Of a stretch of 64,000 bases of DNA, positions 1 through 64,000 are shown piece by piece. Every line of letters begins with the position of its first letter. The first letter of the stretch is position 1. The notes below the pieces were generated by a model, which searched no databases, was not told where the DNA came from, and worked only from the letters and a program-made list of their open reading frames with translations. Both the position numbers and the translations under genes were made by a program. Origin of the DNA: Flavobacteriales bacterium (GTDB taxonomy: Bacteria > Bacteroidota > Bacteroidia > Flavobacteriales > TMED113); the NCBI GenBank assembly GCA_002701365.1, contig NZUK01000002.1, positions 46,195-110,194 on the forward strand. The letters are read 5' to 3'.

Positions 1-1581
1 TTTGACTCTGGATCTATGCCATATGCGCAATGGCACTATCCTTTTGAGAACAAAGACTTAATTGACTCTGGGTTGTTTTTTCCGGCAGACTTTATTGCCG
101 AGGGTGTTGATCAAACAAGGGGTTGGTTTTTTACGCTCCATGCAATTGCCTCTATGTGTTTTAATAGTATTGCTTTTAAAAATGTTATTTCCAATGGGCT
201 GGTTTTAGATCGTTCTGGGCAAAAAATGTCCAAAAGACTTGGCAACACGATTGACCCTTTTGAGGCTATTGAGGCTCATGGTGCAGACTCGTTGAGGTGG
301 TATATGGTTAGTAATTCTCAGCCTTGGGATAACTTGAAGTTTGACATTGATGGCGTCGTTGAAGTAAAACAAAAAATGTTTAGCACTCTTTATAACACAT
401 ATTCATTTTTTAGTTTATATGCTAATATTGATGGTTTTACTAAAGCTGAAGAAGAAATTAAACTGTCTGATAGACATCTTTTAGATCAGTGGATTTTGTC
501 TGAACTACACACACTAATATTAAGTGTTCAGACTAAATATGAATCCTATGAGCCCACCCTAGCATGCAGGGAAATTCAGGCTTTTGTAACTGACAAATTA
601 AGTAATTGGTATATTCGGCTTTGTAGAAGGCGTTTTTGGAAGGGGGGGTATGATTTAGAAAAAATTTCCGCATACCAAACCTTGCTTGAGTGTTTAATGA
701 CCGTTGCCAAGCTTGGCTCGCCAATTGCACCCTTTTTTATGGATCAGCTGTTTTGTGATATTAGTATAGGACTGGGTTGTGATTCTGAAGATTCTGTTCA
801 TTTATCTCGCTTTCCTGTTGCTAATAAAGAGTTTATAAATCCCTTTTTGGAAGAAAAAATGAAACTTACTAAAAATATTTGTTCGCTTGCCCTGTCTCTG
901 AGGAAAAAAGAAGGCATCCGTGTTCGCCAACCTCTTGAATCTGTAACTATTTGTTTATCTGGAAACAAGGGCTCTAAAGATGTTCTTGTTGAATTAATTC
1001 GGTCTGAAATTAATGTGAAAAATGTTTTTTTTGAAAAAAACTCTAATAATATTGTTAAGCGAAAATTGGTTGTAAACTTTCCTGTTGTGGGCAAAAAGTA
1101 TGGTAAGTTGGTTAAGGAAATTGTGTCTGCCGTGGGTGATTTGCGCGAAGAAGACCTTTCTGATTTTGAGGCCTCTGGTGAGATTTCTTTAAATTTACTT
1201 AACTCAAGTGTTGTGTTAAAAAGTGCTGATGTTTTTATTAAGGCTGACGATGTTCCTGGGGTTTTAACGGCAAAGGCTGACGACGTTCTTGTTGTTTTAA
1301 ATTCTGAGCTATCTAGTGATCTTTTGGAGGACGGCTACGCAAGAGAGTTTATTAATTTTATTCAAAACACTCGGCGCGAATTAGGCTTAAAAGTAATGGA
1401 TAAAATAACTTTATTTGTTGGGGGCGACTCTGATGCTCAAAAAATTATACTCAAACACTGTGAATATATTAAAAAAGAGGTTCTAGCTTTTGAAATACAT
1501 GTTGGTGAGGGGTTTTCAAAAAAATCTCATGTGTTTGAATTTAATGATTATAAACTGTATATTGTGGTTCAATTTTCTTGA
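1..1581 (+). CDS. ileS: Isoleucyl-tRNA synthetase, C-terminal part (5' end lies upstream of the window)
   Basis: The frame is open from nt 1, with no stop before listed ORF 16..1581. The class I KMSKS loop is present as KMSKRLGN. It is followed by the conserved dksA-like and lspA neighbours. Confidence 0.9.
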   Translation, partial: FDSGSMPYAQWHYPFENKDLIDSGLFFPADFIAEGVDQTRGWFFTLHAIASMCFNSIAFKNVISNGLVLDRSGQKMSKRLGNTIDPFEAIEAHGADSLRWYMVSNSQPWDNLKFDIDGVVEVKQKMFSTLYNTYSFFSLYANIDGFTKAEEEIKLSDRHLLDQWILSELHTLILSVQTKYESYEPTLACREIQAFVTDKLSNWYIRLCRRRFWKGGYDLEKISAYQTLLECLMTVAKLGSPIAPFFMDQLFCDISIGLGCDSEDSVHLSRFPVANKEFINPFLEEKMKLTKNICSLALSLRKKEGIRVRQPLESVTICLSGNKGSKDVLVELIRSEINVKNVFFEKNSNNIVKRKLVVNFPVVGKKYGKLVKEIVSAVGDLREEDLSDFEASGEISLNLLNSSVVLKSADVFIKADDVPGVLTAKADDVLVVLNSELSSDLLEDGYAREFINFIQNTRRELGLKVMDKITLFVGGDSDAQKIILKHCEYIKKEVLAFEIHVGEGFSKKSHVFEFNDYKLYIVVQFS

Positions 1582-1585
1582 TGTT

Positions 1586-1969
1586 ATGAAAAAAAGTGTT
1601 TCTAAAAGATATTCTGATTCAGAGCTATTAAATTTTAAAAAAATCATCTTAAAAAAGATTGATATTGCCAAACATGACCTCCAACTTTTAAGGGACTCTT
1701 ATAGCAATGCTTCTTCTAATGGAACGGATGACACCTATTCTTCTTTTAAATCTTTTGAGGAAGGGTCGGAAACCTTGTCAAAAGAGTCTAACACGTTGTT
1801 GGCGGCTAGACAAGAAAAATTTATCCGAGACCTTGAAAATGCGTTGGTTCGTGTTGAAAATAAAACATATGGTATTTGTAGAGAGTCTGGTAAGCTTATT
1901 GCTAAAAAAAGATTGGTTTTGGTGCCACATGCTACATTAAGTATTGATGCGAAAAATAAATCGAAATAG
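1586..1969 (+). CDS. DksA/TraR-family protein (degenerate zinc finger)
   Basis: Listed ORF 1490..1969 overlaps ileS. The first ATG after the ileS stop (TGA 1579-1581) is at 1586 (MKKSVSKRY). The C-terminal YGICRESGKLIAKKRLVLVPHATLSIDAK resembles the DksA/TraR finger region. The gene sits between ileS and lspA. Confidence 0.6.
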   Translation: MKKSVSKRYSDSELLNFKKIILKKIDIAKHDLQLLRDSYSNASSNGTDDTYSSFKSFEEGSETLSKESNTLLAARQEKFIRDLENALVRVENKTYGICRESGKLIAKKRLVLVPHATLSIDAKNKSK

Positions 1970-2531
1970 ATTTGTGAAAATTTTTGGATTAAGTCCCTGG
2001 TTTTTTGTTTTTATTCTTGTGTGCCTTGATCAAGGCTTGAAGTTTTTTGTTAAATCTAGTTTTTATATTGGTGAACAACGGGAGATTTTTAACTGGTTTT
2101 CTCTTTATTTTGTTGAAAACAATGGTTTTGCTTTTGGTTATGAATTCTTTGGCGCGTGGGGAAAACTGCTTTTAACTACTGTTAGAATAGTTTTTGTTTT
2201 TGTTCTTTTTAAATGGGTGGTGAAATTATTAAAAGCTGGACTAAATAAATTTGTTTTTCTGGCTTTTTTGTTAGTTTTTTCTGGGGCAATTGGTAATATT
2301 GTTGACAGTGTTTTTTATGGCGTTTTTTATGGTTATGCTCCTTTGTTTTTTGGTAAAGTTGTAGACATGTTTTACTTCCCTTTGTTTTCTGGAACATACC
2401 CTGGTTGGGTGCCTTTTTTCGGTGGCAAAGATTTTCTTTTTTTTAAGTATATTTTTAATCTTGCAGACTCTTATATTACGTGCGGGGCCGTTCTTTTGCT
2501 TATTTTTTACAATCGTGTTCCTGTTAAATAA
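1944..2531 (+). CDS. lspA: Lipoprotein signal peptidase (signal peptidase II)
   Basis: Multi-TM protein with motifs NNGFAFG, GAIGNIVDSVFYG and FNLADS. It shows classical linkage to ileS and overlaps the preceding gene by 26 nt. Confidence 0.85.
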   Translation: MMRKINRNRFVKIFGLSPWFFVFILVCLDQGLKFFVKSSFYIGEQREIFNWFSLYFVENNGFAFGYEFFGAWGKLLLTTVRIVFVFVLFKWVVKLLKAGLNKFVFLAFLLVFSGAIGNIVDSVFYGVFYGYAPLFFGKVVDMFYFPLFSGTYPGWVPFFGGKDFLFFKYIFNLADSYITCGAVLLLIFYNRVPVK

Positions 2532-2567
2532 TAGAGTTGTTTTCTCTCTTTTATCTCTTTGTTTTTT

Positions 2568-2575
2568 TATATTTG
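2568..2575 (+). promoter_or_regulatory. Candidate Bacteroidota -7 box (TAnnTTTG) upstream of hppA
   Basis: TATATTTG lies 32 nt upstream of the hppA ATG (2608), in the only spacer between lspA and hppA. I saw no convincing -33 TTTG at canonical spacing. Confidence 0.3.
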
Positions 2576-2607
2576 CCCAACTTGAATAAATTAATCTTAT
2601 TTGTATT

Positions 2608-4785
2608 ATGGAATTTTTAACTAGTAATCTTATTTATATTGCTCCTCTTCTTGGTTTAGTGGGTTTAATTGTTATGTTTTTTCAATCTTCTTGGGTTTCT
2701 AAACAGGACCCTGGAGATAAAAAAATGGTTGAACTTTCGGATCATATTGCCAAGGGGGCTATGGCTTTTTTAGTCGCTGAGTGGAAGGTTTTGTCTGTGT
2801 TTGCTGTATTTGCTGCCACCGTCTTGGCCTGGTCAGGAACCTTAATAGAAACCTCTTCTCCTGTTATTGCTATTGCTTTTTTGATTGGTGCTTTTTTTTC
2901 AGCACTAGCAGGTTATTTTGGCATGAAAATTGCGACCAAGGCAAACGTTAGAACAACTCAGGCTGCTAGAACAAGTCTATCGAAGGCTTTAAAGGTTTCT
3001 TTTACCGGTGGTTCTGTAATGGGTTTAGGTGTTGCGGGTTTAGCTGTAATGGGCTTAGGTGGATTGTTTATTTTATTTTATAATATTTATGTTGTAAGTG
3101 TTGGAGGAAGTGTAACGGGCCTTGAGATGGTTAAGGCTTTAGAGGTTCTTGCTGGGTTTTCTTTGGGCGCAGAGTCAATCGCTTTGTTTGCTCGTGTAGG
3201 AGGAGGCATTTACACAAAGGCTGCGGATGTTGGCGCCGACCTAGTTGGTAAAGTGGAGGCTGGTATTCCTGAAGATGATCCAAGAAACCCTGCCACTATT
3301 GCTGATAATGTTGGTGACAATGTTGGCGATGTTGCGGGAATGGGAGCAGATCTTTTTGGCTCATATGTTGCAACAATTTTAGCAACAATGGTTTTGGGTC
3401 AAGAAATATCTTCAGTTGATAACTTTGGGGGTATTGCTCCTATTTTATTGCCTTTGGTTATTGCTGGTTTAGGTTTAATATTTTCTATAATTGGAACTTT
3501 TTTTGTTAGAATTCGATCTGAAGAAGGATCTGTGCAAAGTGCGCTTAATCTTGGTAATTGGCTGTCTATTTTGTTTACTTTTATTGCCTCTTATTTTCTA
3601 ACACAGTGGATGCTTCCTGAGACGATGGAAATTAGGGGGGTTGTTTTTTCTTCCATAAGTGTTTTTTGGGCAATTGCTACGGGTCTTATTGTTGGTGCTT
3701 TAATGTCTATAATAACAGAATACTACACTTCTATGGGGCGTAGGCCCGTAGACTCTATTATTCATCAGTCTTCAACAGGTCATGCAACTAATATTATAGG
3801 TGGCCTGGCTGTTGGTATGGAATCAACCGTTTTACCCACCTTGGTGTTGGCGGCCGGAATATATGTTTCTTTTTTGTTTGCAGGACTTTATGGTGTGGCT
3901 ATTGCTGCTGCTGGCATGATGGCAACAACAGCTATGCAGTTGGCTATTGATGCTTTTGGGCCAATAGCAGATAATGCTGGCGGTATTGCAGAGATGAGTG
4001 GTTTGCCCAAGGAGGTTCGTGAAAGAACAGATAATTTAGATGCTGTCGGAAACACTACCGCTGCCGCCGGAAAGGGCTTTGCGATTGCTTCTGCCGCCCT
4101 AACGGCCTTGGCTCTATTTGCGGCGTTTGTTGGTTTGGCCGGAATTGATTCAATAGATATATATAAAGCGGATGTTCTTGCGGGACTGTTTGTTGGGGGC
4201 ATGATCCCGTTCATTTTTTCTTCGTTGGCAATTGCCGCTGTGGGGCGCGCTGCCATGGACATGGTGAAAGAGGTGCGAAGACAATTTAAAGAAATTCCTG
4301 GTATTATGGAAGGAAAGGCTACTCCTGAATATGAAAAATGTGTTGAAATTTCAACAAAAGCTTCTATTAGAGAAATGATTCTTCCTGGAGCTATTCCTTT
4401 GGTTGTTCCTGTTGTTGTTGGTTTTTGTTTTGGCCCTGAGGTTTTAGGTGGTCTTTTGGCTGGTGTTACTGTTTCTGGTGTGTTAATGGGTATTTTTCAA
4501 AATAATGCCGGGGGAGCCTGGGACAATGCTAAAAAATCTATAGAGGCTAGTGGTGAAAAAGGATCGGAATCTCACAAGGCGTCTGTTACTGGAGACACTG
4601 TTGGTGACCCTTTTAAAGACACCTCTGGTCCATCTATGAATATTCTTATTAAATTAATGAGCATTGTTTCTTTGGTTATTGCTCCTCATATTTGTGAAAA
4701 AGACAATGGTCACGGCTCTGTTGAAGATAGTCCCGGTGTTGAGTTGTCCTATGAAGATGTTGAAGAAGATGTTATTAATTATTAA
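2608..4785 (+). CDS. hppA: Membrane-bound ion-translocating pyrophosphatase (K+-dependent type)
   Basis: 725 aa with many TM segments. Signature motifs include [24 protein letters not shown] and [25 protein letters not shown] carries Ala at the K+-dependence determinant. Confidence 0.95.
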
Positions 4786-5749
4786 TTAAATAGTCTAGTA
4801 TTTGAATGGCATTTGTTGCCGCTCCTTTTCTTAATGGGTCGGCAACAACCCACATGTTGAATGTGTTTTTTTGAGAGAAATCCTCTCTTATTCTGGAAAC
4901 AAAAACCTCGTTTTTTCCTCTTACCTCTGTGGGTGTTTTATAGTTTTTTCCTTGCTCAACAATAACTCCGTTTTGTTTTTTTAAAAGTTGTATTAATTGC
5001 TTTTTTGTTGTCTTTTTTTTAAGCTCAATATTAACACTTTCTCCGTGTCCACCAAGAGTTGGAACCCTAACTGCGGTTGCTGTTATTTTTATATTAGAAT
5101 TAAGAATTTTATTTGTTTCTTTTATTATTTTTTCCTCTTCTTTTGTGTAGTCGTTTTCACAAAAATCATCACACTTTGGAATAACATTTCTGTGTATTTT
5201 ATTTTTATATACTTTTTCTTTAGGTTCTTCTTTTTTTTCTTCTTTCTTTAATTGTTCTACTGCCTTTAGTCCTGTTCCAAGCACAGACTGGTATGTTGAC
5301 ACTACCATTCGCTTTATTCCTACTTTTTTTTGTATAATAGCAATTGCCATTATTAACTGTATTGTTGAACAGTTTGGGTTTGATATTATTTTATCTTTTT
5401 TTGATATTATTTTTCCGTTTATTTCTGGAACTATTAATTTTATGTTTTTATCCATTCTAAAGGCCGAAGAATTATCTATGACTATTGCCCCTATTTTATT
5501 GAATTTTTTTGCATATTTTTTTGAAGCCTGTGCCCCTGCCGAAAATAACGCGTGTGTAGGATTTTGTTTTAATGCTTGGTCTACTGAAACGACCTTGTAT
5601 GTTTTATTTTTATAGGTTATTTTTTTTCCCTTGCTTTTTTCTGTAGCAACAAAAATTACTTTTTTAATGGTTTTGTTTTTTTTTTCTTCTAAAATTTTTA
5701 TAATTTCTTTTCCAACTAAACCTGTGGCGCCTAAAATTGTTAATATCAT
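4775..5749 (-). CDS. asd: Aspartate-semialdehyde dehydrogenase
   Basis: N-terminal Rossmann motif ILGATGLVG, active-site NPNCSTIQL, plus FSAGAQAS and GGHGESVNIE. The protein is very Lys-rich and the gene AT-rich. Its 3' end overlaps the hppA 3' end convergently by 11 nt. Confidence 0.85.
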   Translation of the reverse strand: MILTILGATGLVGKEIIKILEEKKNKTIKKVIFVATEKSKGKKITYKNKTYKVVSVDQALKQNPTHALFSAGAQASKKYAKKFNKIGAIVIDNSSAFRMDKNIKLIVPEINGKIISKKDKIISNPNCSTIQLIMAIAIIQKKVGIKRMVVSTYQSVLGTGLKAVEQLKKEEKKEEPKEKVYKNKIHRNVIPKCDDFCENDYTKEEEKIIKETNKILNSNIKITATAVRVPTLGGHGESVNIELKKKTTKKQLIQLLKKQNGVIVEQGKNYKTPTEVRGKNEVFVSRIREDFSQKNTFNMWVVADPLRKGAATNAIQILDYLINN

Positions 5750-5795
5750 AAACCGTTTGTTATAAATAATCCAAGAAATTTAAATATTTATTTTA

Positions 5796-7538
5796 ATGTT
5801 TTCTAAAGCTTTATTATTAAAATCTAAAAAACTTCCTAACAAAACTGGTGTTTATATGTTTTTAAATAATAAAAAAGTATTATATGTCGGTAAATCTAAA
5901 AAAATTAAAACCCGCGTTAGTTCTTATTTTCAATCAGATTTAAAAAAAGACCAATTAATTATTTCTTCATCTAATAATATTAAATATCTTCTTGTTGATT
6001 CAGAGGAGGATTCTCTTTTTTTAGAAAATAACTTAATAAAAAAACACAAACCTAAATACAATCTTTTATTAAAAGATGATAAAAACTTTCCTTGGATATG
6101 TATAAAAAATGAAAGGTTTCCTCGTGTTTTTATTTCTAGAAAAAAAGAAAACAATAATGATTTTTATTTTGGGCCCTATATAAATAACCGTATTTTAAAA
6201 AAACTACTTGAAATTGTTTTTGATTTTTACCCGGTTAGATCTTGTAATTTTAATCTTTCTAAAAAGAATATTTTATCTAAAAAATACACGGTTTGTTTAG
6301 ATTATCATTTAAAAAAATGTTTTGGTCCTTGTGAAGGTTATCAAAGTGAAAAAGATTATTATAAAAATATTTCTTCCATCAAACTACTTTTAGAGGGAAG
6401 GTATTCTTCTTTCTTAAAAATAATTAAAAAAGAGCTTGAGTTTTGTTCAAAAATGCTTCTTTTCGAAAGATGTGAAAGTTTATATAATTTAATAAATAAA
6501 ATCAACTATTTAAAAAGTAAAAGTATTATTGTTTCTGTTAAAAGCATTGATTTAGATTGTTTTTATATTTTAAAAATTAATAATTTTTACTATATAAATT
6601 TTATAAGAATAATAGAGGGTTCTGTTCTTTTTATAAATAACTATAAATTTAAAAATGAATTTTATTTTTCAGAAGAAGATGTTTTAAGAAGTTTTATTAA
6701 AAAAGTATTTATAAATTATAATAGCGTTTCTAAAAACTTAATTTCTAATATTAATATTGATTCTTTTTTTAATAGTCGTGTTTTTGTACCTAAAAGAGGT
6801 TATAAAAAAAATATCCTTGATTTATCTAAAAAAAATATCCTTGAATATATTGGTTCCAAAAATCCTAAATTTGATATTTCTATTTTAATTAATTTAAAAA
6901 AATACTTGAATCTTAAAAATACTCCCTTTATTATTCACTGTTTTGATATTTCTAATTTAAATGGAACAAACACCACTGCTTCTTGTATTGTTTTTAAGAA
7001 TGGAAAACCTTTAAAATCTGAATATAGGTCTTATAAATTAAACTCTGTATTTGGTCCTGATGATTATTTATCTCTCTCAGAAGCTGTAGAAAAAAAATAT
7101 AAAAAATTTAAAAATATTCCTGATTTAATAGTAATAGATGGAGGGAAAGGTCAATTAAATACAGTATTAGAAAAATTTAAAAAATTAAATATTATTAAAA
7201 AAGATATAATAAGTATAGCTAAAAAAGAAGAAATAATTTTTTTAAGTGATAATAAAAAGGTTGTTTTAAATAAAAAAAGCGAAGAGTTAAAGTTAATTCA
7301 GTATATAAGAAATGAAGCTCATCGATTTTGTTTAAAACATCATAGGGTTTTAAGAAATAAAAACTTTATTAATACAGAGTTAAATAATATAAAAGGAATA
7401 GGTAATAAAACAATATTTGAATTATTAAATAATTATAAAACATTAAAAAATATAAAAAATTGTTCTAAAAAAGATTTAATAGGTTTTGTTGGTTTAAAAA
7501 AAGGAAATATTATATATAAACATTTTAATAAAAAATAA
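5796..7538 (+). CDS. uvrC: Excinuclease ABC subunit C
   Basis: GIY-YIG N-terminus (GVYMF..VLYVGKSKKIKTRVSSYF), a UVR-like segment, an endonuclease region (HCFDISNLNG, VIDGGKGQLN) and a C-terminal HhH (LNNIKGIGNKT). The gene is extremely AT-rich. Confidence 0.85.
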   Translation: MFSKALLLKSKKLPNKTGVYMFLNNKKVLYVGKSKKIKTRVSSYFQSDLKKDQLIISSSNNIKYLLVDSEEDSLFLENNLIKKHKPKYNLLLKDDKNFPWICIKNERFPRVFISRKKENNNDFYFGPYINNRILKKLLEIVFDFYPVRSCNFNLSKKNILSKKYTVCLDYHLKKCFGPCEGYQSEKDYYKNISSIKLLLEGRYSSFLKIIKKELEFCSKMLLFERCESLYNLINKINYLKSKSIIVSVKSIDLDCFYILKINNFYYINFIRIIEGSVLFINNYKFKNEFYFSEEDVLRSFIKKVFINYNSVSKNLISNINIDSFFNSRVFVPKRGYKKNILDLSKKNILEYIGSKNPKFDISILINLKKYLNLKNTPFIIHCFDISNLNGTNTTASCIVFKNGKPLKSEYRSYKLNSVFGPDDYLSLSEAVEKKYKKFKNIPDLIVIDGGKGQLNTVLEKFKKLNIIKKDIISIAKKEEIIFLSDNKKVVLNKKSEELKLIQYIRNEAHRFCLKHHRVLRNKNFINTELNNIKGIGNKTIFELLNNYKTLKNIKNCSKKDLIGFVGLKKGNIIYKHFNKK

Positions 7539-7839
7539 TGTTAATAAAATTTAATTATACCAGTTAATTTATTAACAATAATTTGACTCTTTTTTTTAAA
7601 AAAAAATAATAATTAATTTTATTAAAATTTAATAAAAAATATTAGTGCCTTATTAACATTGTTATTAATAATATTTAAATAACATATTTTATATTTTATT
7701 ATTATTTTAATTATAAAATTTGTTTATATAAATCATATTTAGATTTTTTTTTATTGTTAATATTATTTAATAATTAAAAAAACCAAATATTATTAAATTA
7801 AAAATTACACTTATTAACATTATATATATATATATAATA
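7539..7839. other. Near-pure A/T convergent intergenic spacer
   Basis: By my hand count there are 24 G/C in 301 nt. It lies between the 3' ends of uvrC (+) and the beta-helix gene (-). It contains T8A9 (about 7590-7606) and (TA)8 tracts. It is the largest gene-free spacer seen in the window. Confidence 0.8.
7821..7836. repeat. (TA)8 dinucleotide microsatellite
   Basis: The sequence tatatatatatatata is read directly. It lies just 3' of the stop codon of the 7840..8994 gene. Confidence 0.9.
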
Positions 7840-8994
7840 TTAATATTTTAAATATTTTATATTATATATAGTGTTTATATTTACTCCTAAATTAGTGTTG
7901 TTATTACCAGATCTTAGTGCTGGTGAATTATTATTTAAATTATAATTAAAATTTATTGAGTTAATGTATTCAGGATTTCCTAAAATATTATAATAACCTT
8001 TTAATATATTATTATTAGATAAACAATAAGAGTTTATAATATTATAATTATTAATATCAAAATCTTCGTTATTATAAGAATATATGTTATTTTTTGATAT
8101 TATATTATTATTAGTTTTTAAACTATTATTAGTTTTTATAGCAATATTATTTATATCAAAATTATTATTAACAATATAAAATATAGAATTATTATTTATT
8201 TCTAATGCTGTATTATTTTTTATAAATAAATTATTATAAATTTTATTAAAACCAGTTTTATTATTAATTGTTAAAGAATTATTATTATTAAAAAAAACGT
8301 TATTAATTATATTAGTATTATTACAATTATTAATTAATAAACCAGAATTATTAAAAATCAAATTATTATTTAAATTTAAATTTTTTAAAGAGTTAAATTT
8401 TAAATTTTTAGAATTATTAAAAACACAACCATTTAAATTTAATGTAGAATTATTAATACTTATAAGTGTATTATAGAAATAAGAATTATTAAAAATTAAA
8501 GAAGAGTTATTTAATTCTAAAACAGAATTATTAATAATAGAATTATTAATTTTAAAGTCGGATTTTTCAATATTAAAATCTACATTTTTTATAAAACAAT
8601 TATTTAAAAAAAAACTACTATTATTTTTTAAATAAAAAACACTTTCTTTTTTAGAATAAATAAAAACATTATAATATTTTTCATAATTTTTTAATTCTGA
8701 AACGTTAAAAAAAAACAAAGAATCTATATTACTTTCACCTATAATTAAAGTTCCATTATTTATAATTTGAGCAGAATTTTTTAAAAATAATTCTACCCCA
8801 TTTTTTAAAACAAGAGTTTTGTTTTTAGGAATAATTAAATCTTTTTTAATAATATATTTTTTTTTAGATTTTTCTAAATAACTAATATTATTAATAGTTT
8901 TTAAATTAGAACTTTTTATCCAACCATCTTTATTTATAGAAATACTATTATTACACGAATAAATTAAAAACAAAATAAAAAAAAATCTATACAT
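7840..8994 (-). CDS. Asn-rich parallel beta-helix (PbH1-like) repeat lipoprotein
   Basis: Lipobox-like N-terminus (FILFLIYSC). There is a periodicity of about 20-22 aa in NNx[IF]xNN motifs (LIFNNSGLLINNCNNTNIINNVFFNNNNSLTINN), typical of right-handed beta-helix repeats. My hand count gives about 103 Asn in 384 aa. It overlaps the upstream ABC gene by 8 nt. Confidence 0.6.
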   Translation of the reverse strand: MYRFFFILFLIYSCNNSISINKDGWIKSSNLKTINNISYLEKSKKKYIIKKDLIIPKNKTLVLKNGVELFLKNSAQIINNGTLIIGESNIDSLFFFNVSELKNYEKYYNVFIYSKKESVFYLKNNSSFFLNNCFIKNVDFNIEKSDFKINNSIINNSVLELNNSSLIFNNSYFYNTLISINNSTLNLNGCVFNNSKNLKFNSLKNLNLNNNLIFNNSGLLINNCNNTNIINNVFFNNNNSLTINNKTGFNKIYNNLFIKNNTALEINNNSIFYIVNNNFDINNIAIKTNNSLKTNNNIISKNNIYSYNNEDFDINNYNIINSYCLSNNNILKGYYNILGNPEYINSINFNYNLNNNSPALRSGNNNTNLGVNINTIYNIKYLKY

Positions 8995-10552
8995 TTTTTT
9001 TAAAATTAGAATCTGAAATTAATAATTTTGTATAGTATTTTCTATTATTAGAAAATAAATTTTTTGTTTTAAAACTATCAATAATAAGACCCTTTTTTAA
9101 AACAATAATTTTATCACACAAATAATAAATAGAATTAATATCATGAGAAATAAAAATAACAGTAATATTTAGTTTTTTATTTATAAAATATATCAAATTT
9201 AATATTGAAAATTGTGTTTCTATGTCTAATGCAGAAATAGACTCGTCAAAAACAATAATTTTAGGACTAGAAGCAAGAACACGAGCAATCGAAACCCTTT
9301 GTTTTTGACCCCCTGAAAGCTCATGAGGAAATCTATTTATTAAGGAAGTGTCTAAAGAAACAAACTTAAAAAGTTCTTTATCAGAGGTGTTAGTTTTATA
9401 TAGTTTTATAATCTCATTAACACTATCTCCAACAGTATATTTAGGGTTGAAAGTAAGAAAAGGATCTTGATATACCATTTGAACAGAAGATAAAAGAGAA
9501 AAAACAGAATCATTGTAATAAAAATCACCAGAATAATTTTTTTCGATACCACACAAAATTCTTCCAAGTGTTGTTTTTCCAGAACCAGAACCTCCAACAA
9601 CACCCAAACAATCACCACCAGAGATTTTTAGATTAATATTTTTTAAGGCAGTAAATTTTTTATTATTCTTTACATAAGAAAGGCTCACATTTTTTAAATC
9701 AAAGAGTTTTAATTTTTTTAAAAGAAGCGAGTTGTTTAAATTAAAATTAGATAAAGAAAAAGAGGTATCTATTTTTTTTTCTCGGATTTTATTTAAAATT
9801 TTATTTAAAGAAACAAGGTGCTCCACGGGCTTATTAGGTTTATTTTCAACAAAAAAACGGTCCTTAAAAACAATAACACGATCAGAGTAAAAATTTATTA
9901 AATCAAGATTGTGACTAATTAAAACAACAGAGAGATTTCTGGTTTTTTTTAAACTTAAAATAAGATCTAAAACCTCTTTTTGAACAGAGGGGTCTAAAGA
10001 CGTTGTTGGCTCATCAGCAATAAGTAGAACTGGCTCAGAAGCAAGAGCAATAGCTATTACAACTCTTTGTTTTTGTCCCCCCGAAAGTTCATGAGGAAAT
10101 GAATTAAAAACTTTTTCAGGGTTAGTAATACCAACCTCTTTTAAAACAACTAAACAATTTTTTTTTAAGTTACCTTTCTTTAATAAATAAAAAACTTCAC
10201 TCAACTGTTGACCGCAGGTTAAAACGGGATTTAAACTTGTAGCCGGGTCTTGAAAAACAAGAGAAATAAAGCGTAGGCGAAAATCATTCCAGTCAGATTT
10301 TTTTTTATTCAAAAGATTAAAAAAGGGTTTTTTTTGTTTTTTAAAAACAAAGGCCCGGTCTGCAGAACACTTAAAAACAGATCTGTTTAACAGGCCTAGA
10401 AGAAATAAAGAAAAAACCGACTTTCCTGATCCAGAATCACCAAAAAGCCCAACAATCTCACCAAAACGAACATTAAAATCAGAGCTACAAACGAGACTAT
10501 TACTACCCGCCGAAATAGATAAATTCTTTATATCAACAACAAAATCGGACAT
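8987..10552 (-). CDS. ABC transporter ATP-binding protein with two fused ATPase domains (Dpp/Opp/YejF-like)
   Basis: Two Walker A motifs (GDSGSGKS, GGSGSGKT), two LSGGQKQR signatures and two Walker B motifs (LLIADEPT, IIVFDES). There are no TM segments and no permease gene nearby. Confidence 0.85.
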   Translation of the reverse strand: MSDFVVDIKNLSISAGSNSLVCSSDFNVRFGEIVGLFGDSGSGKSVFSLFLLGLLNRSVFKCSADRAFVFKKQKKPFFNLLNKKKSDWNDFRLRFISLVFQDPATSLNPVLTCGQQLSEVFYLLKKGNLKKNCLVVLKEVGITNPEKVFNSFPHELSGGQKQRVVIAIALASEPVLLIADEPTTSLDPSVQKEVLDLILSLKKTRNLSVVLISHNLDLINFYSDRVIVFKDRFFVENKPNKPVEHLVSLNKILNKIREKKIDTSFSLSNFNLNNSLLLKKLKLFDLKNVSLSYVKNNKKFTALKNINLKISGGDCLGVVGGSGSGKTTLGRILCGIEKNYSGDFYYNDSVFSLLSSVQMVYQDPFLTFNPKYTVGDSVNEIIKLYKTNTSDKELFKFVSLDTSLINRFPHELSGGQKQRVSIARVLASSPKIIVFDESISALDIETQFSILNLIYFINKKLNITVIFISHDINSIYYLCDKIIVLKKGLIIDSFKTKNLFSNNRKYYTKLLISDSNFKKNV

Positions 10553-11707
10553 TTATGAAAAATCTTTAATAACCATTCGAATAATAAAGTCGAGGCTGTT
10601 TGTTAACATATAGTTTTCGATATTTTCAAAACCATCCTCAGACCTTCCTAAACGAACAAAAACAACATTTAATTCAGGAATAAAAACAACATATTGACCT
10701 AAAAAACCTCTAGCATAGTAAATAGTGTGATTTAAAACGCTAGCCGCCCACCACCCGTTTGAATAAAAATCAACTTGTTTGCTTGGATTTTCTCCATTAA
10801 TCAACAAAGGAGCAGACAACAACCAATTAAAATAACCTTCAGAAATAACACCCCTCCCAGAAGACAACATAAGTAAACCAATTTTTGAAAAATCACGAGC
10901 ACTACTATTAAAGCAGCAAAAGGTTTTTTCAAACCCATTTTTTGAATCAAGAGACCAGGCGGCATTGTTTGATGCTCCAATTTTTGACCACAAAACCTCA
11001 CTAGCAAAATCAGAAACACTTTTGCCAGTAGACCTGCTTAAAATAAAACCAAGTAGTTGAGTGTTTCCGCTGTTATAACGATAGGTAACACCAGGCGCCT
11101 CAGTAAAACCCCGCCTTAACAAAACACTAAAAAGATCATCACCATAATAAGCCTTTGCTGTTACACTTATCGGTTTTTTATAATTTTCTAACCAGTCGAA
11201 ACCCGAAGACATGTTTAATAAATGACGAATTTTCACATCGTGATTTTTATAAGGAGAAAGCTCTGGAAGAAAATCAAAAATACTTTGATTAACACTTTTA
11301 ATATATCCACTATCTATAGCACAACCAACCAACAAGGACACAATGCTTTTTGCAATAGAAAAAGAGTTGCTCAAAGAGTCTAACCCACCATCATCCCAGT
11401 ACTTTTCTAAACGAACACTATCGTCTTTAATAACTAAAAACGCAGAAGTTTCAATAGAGTTTAACATATTGAGTAAAGAGTCGTTTTCTAAAGAGTCAAG
11501 GTAGTTTGAGGCCAAGGGCAAAGGCTTAGGACTAGGGGCTAAAACAGACCGAGTATTAAAAAAGTTAAAATCATCGATTTGAGCAGAGGTTTCGCCCCTC
11601 AGATAAGTTTGTTTAATTCCTGGAAATAAATAAAAAAGATCAAAAACAACAACACAGAAGCATGCACAAAAAATAAAGAATAAAAAAAAACGGTTTTTCA
11701 AAATCAA
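10553..11707 (-). CDS. Serine hydrolase, beta-lactamase class C / PBP-related family
   Basis: N-terminal TM or signal segment and an S-x-x-K motif (FSIAKS). Length and layout are typical of beta-lactamase-related serine hydrolases. It has a TTG start overlapping the lipB stop and abuts the ABC gene start. Confidence 0.7.
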   Translation of the reverse strand: MILKNRFFLFFIFCACFCVVVFDLFYLFPGIKQTYLRGETSAQIDDFNFFNTRSVLAPSPKPLPLASNYLDSLENDSLLNMLNSIETSAFLVIKDDSVRLEKYWDDGGLDSLSNSFSIAKSIVSLLVGCAIDSGYIKSVNQSIFDFLPELSPYKNHDVKIRHLLNMSSGFDWLENYKKPISVTAKAYYGDDLFSVLLRRGFTEAPGVTYRYNSGNTQLLGFILSRSTGKSVSDFASEVLWSKIGASNNAAWSLDSKNGFEKTFCCFNSSARDFSKIGLLMLSSGRGVISEGYFNWLLSAPLLINGENPSKQVDFYSNGWWAASVLNHTIYYARGFLGQYVVFIPELNVVFVRLGRSEDGFENIENYMLTNSLDFIIRMVIKDFS

Positions 11708-12381
11708 TCTACAATTTTACAATTAAAAACTTCTTGAAAACAGGACCTAAAGCTTTCTTCAACAGCTAAAAAATTAACGCTTTTTCCAAGCTCATTGTTT
11801 AAAGAGGTTACCCCCTTGTCTGTTATTCCACAAGGAATAATACTATTAAAATAAGACAAATCAACATCAACATTAAAAGCTAGACCATGCATAGTAACCC
11901 ACCGACTTGTTCTAACCCCCATGGCGCAAATTTTTTTGTAACCAACTTTTTGGTCCCCAAGCCAAACGCCCGTTGAATCATTAATTCGAAAGCCACTAAG
12001 GTTGTGTTTTTTTAAGACCAATATAACAACCTCCTCTAAAAAACGTAAATACTTATGAATGTCTGTAAAAAAATTATCTAAATCTAGTATTGGATAAATA
12101 ACAAGTTGCCCAGGGCCATGATAAGTTATATCCCCCCCCCGATTTATTTTATAAAAACTAGCATCACGACTTTTTAACCCCTCGCTGTTTAACAGCAAAT
12201 GTTCCGCTTTACCGCTTTTTCCTAGCGTGTATACATGGGGGTGTTGACAAAAAATAATATAATTTTCAGTTTTTAACCCCTCACGTTTTTTTTTAATAAT
12301 AGAGTTTAAAAGGTCTTCTTGAACACCCCAAGCCTCTTTAAAGTCTATAATTCCTAAATTTTTAAAAAAAACACTATTCAT
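11704..12381 (-). CDS. lipB: Lipoyl(octanoyl) transferase
   Basis: Motifs RGGDITYHGPGQLVIYP and KICAMGV, with the typical length of about 225 aa. Confidence 0.9.
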   Translation of the reverse strand: MNSVFFKNLGIIDFKEAWGVQEDLLNSIIKKKREGLKTENYIIFCQHPHVYTLGKSGKAEHLLLNSEGLKSRDASFYKINRGGDITYHGPGQLVIYPILDLDNFFTDIHKYLRFLEEVVILVLKKHNLSGFRINDSTGVWLGDQKVGYKKICAMGVRTSRWVTMHGLAFNVDVDLSYFNSIIPCGITDKGVTSLNNELGKSVNFLAVEESFRSCFQEVFNCKIVD

Positions 12382-12399
12382 TTCTAATATGAATATAAC

Positions 12400-12407
12400 T
12401 ATATTTG
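12400..12407 (+). promoter_or_regulatory. Candidate -7 box (TAnnTTTG) for lysS
   Basis: TATATTTG ends 20 nt before the GTG start of lysS, in the divergent lipB/lysS spacer. Confidence 0.4.
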
Positions 12408-12427
12408 GTTAATATTAATTTTAAGAC

Positions 12428-13939
12428 GTGGAAAAACATACAGAACAAGAAATAATAAGAAGAAATTCTTTAGAAAAAATAAAAGAAAAAGGCATAAATC
12501 CGTATCCGGCAGAAGAATATATAATAAGCACTAATAGCGCGGAAATAAAGTCAAATTTCTCACCCAAAGAAACCCCGCCCTTAAATATTAGTATTGCGGG
12601 TAGAATAATGGGACGTAGAATAATGGGTAAGGCTTCGTTTGTTGAAATAAAAGATGAAAAAGGAAGAATACAGGTATATGTAAATAGAGATGAAATTTGT
12701 CCTCAAGAAGATAAAACAATGTATAATGAAGTGTTTAAAAAATACTTAGACATAGGTGATATTATTGGAGTCACAGGAGATGTTTTTATAACAAAAGTCG
12801 GAGAGATAAGTGTAAAAGCTAAAACAATTAAAATTTTATCAAAATCATTAAAACCACTACCTATTGTAAAAATAGACTCAACAGGAGAAAAACACGATGA
12901 TTTTAAAAACACAGAACTTCGATACCGACAAAGATCACTAGACTTAATGGTTAACGATGACTCATGGAAAACTTTTGAAAAAAGAACACAACTAATAAAT
13001 AGCATTAGAAACATTTTAAACAAACAAGGATATATGGAAGTTGAAACACCCATCTTGCAACCAATTGCAGGTGGTGCTGCGGCAAGACCATTTATCACAC
13101 ACCACAACACCTTAGACATGCCTCTTTATTTAAGAATAGCTAATGAGCTATATTTAAAGAGGCTTATTGTTGGCGGAAAACATGGTGTTTATGAGTTTGC
13201 AAAAGATTTTAGAAACGAAGGAATGGATAGAACGCATAATCCAGAGTTCACAATGTTAGAATTTTATGTTGCCTACAAGGACTACAAGTGGATGATGGGT
13301 TTTATAGAAAAAATGTTTGAAAAAGTAGCAAAAGAAGTTTGTGGAGAAACAAAAATAAAATACGATAACCAAGAAATAGAATTAAAGGGGCCATATAAGA
13401 AAATTGCATTTTTTGATGCAATTCAAGAAAAAACAGGCCAAAATATTTCTAATATGACAAACGAAGAGCTAACAAGGTATTGTAAGTCTAAGAAAATAGA
13501 AACCAACAGCTCAATGGGTAGAGGGAAGCTTTTTGACTCGATTTTTGGAGAGTTTTGCGAAAAAGACTTAATACAACCAACATACATAACAGACTATCCA
13601 GTAGAAATGTCACCATTAACAAAAAAACATAGAGAAAAAAAGGGCCTTACAGAGAGATTTGAACTGTTTATAAATGGAAAGGAAATAGCAAATGCATATT
13701 CAGAACAAAACAACCCAATTGAACAAAGAAAAAGCTTTGAAGAGCAAGTAAAACTTTCCGAAAAAGGGGACGACGAAGCAATGTTAATAGACAATCACTT
13801 TTTAACGGCACTAGAATATGGAATGCCGCCAACATCCGGAATAGGCATAGGAATAGACAGGTTAACAATGCTATTAACAAACAAAAAAACAATTCAAGAT
13901 GTTTTGTTTTTTCCACAAATGAAACCAGAAAAAAAATGA
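12428..13939 (+). CDS. lysS: Lysyl-tRNA synthetase, class II
   Basis: GTG start. OB-fold N-domain, class II motif 2 region DFRNEGMDRTHNPEFTMLE and motif 3 GIGIGIDRLTMLL. Confidence 0.95.
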   Translation: MEKHTEQEIIRRNSLEKIKEKGINPYPAEEYIISTNSAEIKSNFSPKETPPLNISIAGRIMGRRIMGKASFVEIKDEKGRIQVYVNRDEICPQEDKTMYNEVFKKYLDIGDIIGVTGDVFITKVGEISVKAKTIKILSKSLKPLPIVKIDSTGEKHDDFKNTELRYRQRSLDLMVNDDSWKTFEKRTQLINSIRNILNKQGYMEVETPILQPIAGGAAARPFITHHNTLDMPLYLRIANELYLKRLIVGGKHGVYEFAKDFRNEGMDRTHNPEFTMLEFYVAYKDYKWMMGFIEKMFEKVAKEVCGETKIKYDNQEIELKGPYKKIAFFDAIQEKTGQNISNMTNEELTRYCKSKKIETNSSMGRGKLFDSIFGEFCEKDLIQPTYITDYPVEMSPLTKKHREKKGLTERFELFINGKEIANAYSEQNNPIEQRKSFEEQVKLSEKGDDEAMLIDNHFLTALEYGMPPTSGIGIGIDRLTMLLTNKKTIQDVLFFPQMKPEKK

Positions 13940-14355
13940 AAATAACAATAGGCTCAGATCATGCTGGCGTAGACTATAAATTAAAAATAAAAATACACCT
14001 AGAGAAACAAAACCACAAAGTAAAAGACGTGGGAACCTTTGGGAAAGATAGTGTTGATTATCCCGACTATGCTCACTTGGTGTCCAAAGATGTTTCAGAG
14101 CAAAAAAGTCTAGGTATATTGATATGTGGTAGTGGAAATGGCGTTAGTATGGCAGCAAACAAGCATAAAAACATAAGGGCCGCCCTTTGTTGGAATAAAG
14201 AAATATCAAAACTTGCAAGACAACATAATGACGCAAATATAATTTCACTTCCATCCAGGTTCCTCTCTGTAAAAGACTGTATAGAACTTGTGGAGGTGTT
14301 TATTAATGAGCCTTTTGAAGGAGGGCGTCATGAAAAAAGAGTAAAAAAAATTTAA
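13936..14355 (+). CDS. rpiB: Ribose-5-phosphate isomerase B
   Basis: KITIGSDHAGVDYK and ICGSGNGVSMAANK motifs in a 139-aa protein. It overlaps lysS by 4 nt. Confidence 0.9.
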   Translation: MKITIGSDHAGVDYKLKIKIHLEKQNHKVKDVGTFGKDSVDYPDYAHLVSKDVSEQKSLGILICGSGNGVSMAANKHKNIRAALCWNKEISKLARQHNDANIISLPSRFLSVKDCIELVEVFINEPFEGGRHEKRVKKI

Positions 14356-14358
14356 AAA

Positions 14359-15945
14359 ATGAAAAAAACAATAACAACAACAATAACAGCCTTATTATTA
14401 ATAACAAATATTGTTGGACAAACCCAATCAACAGTAATCAAGCGGGGCCTTTCCCCACAAAAAATAGGTGAGCAAATAACAAAAAAGGAACTAAAGAAAC
14501 ATATTTTAATTTTAGCCTCGGACTCTTTGGAAGGAAGAGAAGTGGGCAAGCCAGGAGAGTTAATGGCGGCAAACTATATCGCTAATCACTTTAAAAAAAT
14601 AGGAATACCACCATATAAAAACTCGACATACTACCAAGAAATACCCCTTCACCAAACAACAATAAAGGATGTTTATTTAAAAATAAACAACACAGAATTA
14701 AAATTCAAAAAAGAATTTTATACATATCCAAACTTTAATGAAACAGAAATAATAGAACAAGAAATTGTTTTTTTGGGCTACGGAATAGAATCAAAAAACT
14801 ACAACGATTACAATATAAATGTAGAAGGAAGAGTGATTGCGATTCTTAACGGGGAGCCCAAAAATGAACAAGGAAAATATATTGTTTCAGGGGGGGGGCA
14901 AAAAAGCCCAGAGTCTAATTGGAAGTTTAAGTTAAAAACAGCAAAATCTAAAGGAGTGAAGGCTGTTATCTTTATTTCAGAAAACTATGATGGCGACTAT
15001 GAAAAAGTAGAACACAAAATAGAACACCCAGGAGTTTCTTTAATGGACAAAGAAGACCCAGTACCATTTGTTTATGTGGGCGTAAAAACAGCAAATCTAA
15101 TTCTAGGAAAAAATAAATTAGAAAAAATAAAGAATAAAATAAAAACGAAACAAAGACCAATACATAAAAAAACACAAAACAGTATTGTTTTAAGAACACA
15201 AAATAATTCATCAAAGTTTACAGGAAAAAATGTACTAGGATTTATAGAGGGCTCGGATCCGGAATTAAAAAATGAAATTATTGTAATAACTGCTCACTAT
15301 GACCACATAGGCATTATTGATGGCCTGATCCATAACGGTGCAGACGACAATGCAACAGGAACGGCTGCTGTTTTAGAGATTGCTAAAGCCTTTCAAATGG
15401 CCAAAAAACTAGGTGTTAACTTTAAAAGAAGCATTTTGTGTATGCCAAATTCTGCAGAAGAAAAAGGATTATTAGGCTCCTATTACTACGTGGAAAACCC
15501 AGAGTTTCCAATAAACAACACAATAGCCTGTTTAAATGTAGACATGATAGGAAGAATGGACGAACTCCACCCAAAAGACAGTAATTATGTTTACCTAATT
15601 GGCGCAGACAAACTAAGCACAGATCTCCACAATATTTCAGAGTCAGCAAATAAAAAGCACGTAAAAATGGATATAGATTATACATTTAATGACCCAAAAG
15701 ATCCAAATAGATTTTATTATAGATCAGATCATTATAATTTTGCCAAAAAAAATATTCCATCAATATTTTATTTTAGCGGTGTCCATGAAGATTATCATAA
15801 ACACACTGATACGACAGAAAAAATAATATATGAAAAAGTTGAAAAAATAACGAAACTAATTTTCTACACAGCATGGGAGCTTGCTAATGCAACAGAACGC
15901 CCAAAGGTTGACAAAACCAACACATTTAATCTTAACAGGTATTAA
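14359..15945 (+). CDS. Secreted M28-family aminopeptidase with PA domain
   Basis: Signal peptide. Zinc-ligand regions HYDHIG, GADDNATGTAAVLE, EEKGLLGS and a later DH motif. Confidence 0.8.
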   Translation: MKKTITTTITALLLITNIVGQTQSTVIKRGLSPQKIGEQITKKELKKHILILASDSLEGREVGKPGELMAANYIANHFKKIGIPPYKNSTYYQEIPLHQTTIKDVYLKINNTELKFKKEFYTYPNFNETEIIEQEIVFLGYGIESKNYNDYNINVEGRVIAILNGEPKNEQGKYIVSGGGQKSPESNWKFKLKTAKSKGVKAVIFISENYDGDYEKVEHKIEHPGVSLMDKEDPVPFVYVGVKTANLILGKNKLEKIKNKIKTKQRPIHKKTQNSIVLRTQNNSSKFTGKNVLGFIEGSDPELKNEIIVITAHYDHIGIIDGLIHNGADDNATGTAAVLEIAKAFQMAKKLGVNFKRSILCMPNSAEEKGLLGSYYYVENPEFPINNTIACLNVDMIGRMDELHPKDSNYVYLIGADKLSTDLHNISESANKKHVKMDIDYTFNDPKDPNRFYYRSDHYNFAKKNIPSIFYFSGVHEDYHKHTDTTEKIIYEKVEKITKLIFYTAWELANATERPKVDKTNTFNLNRY

Positions 15946-17465
15946 AAATCAAATTTTATTCCTTGTGCTAGAGGTAGGTCAGAAGAATAATTAATTGTAT
16001 TAGTTTGCCTTCTCATATAGGCTTTCCAAGCGTCTGAGCCAGACTCTCTTCCTCCACCAGTTTCCTTTTCCCCACCAAAAGCACCACCAATTTCTGCCCC
16101 AGAAGTTCCAATATTTACATTTGCAATTCCACAATCAGAACCAGCGTGAGATAAAAACTTTTCAGACTCACGAACACTATTTGTTATAATAGCAGAAGAC
16201 AATCCTTGAGGAACATTGTTTTGCATATCTATCGCCTCTTCCAAGGAGCTATACTTCATTAAGTATAGTATTGGAGCAAAAGTTTCTGTTTGTACAATTT
16301 TTTTATGGTTTTCTACTTCAGCAATAACAGGCTTAACATAACAACCAGAAACATAATGATCGCCAGACAAAACCCCGCCATCAACAACAATATTTCCACA
16401 CTTTTTAATTTCATCTATTGCTCCCAAATAAAGACGCACAGCATCTTTGTCAATTAAAGGGCCCATGTGGTTTTTTTCATCTAAAGGGTCACCAACGCTT
16501 AGTTGCTTATACGCGCTGATCAACTTATTTTTTACAGAATCATAAATTGATTCGTGGACAATCAGCCTTCTTGTGCTGGTGCAGCGTTGACCCGCAGTTC
16601 CAACAGCGCCAAAAACAACACCAATAATTGCAATATTTAAATCAGCCTCAGGACTTACTATAACAGCATTGTTGCCACCTAGCTCCAAAATAGACTTTCC
16701 AAACCTTTCTGCAACAGTTGCCCCAACAATGCGTCCCATTCTAGTAGATCCAGTTGCCGAAACCAAAGGAATTCTTGGGTCTTTTGTCAACCACTCTCCT
16801 ACTAAGTGATCACCATTAATTAAACAACACACACCTTCAGGGAGATTATTGTTTTTTAAAACGGTAGCCATAATTTTTTGACAAGCAATTGCACAAAACG
16901 GTGTTTTTTCGGAAGGCTTCCAAATACACACGTCACCACAAACCCAAGCTAAGGCCGAGTTCCACGCCCACACAGCCACAGGGAAGTTAAAAGCAGAAAT
17001 AATACCGACAACACCAAGCGGATGATATTGCTCATACATTCTATGCTGGCTTCTTTCAGAGTGTAAGGTAATTCCACATAATTGACGAGATAAACCAACG
17101 GCAAAATCACAAATATCTATCATTTCTTGAACCTCGCCCAAACCCTCCTGATAAGACTTTCCCATTTCATAAGAAACAAGTTTTCCTAGCGCAAGTTTAT
17201 TTTTTCTTAACTCTTCTCCAAATTGCCGAACAATCTCACCCCTTTTCGGGGCAGGCATCAACCTCCAAAATTTAAAAGCAGACTGAGCAGAAGACAATAC
17301 GTTTTCAAATTCTTCTTGAGAAGTTTGCTTTACGTGGCCAATTAATTTACCATCAACAGGAGAGTGTGAGTTAATTTTCCTATCTCCCAAATCACTCCAA
17401 ACCAAACCAGTAGAAGTTCCAGCCTCATTCACCTTTAATCCTAAACTATTTAATATATTTTCCAT
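15942..17465 (-). CDS. Aldehyde dehydrogenase, ALDH7/piperideine-6-carboxylate dehydrogenase-like
   Basis: Catalytic ELGGNNA and GQRCTSTRR motifs. PAPKRGEIVRQ is an antiquitin-like N-terminal motif. Confidence 0.8.
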   Translation of the reverse strand: MENILNSLGLKVNEAGTSTGLVWSDLGDRKINSHSPVDGKLIGHVKQTSQEEFENVLSSAQSAFKFWRLMPAPKRGEIVRQFGEELRKNKLALGKLVSYEMGKSYQEGLGEVQEMIDICDFAVGLSRQLCGITLHSERSQHRMYEQYHPLGVVGIISAFNFPVAVWAWNSALAWVCGDVCIWKPSEKTPFCAIACQKIMATVLKNNNLPEGVCCLINGDHLVGEWLTKDPRIPLVSATGSTRMGRIVGATVAERFGKSILELGGNNAVIVSPEADLNIAIIGVVFGAVGTAGQRCTSTRRLIVHESIYDSVKNKLISAYKQLSVGDPLDEKNHMGPLIDKDAVRLYLGAIDEIKKCGNIVVDGGVLSGDHYVSGCYVKPVIAEVENHKKIVQTETFAPILYLMKYSSLEEAIDMQNNVPQGLSSAIITNSVRESEKFLSHAGSDCGIANVNIGTSGAEIGGAFGGEKETGGGRESGSDAWKAYMRRQTNTINYSSDLPLAQGIKFDF

Positions 17466-17476
17466 AATCTATTTAA

Positions 17477-18799
17477 TTAATTAAACAATCGTATAACATC
17501 CATTCCGTTTGCATATATTAATAAAGCAAATAACATAACCATGCCAGCAACCTGAAGGGGCATTAATATTTTTACGGGCAACTTTTTACCTGTTAGCATT
17601 TCTCCTATAGCAATGAGTGCGTGCCCACCGTCTAATGCCGGAATAGGCAAAAGGTTCATAATAGCCAGAATAATAGACAGCAATGCTGTCATAGACCAAA
17701 AAACAAACCAATTCCATTCACCAGGAAACATTTTACCAATACTAATAACACCACCAACATGCTTGTAGCCCCCTGTTTTAGGATTAAAAATAGTTTTAAC
17801 CTGCCCCCAATACATGGTTGTCATATTTTTTGTTTTGACAAAACCAGCTGGAAATGATTGTAAAAACGAGAATGATCGAGTTTTTTCATATTTTTTAGTA
17901 GAGGGAATTACTCCAAGAAAACCATCTTCAGACAAAGGAACAGATAATTCTTTAATGTCGCCATCTCGAAGAATGGTTAATAAAATACTTTGATTAGCTT
18001 GAGATTGTAAATACTCCCGAATTTCGTTATTGTAGAAAGAGGTTTTCATTTTATTAATCAAGGTTATTTGGTCGCCTACTTTAAGACCATGTTTTTCCCC
18101 CAAAGAACCTGGCACAAAACCACCAACAATCCACTGAATATTGGGCTCAATTAAATTTCCAGAAAAACTACTAATATCATTAATAACCCTATTTACAGAA
18201 TTGGGGTCTATCTCCAGGGTCATACTTTTTTTAGACCTAATTAATTGGATCTCTTTGGCTCCTTCAAAAAGGATAGAGCTAGCAAGACTCATCGGGTCAT
18301 ATTCGATTAATTCAGCGCCATCAACAGCTGTTAAAATATCGCCGTCAACAAATCCGAGCATTTCTCCCCCTTCATTAAAAGAAAAACCATCATCCAATGC
18401 TTTTATCGGCATATAAGTTTCGCCCCAGGAAAACAAAATCATACTGTAAATAAACCAGGCTAATAAAATATTTACCACTACACCACCCAGCATAACTATA
18501 AGTCTTTGCCAAGCCGGCTTAGCCCTCAGCTCCCATGGTTCAGGAGGGGTGTCAAGATTAGAGTCATCCATAGACTCATCTACAAAACCTGAAATTTTAA
18601 CATATCCACCCAAAGGCAACCAGCCCAAACCAAATTCCGTTTCACCAATTTTTCTTTTAAAAATAGCAAACTTCCAGTCCATAAACAGATAAAATTTTTC
18701 TACTCGACAACCAAACATTTTTGCTGTAATGTAGTGTCCAAACTCGTGTAAAACAACAAGTATTGATAAACTTAAAAGAAGTTGAATGGCTTGAATCAT
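17477..18799 (-). CDS. rseP: RIP (site-2) zinc metalloprotease RseP
   Basis: HEFGHY zinc motif, a central PDZ-like region and the C-terminal NLLPIPALDGGH motif. Multi-TM protein. Confidence 0.85.
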   Translation of the reverse strand: MIQAIQLLLSLSILVVLHEFGHYITAKMFGCRVEKFYLFMDWKFAIFKRKIGETEFGLGWLPLGGYVKISGFVDESMDDSNLDTPPEPWELRAKPAWQRLIVMLGGVVVNILLAWFIYSMILFSWGETYMPIKALDDGFSFNEGGEMLGFVDGDILTAVDGAELIEYDPMSLASSILFEGAKEIQLIRSKKSMTLEIDPNSVNRVINDISSFSGNLIEPNIQWIVGGFVPGSLGEKHGLKVGDQITLINKMKTSFYNNEIREYLQSQANQSILLTILRDGDIKELSVPLSEDGFLGVIPSTKKYEKTRSFSFLQSFPAGFVKTKNMTTMYWGQVKTIFNPKTGGYKHVGGVISIGKMFPGEWNWFVFWSMTALLSIILAIMNLLPIPALDGGHALIAIGEMLTGKKLPVKILMPLQVAGMVMLFALLIYANGMDVIRLFN

Positions 18800-19962
18800 T
18801 TTTTATATATTAATTGGGTTGCTATTTTTCGTGTCTCAAAATCTACACAAAGATAATCTTCTATTTTAGGATTTTGAACAAAAATAGACTTTTCTAATGA
18901 TTTTTCAACTACCCTAATCATTCCTAAAAAAGAGATCTGTTTATTTAAAAAGGCGTCGACAGCAATTTCATTGGCAGCATTTAATGAACAAGCATACGTT
19001 CCCCCTTTCGCAAGACATTCATAAGCTAATCGTAAATGAGGAAATCGTGTCTTGTCAGGATTTAAAAAGGTTAATGATTGAATTTTTGCTAAATCAAAAT
19101 CCTCAATAGGATAATTTATTCTATCAGGATAACTCAGTGCATATAAAATAGGTATGGTCATACTTGGAAGTCCCAATTGAGCCTTAATAGAGCCATCAAT
19201 AAATTCAACAAGACTATGTATTATTGACTGAGGATGAATAACTATGTCAATCTTTTTTTCATGTACACCAAACAACCAATATGCCTCAATTAACTCAAAC
19301 CCCTTGTTCATCAAGGTTGCAGAATCGATAGTAATCTTATTTCCCATACTCCAATTAGGGTGCTTTAAAGCGTCTTCTACGCGAATATTTTTGAAATCAG
19401 ATTTCGAACAATTTAAAAATGGACCACCAGAAGCCGTGAGGATTAATTTGCTTATGTTTTTGTTTTTTTCTCCCACCAAACATTGTAAAATAGCAGAGTG
19501 TTCAGAGTCTACAGGTATAATTGGGGCGTTGTATTCTTTTGCCAAAGACATAATAAGTTCACCCGCAATCACTAAGGTTTCTTTATTTGCTAAAGCGATT
19601 TTTTTCCCACTCTTAATTGCAGCAATTGTTGGAAGTAGACCAGCACGGCCAACAACGGCCGTTAAAACTAAATCACAATCCAATTCCTCAATCAATTTAC
19701 ATAAAGAGTCTTCTCCCAACAAAACAATAGTTTTTTCTTTATTAAGATTTTTTGACAAAAAACGATATCCCTCTTCACAATTAATTACAATATATTTTGG
19801 ATTAAAATCAAGAGCCTGCCTATATAGTAGCATATAGTTTTTATTACAGGTTAAAAGATGAGCGCTAAAAAGAGAGGGTTTTTGTTTTATTATTTCTAAA
19901 GACTGAACACCAATAGAGCCCGTAGAACCCAAAATAGCAATTTTTTGTTTTTTATTATACAT
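18796..19962 (-). CDS. dxr: 1-deoxy-D-xylulose-5-phosphate reductoisomerase
   Basis: ILGSTGSIG NADPH motif, LANKE, DSEHSAI and NKG motifs. The dxr-rseP linkage is typical. Confidence 0.95.
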   Translation of the reverse strand: MYNKKQKIAILGSTGSIGVQSLEIIKQKPSLFSAHLLTCNKNYMLLYRQALDFNPKYIVINCEEGYRFLSKNLNKEKTIVLLGEDSLCKLIEELDCDLVLTAVVGRAGLLPTIAAIKSGKKIALANKETLVIAGELIMSLAKEYNAPIIPVDSEHSAILQCLVGEKNKNISKLILTASGGPFLNCSKSDFKNIRVEDALKHPNWSMGNKITIDSATLMNKGFELIEAYWLFGVHEKKIDIVIHPQSIIHSLVEFIDGSIKAQLGLPSMTIPILYALSYPDRINYPIEDFDLAKIQSLTFLNPDKTRFPHLRLAYECLAKGGTYACSLNAANEIAVDAFLNKQISFLGMIRVVEKSLEKSIFVQNPKIEDYLCVDFETRKIATQLIYKK

Positions 19963-21445
19963 AGTTTTTTAATAAAAATTCCGCAATCTTCCGCCCGTTA
20001 GACAAATGAGGACATTTATTTTGACCCCCAAATTTACCAATAGATTTCATATAACCATTAAAACCACCATTTTTAACAAGTTGTATTTTTAAATTAGAAA
20101 TAACACCCGAGATAATCAAGTCTTTGTAATATATGTTTTGATTTATCATCATTTGATTTAAATAACTACTGAAAGCAGGAAGATTATTTGGGACTTTATT
20201 AAACTCAATAAACCACTCGTGATGAGAATTTCCTGGATTGTTGCAAATTTTTGGACACACACTAAACTCAGAAACACGTCCACCAAACTTAATTAATGCC
20301 ATCGTTAAAGCCTCCTGAACTTCTTTTTCTATTACATGTTCGCCAAAAGCAGAGCAATATTGAGAAGCCCTTCCGCTAAATTTAATTTTATAAGGACTTA
20401 AAGAAATAAAAGAAACCGTATCCCCAACATTATAAGCCCATAGGCCAGCCACCGTCGTTACAATCATTACATAGTCGACATTTAATTGTACCCCTTCAAG
20501 AGGAACACGGTTCATTAATCCATTTTTGAAATCAACTAAAGAAATAAATTCATAAAAAACCCCATGACTAGTTAATAATAAAAGTCCACTCGAATCTAAT
20601 AGGTTTTGATATCCAAAAAAACCCTCAGACGCAGGATAAACCTCAAGGGTATCAATATTCCCACACAACTTAAAGAAAAGTTTTTTATACACCTCAAAAG
20701 AGGTTCCGCCATGTATATATAATTTTAAGTTTTTAAAAACATCTTTAGCAGTTTTTTTGTTTGTATAATTAAGTAGCGCCTCTAAGTAGGTTATAACCCA
20801 GGGTGGAATACCTCCTAAAATTTGCATGTCTTGATTCCAGGTCTCCTGAACGATATTCTCAATTTTATTTTCCCAAGGCGTGATAGAATTGGTTTTCATG
20901 GACGGAAACCGATTTTTTTTAAGATAAAAAGGAATGTGTCTTGCGGAAATTCCGGACAACTTACCAAACGGAATCTTATTATAGTATTTTACTTCGGGAG
21001 TTCCTTGAATAAACATCATTCCTGCATTTGAAAAATTATAATTATTGGTTTGGAAAGCATATAATAACAGCAGCTCTTTGATTGCTTGAGACTGAAAATC
21101 CCACATGGTTTTTGTTAAAGGAATGTATTTGGTTCCAGATGTAGTTCCAGATGTAATAGCAAAATACATAGGAGACTCAGATGTTAAAACATTTTTTTCA
21201 CCATTAGAAATACGAACAATAAGATCCTTATAGTTTTCATAGCCTGATATTGGTATATTTTTCACAAAATCACTATAACCAACAATAGAATTTCTAGTAA
21301 CCCGCCTTACATATAAGCTCTTTCGACCTTTTTTAATTATATTTTTTAGTGTTTTGTCTTGGTTTTCAATTGCCCGTTTTTGGTTTAGGACACTTGATTT
21401 ATGTGTTTTTTTTGCTAATAATTTTAAAATAAAAGACGACACCAT
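19955..21445 (-). CDS. GH3-family (acyl-adenylate-forming, auxin-responsive-promoter family) protein
   Basis: About 500 aa with the adenylation P-loop-like TSGTTSGTKYIP and overall GH3-like layout. This family is common in Bacteroidota with unknown substrate. Confidence 0.65.
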   Translation of the reverse strand: MVSSFILKLLAKKTHKSSVLNQKRAIENQDKTLKNIIKKGRKSLYVRRVTRNSIVGYSDFVKNIPISGYENYKDLIVRISNGEKNVLTSESPMYFAITSGTTSGTKYIPLTKTMWDFQSQAIKELLLLYAFQTNNYNFSNAGMMFIQGTPEVKYYNKIPFGKLSGISARHIPFYLKKNRFPSMKTNSITPWENKIENIVQETWNQDMQILGGIPPWVITYLEALLNYTNKKTAKDVFKNLKLYIHGGTSFEVYKKLFFKLCGNIDTLEVYPASEGFFGYQNLLDSSGLLLLTSHGVFYEFISLVDFKNGLMNRVPLEGVQLNVDYVMIVTTVAGLWAYNVGDTVSFISLSPYKIKFSGRASQYCSAFGEHVIEKEVQEALTMALIKFGGRVSEFSVCPKICNNPGNSHHEWFIEFNKVPNNLPAFSSYLNQMMINQNIYYKDLIISGVISNLKIQLVKNGGFNGYMKSIGKFGGQNKCPHLSNGRKIAEFLLKNYV

Positions 21446-21450
21446 GGTAA

Positions 21451-22356
21451 TTAAAAATCAATATAGTCTTCTGGGTTAATAGGGTTCCCATTTTGCCACA
21501 ACTCAAAATGTAGGTGTGGTCCAGAGGAGGTTTCACCACTATTACCAATAATGCCCACAACCTCACCAGCCTTTACTAGGTCATTATTTTTTTTTGTTAT
21601 AGAAGAGTTGTGCATATAAACAGATATAATGTTTTCGGGGTGCTGAATAATAATTGTGTGCCCCCCCGAAACAGACCAATCTGAAAAGATAACAACCCCA
21701 TCCAACGTAGCTTTTACAGAAGCATTTGAAGCCGAGACAACATCTACGCCAAAATGGTTTTCAGAAAAATTAAACGCACTGGTTATCAACCCCTCTACAG
21801 GCTTAAAAAAAACCAAATCCTCTAATCGAGAATTAGAAACAACATATGATACAGGAATGTTATAAAGGTCTTCGTTTTCAACACTTTTTCTTAAAATAGA
21901 ATCGTCTTTAGATGGCGAAAGTTCAAGGTTTTCAAAAACAATAGAACTATCTTTTCTAAAAACAATAACACTATCAACCACCTCACCAGATATTATTTTA
22001 TTTACAACATTAATGTATTGTGACTTCAAACTCAAGTCTTTTTCCAGTGAATCAACGGTTATTATTAACTCAATAATCTCGCTCTTTTTTAAGTCCACAG
22101 ATTGGGGTAAAAATTCTTTTAGGGGTGTTTTAGAGATCAATAAATAAAAACAAAAGAATAATAATAAAATAAAATAAATACCATAAACAACAATCTGGTA
22201 AGCTTGAAAAGAGACAAGGGGCCGCTCTTTTAAAGAGGCTTTATTTATTGCTGAAACCCTGAAAGATTTAAAAAAAACACTAAAAAACGAATTTCGAAAA
22301 TAATTTTTAGACAAAATAATACAGGTGTTAATAGAATTTATACACAAATATCGCAA
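21451..22356 (-). CDS. M23-family peptidoglycan metalloendopeptidase, membrane-anchored
   Basis: HFGVDV (HxxxD) and GPHLHFELW (HxH) catalytic motifs plus an N-terminal TM helix. The start is uncertain: the listed start is a TTG and there is no early ATG. Confidence 0.8.
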   Translation of the reverse strand: MRYLCINSINTCIILSKNYFRNSFFSVFFKSFRVSAINKASLKERPLVSFQAYQIVVYGIYFILLLFFCFYLLISKTPLKEFLPQSVDLKKSEIIELIITVDSLEKDLSLKSQYINVVNKIISGEVVDSVIVFRKDSSIVFENLELSPSKDDSILRKSVENEDLYNIPVSYVVSNSRLEDLVFFKPVEGLITSAFNFSENHFGVDVVSASNASVKATLDGVVIFSDWSVSGGHTIIIQHPENIISVYMHNSSITKKNNDLVKAGEVVGIIGNSGETSSGPHLHFELWQNGNPINPEDYIDF

Positions 22357-22431
22357 ATAGTATTATCAAAACATATGGATAGTTCAAAAAATAAAATAAT
22401 TTTATATGCGTTTTCTTTTTAATATAAAAAA

Positions 22432-25029
22432 ATGAAAAATAGAATTAATTGTTTAAAAAAAATCAACAAACCACTCCTGGGTGTGCTTTTTTTATTTTTA
22501 AGCTGTTCGACCCAAAAGGATGCATTGCCAAATCGTTTATACCATCAACTAAACACACAGTACAATGGCCTTTTTTATGCAGACCAATACCTTTCAGAGG
22601 GTATTGATAAAATAGAGTCTCTCCATGAAGACAATTACAAAAACACTTTAACAATAAACCAATATGGAAGCATAAAGAACGCGCAAAACGCTCAGTCTTC
22701 TCTTGACCAAGCTATTGAAAAATCAAAAATTGCAATACAACAACATTCTATGGAAATAAAGGGTGATGAGAAAAATAGGCTAATTAATAAAAATTATATG
22801 ATTATAGGAAAATCACAATTCTATAAACAAGACTATGCGGGAGCAATAAATACTTTTAACTATTTAGCTAGAAAATCCAAGGACGCCAATGCTCAGTCTG
22901 AGGCTTTACTTTGGGCAACACGGTGTCACCAACAGGCAAACAACATTGAATCATTAAGAAAAAATTTAATTTTACTAGAAGAGGAGTATTTTTTAAACAA
23001 AGATCAAGACGCTTTTTTAGACGAAATACAGGCAGAAATGTCGATAAAAGAAGGTTACTATGCGGAAGCCATACACCACCTAGAAAAAGTATTAAAAAAA
23101 TCAAAAAACAAAAACAAGCAAACACGAATACATTATATAATTGGTCAGCTCAACTTGCAGCTTGGCGAGCCGAATCTAACAGAATCGCTATACCACTTTA
23201 ATCAAGTCATAAAAAAAAACCCGGACTACGAGTTTGTGTTTAATGCTAAGCTTATGCGCGCAAAAACCTATGACCCGAATCTTGCCCCCAGTAATAAGGA
23301 TAAAGCAAACTTTAATGATTTTAAAAAAAGCTTGGAAAAAATGTTAAAAGATGTTAAAAATACAGAATATAAAGATCAGATTTATTTTGCACTAGGCAGC
23401 CTTGAGCTTAATAATCTAGACACAACCTCGGCAATTAGGTCACTAACACTTTCAACCAGTTATAGCTTATTTAACAATATTCAAAAACTTGAATCTCATT
23501 ATTTGTTGGCCAATATTTTTTGGGACAAAAAACAATATATAAAATCATATCACCATTGTGATTCGGCATACCAGCTTTCAGACCAGAAAACCCTAAAATA
23601 CTCTGAAATTAAAAACATGCGCAGGAACGCCCAAAAAGTGGCAAAACAATATACAATTATTAATTACAACGACAGTATAATAGAATTGGCTGGTCTGCCG
23701 GAAAAAGAGCGCAATACAATAATAGACAACCACATAAAAGAACTCAAAGAGCAAGATCAACAATCCAAAAAAGACGAAGCCAACAACATGTCAAACACAA
23801 ATTTTAATTCATATGAATTTAATCGCCAAAGTCAAAACAGCATGAACATCTCTTCAGGGGGTGGCTGGTATTTTTATAATCCATCAGCCATTAGTCTAGG
23901 GTATTCGGAGTTTTTATCTAGGTGGGGCAATAGAAAGCTAGAAGACAACTGGAGAAGAAAAAATAAAAACAGAACCAACATAGAGGAAGAACTAGATGAA
24001 GAAAGTCTTGTTTCTGGCCCAACAGAACAAGAAAAATACAGCAGAGATTATTACATAAGTCTTCTTCCGCTTACCGACGAAGAGCAACTGGTTTTATTGT
24101 CAAAAGTGGAACTTGCGTATTATGAATTAGCAAATATTTTTAAGGAAGACTTAGAAGATTATCCTCAGTCAATTATTACCTATCAGGAGTTAAAAACAAG
24201 ATTTCCTTCAACAGACTACAAACAGTTAATATATTTTGACCTTTTTAGCATTTACCAAATACAAAATGACACAATACGCGCATCAAACATCTTTTCAAAA
24301 ATAGAAGAAGAGTTTCCTGACAGCAAATACCTGAAAGTTTTAAGGGGGGACACAATACAAAATATGGATATAAATTTAGATAAAAAATTGTACCACCAGG
24401 CGTATGATCTATATACTGATTTCACAGACCAGTCTTGCCAACAGCTTAGAGAGCTCTTAGATACCAGTGTTCAAAGCGAGTTCCTTCCTCAAATAGAACT
24501 GCTTAATGCATTTTGTCAAGCCCGTCATTCCGACAAACAATCCTTTATCAATGCTTTAAAAAAAATAAGCGCCGAACATCCCTCTACGAGCGTTTCAAAC
24601 AGAGCGGACAGTATGGTTTTGATTTTAAAAGGAGAATTAGATTTTAATCCAGAAAACAAATATAAAAACGAATTTAAAATCGACCATTTCTTCTTTTTTA
24701 CAATTGAAGACGTTTCTTTGAATTTACCAGAAACACAAATGGCAATATCCAAATTTAATAATACAAACTATAAACTGGATAGCCTAATAACCACCAACAC
24801 ACTTTTAAACAAGCAGGTGCAATTATTAAAAGTGGGGGCATTTAAAGACAAAGAATCCGCATACGCATATTATGAATTAATACAAGAAAATAATTTAACA
24901 AAACAAATATTTTTAAACCCGAAGGTCACACCATTTATTATTAGTAACAAAAATTATGTAACCTTAATCAATGAAAAAGACATTAATGAATATCAACGTT
25001 ATTTTAATCAAATATATTTATTAAATTGA
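22432..25029 (+). CDS. TPR-repeat lipoprotein, SprE/PorW-like (T9SS/gliding-associated)
   Basis: Lipobox LFLSCSTQ, TPR-like repeats and 865 aa, close to the length I recall for Flavobacterium SprE. It sits upstream of bactofilin and the atp operon, as I recall for Flavobacterium. The assignment is by recollection, not search. Confidence 0.5.
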   Translation: MKNRINCLKKINKPLLGVLFLFLSCSTQKDALPNRLYHQLNTQYNGLFYADQYLSEGIDKIESLHEDNYKNTLTINQYGSIKNAQNAQSSLDQAIEKSKIAIQQHSMEIKGDEKNRLINKNYMIIGKSQFYKQDYAGAINTFNYLARKSKDANAQSEALLWATRCHQQANNIESLRKNLILLEEEYFLNKDQDAFLDEIQAEMSIKEGYYAEAIHHLEKVLKKSKNKNKQTRIHYIIGQLNLQLGEPNLTESLYHFNQVIKKNPDYEFVFNAKLMRAKTYDPNLAPSNKDKANFNDFKKSLEKMLKDVKNTEYKDQIYFALGSLELNNLDTTSAIRSLTLSTSYSLFNNIQKLESHYLLANIFWDKKQYIKSYHHCDSAYQLSDQKTLKYSEIKNMRRNAQKVAKQYTIINYNDSIIELAGLPEKERNTIIDNHIKELKEQDQQSKKDEANNMSNTNFNSYEFNRQSQNSMNISSGGGWYFYNPSAISLGYSEFLSRWGNRKLEDNWRRKNKNRTNIEEELDEESLVSGPTEQEKYSRDYYISLLPLTDEEQLVLLSKVELAYYELANIFKEDLEDYPQSIITYQELKTRFPSTDYKQLIYFDLFSIYQIQNDTIRASNIFSKIEEEFPDSKYLKVLRGDTIQNMDINLDKKLYHQAYDLYTDFTDQSCQQLRELLDTSVQSEFLPQIELLNAFCQARHSDKQSFINALKKISAEHPSTSVSNRADSMVLILKGELDFNPENKYKNEFKIDHFFFFTIEDVSLNLPETQMAISKFNNTNYKLDSLITTNTLLNKQVQLLKVGAFKDKESAYAYYELIQENNLTKQIFLNPKVTPFIISNKNYVTLINEKDINEYQRYFNQIYLLN

Positions 25030-25048
25030 CCCATTAAATTATATTGAA

Positions 25049-25450
25049 ATGTTGAAATCATCAGACAAAAGTCACGAAATAAATTTTATAGCTAATGGCT
25101 CAAAGCTTGAAGGGGATTTAACTTCAGAAGGAGACATTAGGATAGATGGACACTTAATAGGATCAATCAAAACACAGGGAAGAATTGTGCTAGGAGAAGG
25201 AGGGTTAATTGAAGGAGAGGTGCTGTGTAAAACAGGGATAATAGGTGGAGAAATTAAAGCAAATATTGTTTCAGAAGAATTACTAACTCTTAAGTCAACC
25301 GCCAAACTTAATGGAGAGATTACTGCCGGGAAACTGGCGATTGAGCCTGGAGCGAACTTTACAGGAAAGTGTAGTATGGGCCCACTAGTGAAAGACATAA
25401 ATAAAAGAACACACAACTCAAACTCCCACGAAAAAGAACAAACAGCATAA
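25049..25450 (+). CDS. Bactofilin (polymer-forming cytoskeletal protein)
   Basis: Repetitive beta-helical motif (G.L.SEGDIRIDGHLIGSIKTQGRIVLGEGGLIEGEV..) typical of the bactofilin/DUF583 core, with a polar tail. Confidence 0.8.
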   Translation: MLKSSDKSHEINFIANGSKLEGDLTSEGDIRIDGHLIGSIKTQGRIVLGEGGLIEGEVLCKTGIIGGEIKANIVSEELLTLKSTAKLNGEITAGKLAIEPGANFTGKCSMGPLVKDINKRTHNSNSHEKEQTA

Positions 25451-25464
25451 TAGTAAAAGAAAGC

Positions 25465-25851
25465 ATGAAAAAACACTTAACAACAAACATGCTTTTATCT
25501 TTAAGCTTGCTGGGTTGCTTGTGTTTTTTTTCACACCTATTTAATTGGGGTCTTGAAATTTACCATTATAGCGTGATTCTTTTTTTCTTGACAATATATG
25601 TTTTTCAGTCTGTTATATTATTTAAAGTTGCTAAAACATCACTACAGTTTGTGTCAATATATAACTTTACAACAATGTTAAAAATGGCTCTTTCTGCATT
25701 ATTTTTAGTCGCGTATTATGTGCTTTTTTCACACTTATTTGAAACACAACAAAATATCTGGTTCACACTATTTTTTCTCGGCACATATTTTATGTATTTA
25801 ATTATTAATACGATTATTTTATTTTCAAAAGGGGGTGAAAAAAAAATTTAA
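25465..25851 (+). CDS. Small integral membrane protein (about 4 TM), unknown function
   Basis: Hydrophobic 128-aa ORF co-directional with, and immediately upstream of, the atp genes. No motif recognised. Confidence 0.4.
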   Translation: MKKHLTTNMLLSLSLLGCLCFFSHLFNWGLEIYHYSVILFFLTIYVFQSVILFKVAKTSLQFVSIYNFTTMLKMALSALFLVAYYVLFSHLFETQQNIWFTLFFLGTYFMYLIINTIILFSKGGEKKI

Positions 25852-26041
25852 TGGCAAAATTTTTAAATATTTTTTTGTAGGAACACAGATTGCAACTACA
25901 GTTTTTGTTTCAACACTTATTGGCTACCAAATAGATGTTTTTTGCAAACACAACACATATATAATTACAGTTGCCTTTTCTTCACTATCTATTTTCTACG
26001 CATTATATGCTTTAATTCAAGACGTCAACAAACAAAAATAA
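25835..26041 (+). CDS. AtpZ/AtpI-like small membrane protein
   Basis: GTG start overlapping the previous ORF by 17 nt. Two TM segments. FKYFFVGTQIATTVFVSTLIGYQID resembles the AtpZ pattern. It sits directly before atpB. Confidence 0.5.
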   Translation: MKKKFNGKIFKYFFVGTQIATTVFVSTLIGYQIDVFCKHNTYIITVAFSSLSIFYALYALIQDVNKQK

Positions 26042-26088
26042 TAGAAAAAAACATATTAATAATAGGAGGTTTTTAATTATAAATTAAT

Positions 26089-26096
26089 TACTTTTG
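26089..26096 (+). promoter_or_regulatory. Candidate -7 box (TAnnTTTG) for the atp operon
   Basis: TACTTTTG ends 37 nt upstream of the atpB ATG, in a 92-nt spacer. Confidence 0.4.
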
Positions 26097-26133
26097 TTTT
26101 CGATTAAAAAAACGCTTAAATAATCATCATACT

Positions 26134-27192
26134 ATGATGCTTCGATTAGTTTTTGGGTTGTTTCTCCTTAGCACGATTTTACATTCATCGCCAGAATTCG
26201 GCGACCCCTCTAATGAATCCCACAACAACAAAAAGTTCGAGCCGGGAAAAATGATTATGCACCATATTCTAGACTCACACGAGTGGCATGTTTTTGACTG
26301 GAAAGGCAAGGCTTTTTCAATTCCACTTCCGATTATTATTTATCATGAAACAAAGGGTTTAAGTACATTTATGTCCTCAAAGTTTAATCACGGCCATGAC
26401 ACACATAAAGGCTATATGATGGATCACGGAAACATAGTCTGTGTCAATGAAATGGGAGAAGTTGATCAAAATGAAACTAGTAAAATTTGGGATTTTTCAA
26501 TAACTAAAAATGTGTTTTCACTATTTTTTAGCATTATAATACTATTGTCAATTTTTTTAACAATTAGTAAAAAGTATAATGTGCGAGCCAATAGAGCCCC
26601 AAGCGGACTGCAATCATTTTTAGAGCCAATAATTATTTTTATTAGAGATGATATTGCAAAGTCTGCTATTGGCGAAAAAGATTACCAGCGATACCTTCCC
26701 TTTTTATTAACGGTGTTCTTTTTTATTTTTCTTAATAATTTACTGGGACTTGTTCCACTTTTTCCTGGCGGAGCAAACCTAACGGGCAATATTGCTGTAC
26801 CCATGGTTATGTCAGCAATGGTTTTTATAATAACAACTTTAAGTGGCAAGAAATACTACTGGAAACATATTTTTGCAATGCCTGGCGTTCCAAAGCCAGT
26901 TTTGCTAATACTAACACCAATAGAAATTTTTGGGGTTTTATTAAAACCTCTAGTATTAATGATAAGGTTATTTGCTAATATTACAGCAGGACATATAATT
27001 ATTTTATCTTTTTTAAGTATGATATTTATATTTGGAGAAATGCACCCTGCCGCAGGGTACGGCGTGTCTGTCTTCTCAGGAATGTTTGTGTTGTTTATGT
27101 TAACCTTAGAGTTATTAGTTGCTTTTTTGCAGGCTTATGTATTTACATTGTTAGCTGCGATGTATTTTGGTTCGGCTGTTGAGGAGCATTAA
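26134..27192 (+). CDS. atpB: F0F1 ATP synthase subunit a
   Basis: LRLFANITAGH motif with the essential Arg. Multi-TM protein and first gene of the atp cluster. Confidence 0.9.
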   Translation: MMLRLVFGLFLLSTILHSSPEFGDPSNESHNNKKFEPGKMIMHHILDSHEWHVFDWKGKAFSIPLPIIIYHETKGLSTFMSSKFNHGHDTHKGYMMDHGNIVCVNEMGEVDQNETSKIWDFSITKNVFSLFFSIIILLSIFLTISKKYNVRANRAPSGLQSFLEPIIIFIRDDIAKSAIGEKDYQRYLPFLLTVFFFIFLNNLLGLVPLFPGGANLTGNIAVPMVMSAMVFIITTLSGKKYYWKHIFAMPGVPKPVLLILTPIEIFGVLLKPLVLMIRLFANITAGHIIILSFLSMIFIFGEMHPAAGYGVSVFSGMFVLFMLTLELLVAFLQAYVFTLLAAMYFGSAVEEH

Positions 27193-27230
27193 AATATTTA
27201 AAATGAATATGAATTTAAAATCTTTATAAA

Positions 27231-27485
27231 ATGGAATTATTATCAGTTTTACTAGCAACAGATGTTACAGGTTACGGTGTTGCTGCATTAGCGGCAGGTG
27301 TTGCTGCATTAGGAGCCGGCATTGGCATCGGTCACATTGGGAACGGGGCGATGCAAGCAATGGCAAGACAGCCCGAATCTATAAATGACCTTAGAGCAAA
27401 CATGATTCTTATGGCCGCTCTAGTTGAGGGTGCTGCATTTTTTGCGATGGTTATAGGCTTGCTTGTAATTTTTACAATTACATAA
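27231..27485 (+). CDS. atpE: F0F1 ATP synthase subunit c
   Basis: Hairpin proteolipid with an MARQPE loop and a conserved carboxylate helix (LVEGAAFF). Confidence 0.9.
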   Translation: MELLSVLLATDVTGYGVAALAAGVAALGAGIGIGHIGNGAMQAMARQPESINDLRANMILMAALVEGAAFFAMVIGLLVIFTIT

Positions 27486-27516
27486 GACAAAAGAATAAAA
27501 ATATAAAATTACTAGT

Positions 27517-28011
27517 ATGGACTTAGTTAAACCAGACATAGGGTTATTGTTTTGGATGACCACTTGTTTTATTCTTCTTCTTATTTTGATGAGAAAGTTT
27601 GCTTGGGGCCCAATATTAAAAGCCCTTGACGAGAGAGAGCAGGGCATACAATTGGCCCTTGATCAAGCAGAAGCGGCAAAAAAACAGATCGCTGAGGCAA
27701 CAGAAAAAGTTACTGAAATTCTGCAAAAGGGTAGAGCAGAAAAAGAAGAACTTATAAAAGCAACACAAGCAGATTTAGCGGAATATAAACAAGAACAACA
27801 AACCAAAATAAATGCACAAATAGAATCAAAATTAGACGCCGCTAAACAAGAAATCTTGCAACAAAAAAGGGCCGCTTTAGGCGAGTTAACACAAAAAGTT
27901 GGAGAGTTATCCGTGGAGATTGCAGAAAAAATTTTAGAAAAAGAATTAGAAAACCATACACAAAGCAACTCTATAATTGAAAATAGTTTAAAGGGTTTAG
28001 AAATTAAATAA
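27517..28011 (+). CDS. atpF: F0F1 ATP synthase subunit b
   Basis: One N-terminal TM helix followed by a long charged helix. Operon position is between c and delta. Confidence 0.85.
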   Translation: MDLVKPDIGLLFWMTTCFILLLILMRKFAWGPILKALDEREQGIQLALDQAEAAKKQIAEATEKVTEILQKGRAEKEELIKATQADLAEYKQEQQTKINAQIESKLDAAKQEILQQKRAALGELTQKVGELSVEIAEKILEKELENHTQSNSIIENSLKGLEIK

Positions 28012-28012
28012 C

Positions 28013-28543
28013 ATGAAGGGAACAAGGGCATCTTTAAGGTATGCTAAGGCATTATTTGAAACAGCCAAAGAGAGGCAGGTTGCACAAGAAGTTATTTTAA
28101 ACCTTGAGACTTTGGAGAGAATTATAAATAAGAAAACAGAGTTTTTCAACTTAATAAATAATCCTACAATTTCATATAGAAAAAAAGCGAGCTTATTTAA
28201 AGCTATTTTTGACGAAAAATTAAACAATACGACAATGCAGTTTCTTTTTTTAGTTTTAAAAAAGGGTAGAGAATCGTTGCTGGCGGATATTATTAAAAAA
28301 TATAAGTACCTGCATCTCGATGCTCTTAAAATTGTTTCAGCAGAAGTTATAACAGCCAATCAAATAACAAATAGTTTAAGAGACTCAATAAAGAACAAAC
28401 TTAATGCTAATGGGGAGGTTCATTTGACAGAAAAAATAGATAAAAGTATTTTGGGAGGGTTTATAATAAATAGCGGGGACCTACAATATGACGCAAGCGT
28501 TAGAAATAAAATAAACAATGTAAAAAGAGCATTTAAAATATAA
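28013..28543 (+). CDS. atpH: F0F1 ATP synthase subunit delta (OSCP)
   Basis: 176 aa with an OSCP-like C-terminus ([22 protein letters not shown]). Operon position fits. Confidence 0.8.
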
Positions 28544-28554
28544 ATTTTATAAAA

Positions 28555-30138
28555 ATGACAGAAATTAAACCATCAGAAGTATCACAAATACTAAAATCAG
28601 AATTAAGTAATTTACAAACCGAATCTAAGCTAGAAGAGACAGGTAGTGTTTTGGCTGTTGGTGACGGGATTGCCAGACTTTATGGATTGAAAAATGTTGA
28701 GTCAGGGGAGTTAATAGAGTTTAATAACGATAAAGAACAGCAAGGAATAGTCTTAAATTTAGAAGAAGATAATGTTGGGGCGGTTTTATTAGGATCGTCT
28801 GTTAGCATAAAGGAGGGGGATATTGTCAAGAGAACAAAAAGAATTGCGTCTATACAAGTAGGCGAAGGCATGTTGGGCCGTGTTGTAAACGCTATGGGAG
28901 AGCCAATTGACGGGAAGGGCCCCATAAAAGGTGAAACACATGAAATGCCTTTAGAAAGAAAAGCCCCAGGAGTTATTTATAGGCAACCTGTTACAGAGCC
29001 CTTACAAACAGGGATCAAAGCAATTGACTCTATGATACCAATTGGAAGAGGCCAGCGGGAATTAATAATTGGAGATAGACAAACCGGGAAAACTTCGGTT
29101 GCCATAGATACAATTATTAATCAAAAAGAATTTTACGAAAAAGGAGAGCCTGTTTATTGTGTTTATGTTGCAACGTCTCAAAAGGGCTCAACAGTGGCCA
29201 ATATTACAAAGATGTTAAGTGATAATGGAGCACTTGACTATACCGTTATCGTTACAGCCTCAGCTGCTGATCCGGCACCAATGCAATTTTACTCACCATT
29301 TACCGGAGCAGCTATAGGAGAATTTTTTAGAGACACTGGGCGCCACGCTCTAATTGTATATGACGACCTATCTAAACAGGCAGTGTCATATAGAGAGGTT
29401 TCGTTGCTATTACGTAGACCTCCTGGCAGGGAAGCTTACCCAGGGGATGTGTTTTATTTACACTCAAGACTATTAGAGCGAGCTGCAAAAATTAATAATT
29501 CTGATACAATTGCTGCTGAGATGAATGATTTGCCAGACTCTTTAAAAGGGCTAGTTAAAGGAGGAGGCTCATTAACAGCCTTGCCCATTATTGAGACACA
29601 GGCAGGAGATGTTTCAGCCTATATTCCAACAAACGTAATATCAATTACCGATGGTCAAATATTTTTAGAATCAGATTTATTTAACTCGGGCGTTCGACCA
29701 GCAATTAACGTAGGAATATCTGTTTCAAGGGTTGGGGGTAGCGCGCAAGTTAAATCTATGAAAAAGGTTGCCGGTACATTAAAATTAGATCAAGCGCAAT
29801 ATAGAGAGCTTGAAGCATTTGCTAAATTTGGATCCGACTTAGATGCGGCAACAACAGCAGTTTTAGAAAAGGGGAAAAGAAATGTTGAAATATTAAAACA
29901 AGGCCTAAATCAACCAATGAAAGTAGAGGATCAAATTGCAATTATTTATTGTGGCTCACAAGGCCTGCTTAATAATGTAGGTGTTGAAAAAATAAAAGAA
30001 TGTGAAGCCGACTTTATAAGGTTAATGAATAAAGATTTTAAAGATACGCTATCTTCACTGAAACAAGGGCAACTTACAGATGAGGTTAAAAAATCGATAG
30101 AGACCGCTCTTGACCAGGTGCTAAAAAATTATAACTAA
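28555..30138 (+). CDS. atpA: F0F1 ATP synthase subunit alpha
   Basis: Walker A GDRQTGKT, plus [12 protein letters not shown] and other highly conserved alpha-subunit blocks. Confidence 0.97.
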
Positions 30139-30146
30139 GCAAAAAA

Positions 30147-31010
30147 ATGTCAAATCTAAAGGAAATAAGGTCCAGAATTTCATCGGTTTCATCGACTATG
30201 AAGATTACTAGCGCAATGAAAATGGTGTCTGCTGCAAAATTAAAAAAATCTCAAGATCAAATGCAGAATATTAAGCCCTATTCAGGGGCGCTAAAAAACT
30301 CAATAAACAATCTTTTACCCAATATTAGCGCCTCAGAGGTAACGCTTTTAAAATGTCATTCGAAAGAAAATAGAAAATTAATAATAACTATAAGTTCTAA
30401 CAGGGGGCTTTGCGGGGGATTTAATGCAAATATTTTTAAGAAAGCAAAACAAGAAAAAATACAAAAAACAGATGACATATATTGTATCGGAAAAAAAATA
30501 ATAGAGCAGTTTTCTAGAATGCAGAATAATATAGTCTCTAAAGAAATTAAGGTATTAGATAATCCCACGGCAGTTAACTCTAGATCAATTTCAGAATCAA
30601 TAATTACAGGATTTATAGAGGGCAGGTGGTCAGAGGTGATACTTATTTATAATAAATTTAAAAATGCAGCAACACAAACTGTGTGTTCAGAAAAAATTTT
30701 ACCAATATCTATTGATGAAAATAATTCAGAAGAGGGGCCAATAAAACATGATTATATTTTTGAGCCAACTAAAAAACAAATTATCAATAGTTTAATACCA
30801 GAGAAAGTACACACTCAAATTTTTGAAGCATTATTAAATTCAATAGCTTCCGAGCATGGTGCAAGAATGACAGCCATGCATAAGGCAACAGATAATGCAC
30901 AAGACTTAAAAGACGGCCTAACATTACAATACAACAGACAAAGGCAAGCGGCAATTACCAATGAAATATTAGAAATCGTCGCTGGAGCAGAGGCGCTAAA
31001 AGAAGCTTAA
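30147..31010 (+). CDS. atpG: F0F1 ATP synthase subunit gamma
   Basis: N-terminal IRSRISSVSSTMKITSAMKMVSAAKL and C-terminal ITNEILEIVAGAEAL helices. Confidence 0.9.
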   Translation: MSNLKEIRSRISSVSSTMKITSAMKMVSAAKLKKSQDQMQNIKPYSGALKNSINNLLPNISASEVTLLKCHSKENRKLIITISSNRGLCGGFNANIFKKAKQEKIQKTDDIYCIGKKIIEQFSRMQNNIVSKEIKVLDNPTAVNSRSISESIITGFIEGRWSEVILIYNKFKNAATQTVCSEKILPISIDENNSEEGPIKHDYIFEPTKKQIINSLIPEKVHTQIFEALLNSIASEHGARMTAMHKATDNAQDLKDGLTLQYNRQRQAAITNEILEIVAGAEALKEA

Positions 31011-31048
31011 ATAGTGCGCCCAGACCTATTAAAATAATTCAATTTTAA

Positions 31049-31056
31049 TATATTTG
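31049..31056 (+). promoter_or_regulatory. Candidate -7 box (TAnnTTTG) for the sensor kinase gene
   Basis: TATATTTG ends only 7 nt before the ATG at 31064. This implies a leaderless or near-leaderless transcript if the box is used. Confidence 0.35.
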
Positions 31057-31063
31057 ATACTTT

Positions 31064-32569
31064 ATGATTCTTAAAAAAGTACCATTAAGTCAGCAGATTT
31101 TTTTTTCCATGATAGGACTTATGAGCTTAGCCCTACTAGTTGTTGCTATCATAAACATAAGACAAATCAAAAAAGAAACAACCAACTATAACGTAGAGCG
31201 TTTAGCTAGAAAAGACAGGGCTGTCGCTAAATCAATTGAAGCAATAATTAATCTTAGCCCAAAGTATAATGTTAATTTAAAGAAAGCATTTAAGCCTATT
31301 TTAAAAGACGTGGGATATATTCATAAATTAAAAATAAACATATATGGTCTTGATGGAAGTTTTATTTGGTCTTCTGATTCAACATTGCTTAAAAATAAAA
31401 TTATTACGCAGCCTATACCCAAAAACTTAATAGACTCTTGCTTTTCTTCAAATGTGAAGAAAATAAAATATGAAAAAGGCGGATATTTTGGCACATATAG
31501 AGTTTTGTATAAATCTGAAAGTAGCGCAGGTCTAACATCTTCAGAACCTATAATTACTGAAAACCCCTTTTGCATACTTGATGTAATTTATGATAAAAGC
31601 ATGAAGGAAGAGATTTTATCAAAAACAAACCAGCAAATTAGAAGATTAATAAAGCTATATATTGCGTTGTTTATGTTTGCGGGATTTTTAGCTTATTTTG
31701 TTTTACAGCAAATAACATCACCGCTACGCTCTATTTCTCTACACCTATCCTTGGCTAAGGGGGAAAACATGTATAAGCCATTAAAGTGGCCGGTTAATGA
31801 TGAAATAGGTCAATTAATTAATGAGTATAATAAGTTAATGACGGAACTAGACGTTAGAACTCAACAATTAATTAAAAGTGAAAAAGAGGGAGCTTGGAAG
31901 GAAATGGCCAGACAAATAGCACATGAAATTAAAAACCCACTAACTCCGATGCGACTTAATGTTCAGTACCTATTAAAGTCTTTTAAGGATGGAGCAGGGA
32001 TAGGTCTATATTCAGATGACTGGAAGGAAAAATTAGAAAATTTTTCTAAAACCATGATTCAGCAAATAGATACATTAACACATATTGCAAATTCGTTTTC
32101 AGATTTCGCAAATATAAACAGCAGATCAGAAGAAGAGATTATTATTAAGGAAGAACTTGAAAGAATAGTACAGTTGTTTAAAAATAATAATGTAAAATTT
32201 AGAACAGCCCTAAAAGATCGCAAAAAAATTAAGGTTTACATGGATAAAACACACTTAACGAGAATTATTAATAATCTTGTTAAAAACTCATTACAGGCAG
32301 AAAAGCCAAACACCCCCATCGAGGTGATCGTAGAGTTGGGCCTAGAGTCTAATAATTGTACAGTTTTAGTTAGCGACAATGGTCTTGGTATTGCAAACGA
32401 AATAAAAGATAAGATTTTTGAACCCAATTTTACCACCAAGAGCAGTGGAATGGGACTAGGATTATCTATGATTAAAAAAATAATAACAGATTTTAATGGT
32501 CAAATAAATTACGTAACTTCTGATGAAGGGACGGCGTTTAAAGTTACAATACCAATCATAAAAAAATAA
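31064..32569 (+). CDS. Membrane sensor histidine kinase (HAMP-HisKA-HATPase)
   Basis: Two TM segments flank an extracytoplasmic domain. H-box AHEIKNPLTPM, N-box LVKNSLQA and G-boxes DNGLGI and GMGLGLS. No response regulator gene is adjacent. Confidence 0.8.
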   Translation: MILKKVPLSQQIFFSMIGLMSLALLVVAIINIRQIKKETTNYNVERLARKDRAVAKSIEAIINLSPKYNVNLKKAFKPILKDVGYIHKLKINIYGLDGSFIWSSDSTLLKNKIITQPIPKNLIDSCFSSNVKKIKYEKGGYFGTYRVLYKSESSAGLTSSEPIITENPFCILDVIYDKSMKEEILSKTNQQIRRLIKLYIALFMFAGFLAYFVLQQITSPLRSISLHLSLAKGENMYKPLKWPVNDEIGQLINEYNKLMTELDVRTQQLIKSEKEGAWKEMARQIAHEIKNPLTPMRLNVQYLLKSFKDGAGIGLYSDDWKEKLENFSKTMIQQIDTLTHIANSFSDFANINSRSEEEIIIKEELERIVQLFKNNNVKFRTALKDRKKIKVYMDKTHLTRIINNLVKNSLQAEKPNTPIEVIVELGLESNNCTVLVSDNGLGIANEIKDKIFEPNFTTKSSGMGLGLSMIKKIITDFNGQINYVTSDEGTAFKVTIPIIKK

Positions 32570-32578
32570 AATAGCATT

Positions 32579-33430
32579 ATGGAACAAGCATGGGAATCAT
32601 TAAATAATTTTAAAAATCAGCAAACAATTTGTTATAAATACGATTTAGATCTTAAGGTTGGAATTATTAAAATTCAGAGACCAAAACATTTAAATGCATT
32701 AAATAAATATGTAATATTAGATTTAGAATATATTTTAGATCACATGGAAAAAGATACAAGTATTAGGTCTATTATTATAACCGGAGAAGGAGAAAAAGCA
32801 TTTGTTGCAGGGGCCGACATAAAAGAGTTTCAAAAATTTGATGACAATGAAGCATATACTTTAAGCAAATTGGGCAAAGAAAAAGTATTTAATAAAATAG
32901 AGCAACTTAATAAGCCTGTTATAGCCGCGATTAATGGATATGCCTTGGGTGGGGGCTTGGAATTAGCTTTATCATGTCATATAAGAGTTGCTAGTGAAAA
33001 CGCTCAACTGGGCTTGCCAGAGTGTACAATAGGTTTATTGCCCGGATATGGCGGTACACAGCGATTACCAAAAATCATTGGAATGGGTCATGCGATGGAA
33101 ATGATTTTGACAGGAAAGATGATTGATAGTTTCGAGGCGCACAGAATAGGGCTTGTAAATTATAATGTTCCTTCGGAAAAATTACTTACTAAGTGTCTGG
33201 AAATCGCAAAATCTTTTATAAAAACATCACCAGATTCACTGTTATTAGCAATTAATTCTATAAATAATAGTTTCTTTAATAAAGGTGATAAAATTGAAAG
33301 TCAAAATTTCGCCAAATTGTTTAAAACACAAAATTTTAAAGAAGGAGTGGCAGCGTTTCTGGAAAAAAGAAAAGCGAATTATAAAGCTTCAAGCATTAAT
33401 AACAGCCAAAGACGTGAACAAAATAAATGA
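32579..33430 (+). CDS. Enoyl-CoA hydratase/isomerase (crotonase) family
   Basis: FVAGADIKEF and GYALGGGLELALSCHIRVA oxyanion-hole motifs. Confidence 0.85.
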   Translation: MEQAWESLNNFKNQQTICYKYDLDLKVGIIKIQRPKHLNALNKYVILDLEYILDHMEKDTSIRSIIITGEGEKAFVAGADIKEFQKFDDNEAYTLSKLGKEKVFNKIEQLNKPVIAAINGYALGGGLELALSCHIRVASENAQLGLPECTIGLLPGYGGTQRLPKIIGMGHAMEMILTGKMIDSFEAHRIGLVNYNVPSEKLLTKCLEIAKSFIKTSPDSLLLAINSINNSFFNKGDKIESQNFAKLFKTQNFKEGVAAFLEKRKANYKASSINNSQRREQNK

Positions 33431-34956
33431 GTGTAATAAAACAGCTTTTTGGACAAACCTTGGTTTATGGTTTTAGTAGTGTTTTAGCTAGAGTATTAAA
33501 CTTTTTATTAGTTCCGTTATATACAGTATTATTTATTCCCTCAGAATACGCAGTTTTATCAGAAATGTATGCTTACGCCGCCTTTTTTATGGCCTTGGGT
33601 TCATGTGGAATGGAGACAGCTTTTTTTAGATTTTTTGATTCAAAAAAAGGAAGTCAAAAAAATGTATTTTCTACGGCATTTATATTTTTACTGTGCAATG
33701 CTCTTTTTATCAGCCTATTGGCATTTATATTTTGTAATAAAATTGCTACTATTATTCAACACTCGAATAATCCAGAGTATATTATTTACTTTGCTTTAAT
33801 TATTTCACTTGATCTATTATCGATAATTCCATTTGCTCTGTTAAGACAAAAAAACAAGGCTATTAAGTTTGCTGTTATTAAAACGATTAATATATTTTTC
33901 AATATATTTTTCAATATATTTTTTCTCATTATTTGCCCGGCATTATTAGAAAATAATATTTTGGTCAATGTTATAAGCTATATTTACAACCCTAAACTTA
34001 TGGTTGGATATGTCTTTATCTCTAATCTTATAGCAAGTACTATTACTATAATTTTATTATTTCCAGAAATTAAAAAACATATTCAAAGTTTTGAGCAAAG
34101 AATTTTTAGAGAAATGTTAAAATATTCTTGGCCCATTCTTATAGCAAGTTTGGCCTTTATAGTAAATGAGACGGCAGATAAAGTATTATTAAAGTATTTG
34201 TTGCAACCCAAATATGGTGAGGCAGTTGCTATGCATCAAATGGGTGTATATTCAGCCTGTTATAAGTTATCAATTTTTATGATGCTTTTTGTTCAGGCTT
34301 ATAGATTCGCGGCGGAACCATTTTTTTTTAATCAATTTAATAAACCAGATTCAAAAAAAATATACTCACTCATGTTACAATGTTTTGTGTTGTTTGCGTT
34401 GGCTATATTTTTATTTGTTGTTTTCTATATAGATATTATTAAATTAATTATTCCGAATTCACTATATCACGAAGGAGTTGTTATTGTTCCTATTGTATTA
34501 ATGGCTAATATTTTTTTGGGAATATATTACAACCTGTCTGTTTGGTACAAGGTGACAAACAAAACAAAATATGCAGCGATAATATCTTTATTCGGCGCGG
34601 CTATCACCATACTATTTAATATTGCGTTTATTCCCAAATACGGCTATATTGCAGCAGCCTGTGCAACATGCCTTTGTTATTTTATAATGGCAATAACTTC
34701 CTATTCTTTAGGAAAAAAAGTTTTTTATATAAAATATAACATAAAAGAAATTCTTAGTTACTTTACTATAGCCATGTCCCTTTATTTAATAAGTGTTCCA
34801 TTTAGTACCACCTTAATTTCAGCCTGGTTTAATTGGGGCACACCGTCATATGTAGATAATATAATTTTTAATACAATTTTATTCCTGATATACCTTATAT
34901 TTATATACTCGCGAATTCAGAAAATATTTAAACCAATTAAAGTTGTGAAATTTTAA
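33427..34956 (+). CDS. Oligosaccharide/polysaccharide flippase (MOP/Wzx-like) family membrane protein
   Basis: 509 aa with about 12-14 TM helices. The N-terminus ([22 protein letters not shown]) is typical of polysaccharide biosynthesis flippases. It overlaps the preceding gene by 4 nt. Confidence 0.65.
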
Positions 34957-34960
34957 AACT

Positions 34961-35395
34961 ATGATTGTAGAAATAATTAACAAATCTAAACACCCCAATC
35001 CCTCCTATAAGACTCACGGTTCTTCTGGTCTAGACATTAGAGCAAATATTGAAAATTCAATTAACTTGCGCTCCATGGAAAGAGCCGTTATTCCTACCGG
35101 AATTTATCTAGACATTCCTGAAAATACAGAAGCACAAATTAGACCTAGAAGTGGACTGGCCTTAAAATCAGGAATAACAGTTTTGAATACCCCCGGCACT
35201 ATTGATTCAGATTATAGAGGAGAAGTCGCAGTGATTTTAATTAATCTTTCAAAAGAAGTATTTATAATAAATGATGGTGATCGTATTGCGCAAATGGTTT
35301 TTAGCAAAGTAGAAAAAATAAATTGGAGAGAAAAAAAAATATTAACAAAAACGGAGAGAGGATCAGGGGGCTTTGGTAGCACTGGAACAAAATAA
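34961..35395 (+). CDS. dut: dUTP diphosphatase
   Basis: Motifs [25 protein letters not shown] and [10 protein letters not shown]. Confidence 0.95.
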
Positions 35396-35398
35396 TAT

Positions 35399-36382
35399 AT
35401 GAACTTAATAATTCCAATGGGGGGCAGGGGAACCAGGCTGAGGCCACACACACTCACAACACCTAAACCATTAATTGAAATAGCCGGAAAAAGTATTGTT
35501 CAACGAATTGTAGACCTGATAAACAAGTCAAAAGTTCAAATTACTAATGTGGGATTTATAATTGAAAAACCTGACTTAGTGATTGAAGAAATGTTGATAA
35601 AAATGGGGTCAGAAAATAATATAAGTACTAGTGTTTTTTTTCAAACAAAGCCTGAAGGAACTGCACACGCTATTTATTGTGCAAAAAAAATGCTTAAGGG
35701 GCCAACAATGGTAGTGTTTGCAGACACCTTATTCGAAACGGAATTAAAATTCCCCAATGATGTAGATGGCTGTATCTTTGTTAAAGAAGTTGACGACCCA
35801 AGCGCTTATGGCGTTGTTAAATTAAACCCGAATGGGGTTATTACTGACTTTATTGAAAAGCCTAAAGAGCCGGTTTCTAATTTAGCAATAGTTGGCATGT
35901 ATTATTTTAAAGACGGAGCACTATTAAAGAAAGAAATAAAGAAAATTTTAGACAAAAATACTAAGGTTCGTGGCGAGTATCAAATAACAACAGCATTAGA
36001 GCAATTAAAAGAACAAAAGAAAACTTTTTTACCGATCGTAATTAAAAGCTGGTATGATTGCGGCTCACCAACAAACATTCTAAATTCTCACGCTAAAATA
36101 TTAGAGAAGGAATCTCCAAAATCTTTAACATTTAAAAACACCCAAATAATACCACCGTGTTTTATTGCAAAGGGTGTGAAAATTTCTGACTCTAAAATAG
36201 GCCCGCACGTTAGCATTGGAAAAGGAACCATTATAAAATCATCTGTTTTAAAAAATACAATTATACAAAACAAATGCATTATTAATGGAGCTGTGTTTAG
36301 CGATTCAATTATTGGAAACGAAGTAGAGTACAATAAAGAATACAAATCGGTAAGTATAGGAGACTATAGCACATTTAAATAA
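35399..36382 (+). CDS. Sugar-phosphate nucleotidyltransferase with C-terminal left-handed beta-helix
   Basis: N-terminal IIPMGGRGTRLRPHTLTTPKPL signature. The C-terminus has hexapeptide-like repeats. Confidence 0.75.
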   Translation: MNLIIPMGGRGTRLRPHTLTTPKPLIEIAGKSIVQRIVDLINKSKVQITNVGFIIEKPDLVIEEMLIKMGSENNISTSVFFQTKPEGTAHAIYCAKKMLKGPTMVVFADTLFETELKFPNDVDGCIFVKEVDDPSAYGVVKLNPNGVITDFIEKPKEPVSNLAIVGMYYFKDGALLKKEIKKILDKNTKVRGEYQITTALEQLKEQKKTFLPIVIKSWYDCGSPTNILNSHAKILEKESPKSLTFKNTQIIPPCFIAKGVKISDSKIGPHVSIGKGTIIKSSVLKNTIIQNKCIINGAVFSDSIIGNEVEYNKEYKSVSIGDYSTFK

Positions 36383-36389
36383 AATTTTT

Positions 36390-38105
36390 ATGATACTGCA
36401 CAAGCAAATAATATGGCTTTTTTGTTTTTTAAATTTTTTAAATCTTCACGCTCAAGACATAAATAAATCAAATGCTTCTAGTGTTTCGAAGACAGATAAA
36501 AAATTTCTTAAATTTTATTTTGAGGCCGAAAGGTATAAGGTTTTAGAGGATTATAATCAAGCAGTTGAATTTTATCAAAAATGCATTGAAACAAACCCTG
36601 AAGAGCCGTCGCCATATTATCAAATTGGCAAAATTCAACTCTATGTTTTTAATGAGCTAGACGATGCGGAATATAATATAAATCAAGCCATTTTTCTGAG
36701 CCCAGAAAAAGAGTGGTTATATTATGATTTGTTGACAATTTATAACTTTCAAAACAATCTGGAGTTACAAAGAGAGATTTATGAAAAGTTAATAGACATA
36801 AATCAGGATAAAGAACTTTATTATTTTGAGAGTATTAGAATTTTAATTGATCTCAAAAAATATCAAGAGGCTCACAGATTTATTAAAAAAACGGAAAAGC
36901 AATTTTCTGCAAGTCCGGACCTGTTTTTATTAAAAAAAGAAATTTATATAAAGCAGGAAAATTTGAAAGAGGCAGAAAAAATAGGGAAAAAACTTATAGA
37001 GATTTCAACTATTTTTTATCCAGAACTAGCAGAGACTTACATGTATTTTAGCGAGTATAATAAAGCAGAAGAAACTTATAAAAAGTTATTAGAAATTGAG
37101 CCCCAAAATGCCCAGGCGCTAGTGGCTCTTTATAAAATATATGTTATTAAAAACAAGATAAATAGTCAAGAATTTTATTTATCTAAAATTGCACCTAATC
37201 CTGAAGTACCAGTTGAAACTAAAAAAACCATCTTTTCTGAGCTATTGATGAAGAATGATTTTATGAAGTACAAATCATTTAAGAAAATTGTAAAAAGTTC
37301 TCTTTCAATCCATCCAGAAGAGCCAATATTTCATCTTATTTTAGGAGATATTTATGGTAAAGAAAAGTTATACGAAACAGCAATAAAACACTATCACTCG
37401 TCTCTTTATTCTGGGCTTATTAAAGACGACTATATATATAATAAACTGGTTCAAATGTATTGGCAGCAAGAAAAATATAACGATGTTTTAAAAACGGTAG
37501 ATGAGGCGATAAGTAGATTCCCATTTAATACAGAATTTTATTATTATAAGGGACTTTCATTATTAAATCAAGAGAAGTATTTGGAAACAATAGAGACCTT
37601 GCTAAAGGGTAAAGATTTCATTTTTGAGAATGAACGGTTAATTTCAGATTTTTATTCAATCATTGGCGACGCTTATCATAAAATGGAGAACCATTCCGAA
37701 TCAGATCAAGCTTATATTAAGGCCCTCAAGCACAACCCTAAAAACACTCTGGTTTTGAATAACTACAGCTATTATTTGTCTATCAGAGGAGATGATTTAG
37801 TTAAAGCAGAGGAGATGATCATAAGATGCATACAGTTAACAGAAGAAAAGCCAAATGCATCTTATATTGATACTTATGCGTGGGTTTTATATCAGCTTGA
37901 AAGATATGATCTAGCACTATATCAAATAGAGCTAGCCCTAACTCTAAGCCCGAGCAGCTCAGTTCTTTTAGATCATTATGGTGACATATTGTATAAACTA
38001 GGAAGGAAGGAACAAGCTCGGAGGGAATGGGAAAAAGCGTTTCAATTAGACAATAAAAATAGTAGTTTAGAAAAAAAAATCAATCAAAGTATTTTAAATG
38101 AGTAG
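36390..38105 (+). CDS. Secreted TPR-repeat protein
   Basis: Signal peptide and multiple 34-aa TPR-like units (for example AVEFYQKCIETNPEE, AEETYKKLLEIEPQNAQA, AYIKALKHNPKN). Confidence 0.7.
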   Translation: MILHKQIIWLFCFLNFLNLHAQDINKSNASSVSKTDKKFLKFYFEAERYKVLEDYNQAVEFYQKCIETNPEEPSPYYQIGKIQLYVFNELDDAEYNINQAIFLSPEKEWLYYDLLTIYNFQNNLELQREIYEKLIDINQDKELYYFESIRILIDLKKYQEAHRFIKKTEKQFSASPDLFLLKKEIYIKQENLKEAEKIGKKLIEISTIFYPELAETYMYFSEYNKAEETYKKLLEIEPQNAQALVALYKIYVIKNKINSQEFYLSKIAPNPEVPVETKKTIFSELLMKNDFMKYKSFKKIVKSSLSIHPEEPIFHLILGDIYGKEKLYETAIKHYHSSLYSGLIKDDYIYNKLVQMYWQQEKYNDVLKTVDEAISRFPFNTEFYYYKGLSLLNQEKYLETIETLLKGKDFIFENERLISDFYSIIGDAYHKMENHSESDQAYIKALKHNPKNTLVLNNYSYYLSIRGDDLVKAEEMIIRCIQLTEEKPNASYIDTYAWVLYQLERYDLALYQIELALTLSPSSSVLLDHYGDILYKLGRKEQARREWEKAFQLDNKNSSLEKKINQSILNE

Positions 38106-38631
38106 GCTTTTTATAATAATTTTTACCATCCTTTTTTCAGGTTGTCAAATATTTAAAATGGGCTCAAGTCTATCAAAACGTAGTTTAAAAACACTTAGTG
38201 TATATGCTAACATTTCACTAGAATCAAATTTGATAGTAGGGCCTAAATTTAAATCAAGAATTAATTTTTTTAAAGACTCAATAATTTTATCCGCCTCCCC
38301 TGGACTAGGAATAGAATTGGCTCGCGTAAAAATCACAGATGAAAGAGTATATATAGACCAAAAAATACAAAACAAACTTGACACAATTAATATTGTAGAA
38401 TTAGACCCATATTTTAAATTAAAAAATTTAAAAAAACTCTTTATTAGTAAGCGTGAACCAAAAGACACGATGGCTTATTATAATTCATACATGATCGTTA
38501 CGTTCACAAACTATATTAAAAAAGACAATATTTTTTTGCCTCAAAAAGTTATTATTGACAGCAACGAAAAAAATACAGGTTTCCCGTTTCAAAACACCCT
38601 TGAAATACAATATAAAAAAATTAATATCTAA
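38098..38631 (+). CDS. Small lipoprotein (DUF4292/LolB-like by context)
   Basis: Lipobox LFSGCQ. It is 177 aa and sandwiched between the TPR protein and an EnvC-like M23 protein. I recall this as a conserved Bacteroidota triad. The family name was not verified. Confidence 0.4.
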   Translation: MSRLFIIIFTILFSGCQIFKMGSSLSKRSLKTLSVYANISLESNLIVGPKFKSRINFFKDSIILSASPGLGIELARVKITDERVYIDQKIQNKLDTINIVELDPYFKLKNLKKLFISKREPKDTMAYYNSYMIVTFTNYIKKDNIFLPQKVIIDSNEKNTGFPFQNTLEIQYKKINI

Positions 38632-38637
38632 TAGATT

Positions 38638-39810
38638 ATGAGGGTATTGGCACTATGTTTTTTTAGCCTATTCATCTTTAGTGCTTCAATTTCACAAGTA
38701 GAGAAGTATGACAATCTTGTTTTAGAAAAAAACAAACTTTTAAATGAGTCGGCGGTTTTAAACGATTTATTAAAAGAAACACAATTTTCTCAAAATCATA
38801 CAATAGAAGAGTTAACGCTAATTAATAGTAAAATACATGTTCAGGAAAATTTATTAATTATTTATAATCAAGAAATACAAGCCCTTAATAACGAAGAGGT
38901 TAAAATTGAAAGAGAAGTGATTAAGATCAAGCAACAACTTAGTGTCCTTAAACAAAACTATGCCAAACTCATTAAGATTAGCCACCGATCTACAATGGCC
39001 TACAACAGGTTATTGTTTTTTTTGTCATCGAATAATTTTAATCAATTAATCAGGAGGTTGTATCATTTTAAAAAAATAGAAATTAATAGACGAAAGAAAT
39101 ATCATGAAATTCAAAAATTAAAATCAAAACTAGACGTTAAAAAGGAATTAATTATAACTCAAAAAGTAAAGCAATCAGATCTGGCAATAAGTAAAAAGAA
39201 AGAATTGGTCTCCTTAAATAAAACAAAAAAATTACAAGAAAAAACCATAGCTTTTTTAAAAAACAAGGAGGATTCATTAAAAATTAAAATAGAGATCAAG
39301 AATAAGGAGGCTAAAAAAATAACGTCAACAATATTGGATTTATTAGATAAGCAAAAAAATAGTGAGAATCAATTAACGCCAGAGCTAAAGTTGCTTTCGT
39401 CTAATTTTCAATCTAATAAAGGAAGACTGCCATGGCCGGTTAAAAAGGGAAGTATAGTTGGCAAATTTGGAAAATCCCAACACCCCGTATTGTCAGGCAT
39501 TACTATAATAAATAATGGAATTGATATTAAGACTAATGAAAAGATGGTTCGAGCAATTTTTGACGGAGAGATAAGTAAAATTATAGTTCTTCCAACAGGG
39601 CTTAAAGTTGTGATTATTAAACATGGAAGTTACTTAACAGTATATTCTAATTTACATAATGTTTCTTTGCAGAAGGGTCAAAAGGTAAAAACAAAAGATT
39701 ATATAGGAGATTTATATGATAATAAAACTAAAAAAAACAATATTTTGGGTTTTCAAATTTGGCAAGGTCGCGAAAAACTTAACCCAACACTGTGGATCTC
39801 TACTCAATAA
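38638..39810 (+). CDS. EnvC-like coiled-coil protein with degenerate LytM/M23 domain (murein hydrolase activator type)
   Basis: Signal peptide, a coiled coil of about 230 aa and a C-terminal M23 fold. It lacks the catalytic HxxxD and HxH motifs (NNGIDI and LGFQIWQG in their place). Confidence 0.7.
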   Translation: MRVLALCFFSLFIFSASISQVEKYDNLVLEKNKLLNESAVLNDLLKETQFSQNHTIEELTLINSKIHVQENLLIIYNQEIQALNNEEVKIEREVIKIKQQLSVLKQNYAKLIKISHRSTMAYNRLLFFLSSNNFNQLIRRLYHFKKIEINRRKKYHEIQKLKSKLDVKKELIITQKVKQSDLAISKKKELVSLNKTKKLQEKTIAFLKNKEDSLKIKIEIKNKEAKKITSTILDLLDKQKNSENQLTPELKLLSSNFQSNKGRLPWPVKKGSIVGKFGKSQHPVLSGITIINNGIDIKTNEKMVRAIFDGEISKIIVLPTGLKVVIIKHGSYLTVYSNLHNVSLQKGQKVKTKDYIGDLYDNKTKKNNILGFQIWQGREKLNPTLWISTQ

Positions 39811-39847
39811 AACAAAAAATCTTTGTAATTTTAGTTAAATTTAAATT

Positions 39848-40042
39848 ATGAGTTTACAAATACTACTTTTTATAGGATCACAAGAAATTATTATTATTGC
39901 GATAATTATTCTCTTATTGTTTGGTGGCAGAAAAATTCCAGAATTAATGCGAGGCTTAGGCTCAGGAATTAAGGAATTTAAACAAGCCTCAAAAGAAGAA
40001 GATGAAGAGGCTAAAAAAATTAATTCAGAAACAAAAGAATAA
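39848..40042 (+). CDS. tatA: Twin-arginine translocase subunit TatA/E
   Basis: 64 aa with one TM helix followed by [21 protein letters not shown]. Confidence 0.85.
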
Positions 40043-40048
40043 ATAATT

Positions 40049-41458
40049 TTGAAAAATTATAGTTCTTTAAAGCAAATCCAACAGGACTTGCATGGTCAGA
40101 AGATATCTTGTGAAGAGCTGGTTTTAGGCTACTTGGGTCGTATTAAAAACAATAAGCAAATCAACGCCTTTGTTGAAACATATTCTTCCGAAGCAATTGC
40201 ATCAGCGAGAAAAATAGATTCCAAAATAAAATTAAAAACATCTGGTTCTTTAGCGGGACTGGTAATAGGAATAAAAGATAATATTTGCTACAAAGACCAT
40301 CATGTTTCTGCATCGTCAAAAATACTTCAAGGTTTTGTTTCGCCTTATTCAGCCACTGTTGTTGACCGATTAATAGAAGAAGATGCAATTATTATAGGAA
40401 GATTAAATTGCGATGAGTTTGCCATGGGATCAAGCAACGAAACCTCTATTTATGGACCCGTTAAAAATCCAATTGACACAGATTATACTGCGGGTGGATC
40501 TTCTGGAGGATCAGCGGCGGCAGTTAGGGCTAACTTGTGTCACGCCTCATTGGGCTCAGATACAGGAGGATCTGTTAGACAGCCGGCCGCGTTTTGTGGA
40601 GTTGTCGGATTTAAACCTACATATGGCCATGTTTCTAGGCATGGACTAATTGCTTTTGCATCGTCATTTGATCAAATAGGTCCGATAACAAAGTGCGTCT
40701 CAGATTCTAGGCTTATTATGGATGTTATTTCAGGAAAAGATAATTTTGATAGTACATGTATTGGAGAAAAAACGTATTCTCAAAAGTTAGAAAAACGATC
40801 AAAGTATAGTTTTGCCGTTATTAAAGATGCAGTTGAATTGCCTGGAATAGACCCCCAGGTTAAGGCACAATTTTTAGATTTAATTAAAAAAATAAAACAA
40901 GAAGGTCACAAAGTAGAGTATGTGGATTTGCCATTATTAGACTATTTGACATCTGCATATTATGTTATGACTACGGCTGAAGCTTCGTCTAATTTAGCCC
41001 GATATGATGGCATTAAATATGGTAATGCGGCCACCTCAAAAGACCTTGTTCAATTAATAAATACTACTAGAACTGAAAATTTTGGCAAAGAGGTAAAAAG
41101 AAGAATAATGCTTGGAACATTTGTTTTAAGCTCAGGATACTATGATGCGTACTATACAAAAGCTCAGAAAATTAGAAGTTTAATTAAAAAAGACACAGAA
41201 AAAATTTTGTTAAAATATAATTATATACTTTTGCCAACCACCCCTAATTTGCCATTTATGCTAGGAGAAAAAAAGCCTAATTTAATTCAAAGGTACTACG
41301 AAGATGTATTTACGGTTCAAGCAAATTTGTCAGGACATCCGGCAATATCATTTCCTTTAAAAGCGAACTATAAGTTTTTGGCATCAGCACAATTAATAGG
41401 GAAGTATTTTACAGACAAAGACATGTTAAACACAGCAACTCAATTATCACAATACTAA
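40049..41458 (+). CDS. gatA: Glutamyl/aspartyl-tRNA amidotransferase subunit A
   Basis: Amidase signature GGSSGGSAAAV and GSDTGGSVRQPA. TTG start (no in-frame ATG near the N-terminus). Confidence 0.9.
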   Translation: MKNYSSLKQIQQDLHGQKISCEELVLGYLGRIKNNKQINAFVETYSSEAIASARKIDSKIKLKTSGSLAGLVIGIKDNICYKDHHVSASSKILQGFVSPYSATVVDRLIEEDAIIIGRLNCDEFAMGSSNETSIYGPVKNPIDTDYTAGGSSGGSAAAVRANLCHASLGSDTGGSVRQPAAFCGVVGFKPTYGHVSRHGLIAFASSFDQIGPITKCVSDSRLIMDVISGKDNFDSTCIGEKTYSQKLEKRSKYSFAVIKDAVELPGIDPQVKAQFLDLIKKIKQEGHKVEYVDLPLLDYLTSAYYVMTTAEASSNLARYDGIKYGNAATSKDLVQLINTTRTENFGKEVKRRIMLGTFVLSSGYYDAYYTKAQKIRSLIKKDTEKILLKYNYILLPTTPNLPFMLGEKKPNLIQRYYEDVFTVQANLSGHPAISFPLKANYKFLASAQLIGKYFTDKDMLNTATQLSQY

Positions 41459-41469
41459 ATTCATCTCAT

Positions 41470-42618
41470 ATGTTAAAGTTTTTAGCGATTTTTTTTTTAG
41501 TATTTCATAGTTCATTTTCTAACACCCTTTTTATTGCAAAAATAGACTCAACATTAAATAAAAAAGATTTTTTTTTTGATCCTCAAACTATAGAGCACCA
41601 AATAGACTCCTTAAATACATTAACCCCACTAAACCTTGTTTATAATAAAACAATTGAACAACACATTAAGTTTTATTTATTCCAAAGGCCAGAGCAAGTA
41701 AGTAAATTATTAGCGCTATCAGAGTATTATTTTCCTATTTTTGAAGAGACACTGGACAGGAATGGTTTGCCACTAGAATTAAAATATTTGCCAGTAATTG
41801 AATCTGCGCTTGATCCTCATGCAAGATCATATGCGGGAGCAGTGGGTTTGTGGCAATTTATGTATTTAACAGCAAAGGAATATGGGTTACGAATAAATTC
41901 TTATTTGGACGAGAGAAAAGACGCATATAGGTCTACACAGGCGGCATGCGAATACTTAAAGAAATCTTATAAAAAATTTCAAAATTGGGAGCTCGCCATT
42001 TCCTCATATAATGCCGGCTCAAGAAATATCACTAAAGGGATTAGACGTTCAGGAGGCAAGCAAAATTATTGGGAGCTAAGACCGTTTTTGCCTAAAGAAA
42101 CTAGAAACTATATTCCCGCCCTTATAGCCGCATATTATGTTATGATTTTCGCAGATCAATATGGAATAAAACCAGACCCCAATTATATTATACATCATGG
42201 AGAAACAGACTCCATATATTTAAGAGAACCTGTTAAAATGGCCCACTTAGCCAAACTACTTGATTTAGATTTGAGTAATATAGAAGAGCTTAACCCAAAG
42301 TATAGACATAAAATTATTCCGTCTCTTAATTCTGAAAAATTCCCACTAATATTACCTAAAAAAGAAGTTGACAAGTTTTTAGAAATAGAGGACAGTATTT
42401 ATATTAATATTAAGAGAATGGAATTAGCAGAAAATTTAAAGTTCCCCGAATTTACAGACCTAGAAAGAGTACGCTATAAGGTTAAAAGTGGAGATTATTT
42501 AGGAAAAATTGCATCAAAATATAATTGTACCATTAAAGAAATTATGATGTGGAATGATTTAAAAACAGATAAAATAAAAGAAGGAAAGTATTTAAATATT
42601 TATATAATAGTTAAATAG
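41470..42618 (+). CDS. Lytic transglycosylase (SLT domain) with C-terminal LysM, MltD-like
   Basis: The SLT catalytic block IESALDPHARSYAGAVGLWQFM and AYNAG. LysM-like YKVKSGDYLGKIASKYNCTIKEIMMWNDL. Confidence 0.8.
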   Translation: MLKFLAIFFLVFHSSFSNTLFIAKIDSTLNKKDFFFDPQTIEHQIDSLNTLTPLNLVYNKTIEQHIKFYLFQRPEQVSKLLALSEYYFPIFEETLDRNGLPLELKYLPVIESALDPHARSYAGAVGLWQFMYLTAKEYGLRINSYLDERKDAYRSTQAACEYLKKSYKKFQNWELAISSYNAGSRNITKGIRRSGGKQNYWELRPFLPKETRNYIPALIAAYYVMIFADQYGIKPDPNYIIHHGETDSIYLREPVKMAHLAKLLDLDLSNIEELNPKYRHKIIPSLNSEKFPLILPKKEVDKFLEIEDSIYINIKRMELAENLKFPEFTDLERVRYKVKSGDYLGKIASKYNCTIKEIMMWNDLKTDKIKEGKYLNIYIIVK

Positions 42619-42625
42619 AATTATT

Positions 42626-43594
42626 TTGAAGATAAGATATATATATATAATTATTTTATTGTTAGCGGGTGTTCTTTTTATAAGACAATCTGGTATAAAA
42701 GAATTGCCAATGGCAATCGGTGAGCCACTAGAAATAATCATTATAAAAAACACAGACCAACATGACGATAATTTTTATCAACTTCTTCGCAATTTTTTAT
42801 CAGTTGAAATAGGTCCATCTCCTCAGCCAGAAAGAGTTTTAAATATCATTGAATTAGATCAAACTAGTTTTAAGGGGATTTTTAAAAGACACCAAAACCT
42901 CTTGTTTGTTACCAAATCAGACACATTTAGTATTAAGCATACAGATAATATTTTTGCCAAAAATCAAAATGCAGTCTTTTTAAACAGCCATTCTTCCAAA
43001 GATTTACTAAGCAACAAACAAAAGATAGTAGACTTAGTTTTTCAAATCAAAGAAATGGAGATAAAACGACAAATATTAAAGTATAAAAACCAAAACAATA
43101 TAGAATTACAAAGAATAATAAATAACAAACACAATCTCTCAATTCTATTACCAAAAAAATTTTTTTTAGCACTGGATTCTCAAAAAACAACATGGTTTCG
43201 TAATGAGACACCAAAAATAGGCCAAGGCATATTATTGTCAAATCTAGATCACAAAGACACTTCTTTAAGTCCCTATAAAATTTGCAGAGTGGTAGACAGT
43301 ATAGTAAAAGCAAATATTTTAGGACCGCTGGAAAACTCTTACATGACTTTTGAAAGTAGAGCACAAAAATCCATAGATACGATAATGCTTGGAGGTTTTT
43401 CAGCAATAAAAATACAATCATTATGGCGCATGGAAAATGATTTTATGGGAGGAGTGTATCAACTTTATTATATTCCTGGCAATCAGAGTGTGCGCGACAG
43501 AATAATTTATACATATGTTTATGCTCCAGGGGAAAACAAAAAAATACCACTTATGCACCTTGAGTCTATTGTACAAACTGCCGATTTTTTTTAA
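42626..43594 (+). CDS. Conserved hypothetical secreted/anchored protein (possibly DUF4837)
   Basis: TTG start and an N-terminal hydrophobic anchor. No catalytic motif recognised. The family name comes from memory of Flavobacteriia annotations only. Confidence 0.35.
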   Translation: MKIRYIYIIILLLAGVLFIRQSGIKELPMAIGEPLEIIIIKNTDQHDDNFYQLLRNFLSVEIGPSPQPERVLNIIELDQTSFKGIFKRHQNLLFVTKSDTFSIKHTDNIFAKNQNAVFLNSHSSKDLLSNKQKIVDLVFQIKEMEIKRQILKYKNQNNIELQRIINNKHNLSILLPKKFFLALDSQKTTWFRNETPKIGQGILLSNLDHKDTSLSPYKICRVVDSIVKANILGPLENSYMTFESRAQKSIDTIMLGGFSAIKIQSLWRMENDFMGGVYQLYYIPGNQSVRDRIIYTYVYAPGENKKIPLMHLESIVQTADFF

Positions 43595-43598
43595 AGAT

Positions 43599-46133
43599 TT
43601 AAAACTTATGGTGAAGAGAAAAAATTATACTCCGACCAGGAGCACTTAAGCCTGATCCGAATGTTTTATAGTGCGCGTCTAAAATATTATCAATGCCTAA
43701 CAGAATACTTGATTTGTCTAAAAAGTTATATTTAATGCTAAAATTTAATGTATACCATGCAGGCAGTCCTGCATATAGTGTATTGCCAATTTCGTCTTCA
43801 CCAATTACTGGCGTTTCGTCTAAGTTGTCGGTACCGCCATTATCAAAAGTGTTGGCATTTTTTGCCCCTGAATACAAGCAAAGAAATCTTGCACTCCAAA
43901 GATTGTAATGTTTTGCGACCTCTAATTTGCCAAACAAAGGAGGGATGTGTGCAAATGGCCCGGCATTCAAATTCGAGTTTTTATAATTTATAATATTGAT
44001 GTCTTTATTAATATTAAATCCAAAAATAGTTGATTGAAAACCTAATGTAAAACCATAAATATTGATTGCTTCATCTGCGTTTTGGTTTGCAAAAGTGGTA
44101 AGTATTTCGCCATCATAAACCATAGTACTTACTAAATACTCCTCGTTTGGTTCGGGGTTTAAGTCCATAAATAAAGTGTCTTTAATAATTGCGCTGCTTA
44201 GTCTAGTAAAATATCCAAGGCCATAAAGTGTAAGGTTATCAGATACTTCCTTTGTTACAGAAATCTCTTGTGTTAATGAGTACTCTGGACGGAGTTCTTT
44301 ATACGGGACTGTGACAATATCTCCCTTTCGAAAAACCTTGAACATATCATCTACGTTAGGCGCATGAAAGCCCCTAGAAGTAACTGAGCTAATCTTCCAG
44401 GAGTCATTTGGAAAATAAACAAGCTTTAAGTTCCCCGACAAAACGCTATTTGAAACAGATGTGCTTTCGCTTAATAAGTTAAATAGGTCTTCTCCTCCAG
44501 CATCAGTAATATCAGGGTAGTTCCCGTTAATTTTTGAAATAGTAAACCTAAGCCCTGTCTCCACTTGGAACTTGTGAGAAAATCTTTTTAGCACATTTGC
44601 ATAAAAAGCTGTACTAAACAACCCAGAGCCCTCGGAAGGATATCGCGTGTCTTCAATTGCAGCACTATTCCTGTTACTTGAAGATTCCGAAACAACATTA
44701 TTGTAAGAGGTTTCTGAGCCAATAAAAAAATTTCCACGTCTGAGGTTAATATTTAAGCCATACACATCAACACTTTCAAATTGATTAATCATATCGAGTT
44801 CACTCCCTTTATCTTCTTCAGGATTAAAATTTAAATAATCCTCTAGTTTCCATTTGTGGCGAGATTCTTTAACCTTTTGGTAACTTGCTATTATGTCAGC
44901 TTTATCAAAGTATTGTCCAAATAGGCTAAATGTTAGACTTCCTAAAAATCTTTTTTGAGGACCATAGTAGTATGAGTGAAATTTTAAATCATCACCGCCG
45001 AGACAAATTCCATTTTCAAACACACATTCACCGTCCCCATCATTTAGTTGATCGAATCTAGAAATATTAGATGAAGTTGAGTATTGAATATTTGCAGTTA
45101 GCCTAGAGTTGTCACTAGTTTTAAGAATCCCCTTATGAAAAAAATCATATTGTTTATACCCTGTGCCTATCTGCGTTTCAGGATTGGGGTTACAAACAAT
45201 GCTTCCGTCGGGATCTATATAATGATTAACCAGCCCCCAGTTTTTATAACCATGCGGCCTAAATGATCCCATTTGTAAGTCTCCAAAATTTTTAAACGAA
45301 AAGCTAGTTATGTAGGAGTAATTTGATGACTCAAAAGAAATATTAATATTTTTTTTAAGCCCCCGGCTTGAAGAGTTATAGCTAGAAAAACTCTCGCCAC
45401 TCCAAACAGAGTGGTTCGTAAAATACAATTCTTTTGTTTTCATGTGAATAGTTCCTCCGATGGCATCGCTTCCATATATGACAGAACTGGGGCCAAAGAC
45501 AACTTCAATGTCATTTAACATAAATTCGTCAATTGTAATAATATTCTGTAAGTGCCCAGACCTGTAAATCGCATTGTTTAGTCTGACTCCGTCAATCATT
45601 AATAAAACCCGGTTGGCCTCGAATCCTCTTATATTAGGGCTCCCCCCCCCCATTTGACTCCGTTGCACACTTACACCGCCCTTTTTTTCTAATAAGTCAG
45701 CGGTTGTTGTTCCAGTTATTTCTTTTATTTCATCGCTAGAGATGTATATTTTTTTTTCAGCAGAATTCTTAATATTATTATTGTTTTTGGTTTCAGCAAT
45801 GATAATATTATCCAATAATTGATAATCTAGCTCCATCAGTAGATATTCATTGATATTTTTTTTTACAATTTTTTTAGTTTTATAACCGGGGTGTTGAAAT
45901 ATAATTGTGTCGTTATAAAGAAAACGACTAAGATTAATAATTCCATCATTATTTGACAAGGCGCTCTTTGTTTTTAGTGAATTAAACGCAGACACATTAC
46001 TAATAGGGTTTCTTTCGCCGTCTACAACTATTTTTTCTTGAGATGAAACAATTAACGGGAATAAAAGAATTAGGAGGAAGTATTTCACGGCCATATATTT
46101 AGTATATAATTTTTTAATCAAAAATCGTACCAT
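43599..46133 (-). CDS. TonB-dependent outer-membrane receptor with N-terminal carboxypeptidase-regulatory-like domain
   Basis: Plug motifs (NIRGFEANRVLLMIDGVRLNN), a long beta-barrel and a C-terminal aromatic residue (..SLHHKF). The more likely start is the second Met at 46094 (MAVKYFLLILLFPLIVSSQ signal). Confidence 0.8.
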   Translation of the reverse strand: MVRFLIKKLYTKYMAVKYFLLILLFPLIVSSQEKIVVDGERNPISNVSAFNSLKTKSALSNNDGIINLSRFLYNDTIIFQHPGYKTKKIVKKNINEYLLMELDYQLLDNIIIAETKNNNNIKNSAEKKIYISSDEIKEITGTTTADLLEKKGGVSVQRSQMGGGSPNIRGFEANRVLLMIDGVRLNNAIYRSGHLQNIITIDEFMLNDIEVVFGPSSVIYGSDAIGGTIHMKTKELYFTNHSVWSGESFSSYNSSSRGLKKNINISFESSNYSYITSFSFKNFGDLQMGSFRPHGYKNWGLVNHYIDPDGSIVCNPNPETQIGTGYKQYDFFHKGILKTSDNSRLTANIQYSTSSNISRFDQLNDGDGECVFENGICLGGDDLKFHSYYYGPQKRFLGSLTFSLFGQYFDKADIIASYQKVKESRHKWKLEDYLNFNPEEDKGSELDMINQFESVDVYGLNINLRRGNFFIGSETSYNNVVSESSSNRNSAAIEDTRYPSEGSGLFSTAFYANVLKRFSHKFQVETGLRFTISKINGNYPDITDAGGEDLFNLLSESTSVSNSVLSGNLKLVYFPNDSWKISSVTSRGFHAPNVDDMFKVFRKGDIVTVPYKELRPEYSLTQEISVTKEVSDNLTLYGLGYFTRLSSAIIKDTLFMDLNPEPNEEYLVSTMVYDGEILTTFANQNADEAINIYGFTLGFQSTIFGFNINKDINIINYKNSNLNAGPFAHIPPLFGKLEVAKHYNLWSARFLCLYSGAKNANTFDNGGTDNLDETPVIGEDEIGNTLYAGLPAWYTLNFSIKYNFLDKSSILLGIDNILDAHYKTFGSGLSAPGRSIIFSLHHKF

Positions 46134-46135
46134 AA

Positions 46136-46852
46136 TTAATTCACAAGTTCTTTAAAAATCTTAACAGATTTTAAATTAGTTAAATCCGCAACATGTAAGG
46201 AGACGTAAGATATTAAATAATTAAAAACGCGAAATTCTAGGTGGCGGTCCATAGTGTAATTGCTTAAATTAGAAAAATTTAATAACGATAGCTTATATAT
46301 TTCGCTGCTTTCTTTTCTTGGGACCAAGAATTTGTTCTTTTCACTAGGGTTGTTTTTTGTAAAACAACCCTCAGTCATGTTTAAGACCATGTTTTCCACA
46401 TTGTCTACATTGTCTTTTAGAGGTTTAATGCCTATAATATCACAAAACCTTAACAAAAAAAAATTATTAAAACCATTTGGCACGGCTTTTACACGGTCCA
46501 AGAAGATAAAACTTTTAATTATAAAATCGTATAATTTTTTATTTGTCTCATTAACACATTTATTAAGTATTTCACACAACACAATTGCTGATTGAATTTT
46601 GTCCCCATTTGTTGTCAAACTTTTATAAACGTATTCCACCCGAGCTTCCTTTATGTATGTTAATGACTGAGACGCAGAGTTCTTATATGTTATTTCTGCA
46701 ATAGTTAATAACTCCGAAAGTATTGATTGAGATTTATTTTTTTGAATGATAAAAGACATTAATCCACATTGCTCAGTGTACACCTTGGCAATAATTTTAT
46801 TATCCCTAAATGGATAGGTTTTTAGTACAATTCCGCTGGTTGTGGTAAACAT
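46136..46852 (-). CDS. recO: DNA repair protein RecO
   Basis: 238 aa. An OB-fold-like N-terminus (GIVLKTYPFRDNKIIAKVYTEQCGLMSF) is typical of RecO. Size and layout match. Confidence 0.65.
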   Translation of the reverse strand: MFTTTSGIVLKTYPFRDNKIIAKVYTEQCGLMSFIIQKNKSQSILSELLTIAEITYKNSASQSLTYIKEARVEYVYKSLTTNGDKIQSAIVLCEILNKCVNETNKKLYDFIIKSFIFLDRVKAVPNGFNNFFLLRFCDIIGIKPLKDNVDNVENMVLNMTEGCFTKNNPSEKNKFLVPRKESSEIYKLSLLNFSNLSNYTMDRHLEFRVFNYLISYVSLHVADLTNLKSVKIFKELVN

Positions 46853-46855
46853 AAT

Positions 46856-49330
46856 TTAATTATATATTAGAACTTTCTTAACAACACTTTTTTCAAAATC
46901 GGAAGAGGTGCATAAAAACAAATACACTCCAGTACTAACCTTAGCGCCATCAAATCGTTTTCCGTCCCACGTAGCTGTCCCTCCATTTGAGATGGTTTCG
47001 TAAACTAAATTTCCAGAAACATCCGTTATCTTAACCACGGTGTTATATTCTAATCCAGAAATAGCGATGAGCCCCTCATAGTCTCTTTTTACTGGATTAG
47101 GAAAAACAATTACATCATTAAAATTACTGAAAGATGTTGTTGCGTCTGATCGGAATGAGCATAGGCCTTTGTTGGTTGCAAAAAACACTTCCCCAGAAGA
47201 TTCAACAATATTTATGTCATAGACCATGTTATCTAAAAGAAAACTGTTTTCTTTTGTGAAGTGATGGATTTGCTCACTACCATCCTCAGACACTAAAAAA
47301 ACACCACTTGATTTTGTTGCCACCCACTTTCTATTAGCATCATCTGTTTCAATGTCTAGAATTTCAGTATTCTCAAATAAGCGCTCTACATATCCATCAT
47401 CTGTTTCAATTAATATATATTCTACTTCAATAGACTGTGAATTAAAAAGAGTATTTGGAAAAAAAACAACGGATAGTCCTTGTGATGTGCCAATCCAGAC
47501 TGCGCCATCTTTGTCTTCAGAAAAACAATTCACCGTATTACTGGCCAGGCCATTGGATTCGTTAATTTTTTTAGCTTGTCCCCCCTCCTCCTCAACAACA
47601 ATAACCCCATTTTTTCGTAATTGAATCCATTTTTGGCCATTGCTGGCACAAAGAATTTTCCCTGACATGTCATTTTCTGATGAAATTCCAGCGACTGGAT
47701 AATTACTCCACGAATTATTTTCTGGAGAGTATTTTACTAGCGGCTTGTCGGACTGAGAATTAGTTATCCATAAATTATTATTTGAATCAGTATCAATCCC
47801 TCCTATCCTAATATAATTGCTTGTACCGAAAGCAGGCATTAATGCCTCGGTATTTTGCTCGTTATATAATTGCGTTAAAGTTGTGCCCTGAAACTCCAGT
47901 AAACCCTTGTTCCAGCTTCCTAAAAAAAACTTATTCCCACTAGAACACCCGGAAACAATGTCATAAACTCCTAGTTCTAAAATAGTATCGGAGGCGCTCC
48001 AGTAATTGTTGGAATAAACAGAAAACTCTTGATAATTATACGCATTGTTCCAATCGCTTGTCCTTCCTCCATGCGTAAATACCACGCTATTGTTATGATT
48101 AAAAACGACCCCCGTATTTATGTCTGCGGGGCCGTTTGGAGCAATATATTCGCTGAAAAAAAGCTCTTTGTTTTTGTTGACTAAAACTAACCCGCCGTAC
48201 TTTTCGTCTCCTAAAAACAATCTTCCAGAATTATTATAATCATCCAGAACTATTCCACAACTTGGAGATAAATTAAAATCAACACTACTAAGATTTTCTA
48301 TTGTGAGATAGCTAGATGTTTTTAAAAAAGGGTCTAGTATAATTAAATTATTGTTGTCCTCAAAAATGGTGATAACAACTGTTTTTTGAGCATGAGCGTT
48401 ATATTGAGCCCTAATAACTTTTCCAGGGACAGTTTCCTTATAATTAAAAATTAATAGACTAGATGATGTATTATTATTATCGTTAGAAATAGTATTAAGT
48501 TCAAAAAAGTTGTATTCATTATTTAGCCCCATAGGATAACCCATCTCAGCAAAATTTAAATTTGTTACTATTGCAAGCTTTTTCCCCCCATTTTCCTTTA
48601 GATCAAATCCTAAAACCTGCTTAACTTCTTGTTCTTCTAAAGAAAAATTAAACGAGCCAGTTATTTTTTCAAAAGAAATTGTAGAATTTTTCTCCCACGA
48701 ACTAAAGTCTAGTAAATTGTCAGATTTATTAGCAAAAAATAGCCCTGAATTTGTTGCAACAAATATTTTATTGGCTAAAAACGAATCACTTACACTATTG
48801 ATTTCATCATCAAATACATATACTTGATACACTTCAGCGTTAACTCCCTCATTTTCAAAATAACAGGTCTCTTTTATTTCTCTTTTTTCAAGGTTGACAA
48901 TTACTAACCCAAATGAGCAAGAGAGATATGCGAATTTTCCATCAATAAATATGGAATTAATAGACTTGTCTCCAATAATATTTGATAAATAAATATCGGG
49001 CAAGTTGGTGATTAAGCCATCTTTCAAAATATCGATATTTCCATCTTTATATCCAATTAAAATTGTTTCACGAATAGGATCATGAGCTAATGACTGAACA
49101 TTGTGTCCATTAAGTCCATCTAGTTTAGAAAATGTTGTTAAGCTATTTTCGTTGCTATCATACAAAAACAAGCCCGACTGAGTTCCAATATAAACTAGAC
49201 CATTTATACTGGTAGCAGTATTAATATTGGTATAGTTTAGGTGAATGCTCCAGTCACCAATTTTTAAGCTTTGTCCGATTCCAGTCAAAGCCAGCCCATA
49301 GATAAATACAAAAACAAGAATTCTATACAT
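46856..49330 (-). CDS. Two-propeller (Reg_prop-type) secreted protein with T9SS C-terminal sorting domain, PorZ-like
   Basis: Repeated propeller blades (NNLWITNS, GAVWIGTSQGLSVV, RKWVATKSSGVFLV, GEVFFATNKGLCSF). The C-terminal CTD runs VFPNPVKRD...TGVYLFLC...KKVLIYN. I start it at ATG 49330 (MYRILVF signal) because the listed TTG 49348 lies inside a promoter box. Confidence 0.6.
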   Translation of the reverse strand: MYRILVFVFIYGLALTGIGQSLKIGDWSIHLNYTNINTATSINGLVYIGTQSGLFLYDSNENSLTTFSKLDGLNGHNVQSLAHDPIRETILIGYKDGNIDILKDGLITNLPDIYLSNIIGDKSINSIFIDGKFAYLSCSFGLVIVNLEKREIKETCYFENEGVNAEVYQVYVFDDEINSVSDSFLANKIFVATNSGLFFANKSDNLLDFSSWEKNSTISFEKITGSFNFSLEEQEVKQVLGFDLKENGGKKLAIVTNLNFAEMGYPMGLNNEYNFFELNTISNDNNNTSSSLLIFNYKETVPGKVIRAQYNAHAQKTVVITIFEDNNNLIILDPFLKTSSYLTIENLSSVDFNLSPSCGIVLDDYNNSGRLFLGDEKYGGLVLVNKNKELFFSEYIAPNGPADINTGVVFNHNNSVVFTHGGRTSDWNNAYNYQEFSVYSNNYWSASDTILELGVYDIVSGCSSGNKFFLGSWNKGLLEFQGTTLTQLYNEQNTEALMPAFGTSNYIRIGGIDTDSNNNLWITNSQSDKPLVKYSPENNSWSNYPVAGISSENDMSGKILCASNGQKWIQLRKNGVIVVEEEGGQAKKINESNGLASNTVNCFSEDKDGAVWIGTSQGLSVVFFPNTLFNSQSIEVEYILIETDDGYVERLFENTEILDIETDDANRKWVATKSSGVFLVSEDGSEQIHHFTKENSFLLDNMVYDINIVESSGEVFFATNKGLCSFRSDATTSFSNFNDVIVFPNPVKRDYEGLIAISGLEYNTVVKITDVSGNLVYETISNGGTATWDGKRFDGAKVSTGVYLFLCTSSDFEKSVVKKVLIYN

Positions 49331-49345
49331 ATGTAAACAGTTAGA

Positions 49346-49353
49346 CAAATATA
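49346..49353 (-). promoter_or_regulatory. Candidate -7 box (TAnnTTTG) for the PorZ-like/recO/TonB-receptor string
   Basis: The minus strand reads TATATTTG, ending 15 nt upstream of the ATG at 49330. Confidence 0.45.
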
Positions 49354-49394
49354 ACGAATATCAATAGTATTTTGGTATTTTTACAACGCATCTA

Positions 49395-49468
49395 GGCCCT
49401 GTAGTTCAACTGGATAGAATGGCAGATTTCGGCTCTGCTGGTTGCAGGTTCGAATCCTGCCAGGGTCA
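49395..49468 (+). tRNA. tRNA-Arg (anticodon TCG)
   Basis: Folded by hand. Acceptor GGCCCTG/CAGGGTC (one G-U), D arm GTTC/GAAT, anticodon arm GCAGA-TTTCGGC-TCTGC, variable loop TGGTT, T arm GCAGG-TTCGAAT-CCTGC and discriminator A. 74 nt, with no encoded CCA. Confidence 0.9.
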
Positions 49469-49515
49469 CATAGTTTTAATAAAATATAATTTATGAGAAA
49501 AAAATTATTTGTAAA

Positions 49516-50841
49516 TTGACAAAAGTATACTTTATAGATTTGAGACTATTTATTCCCATATTATTTTTACCTCTAATAATTTTTGGTCAGTGTGTTACTG
49601 GCGATTGTATTTCCGGGACGGGTGAATACAAACTAAAGAATGCTGTGTATTCTGGTGAATTTATAGATTCAGAAATTAATGGTGATGGAGTGTTTTCAAC
49701 AAAAAGAGGATATACTTATAATGGCAGTTGGCGAAATGGGTTGAAAGATGGATATGGCAGCGAAAGTTTCAAAAAATCATATTCATATACTGGCAGTTTT
49801 TCAAAAAACCGACGACATGGTCATGGAACCGCATCTATGGAGTCGACTAAGTACATGCAAAATATAAATTATTCTGGGAACTGGTTTTATGGAACAATGT
49901 GTGGTAAAGGAGAACTTACATATGTCAGGCAGGTAAAATATGGTCGCGATAAAATTGAAGAAAAAAACACGCTTCAAGGAGAGTTTTTTAATGGTATTTT
50001 TCAAGGAAGACAAACTAGCCCATATTCGGATGAGTTAAAGTGGAAAGCATTTGATTTAAAAACGAATAATTTTCAGAAGTATTATAATCCAAGTGAGAAG
50101 GAACGCAAAAAACTTAAAAATCCCGCTACATTGGAGGGCGATATCATGGTGGATTGCCAATGCATGGACAATACAATAGTTTTTAATGCTACCGCCCTAT
50201 TTAGACAAGACCTTTCATGGTGGTCTACCAAGGATATACCAACAAAAACAAAAACAATTGTTTTAAACAGTAGGCAGCGGGAGTTTGATATTATTGAGTG
50301 GCATGCTCGAGCACTACAGGCACACTTGAATAAGAAAAAATTAATTTGTAGCAGTGAGTCACTTGAGGTTTTTTGGCAAGAGCTTCAATCATTTAAAAGA
50401 GAGTCGGATCAAATTAGGAAACAGTATAATGTGGAGACGGCCTGGAACCCCAAGAAGGGAATTCCAAAAAACACAAGTGTTCAAGAGAGGTGGAATAATA
50501 AAATTTCAAAAAAGCTGAAAAAATATGAAAAAATAAATGAAAAATTTAGCAACAAAAAAACCAAAAAATCTAAGTCAAAAGATGATAAAAAGGCTGTTTG
50601 TCAGGAAATGAATATAGATTTAAGTATTTGCCCCGTTATCCCAAAAACAGAAGTCATAAAGATAGAAGAGCCAAAAAAAATCAAGAAAACTAGAAAAAAT
50701 CATGTAGGCCAGATGTTGGCTGCGTGGAATGAGGGCTGGCAAGCTCAAGCCCAAAGAAGAGAAAACAAAAAAGAAGAAAACAAACTAAAAGCTCCTAGGT
50801 CATTCCAGCCACAATTCCCAAGATCTCAGCAATTAGAATAG
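49516..50841 (+). CDS. Secreted MORN-repeat protein with Lys-rich C-terminal region of unknown function
   Basis: Hydrophobic N-terminus. About 5 MORN units (YSGEFIDSEINGDG, YNGSWRNGLKDGYG, YTGSFSKNRRHGHG, YSGNWFYGTMCGKG). The C-terminal half has no motif I recognise. The start is an uncertain TTG (see finding). Confidence 0.6.
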   Translation: MTKVYFIDLRLFIPILFLPLIIFGQCVTGDCISGTGEYKLKNAVYSGEFIDSEINGDGVFSTKRGYTYNGSWRNGLKDGYGSESFKKSYSYTGSFSKNRRHGHGTASMESTKYMQNINYSGNWFYGTMCGKGELTYVRQVKYGRDKIEEKNTLQGEFFNGIFQGRQTSPYSDELKWKAFDLKTNNFQKYYNPSEKERKKLKNPATLEGDIMVDCQCMDNTIVFNATALFRQDLSWWSTKDIPTKTKTIVLNSRQREFDIIEWHARALQAHLNKKKLICSSESLEVFWQELQSFKRESDQIRKQYNVETAWNPKKGIPKNTSVQERWNNKISKKLKKYEKINEKFSNKKTKKSKSKDDKKAVCQEMNIDLSICPVIPKTEVIKIEEPKKIKKTRKNHVGQMLAAWNEGWQAQAQRRENKKEENKLKAPRSFQPQFPRSQQLE

Positions 50842-50915
50842 TCTAAAGTGTTGTCAGCAATATTTAATAGCTAAATAATAGTATTTTTTTTTATCTTTAG
50901 TGAAATTCTATACTT

Positions 50916-53900
50916 ATGAAAAACCTTATATTCTATATTTTTTTTATTGGATTTTTTTTGTGCGCACCAGCACAAATCCAAGTAAATGAATTTTTTGCTG
51001 ACAACGGAGATTGTTGTTTGGATGATTTTAATGAAACAGAAGATTTTTTAGAGCTAATAAATCTTGGGCCTTCTCCAATTGACCTAGCAGGCTATTTTTT
51101 TGGAGATCAAGATGGAGGAACAACGATACAGAGTGGATATCCTGAGATTACCACCATCAGTAGCGGAGGAGTTTTGGTTTTATGGTATGATAATGATCCA
51201 GATCAAGGCCCACTTCACATAGAGGCCAAGTTAAATAATGATGGCGAAAACATTATTGGAATAGACCCCGAAGGGAATGCTATTATTGACATTGTGTATG
51301 GGGCTCAATCTGAAGATGTTTCTTTTATCGCCCTCCCAGATGGCGCCACGTATGATGAGGGGTGGAGCTTTAGCATGTGCCCTACCCCAGGAGAATTTAA
51401 CCAGGACTGCCCATTATTAGAGGGCTGCACAAGTCCAAATGCGACTAATTATAATGCTAATGCTACAATCGAAGATGCGTCCTGTTTGTTTGGAGTCTTT
51501 AATGGAATCATGATTAATGAGTATTCGGCGTCAAACTGTGATAATGATGGAGGCGATTGTGGAGATTATGAAGACTGGGTTGAATTGTTTAATAACTCTC
51601 AAGAGCCAGTTGATTTACAAGGTTATTTTTTAAGTGATAAAATAGACAATTTACTTAAATGGCAGTTTCCAAATTCTTTGATTTTACAGCCTCAAGAGCA
51701 TGTTGTAATATATGCTTCGGGGCTAAATCCAGATTTAGAAATTTCTACAAATGAAACAAGCTTTAAGCTTTCTCAGACAAAGAACAATGAATATATAATA
51801 TTAGTTTCTCCAGATTTAACAACTATTGATTATGTTCAATTATCGAGACATAAACTTAATCACTCTATAGGGCGAACTGCAGATGGAGCCTCCGACTGGT
51901 CGATTTTTACTAACTCAAGCCCAGGGGGGGCAAATACAGATTCATATATTAATTATAAAGCAACACCATACTTTAATTATAATGCAGGATTTTATGAAAA
52001 TTCGATAGAATTAATTATTAACTGTGATGATGTCAATGTTGATATATATTATACCCTAGATGGCTCGATTCCGAACACCGGTTCAGCCCTTTATGGATCT
52101 ATCGATCAAAGCGGTAATATTCAATTATCGGAGCCCGGTCTTATTGTAGACAACACTGTGGTTGTTCGCGCAATCGCTATAAGTCAAGATAATCAATATC
52201 TAAATAGCTTTGTTGAAACAAACACATATTTTCTGAATCAAGAACACACTATGCATGTTATTTCTATCGCAGGATCACAGGTAGATAATTTGCTGTATGG
52301 TAATCAAATACGACCGATTGGATCTTTTGAAATCTTCAATAGTGACGGAGCGTTAATTGATGAGGCCGTTGGGGAGTTTAACAAGCATGGCAACGATTCG
52401 TGGGCTTATGATCAGCGTGGTTTAGATTTTATTATTCGTGATCAGTATGGCTATAATCACGCAATTAATGATAAGCTTTTTACAACCAAAGATCGCGATT
52501 CTTTTCAAAGATTAATTTTAAAGTGTGCAGCTAATGATAATTATCCTGCTACTTTTGGCTCTCCAGCTCACATTAGAGATTCTTATTGTCACTCCTTGTC
52601 ACAGATTGGCGATTTGAGAATGGATGAGCGCTCACATGAGTCGTGCATTTTATATGTAAACGGAGAATATTGGGGCGTTTATGATTATAGGGAGAAGGTT
52701 GATGACTTAGATTTTTTAGAGTACTATTATGATCAGGGAGAAGGTTATGTTGATTTTTTAAAGACATGGGGAGGCACCTGGGTGGAATTTGGAGATAACA
52801 CTACTGAAAATGAATGGGACGATTTAGTTGACTTTATCACAGGTAATGACATGTCAGATATAGATAACTATACATATGTAAAAAGCGTTTATAACACGGG
52901 AAGTCTAATTGATTACTTTATTTTAAATTCTTATGTTGTTGCCATGGATTGGTTAAATTGGAATACCGGCTGGTGGAGAGGAAAAAATCCAAATGGAGAT
53001 AAAAGAAAATGGAGGTATATTTTGTGGGACATGGATGCTACTTTTGGTCACTATGTAAATTATACAGGGATACCAGACACTGGTGCTGGTGCAGATCCTT
53101 GTGATCCAGAAACACTGGGGGATCCAGGAGGCCAGGGCCATGTGCCAATTCTTAATGCCCTATTTGACAACGACGAGTTTAGTGCAGATTATATTAATCG
53201 TTATGCCGACCTCTCTAACACAATTTTTAGTTGTGATTTTATGATTGGACACTTAGATAGTTTGATAAATATTATTGAGCCAGAAATGCCGGCCCAAATA
53301 GAAAGATGGGGAGGAAGTTTTTCTCAATGGGAAGATAATGTTCAAGAGTTGCGAGATTTTATTTTAGAAAGATGCTCAGATGAGTTTGTTGAAGGTATGG
53401 AAGATTGCTATGATGTAGAGGCTATGAATGTTACCGTTATTATAGAGGGAGATGGTGAAGTGGAGCTGAACTCTATAGAGCTAGACACTGAAAACAGTCC
53501 CTGGACAGGAGTGTACTATTCTGGACTTCCAATCAGTATGTCGGCTAATGCGAGCAGTAATGCTTTTAATTTTTATTGGGAGGTGATTGAGGGAGATCTG
53601 GTTTTAGAGGACCCCACAAATCCAGATATTATTTTTGACCTAAGCTCAACAATAGTTATAGTGGCTCATTTTGAGGAATGTCTATCTGTAGCTACTGAGG
53701 AAATTGTTGGGCCGACGGTAGTTCAGGAGGGGTCAATTTGGCAATATACTTTTCCTTCTGAATTTACTAATACATCTGAGTGGTCTGTTAGTGGTGGAGA
53801 AATTTTATTTACATCATCATCGGAAAACACGATAGCTATTCAGTGGAATTATGGAACTGGGCAGGGTCAGATAGTTTTGAGCCAATACAATATAGGTGGT

Positions 53901-54320
53901 GATCTAGAGTGTCTTTTTACTGCAATTGAGATTACGGAGGCTCCAATTAAATACGAGTGTCTTGGTGACGGTATTTGCGAACAGTCTCTTACTGGTCAGT
54001 TTTTGTCCTATGAGGACTGTGTTGAATCGTGTGAACAGGCAACATCAGTCTTTGAAGATCTCTCAACCGCCACTGCCCAGGTTATTGTGTTTCCAAATCC
54101 GTCTGAGCAGGTGTTTAATGTAGTTGCGTATAATACAAACGCAACAGAAATGACAATGTACGACCTTAGTGGCAAGCTGGTTTATCATTGCTCGGGCTGT
54201 TTTGGAGAAAACGGTGAAGAGCCACACGCAATTAGTCTTCAGTCGATCTCTTCAGGCATCTATGTTTTAAAGGTTCAATCACCATTAGGCAGCATTATTA
54301 AAAAGGTCGCGGTAAAATAG
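50916..54320 (+). CDS. Secreted LTD-LTD-CotH (atypical kinase-like) multidomain protein with T9SS C-terminal sorting domain
   Basis: Signal peptide. Two lamin-tail-like domains (VNEFFADN..DFLELINLG..IDLAGYFFGD and INEYSASN..DWVELFNNS..VDLQGYFLSD). A CotH-like core (CILYVNGEYWGVYDYREKVD, RYILWDMDATFGH). The CTD runs VFPNPSEQVFNV...SGIYVLKV..KKVAVK. Confidence 0.7.
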   Translation: MKNLIFYIFFIGFFLCAPAQIQVNEFFADNGDCCLDDFNETEDFLELINLGPSPIDLAGYFFGDQDGGTTIQSGYPEITTISSGGVLVLWYDNDPDQGPLHIEAKLNNDGENIIGIDPEGNAIIDIVYGAQSEDVSFIALPDGATYDEGWSFSMCPTPGEFNQDCPLLEGCTSPNATNYNANATIEDASCLFGVFNGIMINEYSASNCDNDGGDCGDYEDWVELFNNSQEPVDLQGYFLSDKIDNLLKWQFPNSLILQPQEHVVIYASGLNPDLEISTNETSFKLSQTKNNEYIILVSPDLTTIDYVQLSRHKLNHSIGRTADGASDWSIFTNSSPGGANTDSYINYKATPYFNYNAGFYENSIELIINCDDVNVDIYYTLDGSIPNTGSALYGSIDQSGNIQLSEPGLIVDNTVVVRAIAISQDNQYLNSFVETNTYFLNQEHTMHVISIAGSQVDNLLYGNQIRPIGSFEIFNSDGALIDEAVGEFNKHGNDSWAYDQRGLDFIIRDQYGYNHAINDKLFTTKDRDSFQRLILKCAANDNYPATFGSPAHIRDSYCHSLSQIGDLRMDERSHESCILYVNGEYWGVYDYREKVDDLDFLEYYYDQGEGYVDFLKTWGGTWVEFGDNTTENEWDDLVDFITGNDMSDIDNYTYVKSVYNTGSLIDYFILNSYVVAMDWLNWNTGWWRGKNPNGDKRKWRYILWDMDATFGHYVNYTGIPDTGAGADPCDPETLGDPGGQGHVPILNALFDNDEFSADYINRYADLSNTIFSCDFMIGHLDSLINIIEPEMPAQIERWGGSFSQWEDNVQELRDFILERCSDEFVEGMEDCYDVEAMNVTVIIEGDGEVELNSIELDTENSPWTGVYYSGLPISMSANASSNAFNFYWEVIEGDLVLEDPTNPDIIFDLSSTIVIVAHFEECLSVATEEIVGPTVVQEGSIWQYTFPSEFTNTSEWSVSGGEILFTSSSENTIAIQWNYGTGQGQIVLSQYNIGGDLECLFTAIEITEAPIKYECLGDGICEQSLTGQFLSYEDCVESCEQATSVFEDLSTATAQVIVFPNPSEQVFNVVAYNTNATEMTMYDLSGKLVYHCSGCFGENGEEPHAISLQSISSGIYVLKVQSPLGSIIKKVAVK

Positions 54321-54377
54321 ACTTAATCTATTGATTATAAGTTAATTATAGAAATTGTTTCACGTGGAACATTTCGG

Positions 54378-56246
54378 TTATCGTCCCATGTGAACAAGCA
54401 GAACGCTTATGTCTGACGGTGAAACCCCCGAGATTCGTGAAGCCTGGCCTATCGTATTGGGTTGAATTCGTTTTAGTTTCTCTCGCCCTTCACTTGAGAT
54501 AGATTTAATCTTTGTATAATTAAAGTTTTTTGGAAGGGTGATATTCTCTAGCCTATTAAACTTTTCAACATTTTCTCTTTCTTTCTCTATGTATCCCGAG
54601 TATTTCAAAGATATCTCTACTTGGTCAATAGACTCTCTGTCTAATTTATTTACTTTAAAAAACTCTGATACTGAGCTGCAATTCATAACATGTTCAAAAG
54701 AAATGTTAGGTCTTGAAAGAATTTTTGAGATCCTGGTTTTGTTTTTAATTGTGCTTTCACCAAGATTAATTAATGTTGGGTTGATTTCTTCGGGGGATAT
54801 ATTTTTGGACTGAATAAGGTGTGATAATTTTTTAATATAATCTAATTTATAATTAAGACGTTCAACTCTTTCGCTAGAAGCTAGTCCGATGCTGGCTCCA
54901 ATTTGCGTTAGTCGGAGGTCTGCGTTATCTTGTCGCAGCAGTATTCTATATTCAGCTCTAGACGTGAACATTCTATATGGTTCGTCAGTTCCCTTTGTGA
55001 CCAGGTCATCAATAAGTACCCCAATGTACCCTTCATTTCTTTTAATAATAAAGGGAGGAAGTTTTTCTATTTTGTGCGAAGCATTTATTCCAGCAATTAA
55101 TCCCTGGCAGGCAGCTTCTTCGTACCCAGTCGTTCCGTTGATTTGCCCTGCAAAAAACAAGTTTTCAACAACTTTAGTTTCAAGACTATGATTTAGCTGG
55201 GTTGGTGGAAAGTAGTCATATTCTATTGCATAGCCAGGTCTAAAAAGTTTTACTTTCTCAAACCCAGGTATTTCTCTTAGGGCATCGTGTTGAATTTTTT
55301 CGGGGAGAGATGTTGAAAATCCATTTACATATATCTCGCATGTTTTTCTTCCTTCGGGCTCTATGAAAATTTGATGTCGTTCTTTGTCTTCAAAACGAGT
55401 TATTTTATCTTCTATTGACGGACAGTATCTTGGACCAGCGCCCTTAATGCTGCCATCAAATAGAGGTGAATTTTTAAAACCTGCCTTAAGTATTTCGTGA
55501 ACTTTTTTATTTGTGTAACACATGTGGCAAGAGACTTGGTTTTTTAAAATCGACCTGTTCAAAAAACTAAACGTTTGCGGTGTTTCGTCGCCAGAATCTT
55601 TTTCTAGAAGATCATAATTTAGTGTTCTTCCGTCAATTCTTGGGGGAGTCCCTGTTTTCATTCTTCCAGTTATAAAGCCAGCTTTTTTAAGGGATTCTGA
55701 AATTCCTTTAGAAGATTTTTCTCCTGATCTTCCTCCTTGAAAATTTTTTTTACCAACGTGAATAAGTCCGTTAAGAAAAGTCCCGTTTGTAAGTATAACG
55801 CATTTACTTTTAATAGACCTGCCTAAGGCAGTTACAACACCATGAATTTTATTATTTTCGATAATTAAATCTATAACCATATCTTGCCAGAAGTCAATGT
55901 TTGGGATGTTCTCTAGTTGAAATCGCCATTCTGCTGCAAATTCCATTCTGTCACTTTGAGCTCTTGGGCTCCACATTGCAGGCCCCTTAGATTTGTTAAG
56001 CATTTTGTACTGAATCATGGTATTGTCAGTAATAATACCTGAGTACCCTCCTAGTGCATCAATCTCTCTAATTATTTGCCCTTTTGCAATACCTCCCATG
56101 GCAGGGTTACAAGACATTTGCCCAATGGTTTGCATGTTCATTGTAATTAGGAGTACCTTTTTTCCAAGATTGGCTGCGGCTGCGGCCGCCTCACATCCTG
56201 CGTGCCCGCCACCAACAACGATAACATCATGATGATTGTTAAACAT
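54378..56246 (-). CDS. mnmG: tRNA uridine 5-carboxymethylaminomethyl modification enzyme MnmG (GidA)
   Basis: FAD motif [14 protein letters not shown] and highly conserved MnmG blocks ([39 protein letters not shown]). Confidence 0.95.
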
Positions 56247-56247
56247 G

Positions 56248-56694
56248 CTAGTTGGTTTTTAGTTTAATATAGGTATTTTCTTTTTCTCTCATAATTTTTT
56301 TTTCAGCCTTAGATTCATCTTTGAAGCCAATTAAATGAAGGCAGCCATGGACCATTATACGCTTCAATTCCTCGGCAAATATAGTGTTATATTTTTTTTT
56401 ATTTTCTTTGACTCGCTCAATGCTAACAAAAACGTCTCCAGAAATACTGCTGCAAGACCGAATCTCTAAAAAATCAGGCTCTGGGTGCGGAAAAGCAATA
56501 ACGTCTGTTAAATACGCTCTTTTCAAGTATTTAATGTTTAGCGACCTTAAATATTCGTCTGAGCAAAAAATAAAATTTAAAACACCAGCTTCTTTTTTTT
56601 CCTTAGAAAGACAAAGCTTTAACCATTTTTTTGTAGGCATGCCATATTTAAACTTTGGTATGTCTTCAAAAAAGTAATTAATCTCTAGTTCCAT
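56248..56694 (-). CDS. ybeY: rRNA maturation endoribonuclease YbeY
   Basis: 148 aa with the metal motif [11 protein letters not shown]. Confidence 0.85.
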
Positions 56695-56699
56695 TTTAA

Positions 56700-59600
56700 T
56701 TATTTTAAAATTAAATTAAAGTATCTGTCAATCTTTTGTTTGTAGTAATCATTTATTTGAAGAGGCTTTGTTTTGAAAAGCTCCGTTTGTCTTAATTTTT
56801 CTTGCTCATATTGTTCATACGCTTCGTTAAGAATTCGTTCATACTCAGATATGGCGGGTTTAGATTCACGCTCATCGTCTTCTCCTTGTTCTCTCATAGA
56901 CTGTTCAACTTCCAAAAGTTTAGTTATTATTTCTTTTTGTCTTAATAAAGACTCCATTGTTATTTGATTGTTTGCAATATCTTTTTCAGTTTTTTCCATT
57001 TCCTCAATAGCCTTATCTAAAGACTTTAAGCCATCTTTGTCTTTCATCTCATTTCGCAGCTCTTCTAGAGACTCTCTAATTAATTCTTGTTTTGCCATCA
57101 TTTCAACAAGTTTTTTAGACAGGTTTTCGCCTTGCATGTTGTTTTGTTCTCCTCGCCCCATCTGTTGTTTCATTTGTTGTAGGTGTTCGCTTAATTCTTT
57201 TTGCATTTTTTTTAAGTCTCCTGGTTTTGGGGACCCTTTTCCAGGTTTTTCACACTGCTGTGTACTTGGCAAATCATTTGCCATATCTTGCTGCATTTGT
57301 TCTAATATGCTTGAAAGCAATACGGCAAGATTGTTAGCAGAAGTCATAATAAATTGTTGTTCTTGCACAGCTTTTAATGTTAAGCGCTCTCTAAGGTAAT
57401 CAATCGCAGATCCAGTTTTTTGATCAATGTAATTAATCTCTCTATTAATTTTTGAAGAAACTTGAGGAACGCGCTTACTTAAAGCAAAAAGGGAATCTTC
57501 GATGATTTTAGCAGCATCACGTAAGTCTTGCTGCTTGTGCATTAATTCCACATATCTTGGGTTGTCTTTTTCCAGCTCTTGAAAATCTAGAAGAATATTT
57601 TCTTCCTCCAATGAAAAATAAACTAAATTTTCTAGTATTTGTCTTAAAACATCCATGTTTTCATAGTGTTGGCTTTCACTGTTATCTGATTTAGTTTTTT
57701 CAAAGAAGTTGGCCAATTCTTGTAATTTTTTTCCAGTCTCTTTTTGTGATTTGCTTGCTTTTTTATTTTGCTTTTTTTCTAAGTTTTGCTGTCCCTTTTC
57801 TAGCTCATTTTTTATAGTTTCTTCTAGTGTTTTAGTTGTTCCAATTTTTTTCTTATTCTCTAAACTTTTATTTAATTGTTGCATTTCTTTTATATCCTCT
57901 TGAATTTTTTTAAAATCTTCTATGTGTTTTTTTTGAGACTCTAGTTTTGATGGTGCGTCATTTTGATTCTGAGACAATTTATTCTGCTCCTTCTCAAGCA
58001 GGTTTATTTTAGCTATAATATTTTCAATTTTTTGATCTAATTCAACTTGTTTTAGAATTTCTAGATTTCTATCGAGTTCTTTTTCTAAATCTTCATTAGA
58101 AAGTTGTAATTTTTTTAATTTCTGTTGAAGGTCTTCTTTACTTAATTGATCTTTTAGTTTATTTAATTCTTGATATAATTCTTTTATTTCATCCGGCATT
58201 ATTTCGTTAAATAATTTTTCAAGAGCAGCCTGTTTTTTTAGAATTTCCTTGCTTGGTTGAGAATTGTTATTATGTTGCTCAAAGTTTAGTTTTGAGGTCT
58301 CTTTTAGTCCGTCTATTTTTTTTTCTAGGGCAGCCTGTTTTTTTAGAATTTCTTCTAACCTTTTACGGTCTCGCCAATCAAGCGAATCTTTTTCTATTAA
58401 GTCTTTTTCAAAATCAGACAATTCTTTTTCTAGATTTTTTATAATGGTCATTTCTGCCGTAATAGTATTTTTTATTTCCTGGTTTATTTGTTCATAATTT
58501 TCTTCAACTTCGTCAAATGTTGGAGCATTAAAGGTGATAATTTCGCTCTGTGTTTCTTTATAATTGTTTGGTGCATCATTGTCTTTGACAACAAAATAAA
58601 AATCAATTGATTCACCAGGCTTGAATTGTGTTGAAATATCTGTACTAGCGTAAACAAAGGATTGAGAGCGCAAATTATTATTAATTAATATTTTTTGTTT
58701 TAATGTTGTGTCTCTATTCGCGCCGTAAATTCTTGCAAATCCATCTAGTCTTGAAAAACCATAATCGTCTTGAATTAAACCAGTAATTACAGGTGGTGAA
58801 TTTTTATCTTTACTCTTAGATTGAATAGAAATTTTTGGATGATTATCCTTAATAGTTTTTATGTCATAAAATGTGGTGTCAACAAAGGAAACGTTGGAGT
58901 TTGCTAGTGAAATTTGATATTTTAAATCAGAAAGAATGAGTTGTTTTTTTTCAAAAACCCCGTTGTTATTTTTAGTTATAAAATTATTGTTAAATAGCAG
59001 CGTGTCAGTTTTATTTGTTTTTATTTTCCATGTTACTACTGAGCCTTGCGGAACTTGAATAGAACTTATATTTTTTTGAACTTCTTTATTTAGCCCAGTG
59101 TGCTTTGGGGGCATGATAACTATATCTATACCCTCTATGCTTGGTCTACCCAGAACAGTTATATAATAATCTTTTGAGAATTCATTGTTGGCAGAAAAAT
59201 AGAATTTGGTGTTATTTTCTAATGCGTAAAAAGTATATTCAAACTCTGACGCAGAAATTTGTTTCATTTTTTGAGACCGTAGATTATAATTAATGCTAAC
59301 AGTTTTAGGGATTTCATTACCCGTTATATTTACGAGAATTTTTAAATTATTTTTTTCAACAGCAACTAATGAATCGTATTCTAAATTAAAGTAAAATGGA
59401 GCAGGCTTTTCAAAGTAAGTATTGTAATTTATAATTCTTAAAGTGCTATTTGAGATTGCTTCTTTGTTGCCAGAAACAATAAAGATTAAAACAACTATAA
59501 TGGGAATTAGTAGGTACTTGGAGTACTTAAAAGTTGACTCCCAGTCAATAGCTTTATTAAATGGAGTAGGTTGAACTTCCTTTATTTTTTGTTCAATGCT

Positions 59601-59987
59601 TGCATAAATCAAGGCCTCGCTTCCTTCATTAAGGCTTTTAAGTTCAAGAATATTAGTTAATTTATCAGAGACTTCCTTAAAGTGTAATCCAATTATTTTC
59701 GCAGCTTCTTTATGTGATAAGTGATTAGCGGTTAGCTTTACCATTTTCACATAGGGAATCACAATAAATCTTATAATAATTAAGATTGTTGATAGGCAAT
59801 ATGTCCAAAAAAACATACTTCGGACAACTCCACTTAGAAAACTTAAATGTTCTATGATTGCAAAAAGAAATAAAAGGGCAAATAAACTGATAGAGGAATA
59901 TATGCAGCCTCGAAATATAAGATTTCTATAGTATGCTCTTACAAACTGGTTTAGTTTAGATATAAGTATTTCATAGCTCTTTTGCAT
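56700..59987 (-). CDS. Large membrane-anchored coiled-coil protein (possibly DUF4175 family)
   Basis: N-terminal TM helices, a beta-rich middle section and about 550 aa of K/E/Q-rich coiled coil. The likely start is ATG 59987 (MQKSYEIL); the listed start 60011 is a GTG. The family name was not verified. Confidence 0.5.
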   Translation of the reverse strand: MQKSYEILISKLNQFVRAYYRNLIFRGCIYSSISLFALLFLFAIIEHLSFLSGVVRSMFFWTYCLSTILIIIRFIVIPYVKMVKLTANHLSHKEAAKIIGLHFKEVSDKLTNILELKSLNEGSEALIYASIEQKIKEVQPTPFNKAIDWESTFKYSKYLLIPIIVVLIFIVSGNKEAISNSTLRIINYNTYFEKPAPFYFNLEYDSLVAVEKNNLKILVNITGNEIPKTVSINYNLRSQKMKQISASEFEYTFYALENNTKFYFSANNEFSKDYYITVLGRPSIEGIDIVIMPPKHTGLNKEVQKNISSIQVPQGSVVTWKIKTNKTDTLLFNNNFITKNNNGVFEKKQLILSDLKYQISLANSNVSFVDTTFYDIKTIKDNHPKISIQSKSKDKNSPPVITGLIQDDYGFSRLDGFARIYGANRDTTLKQKILINNNLRSQSFVYASTDISTQFKPGESIDFYFVVKDNDAPNNYKETQSEIITFNAPTFDEVEENYEQINQEIKNTITAEMTIIKNLEKELSDFEKDLIEKDSLDWRDRKRLEEILKKQAALEKKIDGLKETSKLNFEQHNNNSQPSKEILKKQAALEKLFNEIMPDEIKELYQELNKLKDQLSKEDLQQKLKKLQLSNEDLEKELDRNLEILKQVELDQKIENIIAKINLLEKEQNKLSQNQNDAPSKLESQKKHIEDFKKIQEDIKEMQQLNKSLENKKKIGTTKTLEETIKNELEKGQQNLEKKQNKKASKSQKETGKKLQELANFFEKTKSDNSESQHYENMDVLRQILENLVYFSLEEENILLDFQELEKDNPRYVELMHKQQDLRDAAKIIEDSLFALSKRVPQVSSKINREINYIDQKTGSAIDYLRERLTLKAVQEQQFIMTSANNLAVLLSSILEQMQQDMANDLPSTQQCEKPGKGSPKPGDLKKMQKELSEHLQQMKQQMGRGEQNNMQGENLSKKLVEMMAKQELIRESLEELRNEMKDKDGLKSLDKAIEEMEKTEKDIANNQITMESLLRQKEIITKLLEVEQSMREQGEDDERESKPAISEYERILNEAYEQYEQEKLRQTELFKTKPLQINDYYKQKIDRYFNLILK
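58225..58352. repeat. Intragenic direct repeat (identical 23-mers, 105 nt apart)
   Basis: The sequence gcagcctgtttttttagaatttc occurs at 58225..58247 and 58330..58352. It encodes the duplicated EILKKQAALEK peptide on the minus strand. Confidence 0.85.
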
Positions 59988-60035
59988 AAGACAAAAATAT
60001 ATAATAAACACAAATCAGAGATAATATGATTTAAT

Positions 60036-60043
60036 TATATTTG
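60036..60043 (+). promoter_or_regulatory. Candidate -7 box (TAnnTTTG) for gltX
   Basis: TATATTTG ends 16 nt upstream of the gltX ATG (60060), in the divergent spacer. Confidence 0.45.
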
Positions 60044-60059
60044 TTTAGCATTTAAATTT

Positions 60060-61592
60060 ATGGATACAAAAGAAAAACTAGTTAGAGTCCGGTTTGCCCC
60101 TAGCCCCACGGGCCCACTACATATAGGGGGTGTTCGCACAGCGCTGTATAACTTTTTGTTTGCACGCAAATTTAATGGCAAATTTATTTTGCGCATTGAA
60201 GACACGGATCAAAAACGATTTGTTTTAGGGGCAGAGAAATATATTATTGAGTCATTAAGGTGGTGTGGTTTAACTCCTGATGAGGGCCCTTCAATAGGTG
60301 GAGAATATGGACCGTATAGGCAGTCGGAACGAAAATCTATGTATGAGTCTTTTGTTCAGCAATTGTTAGAAAGCAAACATGCTTATTATGCTTTTGATAC
60401 TCCTGAGGAGTTAGAGCAAATGAGAAATAGCATGAAGGCTTCAGGTGTTCCCTCTCCCACCTACAATAGCATTACTCGATCAAGCATGAAAAATTCTCTC
60501 ACTCTTCCCGCAGACGAAACAAAGACACGTATTGCTTCGGGTGAAAAATATGTGGTTAGAATAAAAATGCCTCGAAATCAGGAAATTAAATTTGAAGATG
60601 AAATAAGAGGTTGGGTTAGTGTTAACTCTAGTAATGTTGACGACAAAGTAATCTTTAAATCAGATGGGATGCCGACGTATCATCTTGCGAATGTTGTTGA
60701 TGATTATTCCATGAAGATTAGTCACGTAATTAGGGGGGAGGAATGGTTGCCCTCAGCACCTCTTCATATTTATTTATATGAATGTTTTGGCTGGCAAGAT
60801 AAGGCACCAATTTTTGCACACTTGCCGTTAATACTAAAGCCAGAGGGTAATGGCAAGCTAAGCAAGCGGGACGGTGACCGACTAGGATTCCCCGTCTTCC
60901 CTATTGAATGGATAAACTCAGAAAACAAAGATATTTTTTCTGGATATAGAGAACAGGGGTTTTTAAAAGAGGCCTTCGTTAATATGTTAGCTTTTTTAGG
61001 TTGGAACCCAGGCACGGACCAAGAGGTTTTTGATCTACTGGGCTTAGTGAATGCTTTCTCGCTGGGACGTGTTGGTAAATCAGGAGCAAAGTATGATTTT
61101 TTAAAAACAAAATGGTTCAATCAACAACATTTGCGGCTAAAAACTAATCAAGAGATATTTGATAATATTATAAAGATTGATGACCAAATATTAAGTTCCT
61201 ATACAAAGGACTATATTTTAAGTGTAATTGATCTTGTAAAAGAACGGGCAATTTTTTATAAAGATATATTGATTGAAGGGCGGCCGTTTCTTCAGGATGA
61301 AGTTTTTTTTAATGAAAAGGCTGTTTCTAAGAAGTGGGACGTAGAACTTGTGCCAGTTCTTGCAGAATTATGTAAACAACTTTTGACGATTGATAACTTT
61401 AAAAAAGATCAAGTTGAAAAAAAATTTCATGCCTTTATTACAGCTCAGGGAGTTGGTTTAGGTAAAATTATGCCAATGTTGCGAATAGCTATAACAGGGA
61501 ACTTGTCTGGTCCATCCATGTTTGATTCTTTAGAGCTAATTGGAAGAGAGAAAATGGAACAAAGAATAAATTATGCTATCAACAATATGTGA
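60060..61592 (+). CDS. gltX: Glutamyl-tRNA synthetase
   Basis: HIGH motif (PLHIGGVRTA) and KMSKS motif (KLSKRDG), plus conserved GluRS blocks. Confidence 0.95.
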   Translation: MDTKEKLVRVRFAPSPTGPLHIGGVRTALYNFLFARKFNGKFILRIEDTDQKRFVLGAEKYIIESLRWCGLTPDEGPSIGGEYGPYRQSERKSMYESFVQQLLESKHAYYAFDTPEELEQMRNSMKASGVPSPTYNSITRSSMKNSLTLPADETKTRIASGEKYVVRIKMPRNQEIKFEDEIRGWVSVNSSNVDDKVIFKSDGMPTYHLANVVDDYSMKISHVIRGEEWLPSAPLHIYLYECFGWQDKAPIFAHLPLILKPEGNGKLSKRDGDRLGFPVFPIEWINSENKDIFSGYREQGFLKEAFVNMLAFLGWNPGTDQEVFDLLGLVNAFSLGRVGKSGAKYDFLKTKWFNQQHLRLKTNQEIFDNIIKIDDQILSSYTKDYILSVIDLVKERAIFYKDILIEGRPFLQDEVFFNEKAVSKKWDVELVPVLAELCKQLLTIDNFKKDQVEKKFHAFITAQGVGLGKIMPMLRIAITGNLSGPSMFDSLELIGREKMEQRINYAINNM

Positions 61593-61593
61593 C

Positions 61594-61950
61594 ATGGGAA
61601 AAATTTTAGTAAAAGACATAATTATATATGCTTATCACGGATGTTATAAAGAAGAGCGGCAAATAGGCTCCGATTATAGGGTAGATGTTTGGGTAGATGG
61701 AAATTTTTCTAATGCAGAAAAAAGCGATGACCTTCATGACACGGTCGATTATGTTAGAATTTCTGATATAGTATCGGAAGAAATGTTAATTCCCTCTAAA
61801 CTTATTGAACATGTTGCAGAGAGAATTCTGTCCAAAATATTGTCAGAGTTTTCAGAGGTTCAAGCGACGGGAATTATGGTTAAAAAAATGAACCCACCAA
61901 TGAATACTTACGCTGAATCTGTACAGTATCATTTGCAAAAAAATCGTTAA
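61594..61950 (+). CDS. folB: Dihydroneopterin aldolase
   Basis: IIIYAYHGCYKEERQIGSDYRVDV and DTVDY motifs. I prefer ATG 61594, which starts 1 nt after the gltX stop, over the overlapping listed start 61573. Confidence 0.8.
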   Translation: MGKILVKDIIIYAYHGCYKEERQIGSDYRVDVWVDGNFSNAEKSDDLHDTVDYVRISDIVSEEMLIPSKLIEHVAERILSKILSEFSEVQATGIMVKKMNPPMNTYAESVQYHLQKNR

Positions 61951-61988
61951 GAAAACCCCAGTAACATTTTCTTTTCAGAACTTTTTAT

Positions 61989-61996
61989 TATGTTTG
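61989..61996 (+). promoter_or_regulatory. Candidate -7 box (TAnnTTTG) for tRNA-Cys
   Basis: TATGTTTG ends 13 nt upstream of tRNA position 1. Confidence 0.45.
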
Positions 61997-62009
61997 CAGT
62001 CTTAAACTA

Positions 62010-62080
62010 GGTCGGATGGCCGAGTGGCTAGGCAGTGGTCTGCAAAACCATCTACACCGGTTCGAATCCGGTTCCGACCT
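62010..62080 (+). tRNA. tRNA-Cys (anticodon GCA)
   Basis: Folded by hand. Perfect 7-bp acceptor GGTCGGA/TCCGACC, anticodon arm GTGGT-CTGCAAA-ACCAT, 4-nt variable loop and T arm ACCGG-TTCGAAT-CCGGT. The discriminator is T, the Cys identity element. 71 nt. Confidence 0.9.
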
Positions 62081-62339
62081 CAATTTTGGCATTTAAAGGG
62101 CCCTAAACCAGAACAATCGTTCCAGAAAAGTTATTAACAAAAAATTAACAATTTACATTGTTTTTTAATTAAAAATTCCTAAATTGAAGGCGTAGGATTA
62201 CCCCCATTTGTGTTCGTTCTCCTGCCATTTTGTTAATTAATTAGTTGGTTTTCAGACAATTGTCTTTATTGACCAGGTTTTATTTTTTAAAAAAAATATG
62301 AGAAATAATATACCCCAAAATATTAAAAATTTAGTAGCT

Positions 62340-64000
62340 ATGAAAAAAAATTTACTTTTCAAGAGAAGATTTTTCTCTCTTTTGCTGAGTCTATGCTTTT
62401 CCTTTGGATTTGCTCAGGACTTTGATTATACGATTACTGACGCTAACATGACAGTTCAGGTTGGTGCGGACGTGTGTGGTTTAGTTATGGAAACAGGAGA
62501 TCTTCTTGGAGCCTTTTATATTAATAGTGATGGTGATCTTGCCAACGCTGGTTATCTTCCATTTGAAGGAGATCAACTTGCAATTGCAGTATGGGCATCA
62601 GAATCAGGTCTTGGCAATGGTTTTGCTGCAGGTGATGATATTCAGTGGGCGATGTATGATCAGTCTTCAGGAGAAACAATACTTTTAGATTCCGAGATGA
62701 ATTCGGATCCTCCATTTTCAGCAACGTTTGTTGGCAATGGTTTTGGGCAGGTTCTGTCTCTTTCGGTTTCTACTGGAGATGATTGTGCTGATGACGATGC
62801 GGCTGTTTCTGCCTTTGGTGGTTGTGCAGGCGCTGTTGCAGCTCTTGGTTGTGATTTTGTTTTTGGAGGTGTGCCAATTGGAGAGTCTTGTCCAGTATCT
62901 TGTGATAGCTGTCCTTCTGACTGTGCCGATGATGATGCGGCTGTTTCTGCCTTTGGTGGTTGTGCAGGCGCTGTTGTAGCTCTTGGTTGTGACTTTGTTT
63001 TTGGAGGCGTGCCAATCGGAGATTCTTGTCCAGTAACTTGCGACAGTTGTGGTGGCGATTCAGAGCCTATTCTTGGCTGTACAAATGAGGATGCTGCTAA
63101 CTACGACGCTTCTGCTACAGACGATGACGGTTCTTGTATAGTGTTAGGCTGTACAGATAACTCGGCAGTCAATTACAATGCTGATGCAACAATTGATGAT
63201 GGCTCATGTGTAGTATTCGGATGTGCAGATTCTGCTGCAACTAATTATAATTCTGCTGCAACAATTGATGATGGTTCTTGTGAATATGCGCCAGCGGAAC
63301 CAGGACCTATGGATTACACAATCACTGACGCTAATATGACAGTTCAAGTTAGTGCTAATGTTGTATTTATGAACGGAGACACTCCAGCACCAATGGGGTC
63401 GTTGTTAGGAGCATATTATACAAATGATTCAGGCGAACTTGTTAATGCTGGCTATGAAGTTTTAGATGGTGATGATCAATATGCAATTGCAGTATGGGCG
63501 TCAGAATCAGGACTTGATAATGGTTTTGCCGCTGGCGAAGAAATTACTTGGGTGCTTCAAATAGGAAATGATTTATTTGTTGCTGATGCAGTAACAATGA
63601 ATTCTAGTCCCCCGTTTTCAGCAACATTCGTTGCAAATGGATTTGGGCAAATTCTTGATGCACAGTTTTCAGGAGAATTTACTGCAGACACACCAGGTTG
63701 TACAGATGACACAGCATGTAACTACGACGCTTCAGCTACTAGCGACGACGGTTCTTGTACTTATGCTTTATCTGGTTTAGATTGTAACGGAGACTGTTTA
63801 ACAGATGCCGATGGGGATGGCATTTGCGATGACGATGAAATTTTAGGCTGTACAGATGATACAGCATGTAACTATGATTCTTCAGCTACTGATGATGATG
63901 GTTCTTGTGAGGGTGCAACAACTGGCTATGACTGTAACAATAACTGTTTAACAGATACTGATGGAGATGGTATTTGTGATGAATTTGAAACAGCGGGTTG
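62340..64000 (+). CDS. Large modular secreted protein, N-terminal part (continues past the window; not in the ORF track)
   Basis: I translated the frame codon by codon from ATG 62340 (MKKNLLFKRRFFSLLLSLCFSFGFAQD signal) to nt 64000 and found no stop. An in-frame ATG at 62298 is an alternative start. Cys/Asp/Gly-rich repeat architecture. Confidence 0.85.
   Translation, partial: MKKNLLFKRRFFSLLLSLCFSFGFAQDFDYTITDANMTVQVGADVCGLVMETGDLLGAFYINSDGDLANAGYLPFEGDQLAIAVWASESGLGNGFAAGDDIQWAMYDQSSGETILLDSEMNSDPPFSATFVGNGFGQVLSLSVSTGDDCADDDAAVSAFGGCAGAVAALGCDFVFGGVPIGESCPVSCDSCPSDCADDDAAVSAFGGCAGAVVALGCDFVFGGVPIGDSCPVTCDSCGGDSEPILGCTNEDAANYDASATDDDGSCIVLGCTDNSAVNYNADATIDDGSCVVFGCADSAATNYNSAATIDDGSCEYAPAEPGPMDYTITDANMTVQVSANVVFMNGDTPAPMGSLLGAYYTNDSGELVNAGYEVLDGDDQYAIAVWASESGLDNGFAAGEEITWVLQIGNDLFVADAVTMNSSPPFSATFVANGFGQILDAQFSGEFTADTPGCTDDTACNYDASATSDDGSCTYALSGLDCNGDCLTDADGDGICDDDEILGCTDDTACNYDSSATDDDGSCEGATTGYDCNNNCLTDTDGDGICDEFETAG
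62781..63056 (+). repeat. Tandem duplication of a 138-nt (46-aa) six-cysteine module
   Basis: Copies lie at 62781..62918 and 62919..63056. By hand alignment there are 12 differences in the first 132 nt (9 synonymous) and 5 in the last 6 nt. Confidence 0.9.
63696..63995 (+). repeat. Tandem 150-nt (50-aa) higher-order repeat (Cys cassette + TSP3-like Asp-rich loop)
   Basis: Unit 63696..63845 (GCTDDTACNYDASATSDDGSC..DCNGDCLTDADGDGICDDDE) and unit 63846..63995 (GCTDDTACNYDSSATDDDGSC..DCNNNCLTDTDGDGICDEFE). The array probably continues beyond the window. Confidence 0.85.

What the first reader, a model, noticed from the sequence alone, without database searches (positions are those of the whole stretch)
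62781..63056. Two tandem 46-aa six-cysteine modules with ShK-toxin-like cysteine spacing and mostly synonymous divergence
Each copy reads D-C-ADDDAAVSAFGG-C-AGAV[AV]ALG-C-DFVFGGVPIG[ED]S-C-PV[ST]-C-DS-C. The spacing is C-x12-C-x8-C-x12-C-x3-C-x2-C. The C-x-D opening and the terminal C-x3-C-x2-C are the hallmarks of ShKT domains (sea-anemone ShK has 8,4,10,3,2). ShKT domains are overwhelmingly eukaryotic. Over the first 44 codons, the two DNA copies differ at 12 positions, of which I score 9 as synonymous. The duplication is therefore old enough to have diverged yet is held under purifying selection. It is not a recent slippage or an assembly artefact.
Basis: partly seen in the sequence, partly recalled or inferred. 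Interest (0 to 1): 0.6.

Follow-up and report, generated by a model that had tools for sequence, protein, structure and literature searches.

The report
ShKT-like six-cysteine pair in flavobacterial adhesin
Two adjacent 46-residue six-cysteine modules near the start of a giant secreted surface protein of a small marine flavobacterium belong to a real, uncatalogued domain family that faintly but reproducibly resembles the animal ShKT domain and looks like a disulfide-locked structural or binding knob, not a toxin.

Summary
Window 62781-62918 and 62919-63056 encode two 46-aa modules with spacing C-x12-C-x8-C-x12-C-x3-C-x2-C. They differ at 12 bases in 44 codons, 9 of them synonymous (dN/dS 0.09).

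They lie at residues 162-253 of a secreted protein of at least 1836 aa that carries SprB repeats and runs off the contig.

The module is a genuine family. It has 139 clusters among 1.84 billion representatives. It is in 14 of the 15 other genomes of the same GTDB family, is nearly missing from other Flavobacteriales, and also occurs in Marinimicrobia MAGs. Neither Pfam nor NCBIfam describes it.

Similarity to ShKT is real but below threshold:
- The window's own copies give no PF01549 hit.
- 24 of 85 relatives do (best E 0.0044), against 1 of 85 shuffles that keep the cysteines fixed.
- A subfamily profile finds only the solved ShKT peptides AcK1 and Acan1 (E 0.003-0.013). Column-shuffled controls find neither.

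The modules are very acidic and have no Lys or Arg, so a channel-blocking toxin role is unlikely.

The two copies in each protein are each other's closest relatives, yet the pair and its "CPS" linker are shared widely. That points to concerted evolution, not simply an old, independently diverging duplication.

Disulfide pattern and read support could not be tested.

The parts
62010..62081 (+). tRNA-Cys(GCA) directly upstream of the gene. It is context only and not part of the feature.
   Evidence: ARAGORN; Rfam tRNA, 63.1 bits
62340..64000 (+). 5' part of a giant secreted surface-protein gene. The ORF is open from 62298, but ATG 62340 is the likely start. It runs off the window and the contig (at least 1836 aa).
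   Evidence: ORF list. Full translation from the genome. The orthologue P0002 starts at the equivalent MKK. Pfam SprB repeats E 1.7e-44 and TSP3_bac E 4e-6.
62340..62414 (+). Predicted Sec signal peptide (MKKNLLFKRRFFSLLLSLCFSFGFA, followed by QD).
   Evidence: Read from the translation. The n-h-c layout is inferred; no signal-peptide predictor was run.
62418..62777 (+). N-terminal domain of about 120 aa, predicted to be a beta-sandwich, family unrecognised. It comes just before the Cys modules. A second copy lies at 63309-63678.
   Evidence: AF2 pLDDT of about 75-90 over this part, all-beta. Foldseek gives only weak transthyretin-like matches, E>=0.002. No Pfam hit.
62781..62918 (+). Six-cysteine module 1 (residues 162-207), ending in the 'PS' linker.
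   Evidence: Family profile 84.3 bits, E 1.2e-23 within the genome. AF2 pLDDT 92.5.
62919..63056 (+). Six-cysteine module 2 (residues 208-253), ending in 'GG'.
   Evidence: Family profile 78.2 bits, E 9.4e-22.
63075..63281 (+). Three 21-aa Cys-bracketed cassettes (GCTxxxAxNYxxxATxDDGSC) that follow the pair in all paralogues and orthologues.
   Evidence: Translations

Best explanation
The two modules are tandem copies of a small extracellular disulfide-rich domain. The domain forms a family that no curated library describes and is most likely a divergent, acidic branch of the ShKT (SXC, six-cysteine) fold. They sit near the N-terminal end of a giant SprB-repeat surface protein of a streamlined marine flavobacterium. 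Because such proteins are anchored to the cell by their C-terminal end, the N-terminal end is probably the tip furthest from the cell. Inferred mechanism: the protein is exported by Sec, and each module is oxidised in the periplasm to three disulfides, giving a compact two-helix knot. The protein then leaves through the type IX secretion system. The pair, together with the preceding beta-sandwich, forms a protease- and shear-resistant head or spacer that either contacts a ligand or holds the tip domain rigid. It is not a potassium-channel toxin. Purifying selection plus recurrent gene conversion or unequal crossing-over between the two copies keeps the pair alike. Shown: the family, its distribution, its architecture, selection on it, concerted evolution, and the sub-threshold ShKT similarity. 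Inferred: the disulfides, the fold class, the position at the tip, and the role.
For: Family. The profile of six own-genome modules finds 139 representative clusters at E<=1e-3 and 54 at E<=1e-10. C1-C6, D4, G23 and P38 are near-invariant across 85 diverse members. The module is in 15 of 16 genomes of the own GTDB family, counting G000, usually as tandem pairs or triplets.

Secreted giant protein. SprB repeats score E 1.7e-44. Relatives carry T9SS tails, PF18962.

ShKT link. 24 of 85 members hit PF01549, and no other family recurs. Cys-fixed shuffles give 1 of 85. Member alignments cover model positions 2-37 and 7-37 of 37. The subfamily profile A6 hits only AcK1 (E 0.0033) and Acan1 (E 0.0048) plus noise. 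An exact-spacing subset gives 0.0083 and 0.013. Column shuffles with the identical Cys framework give no ShKT hit. The alignment to AcK1 is gapless from C2 to C6, spacing 8/12/3/2, with a shared CP-x-[ST]-C-x-x-C. AcK1 and Acan1 are ShKT-domain peptides (PMC8239465).

Fold. The AF2 single-module model has pLDDT 92.5, with helices at 14-22 and 33-36.

Selection. The ratio is 0.09 for the window's pair.

Concerted evolution. Intra-protein copies are sisters, with support 90/93, 100/100 and 96/89. The 'CPS' linker is nevertheless conserved in all pairs.

Not a toxin. 96% of members have no Lys or Arg, and the mean is 7.9 acidic residues per module.
Against: The window's own modules give no PF01549 hit at E<=10. 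The best score I saw for a family member is 16.5 bits, against a cut-off of 20.9. Profiles A1 and A2 gave no significant PDB hit. The significant hits came from a subfamily that I picked by eye as looking more ShKT-like. Foldseek found no structural neighbour for the 46-aa model. The C1-C2 loop (11-13 residues) is longer than in ShK itself (8 residues). Disulfide connectivity was not tested because no coordinates are returned. The only clean natural variant lacking both C1 and C6 is one fragment, P0112. No experiment or expression data bear on the function. The C-terminal end, including any T9SS sorting domain, is missing because the contig ends.
Confidence: 0.55

Rival explanations
1. The module is an independent, lineage-specific cysteine-rich domain that only converges on ShKT-like spacing and on the C-P-x-[ST]-C-x-x-C ending. 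It is still a disulfide-stabilised extracellular spacer or binding module, but it is not homologous to ShKT.
For: No curated threshold is reached. Foldseek finds nothing. The C1-C2 loop is long and acidic, and the composition is Ala/Gly-rich and acidic, unlike typical basic ShKT peptides. No credible PF01549 domain was found in 401 Bacteroidota genomes to serve as a bridge.
Against: ShK is the only Pfam family hit repeatedly, and the hits vanish when non-Cys residues are shuffled. The only PDB hits of the subfamily profile are two ShKT peptides, aligned without gaps over C2-C6. These hits also vanish in framework-preserving column shuffles.
Confidence: 0.33
2. The cysteines bind a metal or an iron-sulfur cluster and do not form disulfides. 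C-x3-C-x2-C is also the radical-SAM cluster motif.
For: The terminal C-x3-C-x2-C motif. One column-shuffled control profile even picked up lipoyl synthase at E 1.2 through this motif.
Against: The protein has a signal peptide and an extracellular repeat architecture with SprB, TSP3 and, in relatives, T9SS tails. There is no radical-SAM or other cofactor-domain hit. An even number of six conserved Cys in a secreted domain of about 45 aa is typical of disulfide knots.
Confidence: 0.04
3. The duplication is an assembly artefact: an expansion of a single-copy module, or a chimera of strains.
For: All module-bearing genes in this MAG run into contig ends. A same-genus orthologue (L015/P0017) shows one hybrid module where the near-identical P0002 shows two. 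Reads could not be examined.
Against: The copies differ at 17 of 138 bases with a strongly synonymous bias. Three paralogous pairs exist in this genome. Pairs with the same linker occur in at least seven independent assemblies from ENA, JGI and Tara.
Confidence: 0.03

Closest known systems
ShKT / SXC six-cysteine domain (Pfam PF01549, SMART SM00254, PROSITE PS51670), in particular the nematode ShKT peptides AcK1 (PDB 2MD0) and Acan1 (PDB 6DRI)
   Same: Both have six Cys in about 40-46 residues. The C2-C6 spacing of 8/12/3/2 is identical to AcK1 in a gapless alignment. They share Asp two residues after C1, Gly just before C3, and C-P-x-[ST]-C-x-x-C at the end. Two helices are predicted. Both occur as tandem repeats inside larger secreted proteins. 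Profile hits are weak but specific.
   Different: The module is below the Pfam gathering score. Its C1-C2 loop is 11-13 residues and rich in Asp. It is extremely acidic and has no Lys or Arg, so it lacks the basic residue that ShK-type channel blockers use (dyad described in PMC8239465). It is bacterial (Flavobacteriales and Marinimicrobia), whereas ShKT is typically from animals or plants. Its disulfide pattern is untested.
SprB-type giant cell-surface adhesins of Bacteroidota secreted by the type IX secretion system
   Same: The host protein has a signal peptide, is very long, and carries SprB repeats (E 1.7e-44) and Ca-binding TSP3-like repeats. Relatives end in Por_Secre_tail.
   Different: The N-terminal head (an unrecognised beta-sandwich, then the six-Cys pair, then 21-aa Cys cassettes) is not part of described SprB proteins. 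The C-terminus of this copy was not assembled.
Secreted cysteine-rich repeat proteins (SCREPs): tandem disulfide-rich domains in venoms (PMC6262176, PMC9885460; abstracts only read)
   Same: Two homologous, independently folded disulfide-rich modules joined by a very short linker.
   Different: SCREPs are small free peptides of animals that act on receptors. Here the pair is embedded in a bacterial protein of more than 1800 aa, and there is no evidence of release.

Membership tests
ShKT domain (PF01549 / SM00254 / PS51670) | Score at or above the curated Pfam gathering threshold (20.9 bits) | tested here: not met
   The window's modules give no hit at E<=10. A six-frame search of the own genome gives none. 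The relatives whose scores I saw reach 16.4-16.5 bits, and the best E among 85 members is 0.0044.
ShKT domain (PF01549 / SM00254 / PS51670) | Six conserved Cys ending in C-x3-C-x2-C, with an Asp shortly after C1 | tested here: met
   The spacing is 12/8/12/3/2 in the window. 39 of 85 family members have exactly this spacing and 15 have 11/8/12/3/2. C2-C6 aligns without gaps to the ShKT peptide AcK1. D4 is more than 90% conserved. Caveat: the C1-C2 loop is longer than in ShK itself.
ShKT domain (PF01549 / SM00254 / PS51670) | Sequence similarity beyond the cysteine framework | tested here: inconclusive
   24 of 85 real members hit PF01549 against 1 of 85 Cys-fixed shuffles. Subfamily profiles hit only AcK1 and Acan1 at E 0.003-0.013, and framework-preserving column shuffles do not. 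The signal is specific but marginal, and it links to the window's copies only through other family members.
ShKT domain (PF01549 / SM00254 / PS51670) | Disulfide connectivity C1-C6, C2-C4, C3-C5 (PMC6409789) | not testable with these tools
   The model's coordinates are not returned. The only hint is one fragment (P0112) that lacks both C1 and C6. A second apparent case (P0148) is a spurious match in a membrane protein.
ShKT domain (PF01549 / SM00254 / PS51670) | Fold of two short, roughly perpendicular helices tied by the disulfides (PMC8239465) | tested here: inconclusive
   The AF2 model has pLDDT 92.5, with helix 14-22 starting at C2 and helix 33-36 just before C4. That is compatible. Foldseek returned no PDB match and only noise in BFVD.
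ShK-type potassium-channel-blocking toxins | Basic surface with a pore-plugging Lys next to a hydrophobic or aromatic residue (the functional dyad) | tested here: not met
   Both window modules have no Lys or Arg and 7 acidic residues. 96% of 85 members have no Lys or Arg.
SprB-repeat / T9SS surface adhesin (host protein) | SprB repeats and a C-terminal T9SS sorting domain | tested here: inconclusive
   SprB PF13573 scores E 1.7e-44. The sorting domain cannot be seen because the contig ends inside the gene. Module-bearing relatives P0010, P0012 and P0020 carry PF18962.

The most novel reading that the evidence does not exclude
The family is a true prokaryotic branch of the ShKT superfamily, confined to pelagic marine bacteria that use type IX secretion (one family of streamlined Flavobacteriales, plus Marinimicrobia). 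It would have been exchanged between these phyla, and either acquired from or donated to marine eukaryotes. The bacteria would use it at the tip of giant adhesins to bind eukaryotic (phytoplankton or animal) surfaces.
Probability: 0.12. Interest if true: 0.6.

Novelty: new variant of a known kind. Interest (0 to 1): 0.38.

Why it matters
This defines a compact, well-conserved extracellular domain that no curated library describes. It is a hallmark of the giant surface proteins of an uncultured, genome-streamlined family of ocean Flavobacteriales and of Marinimicrobia. Those proteins take up a large share of very small genomes, and their roles in particle or phytoplankton attachment are unknown. 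If the ShKT relationship holds, a fold known almost only from animal toxins and secreted proteins of animals and plants would extend to marine bacteria, in an acidic, non-toxin form. The locus is also a clean small example of concerted evolution of tandem protein modules under strong purifying selection.

Tried and rejected
- **PF01549 scans.** A direct scan of the window protein and of the pair found nothing. Six-frame searches found nothing in the own genome and only noise in 401 Bacteroidota genomes.
- **Other libraries.** NCBIfam gave no hit. PDB profile searches with A1 and A2 gave nothing or sub-threshold hits.
- **Foldseek.** The confident 46-aa model gave 0 PDB hits and only noise in BFVD. 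The 218-aa model gave only weak transthyretin-like beta-sandwich matches for the N-domain, and the Cys modules were poorly modelled there.
- **The search for related loci.** A3 worked.
- **Flawed control.** My first column-shuffle control (A7, A8) moved a gap column and changed C5-C6 from 2 to 3. I replaced it with exact-spacing controls.
- **Rejected evidence.** P0148 looked like a second variant lacking both C1 and C6. It is a polytopic membrane protein with a spurious match.
- **Literature.** Searches for bacterial ShKT domains found nothing relevant.
- **Rejected readings.** An iron-sulfur or radical-SAM reading of C-x3-C-x2-C was rejected on cellular location and architecture. A toxin reading was rejected on charge.

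Full report
**1. The observation**

The frame that opens at 62298 stays open to the end of the window. The likely start is ATG 62340, which matches the MKK start of the orthologue P0002. In the whole genome the frame continues to the end of contig C7, for at least 1836 residues.

Residues 162-207 (62781-62918) and 208-253 (62919-63056) are two 46-residue units with a 138-base period. The linkers (PS versus GG) add 5 more differences. Nei-Gojobori gives dS 0.35, dN 0.031 and a ratio of 0.09.

**2. The host protein**

The protein begins with a Sec-type signal peptide. After that come:
- a domain of about 120 residues with no family match, repeated at residues 338-460;
- the two Cys modules;
- three 21-residue Cys-bracketed cassettes;
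- units with bacterial TSP3-like Asp-rich loops;
- long arrays of SprB repeats (PF13573, E 1.7e-44).

The gene runs off the contig, so no C-terminal sorting domain is seen. Module-bearing relatives do end in the T9SS tail PF18962.

The genome is a 1.55 Mb, 87%-complete MAG. Its closest named relatives are uncultured marine "Flavobacteriales bacterium" MAGs from Tara Oceans. AF2 models the N-terminal domain as a beta-sandwich with moderate to high confidence. Foldseek gives only weak transthyretin-like matches for it.

**3. A real domain family**

The same genome carries two more tandem pairs in other giant secreted proteins, at C23:193-459 and C38:3216-3482.

A profile of the six own-genome modules, searched against 1.84 billion representative proteins, found 139 clusters at E<=1e-3 and 54 at E<=1e-10. 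All the sequences I inspected are multidomain secreted proteins from marine metagenomes.

Across 85 diverse members, C1-C6, Asp4, Ala18, Gly23 and Pro38 are invariant or more than 90% conserved. The consensus is xC-x-D-D-[DN]-x5-[FL]-G-G-C-x2-A-[VI]-x2-[LF]-G-C-D-F-x-[FW]-x-G-x-P-[IL]-[SG]-[ED]-x-C-P-x-[ST]-C-x2-C.

The module occurs once, twice, three times or four times per protein.

Distribution among GTDB species representatives:

| Group searched | Genomes with the module |
|---|---|
| Other genomes of the own family | 14 of 15 |
| One other Flavobacteriales family | 2 of 17 |
| 16 further Flavobacteriales families (up to 62 genomes each) | 0 |

The module also occurs in Candidatus Neomarinimicrobiota / Marinimicrobia MAGs and in a single-cell genome. 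That patchy, cross-phylum pattern among co-occurring pelagic bacteria suggests lateral spread. Pfam and NCBIfam have no model for it.

**4. Is it ShKT?**

*Direct test.* PF01549 does not hit the window's modules at E<=10. It finds nothing in the six frames of the own genome. It gives only noise in 401 Bacteroidota genomes. By the curated criterion, membership is not met.

*Indirect tests* give a specific but weak signal.

(a) Each of the 85 family members was scanned on its own. 24 hit PF01549 (best E 0.0044), and every other Pfam family was hit by at most one member. In two members the match covers model positions 2-37 and 7-37 of 37, that is, all or five of the six Cys, at 16.4-16.5 bits against a cut-off of 20.9. 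I then shuffled the non-Cys residues within each sequence and left the Cys in place. Only 1 of 85 shuffled sequences hit PF01549.

(b) In the PDB search with the whole-family profile A2, two of the only three matches at E<=10 were AcK1 (2MD0) and Acan1 (6DRI), at E of about 1. The top match was an unrelated ankyrin-repeat protein at E 0.71. The alignment to AcK1 is gapless from C2 to C6 (8/12/3/2) and shares the CP-x-T/S-C-x-x-C ending.

(c) A profile of the subfamily with an 11-residue first loop raised these hits to E 0.0033 and 0.0048, with nothing else below E 6. An 18-sequence subset with exactly uniform spacing gave 0.0083 and 0.013. Two column-shuffled versions with the identical cysteine framework and the same column conservation gave no ShKT hit.

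AcK1 and Acan1 are ShKT-domain peptides with the ShK disulfide framework (PMC8239465).

Caveats:
- I chose the subfamily by eye.
- Family members are not independent.
- The link to the window's own copies runs through other family members, although those links are strong (E down to 1e-22).

*Structure.* AF2 with 29 aligned modules gives pLDDT 92.5. It predicts a helix starting at C2 (14-22), a small hairpin, and a short helix just before C4 (33-36). This is compatible with the two-helix ShKT description. One natural fragment lacks both C1 and C6 (P0112). The same kind of paired loss is reported for bona fide ShKT domains (PMC6409789), but a single case is weak evidence.

I put true homology to ShKT at roughly one half.

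**5. What it is not**

Both window modules have no Lys or Arg and seven acidic residues. 96% of 85 members have no basic residue at all. ShK-type blockers depend on a basic Lys-containing dyad (PMC8239465), so a channel-blocking toxin role is not supported.

An iron-sulfur reading of C-x3-C-x2-C does not fit a signal-peptide-bearing extracellular repeat protein that has no cofactor-domain hits.

An assembly artefact is unlikely. The copies differ by 12% with a synonymous bias, and the same pair occurs in many independent assemblies.

**6. Evolution of the pair**

Every pair, in the three own-genome paralogues and in at least four other genomes, has module 1 ending in C-P-S and module 2 ending in C-G-G or C-D-x. 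The tandem arrangement is therefore shared and old.

Yet in a maximum-likelihood tree of the 132-base cores, the two copies within a protein are sisters. Support values (UFBoot/SH-aLRT) are 90/93 for own C7, 100/100 for C23 and 96/89 for C38. Within-pair dS (0.35, 0.07, 0.34) is well below between-paralogue dS (0.6-2.5). Derived residues are shared by both copies of a protein, for example DDDA, DDDS and DDDT at the same position in different orthologues.

This is the signature of concerted evolution by gene conversion or unequal crossing-over, acting on top of purifying selection.

A likely product of such an exchange is visible. The same-genus orthologue L015/P0017 has a single hybrid module, with a module-1-like start and a module-2-like end, where the otherwise near-identical P0002 has two. 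An assembly collapse cannot be excluded for that case.

**7. Likely role (inferred)**

In the Flavobacteriales proteins the modules lie within the first few hundred residues of proteins thousands of residues long. They follow directly after a beta-sandwich domain of a recurrent type. The same order, beta-sandwich then module(s), appears in the Marinimicrobia-type proteins.

T9SS cargo is anchored through its C-terminal end, so this N-terminal head would be furthest from the cell.

A three-disulfide knot is a plausible way to make a small, rigid, protease-resistant knob or spacer at the tip of a long adhesin in oxidising sea water. The conserved Asp cluster after C1 might bind Ca2+, like the neighbouring TSP3-type loops. 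None of this is tested.

**8. Verdict**

The module is a new, divergent, bacterial variant of a known kind of small disulfide-rich domain, in an ordinary kind of host protein (a giant flavobacterial adhesin). Interest is moderate.

Noticed in passing
window 62010-62081: A tRNA-Cys(GCA) gene lies about 260 bases upstream of this very cysteine-rich gene. This is probably coincidence.
   Followed up: partly
L015:3001-3132 (PAWM01000002.1, same genus) compared with P0002: The orthologue in a same-genus MAG has one hybrid module (module-1-like start, module-2-like end) where the near-identical JGI protein P0002 has two. This is either a copy-number polymorphism from unequal crossing-over or an assembly collapse.
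   Followed up: partly
G000 C23:1-1200 and C38:1-4957; window 62298-64000: All three module-bearing genes of this MAG run into contig ends. The repeat-rich giant surface-protein genes are where the assembly breaks, so their true number and length are underestimated.
   Followed up: no
window 62418-62777 and 63309-63678; C38 protein residues 193-310, 497-615, 905-1020, 1290-1400: A beta-sandwich domain of about 120 aa with no Pfam match (motif GD/S-x-[LI]-G-[AV]-F ... AIA[VA]W[GA]SE[SA]G ... NGF) recurs many times in these proteins. Its first copy in each protein comes directly before the six-Cys module(s), in both Flavobacteriales and Marinimicrobia-type proteins.
   Followed up: partly
G414:C31:1638-2054 and G415:C32:13910-14326 (same GTDB family): Three six-Cys modules in tandem, where the window has two. 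P0001 carries four (two pairs). Copy number is labile.
   Followed up: no
L017, L019, L022, L025, L026 (Neomarinimicrobiota / Marinimicrobia contigs): The same module, at 67-84% identity to the window's, occurs in a different phylum that shares the habitat and type IX secretion. It is not found in most Flavobacteriales families sampled. This suggests lateral transfer of the module or of whole adhesin heads.
   Followed up: partly
window 62298 versus 62340: The mechanical ORF starts at ATG 62298. The orthologue's N-terminus and the signal-peptide layout fit the second ATG, at 62340.
   Followed up: partly
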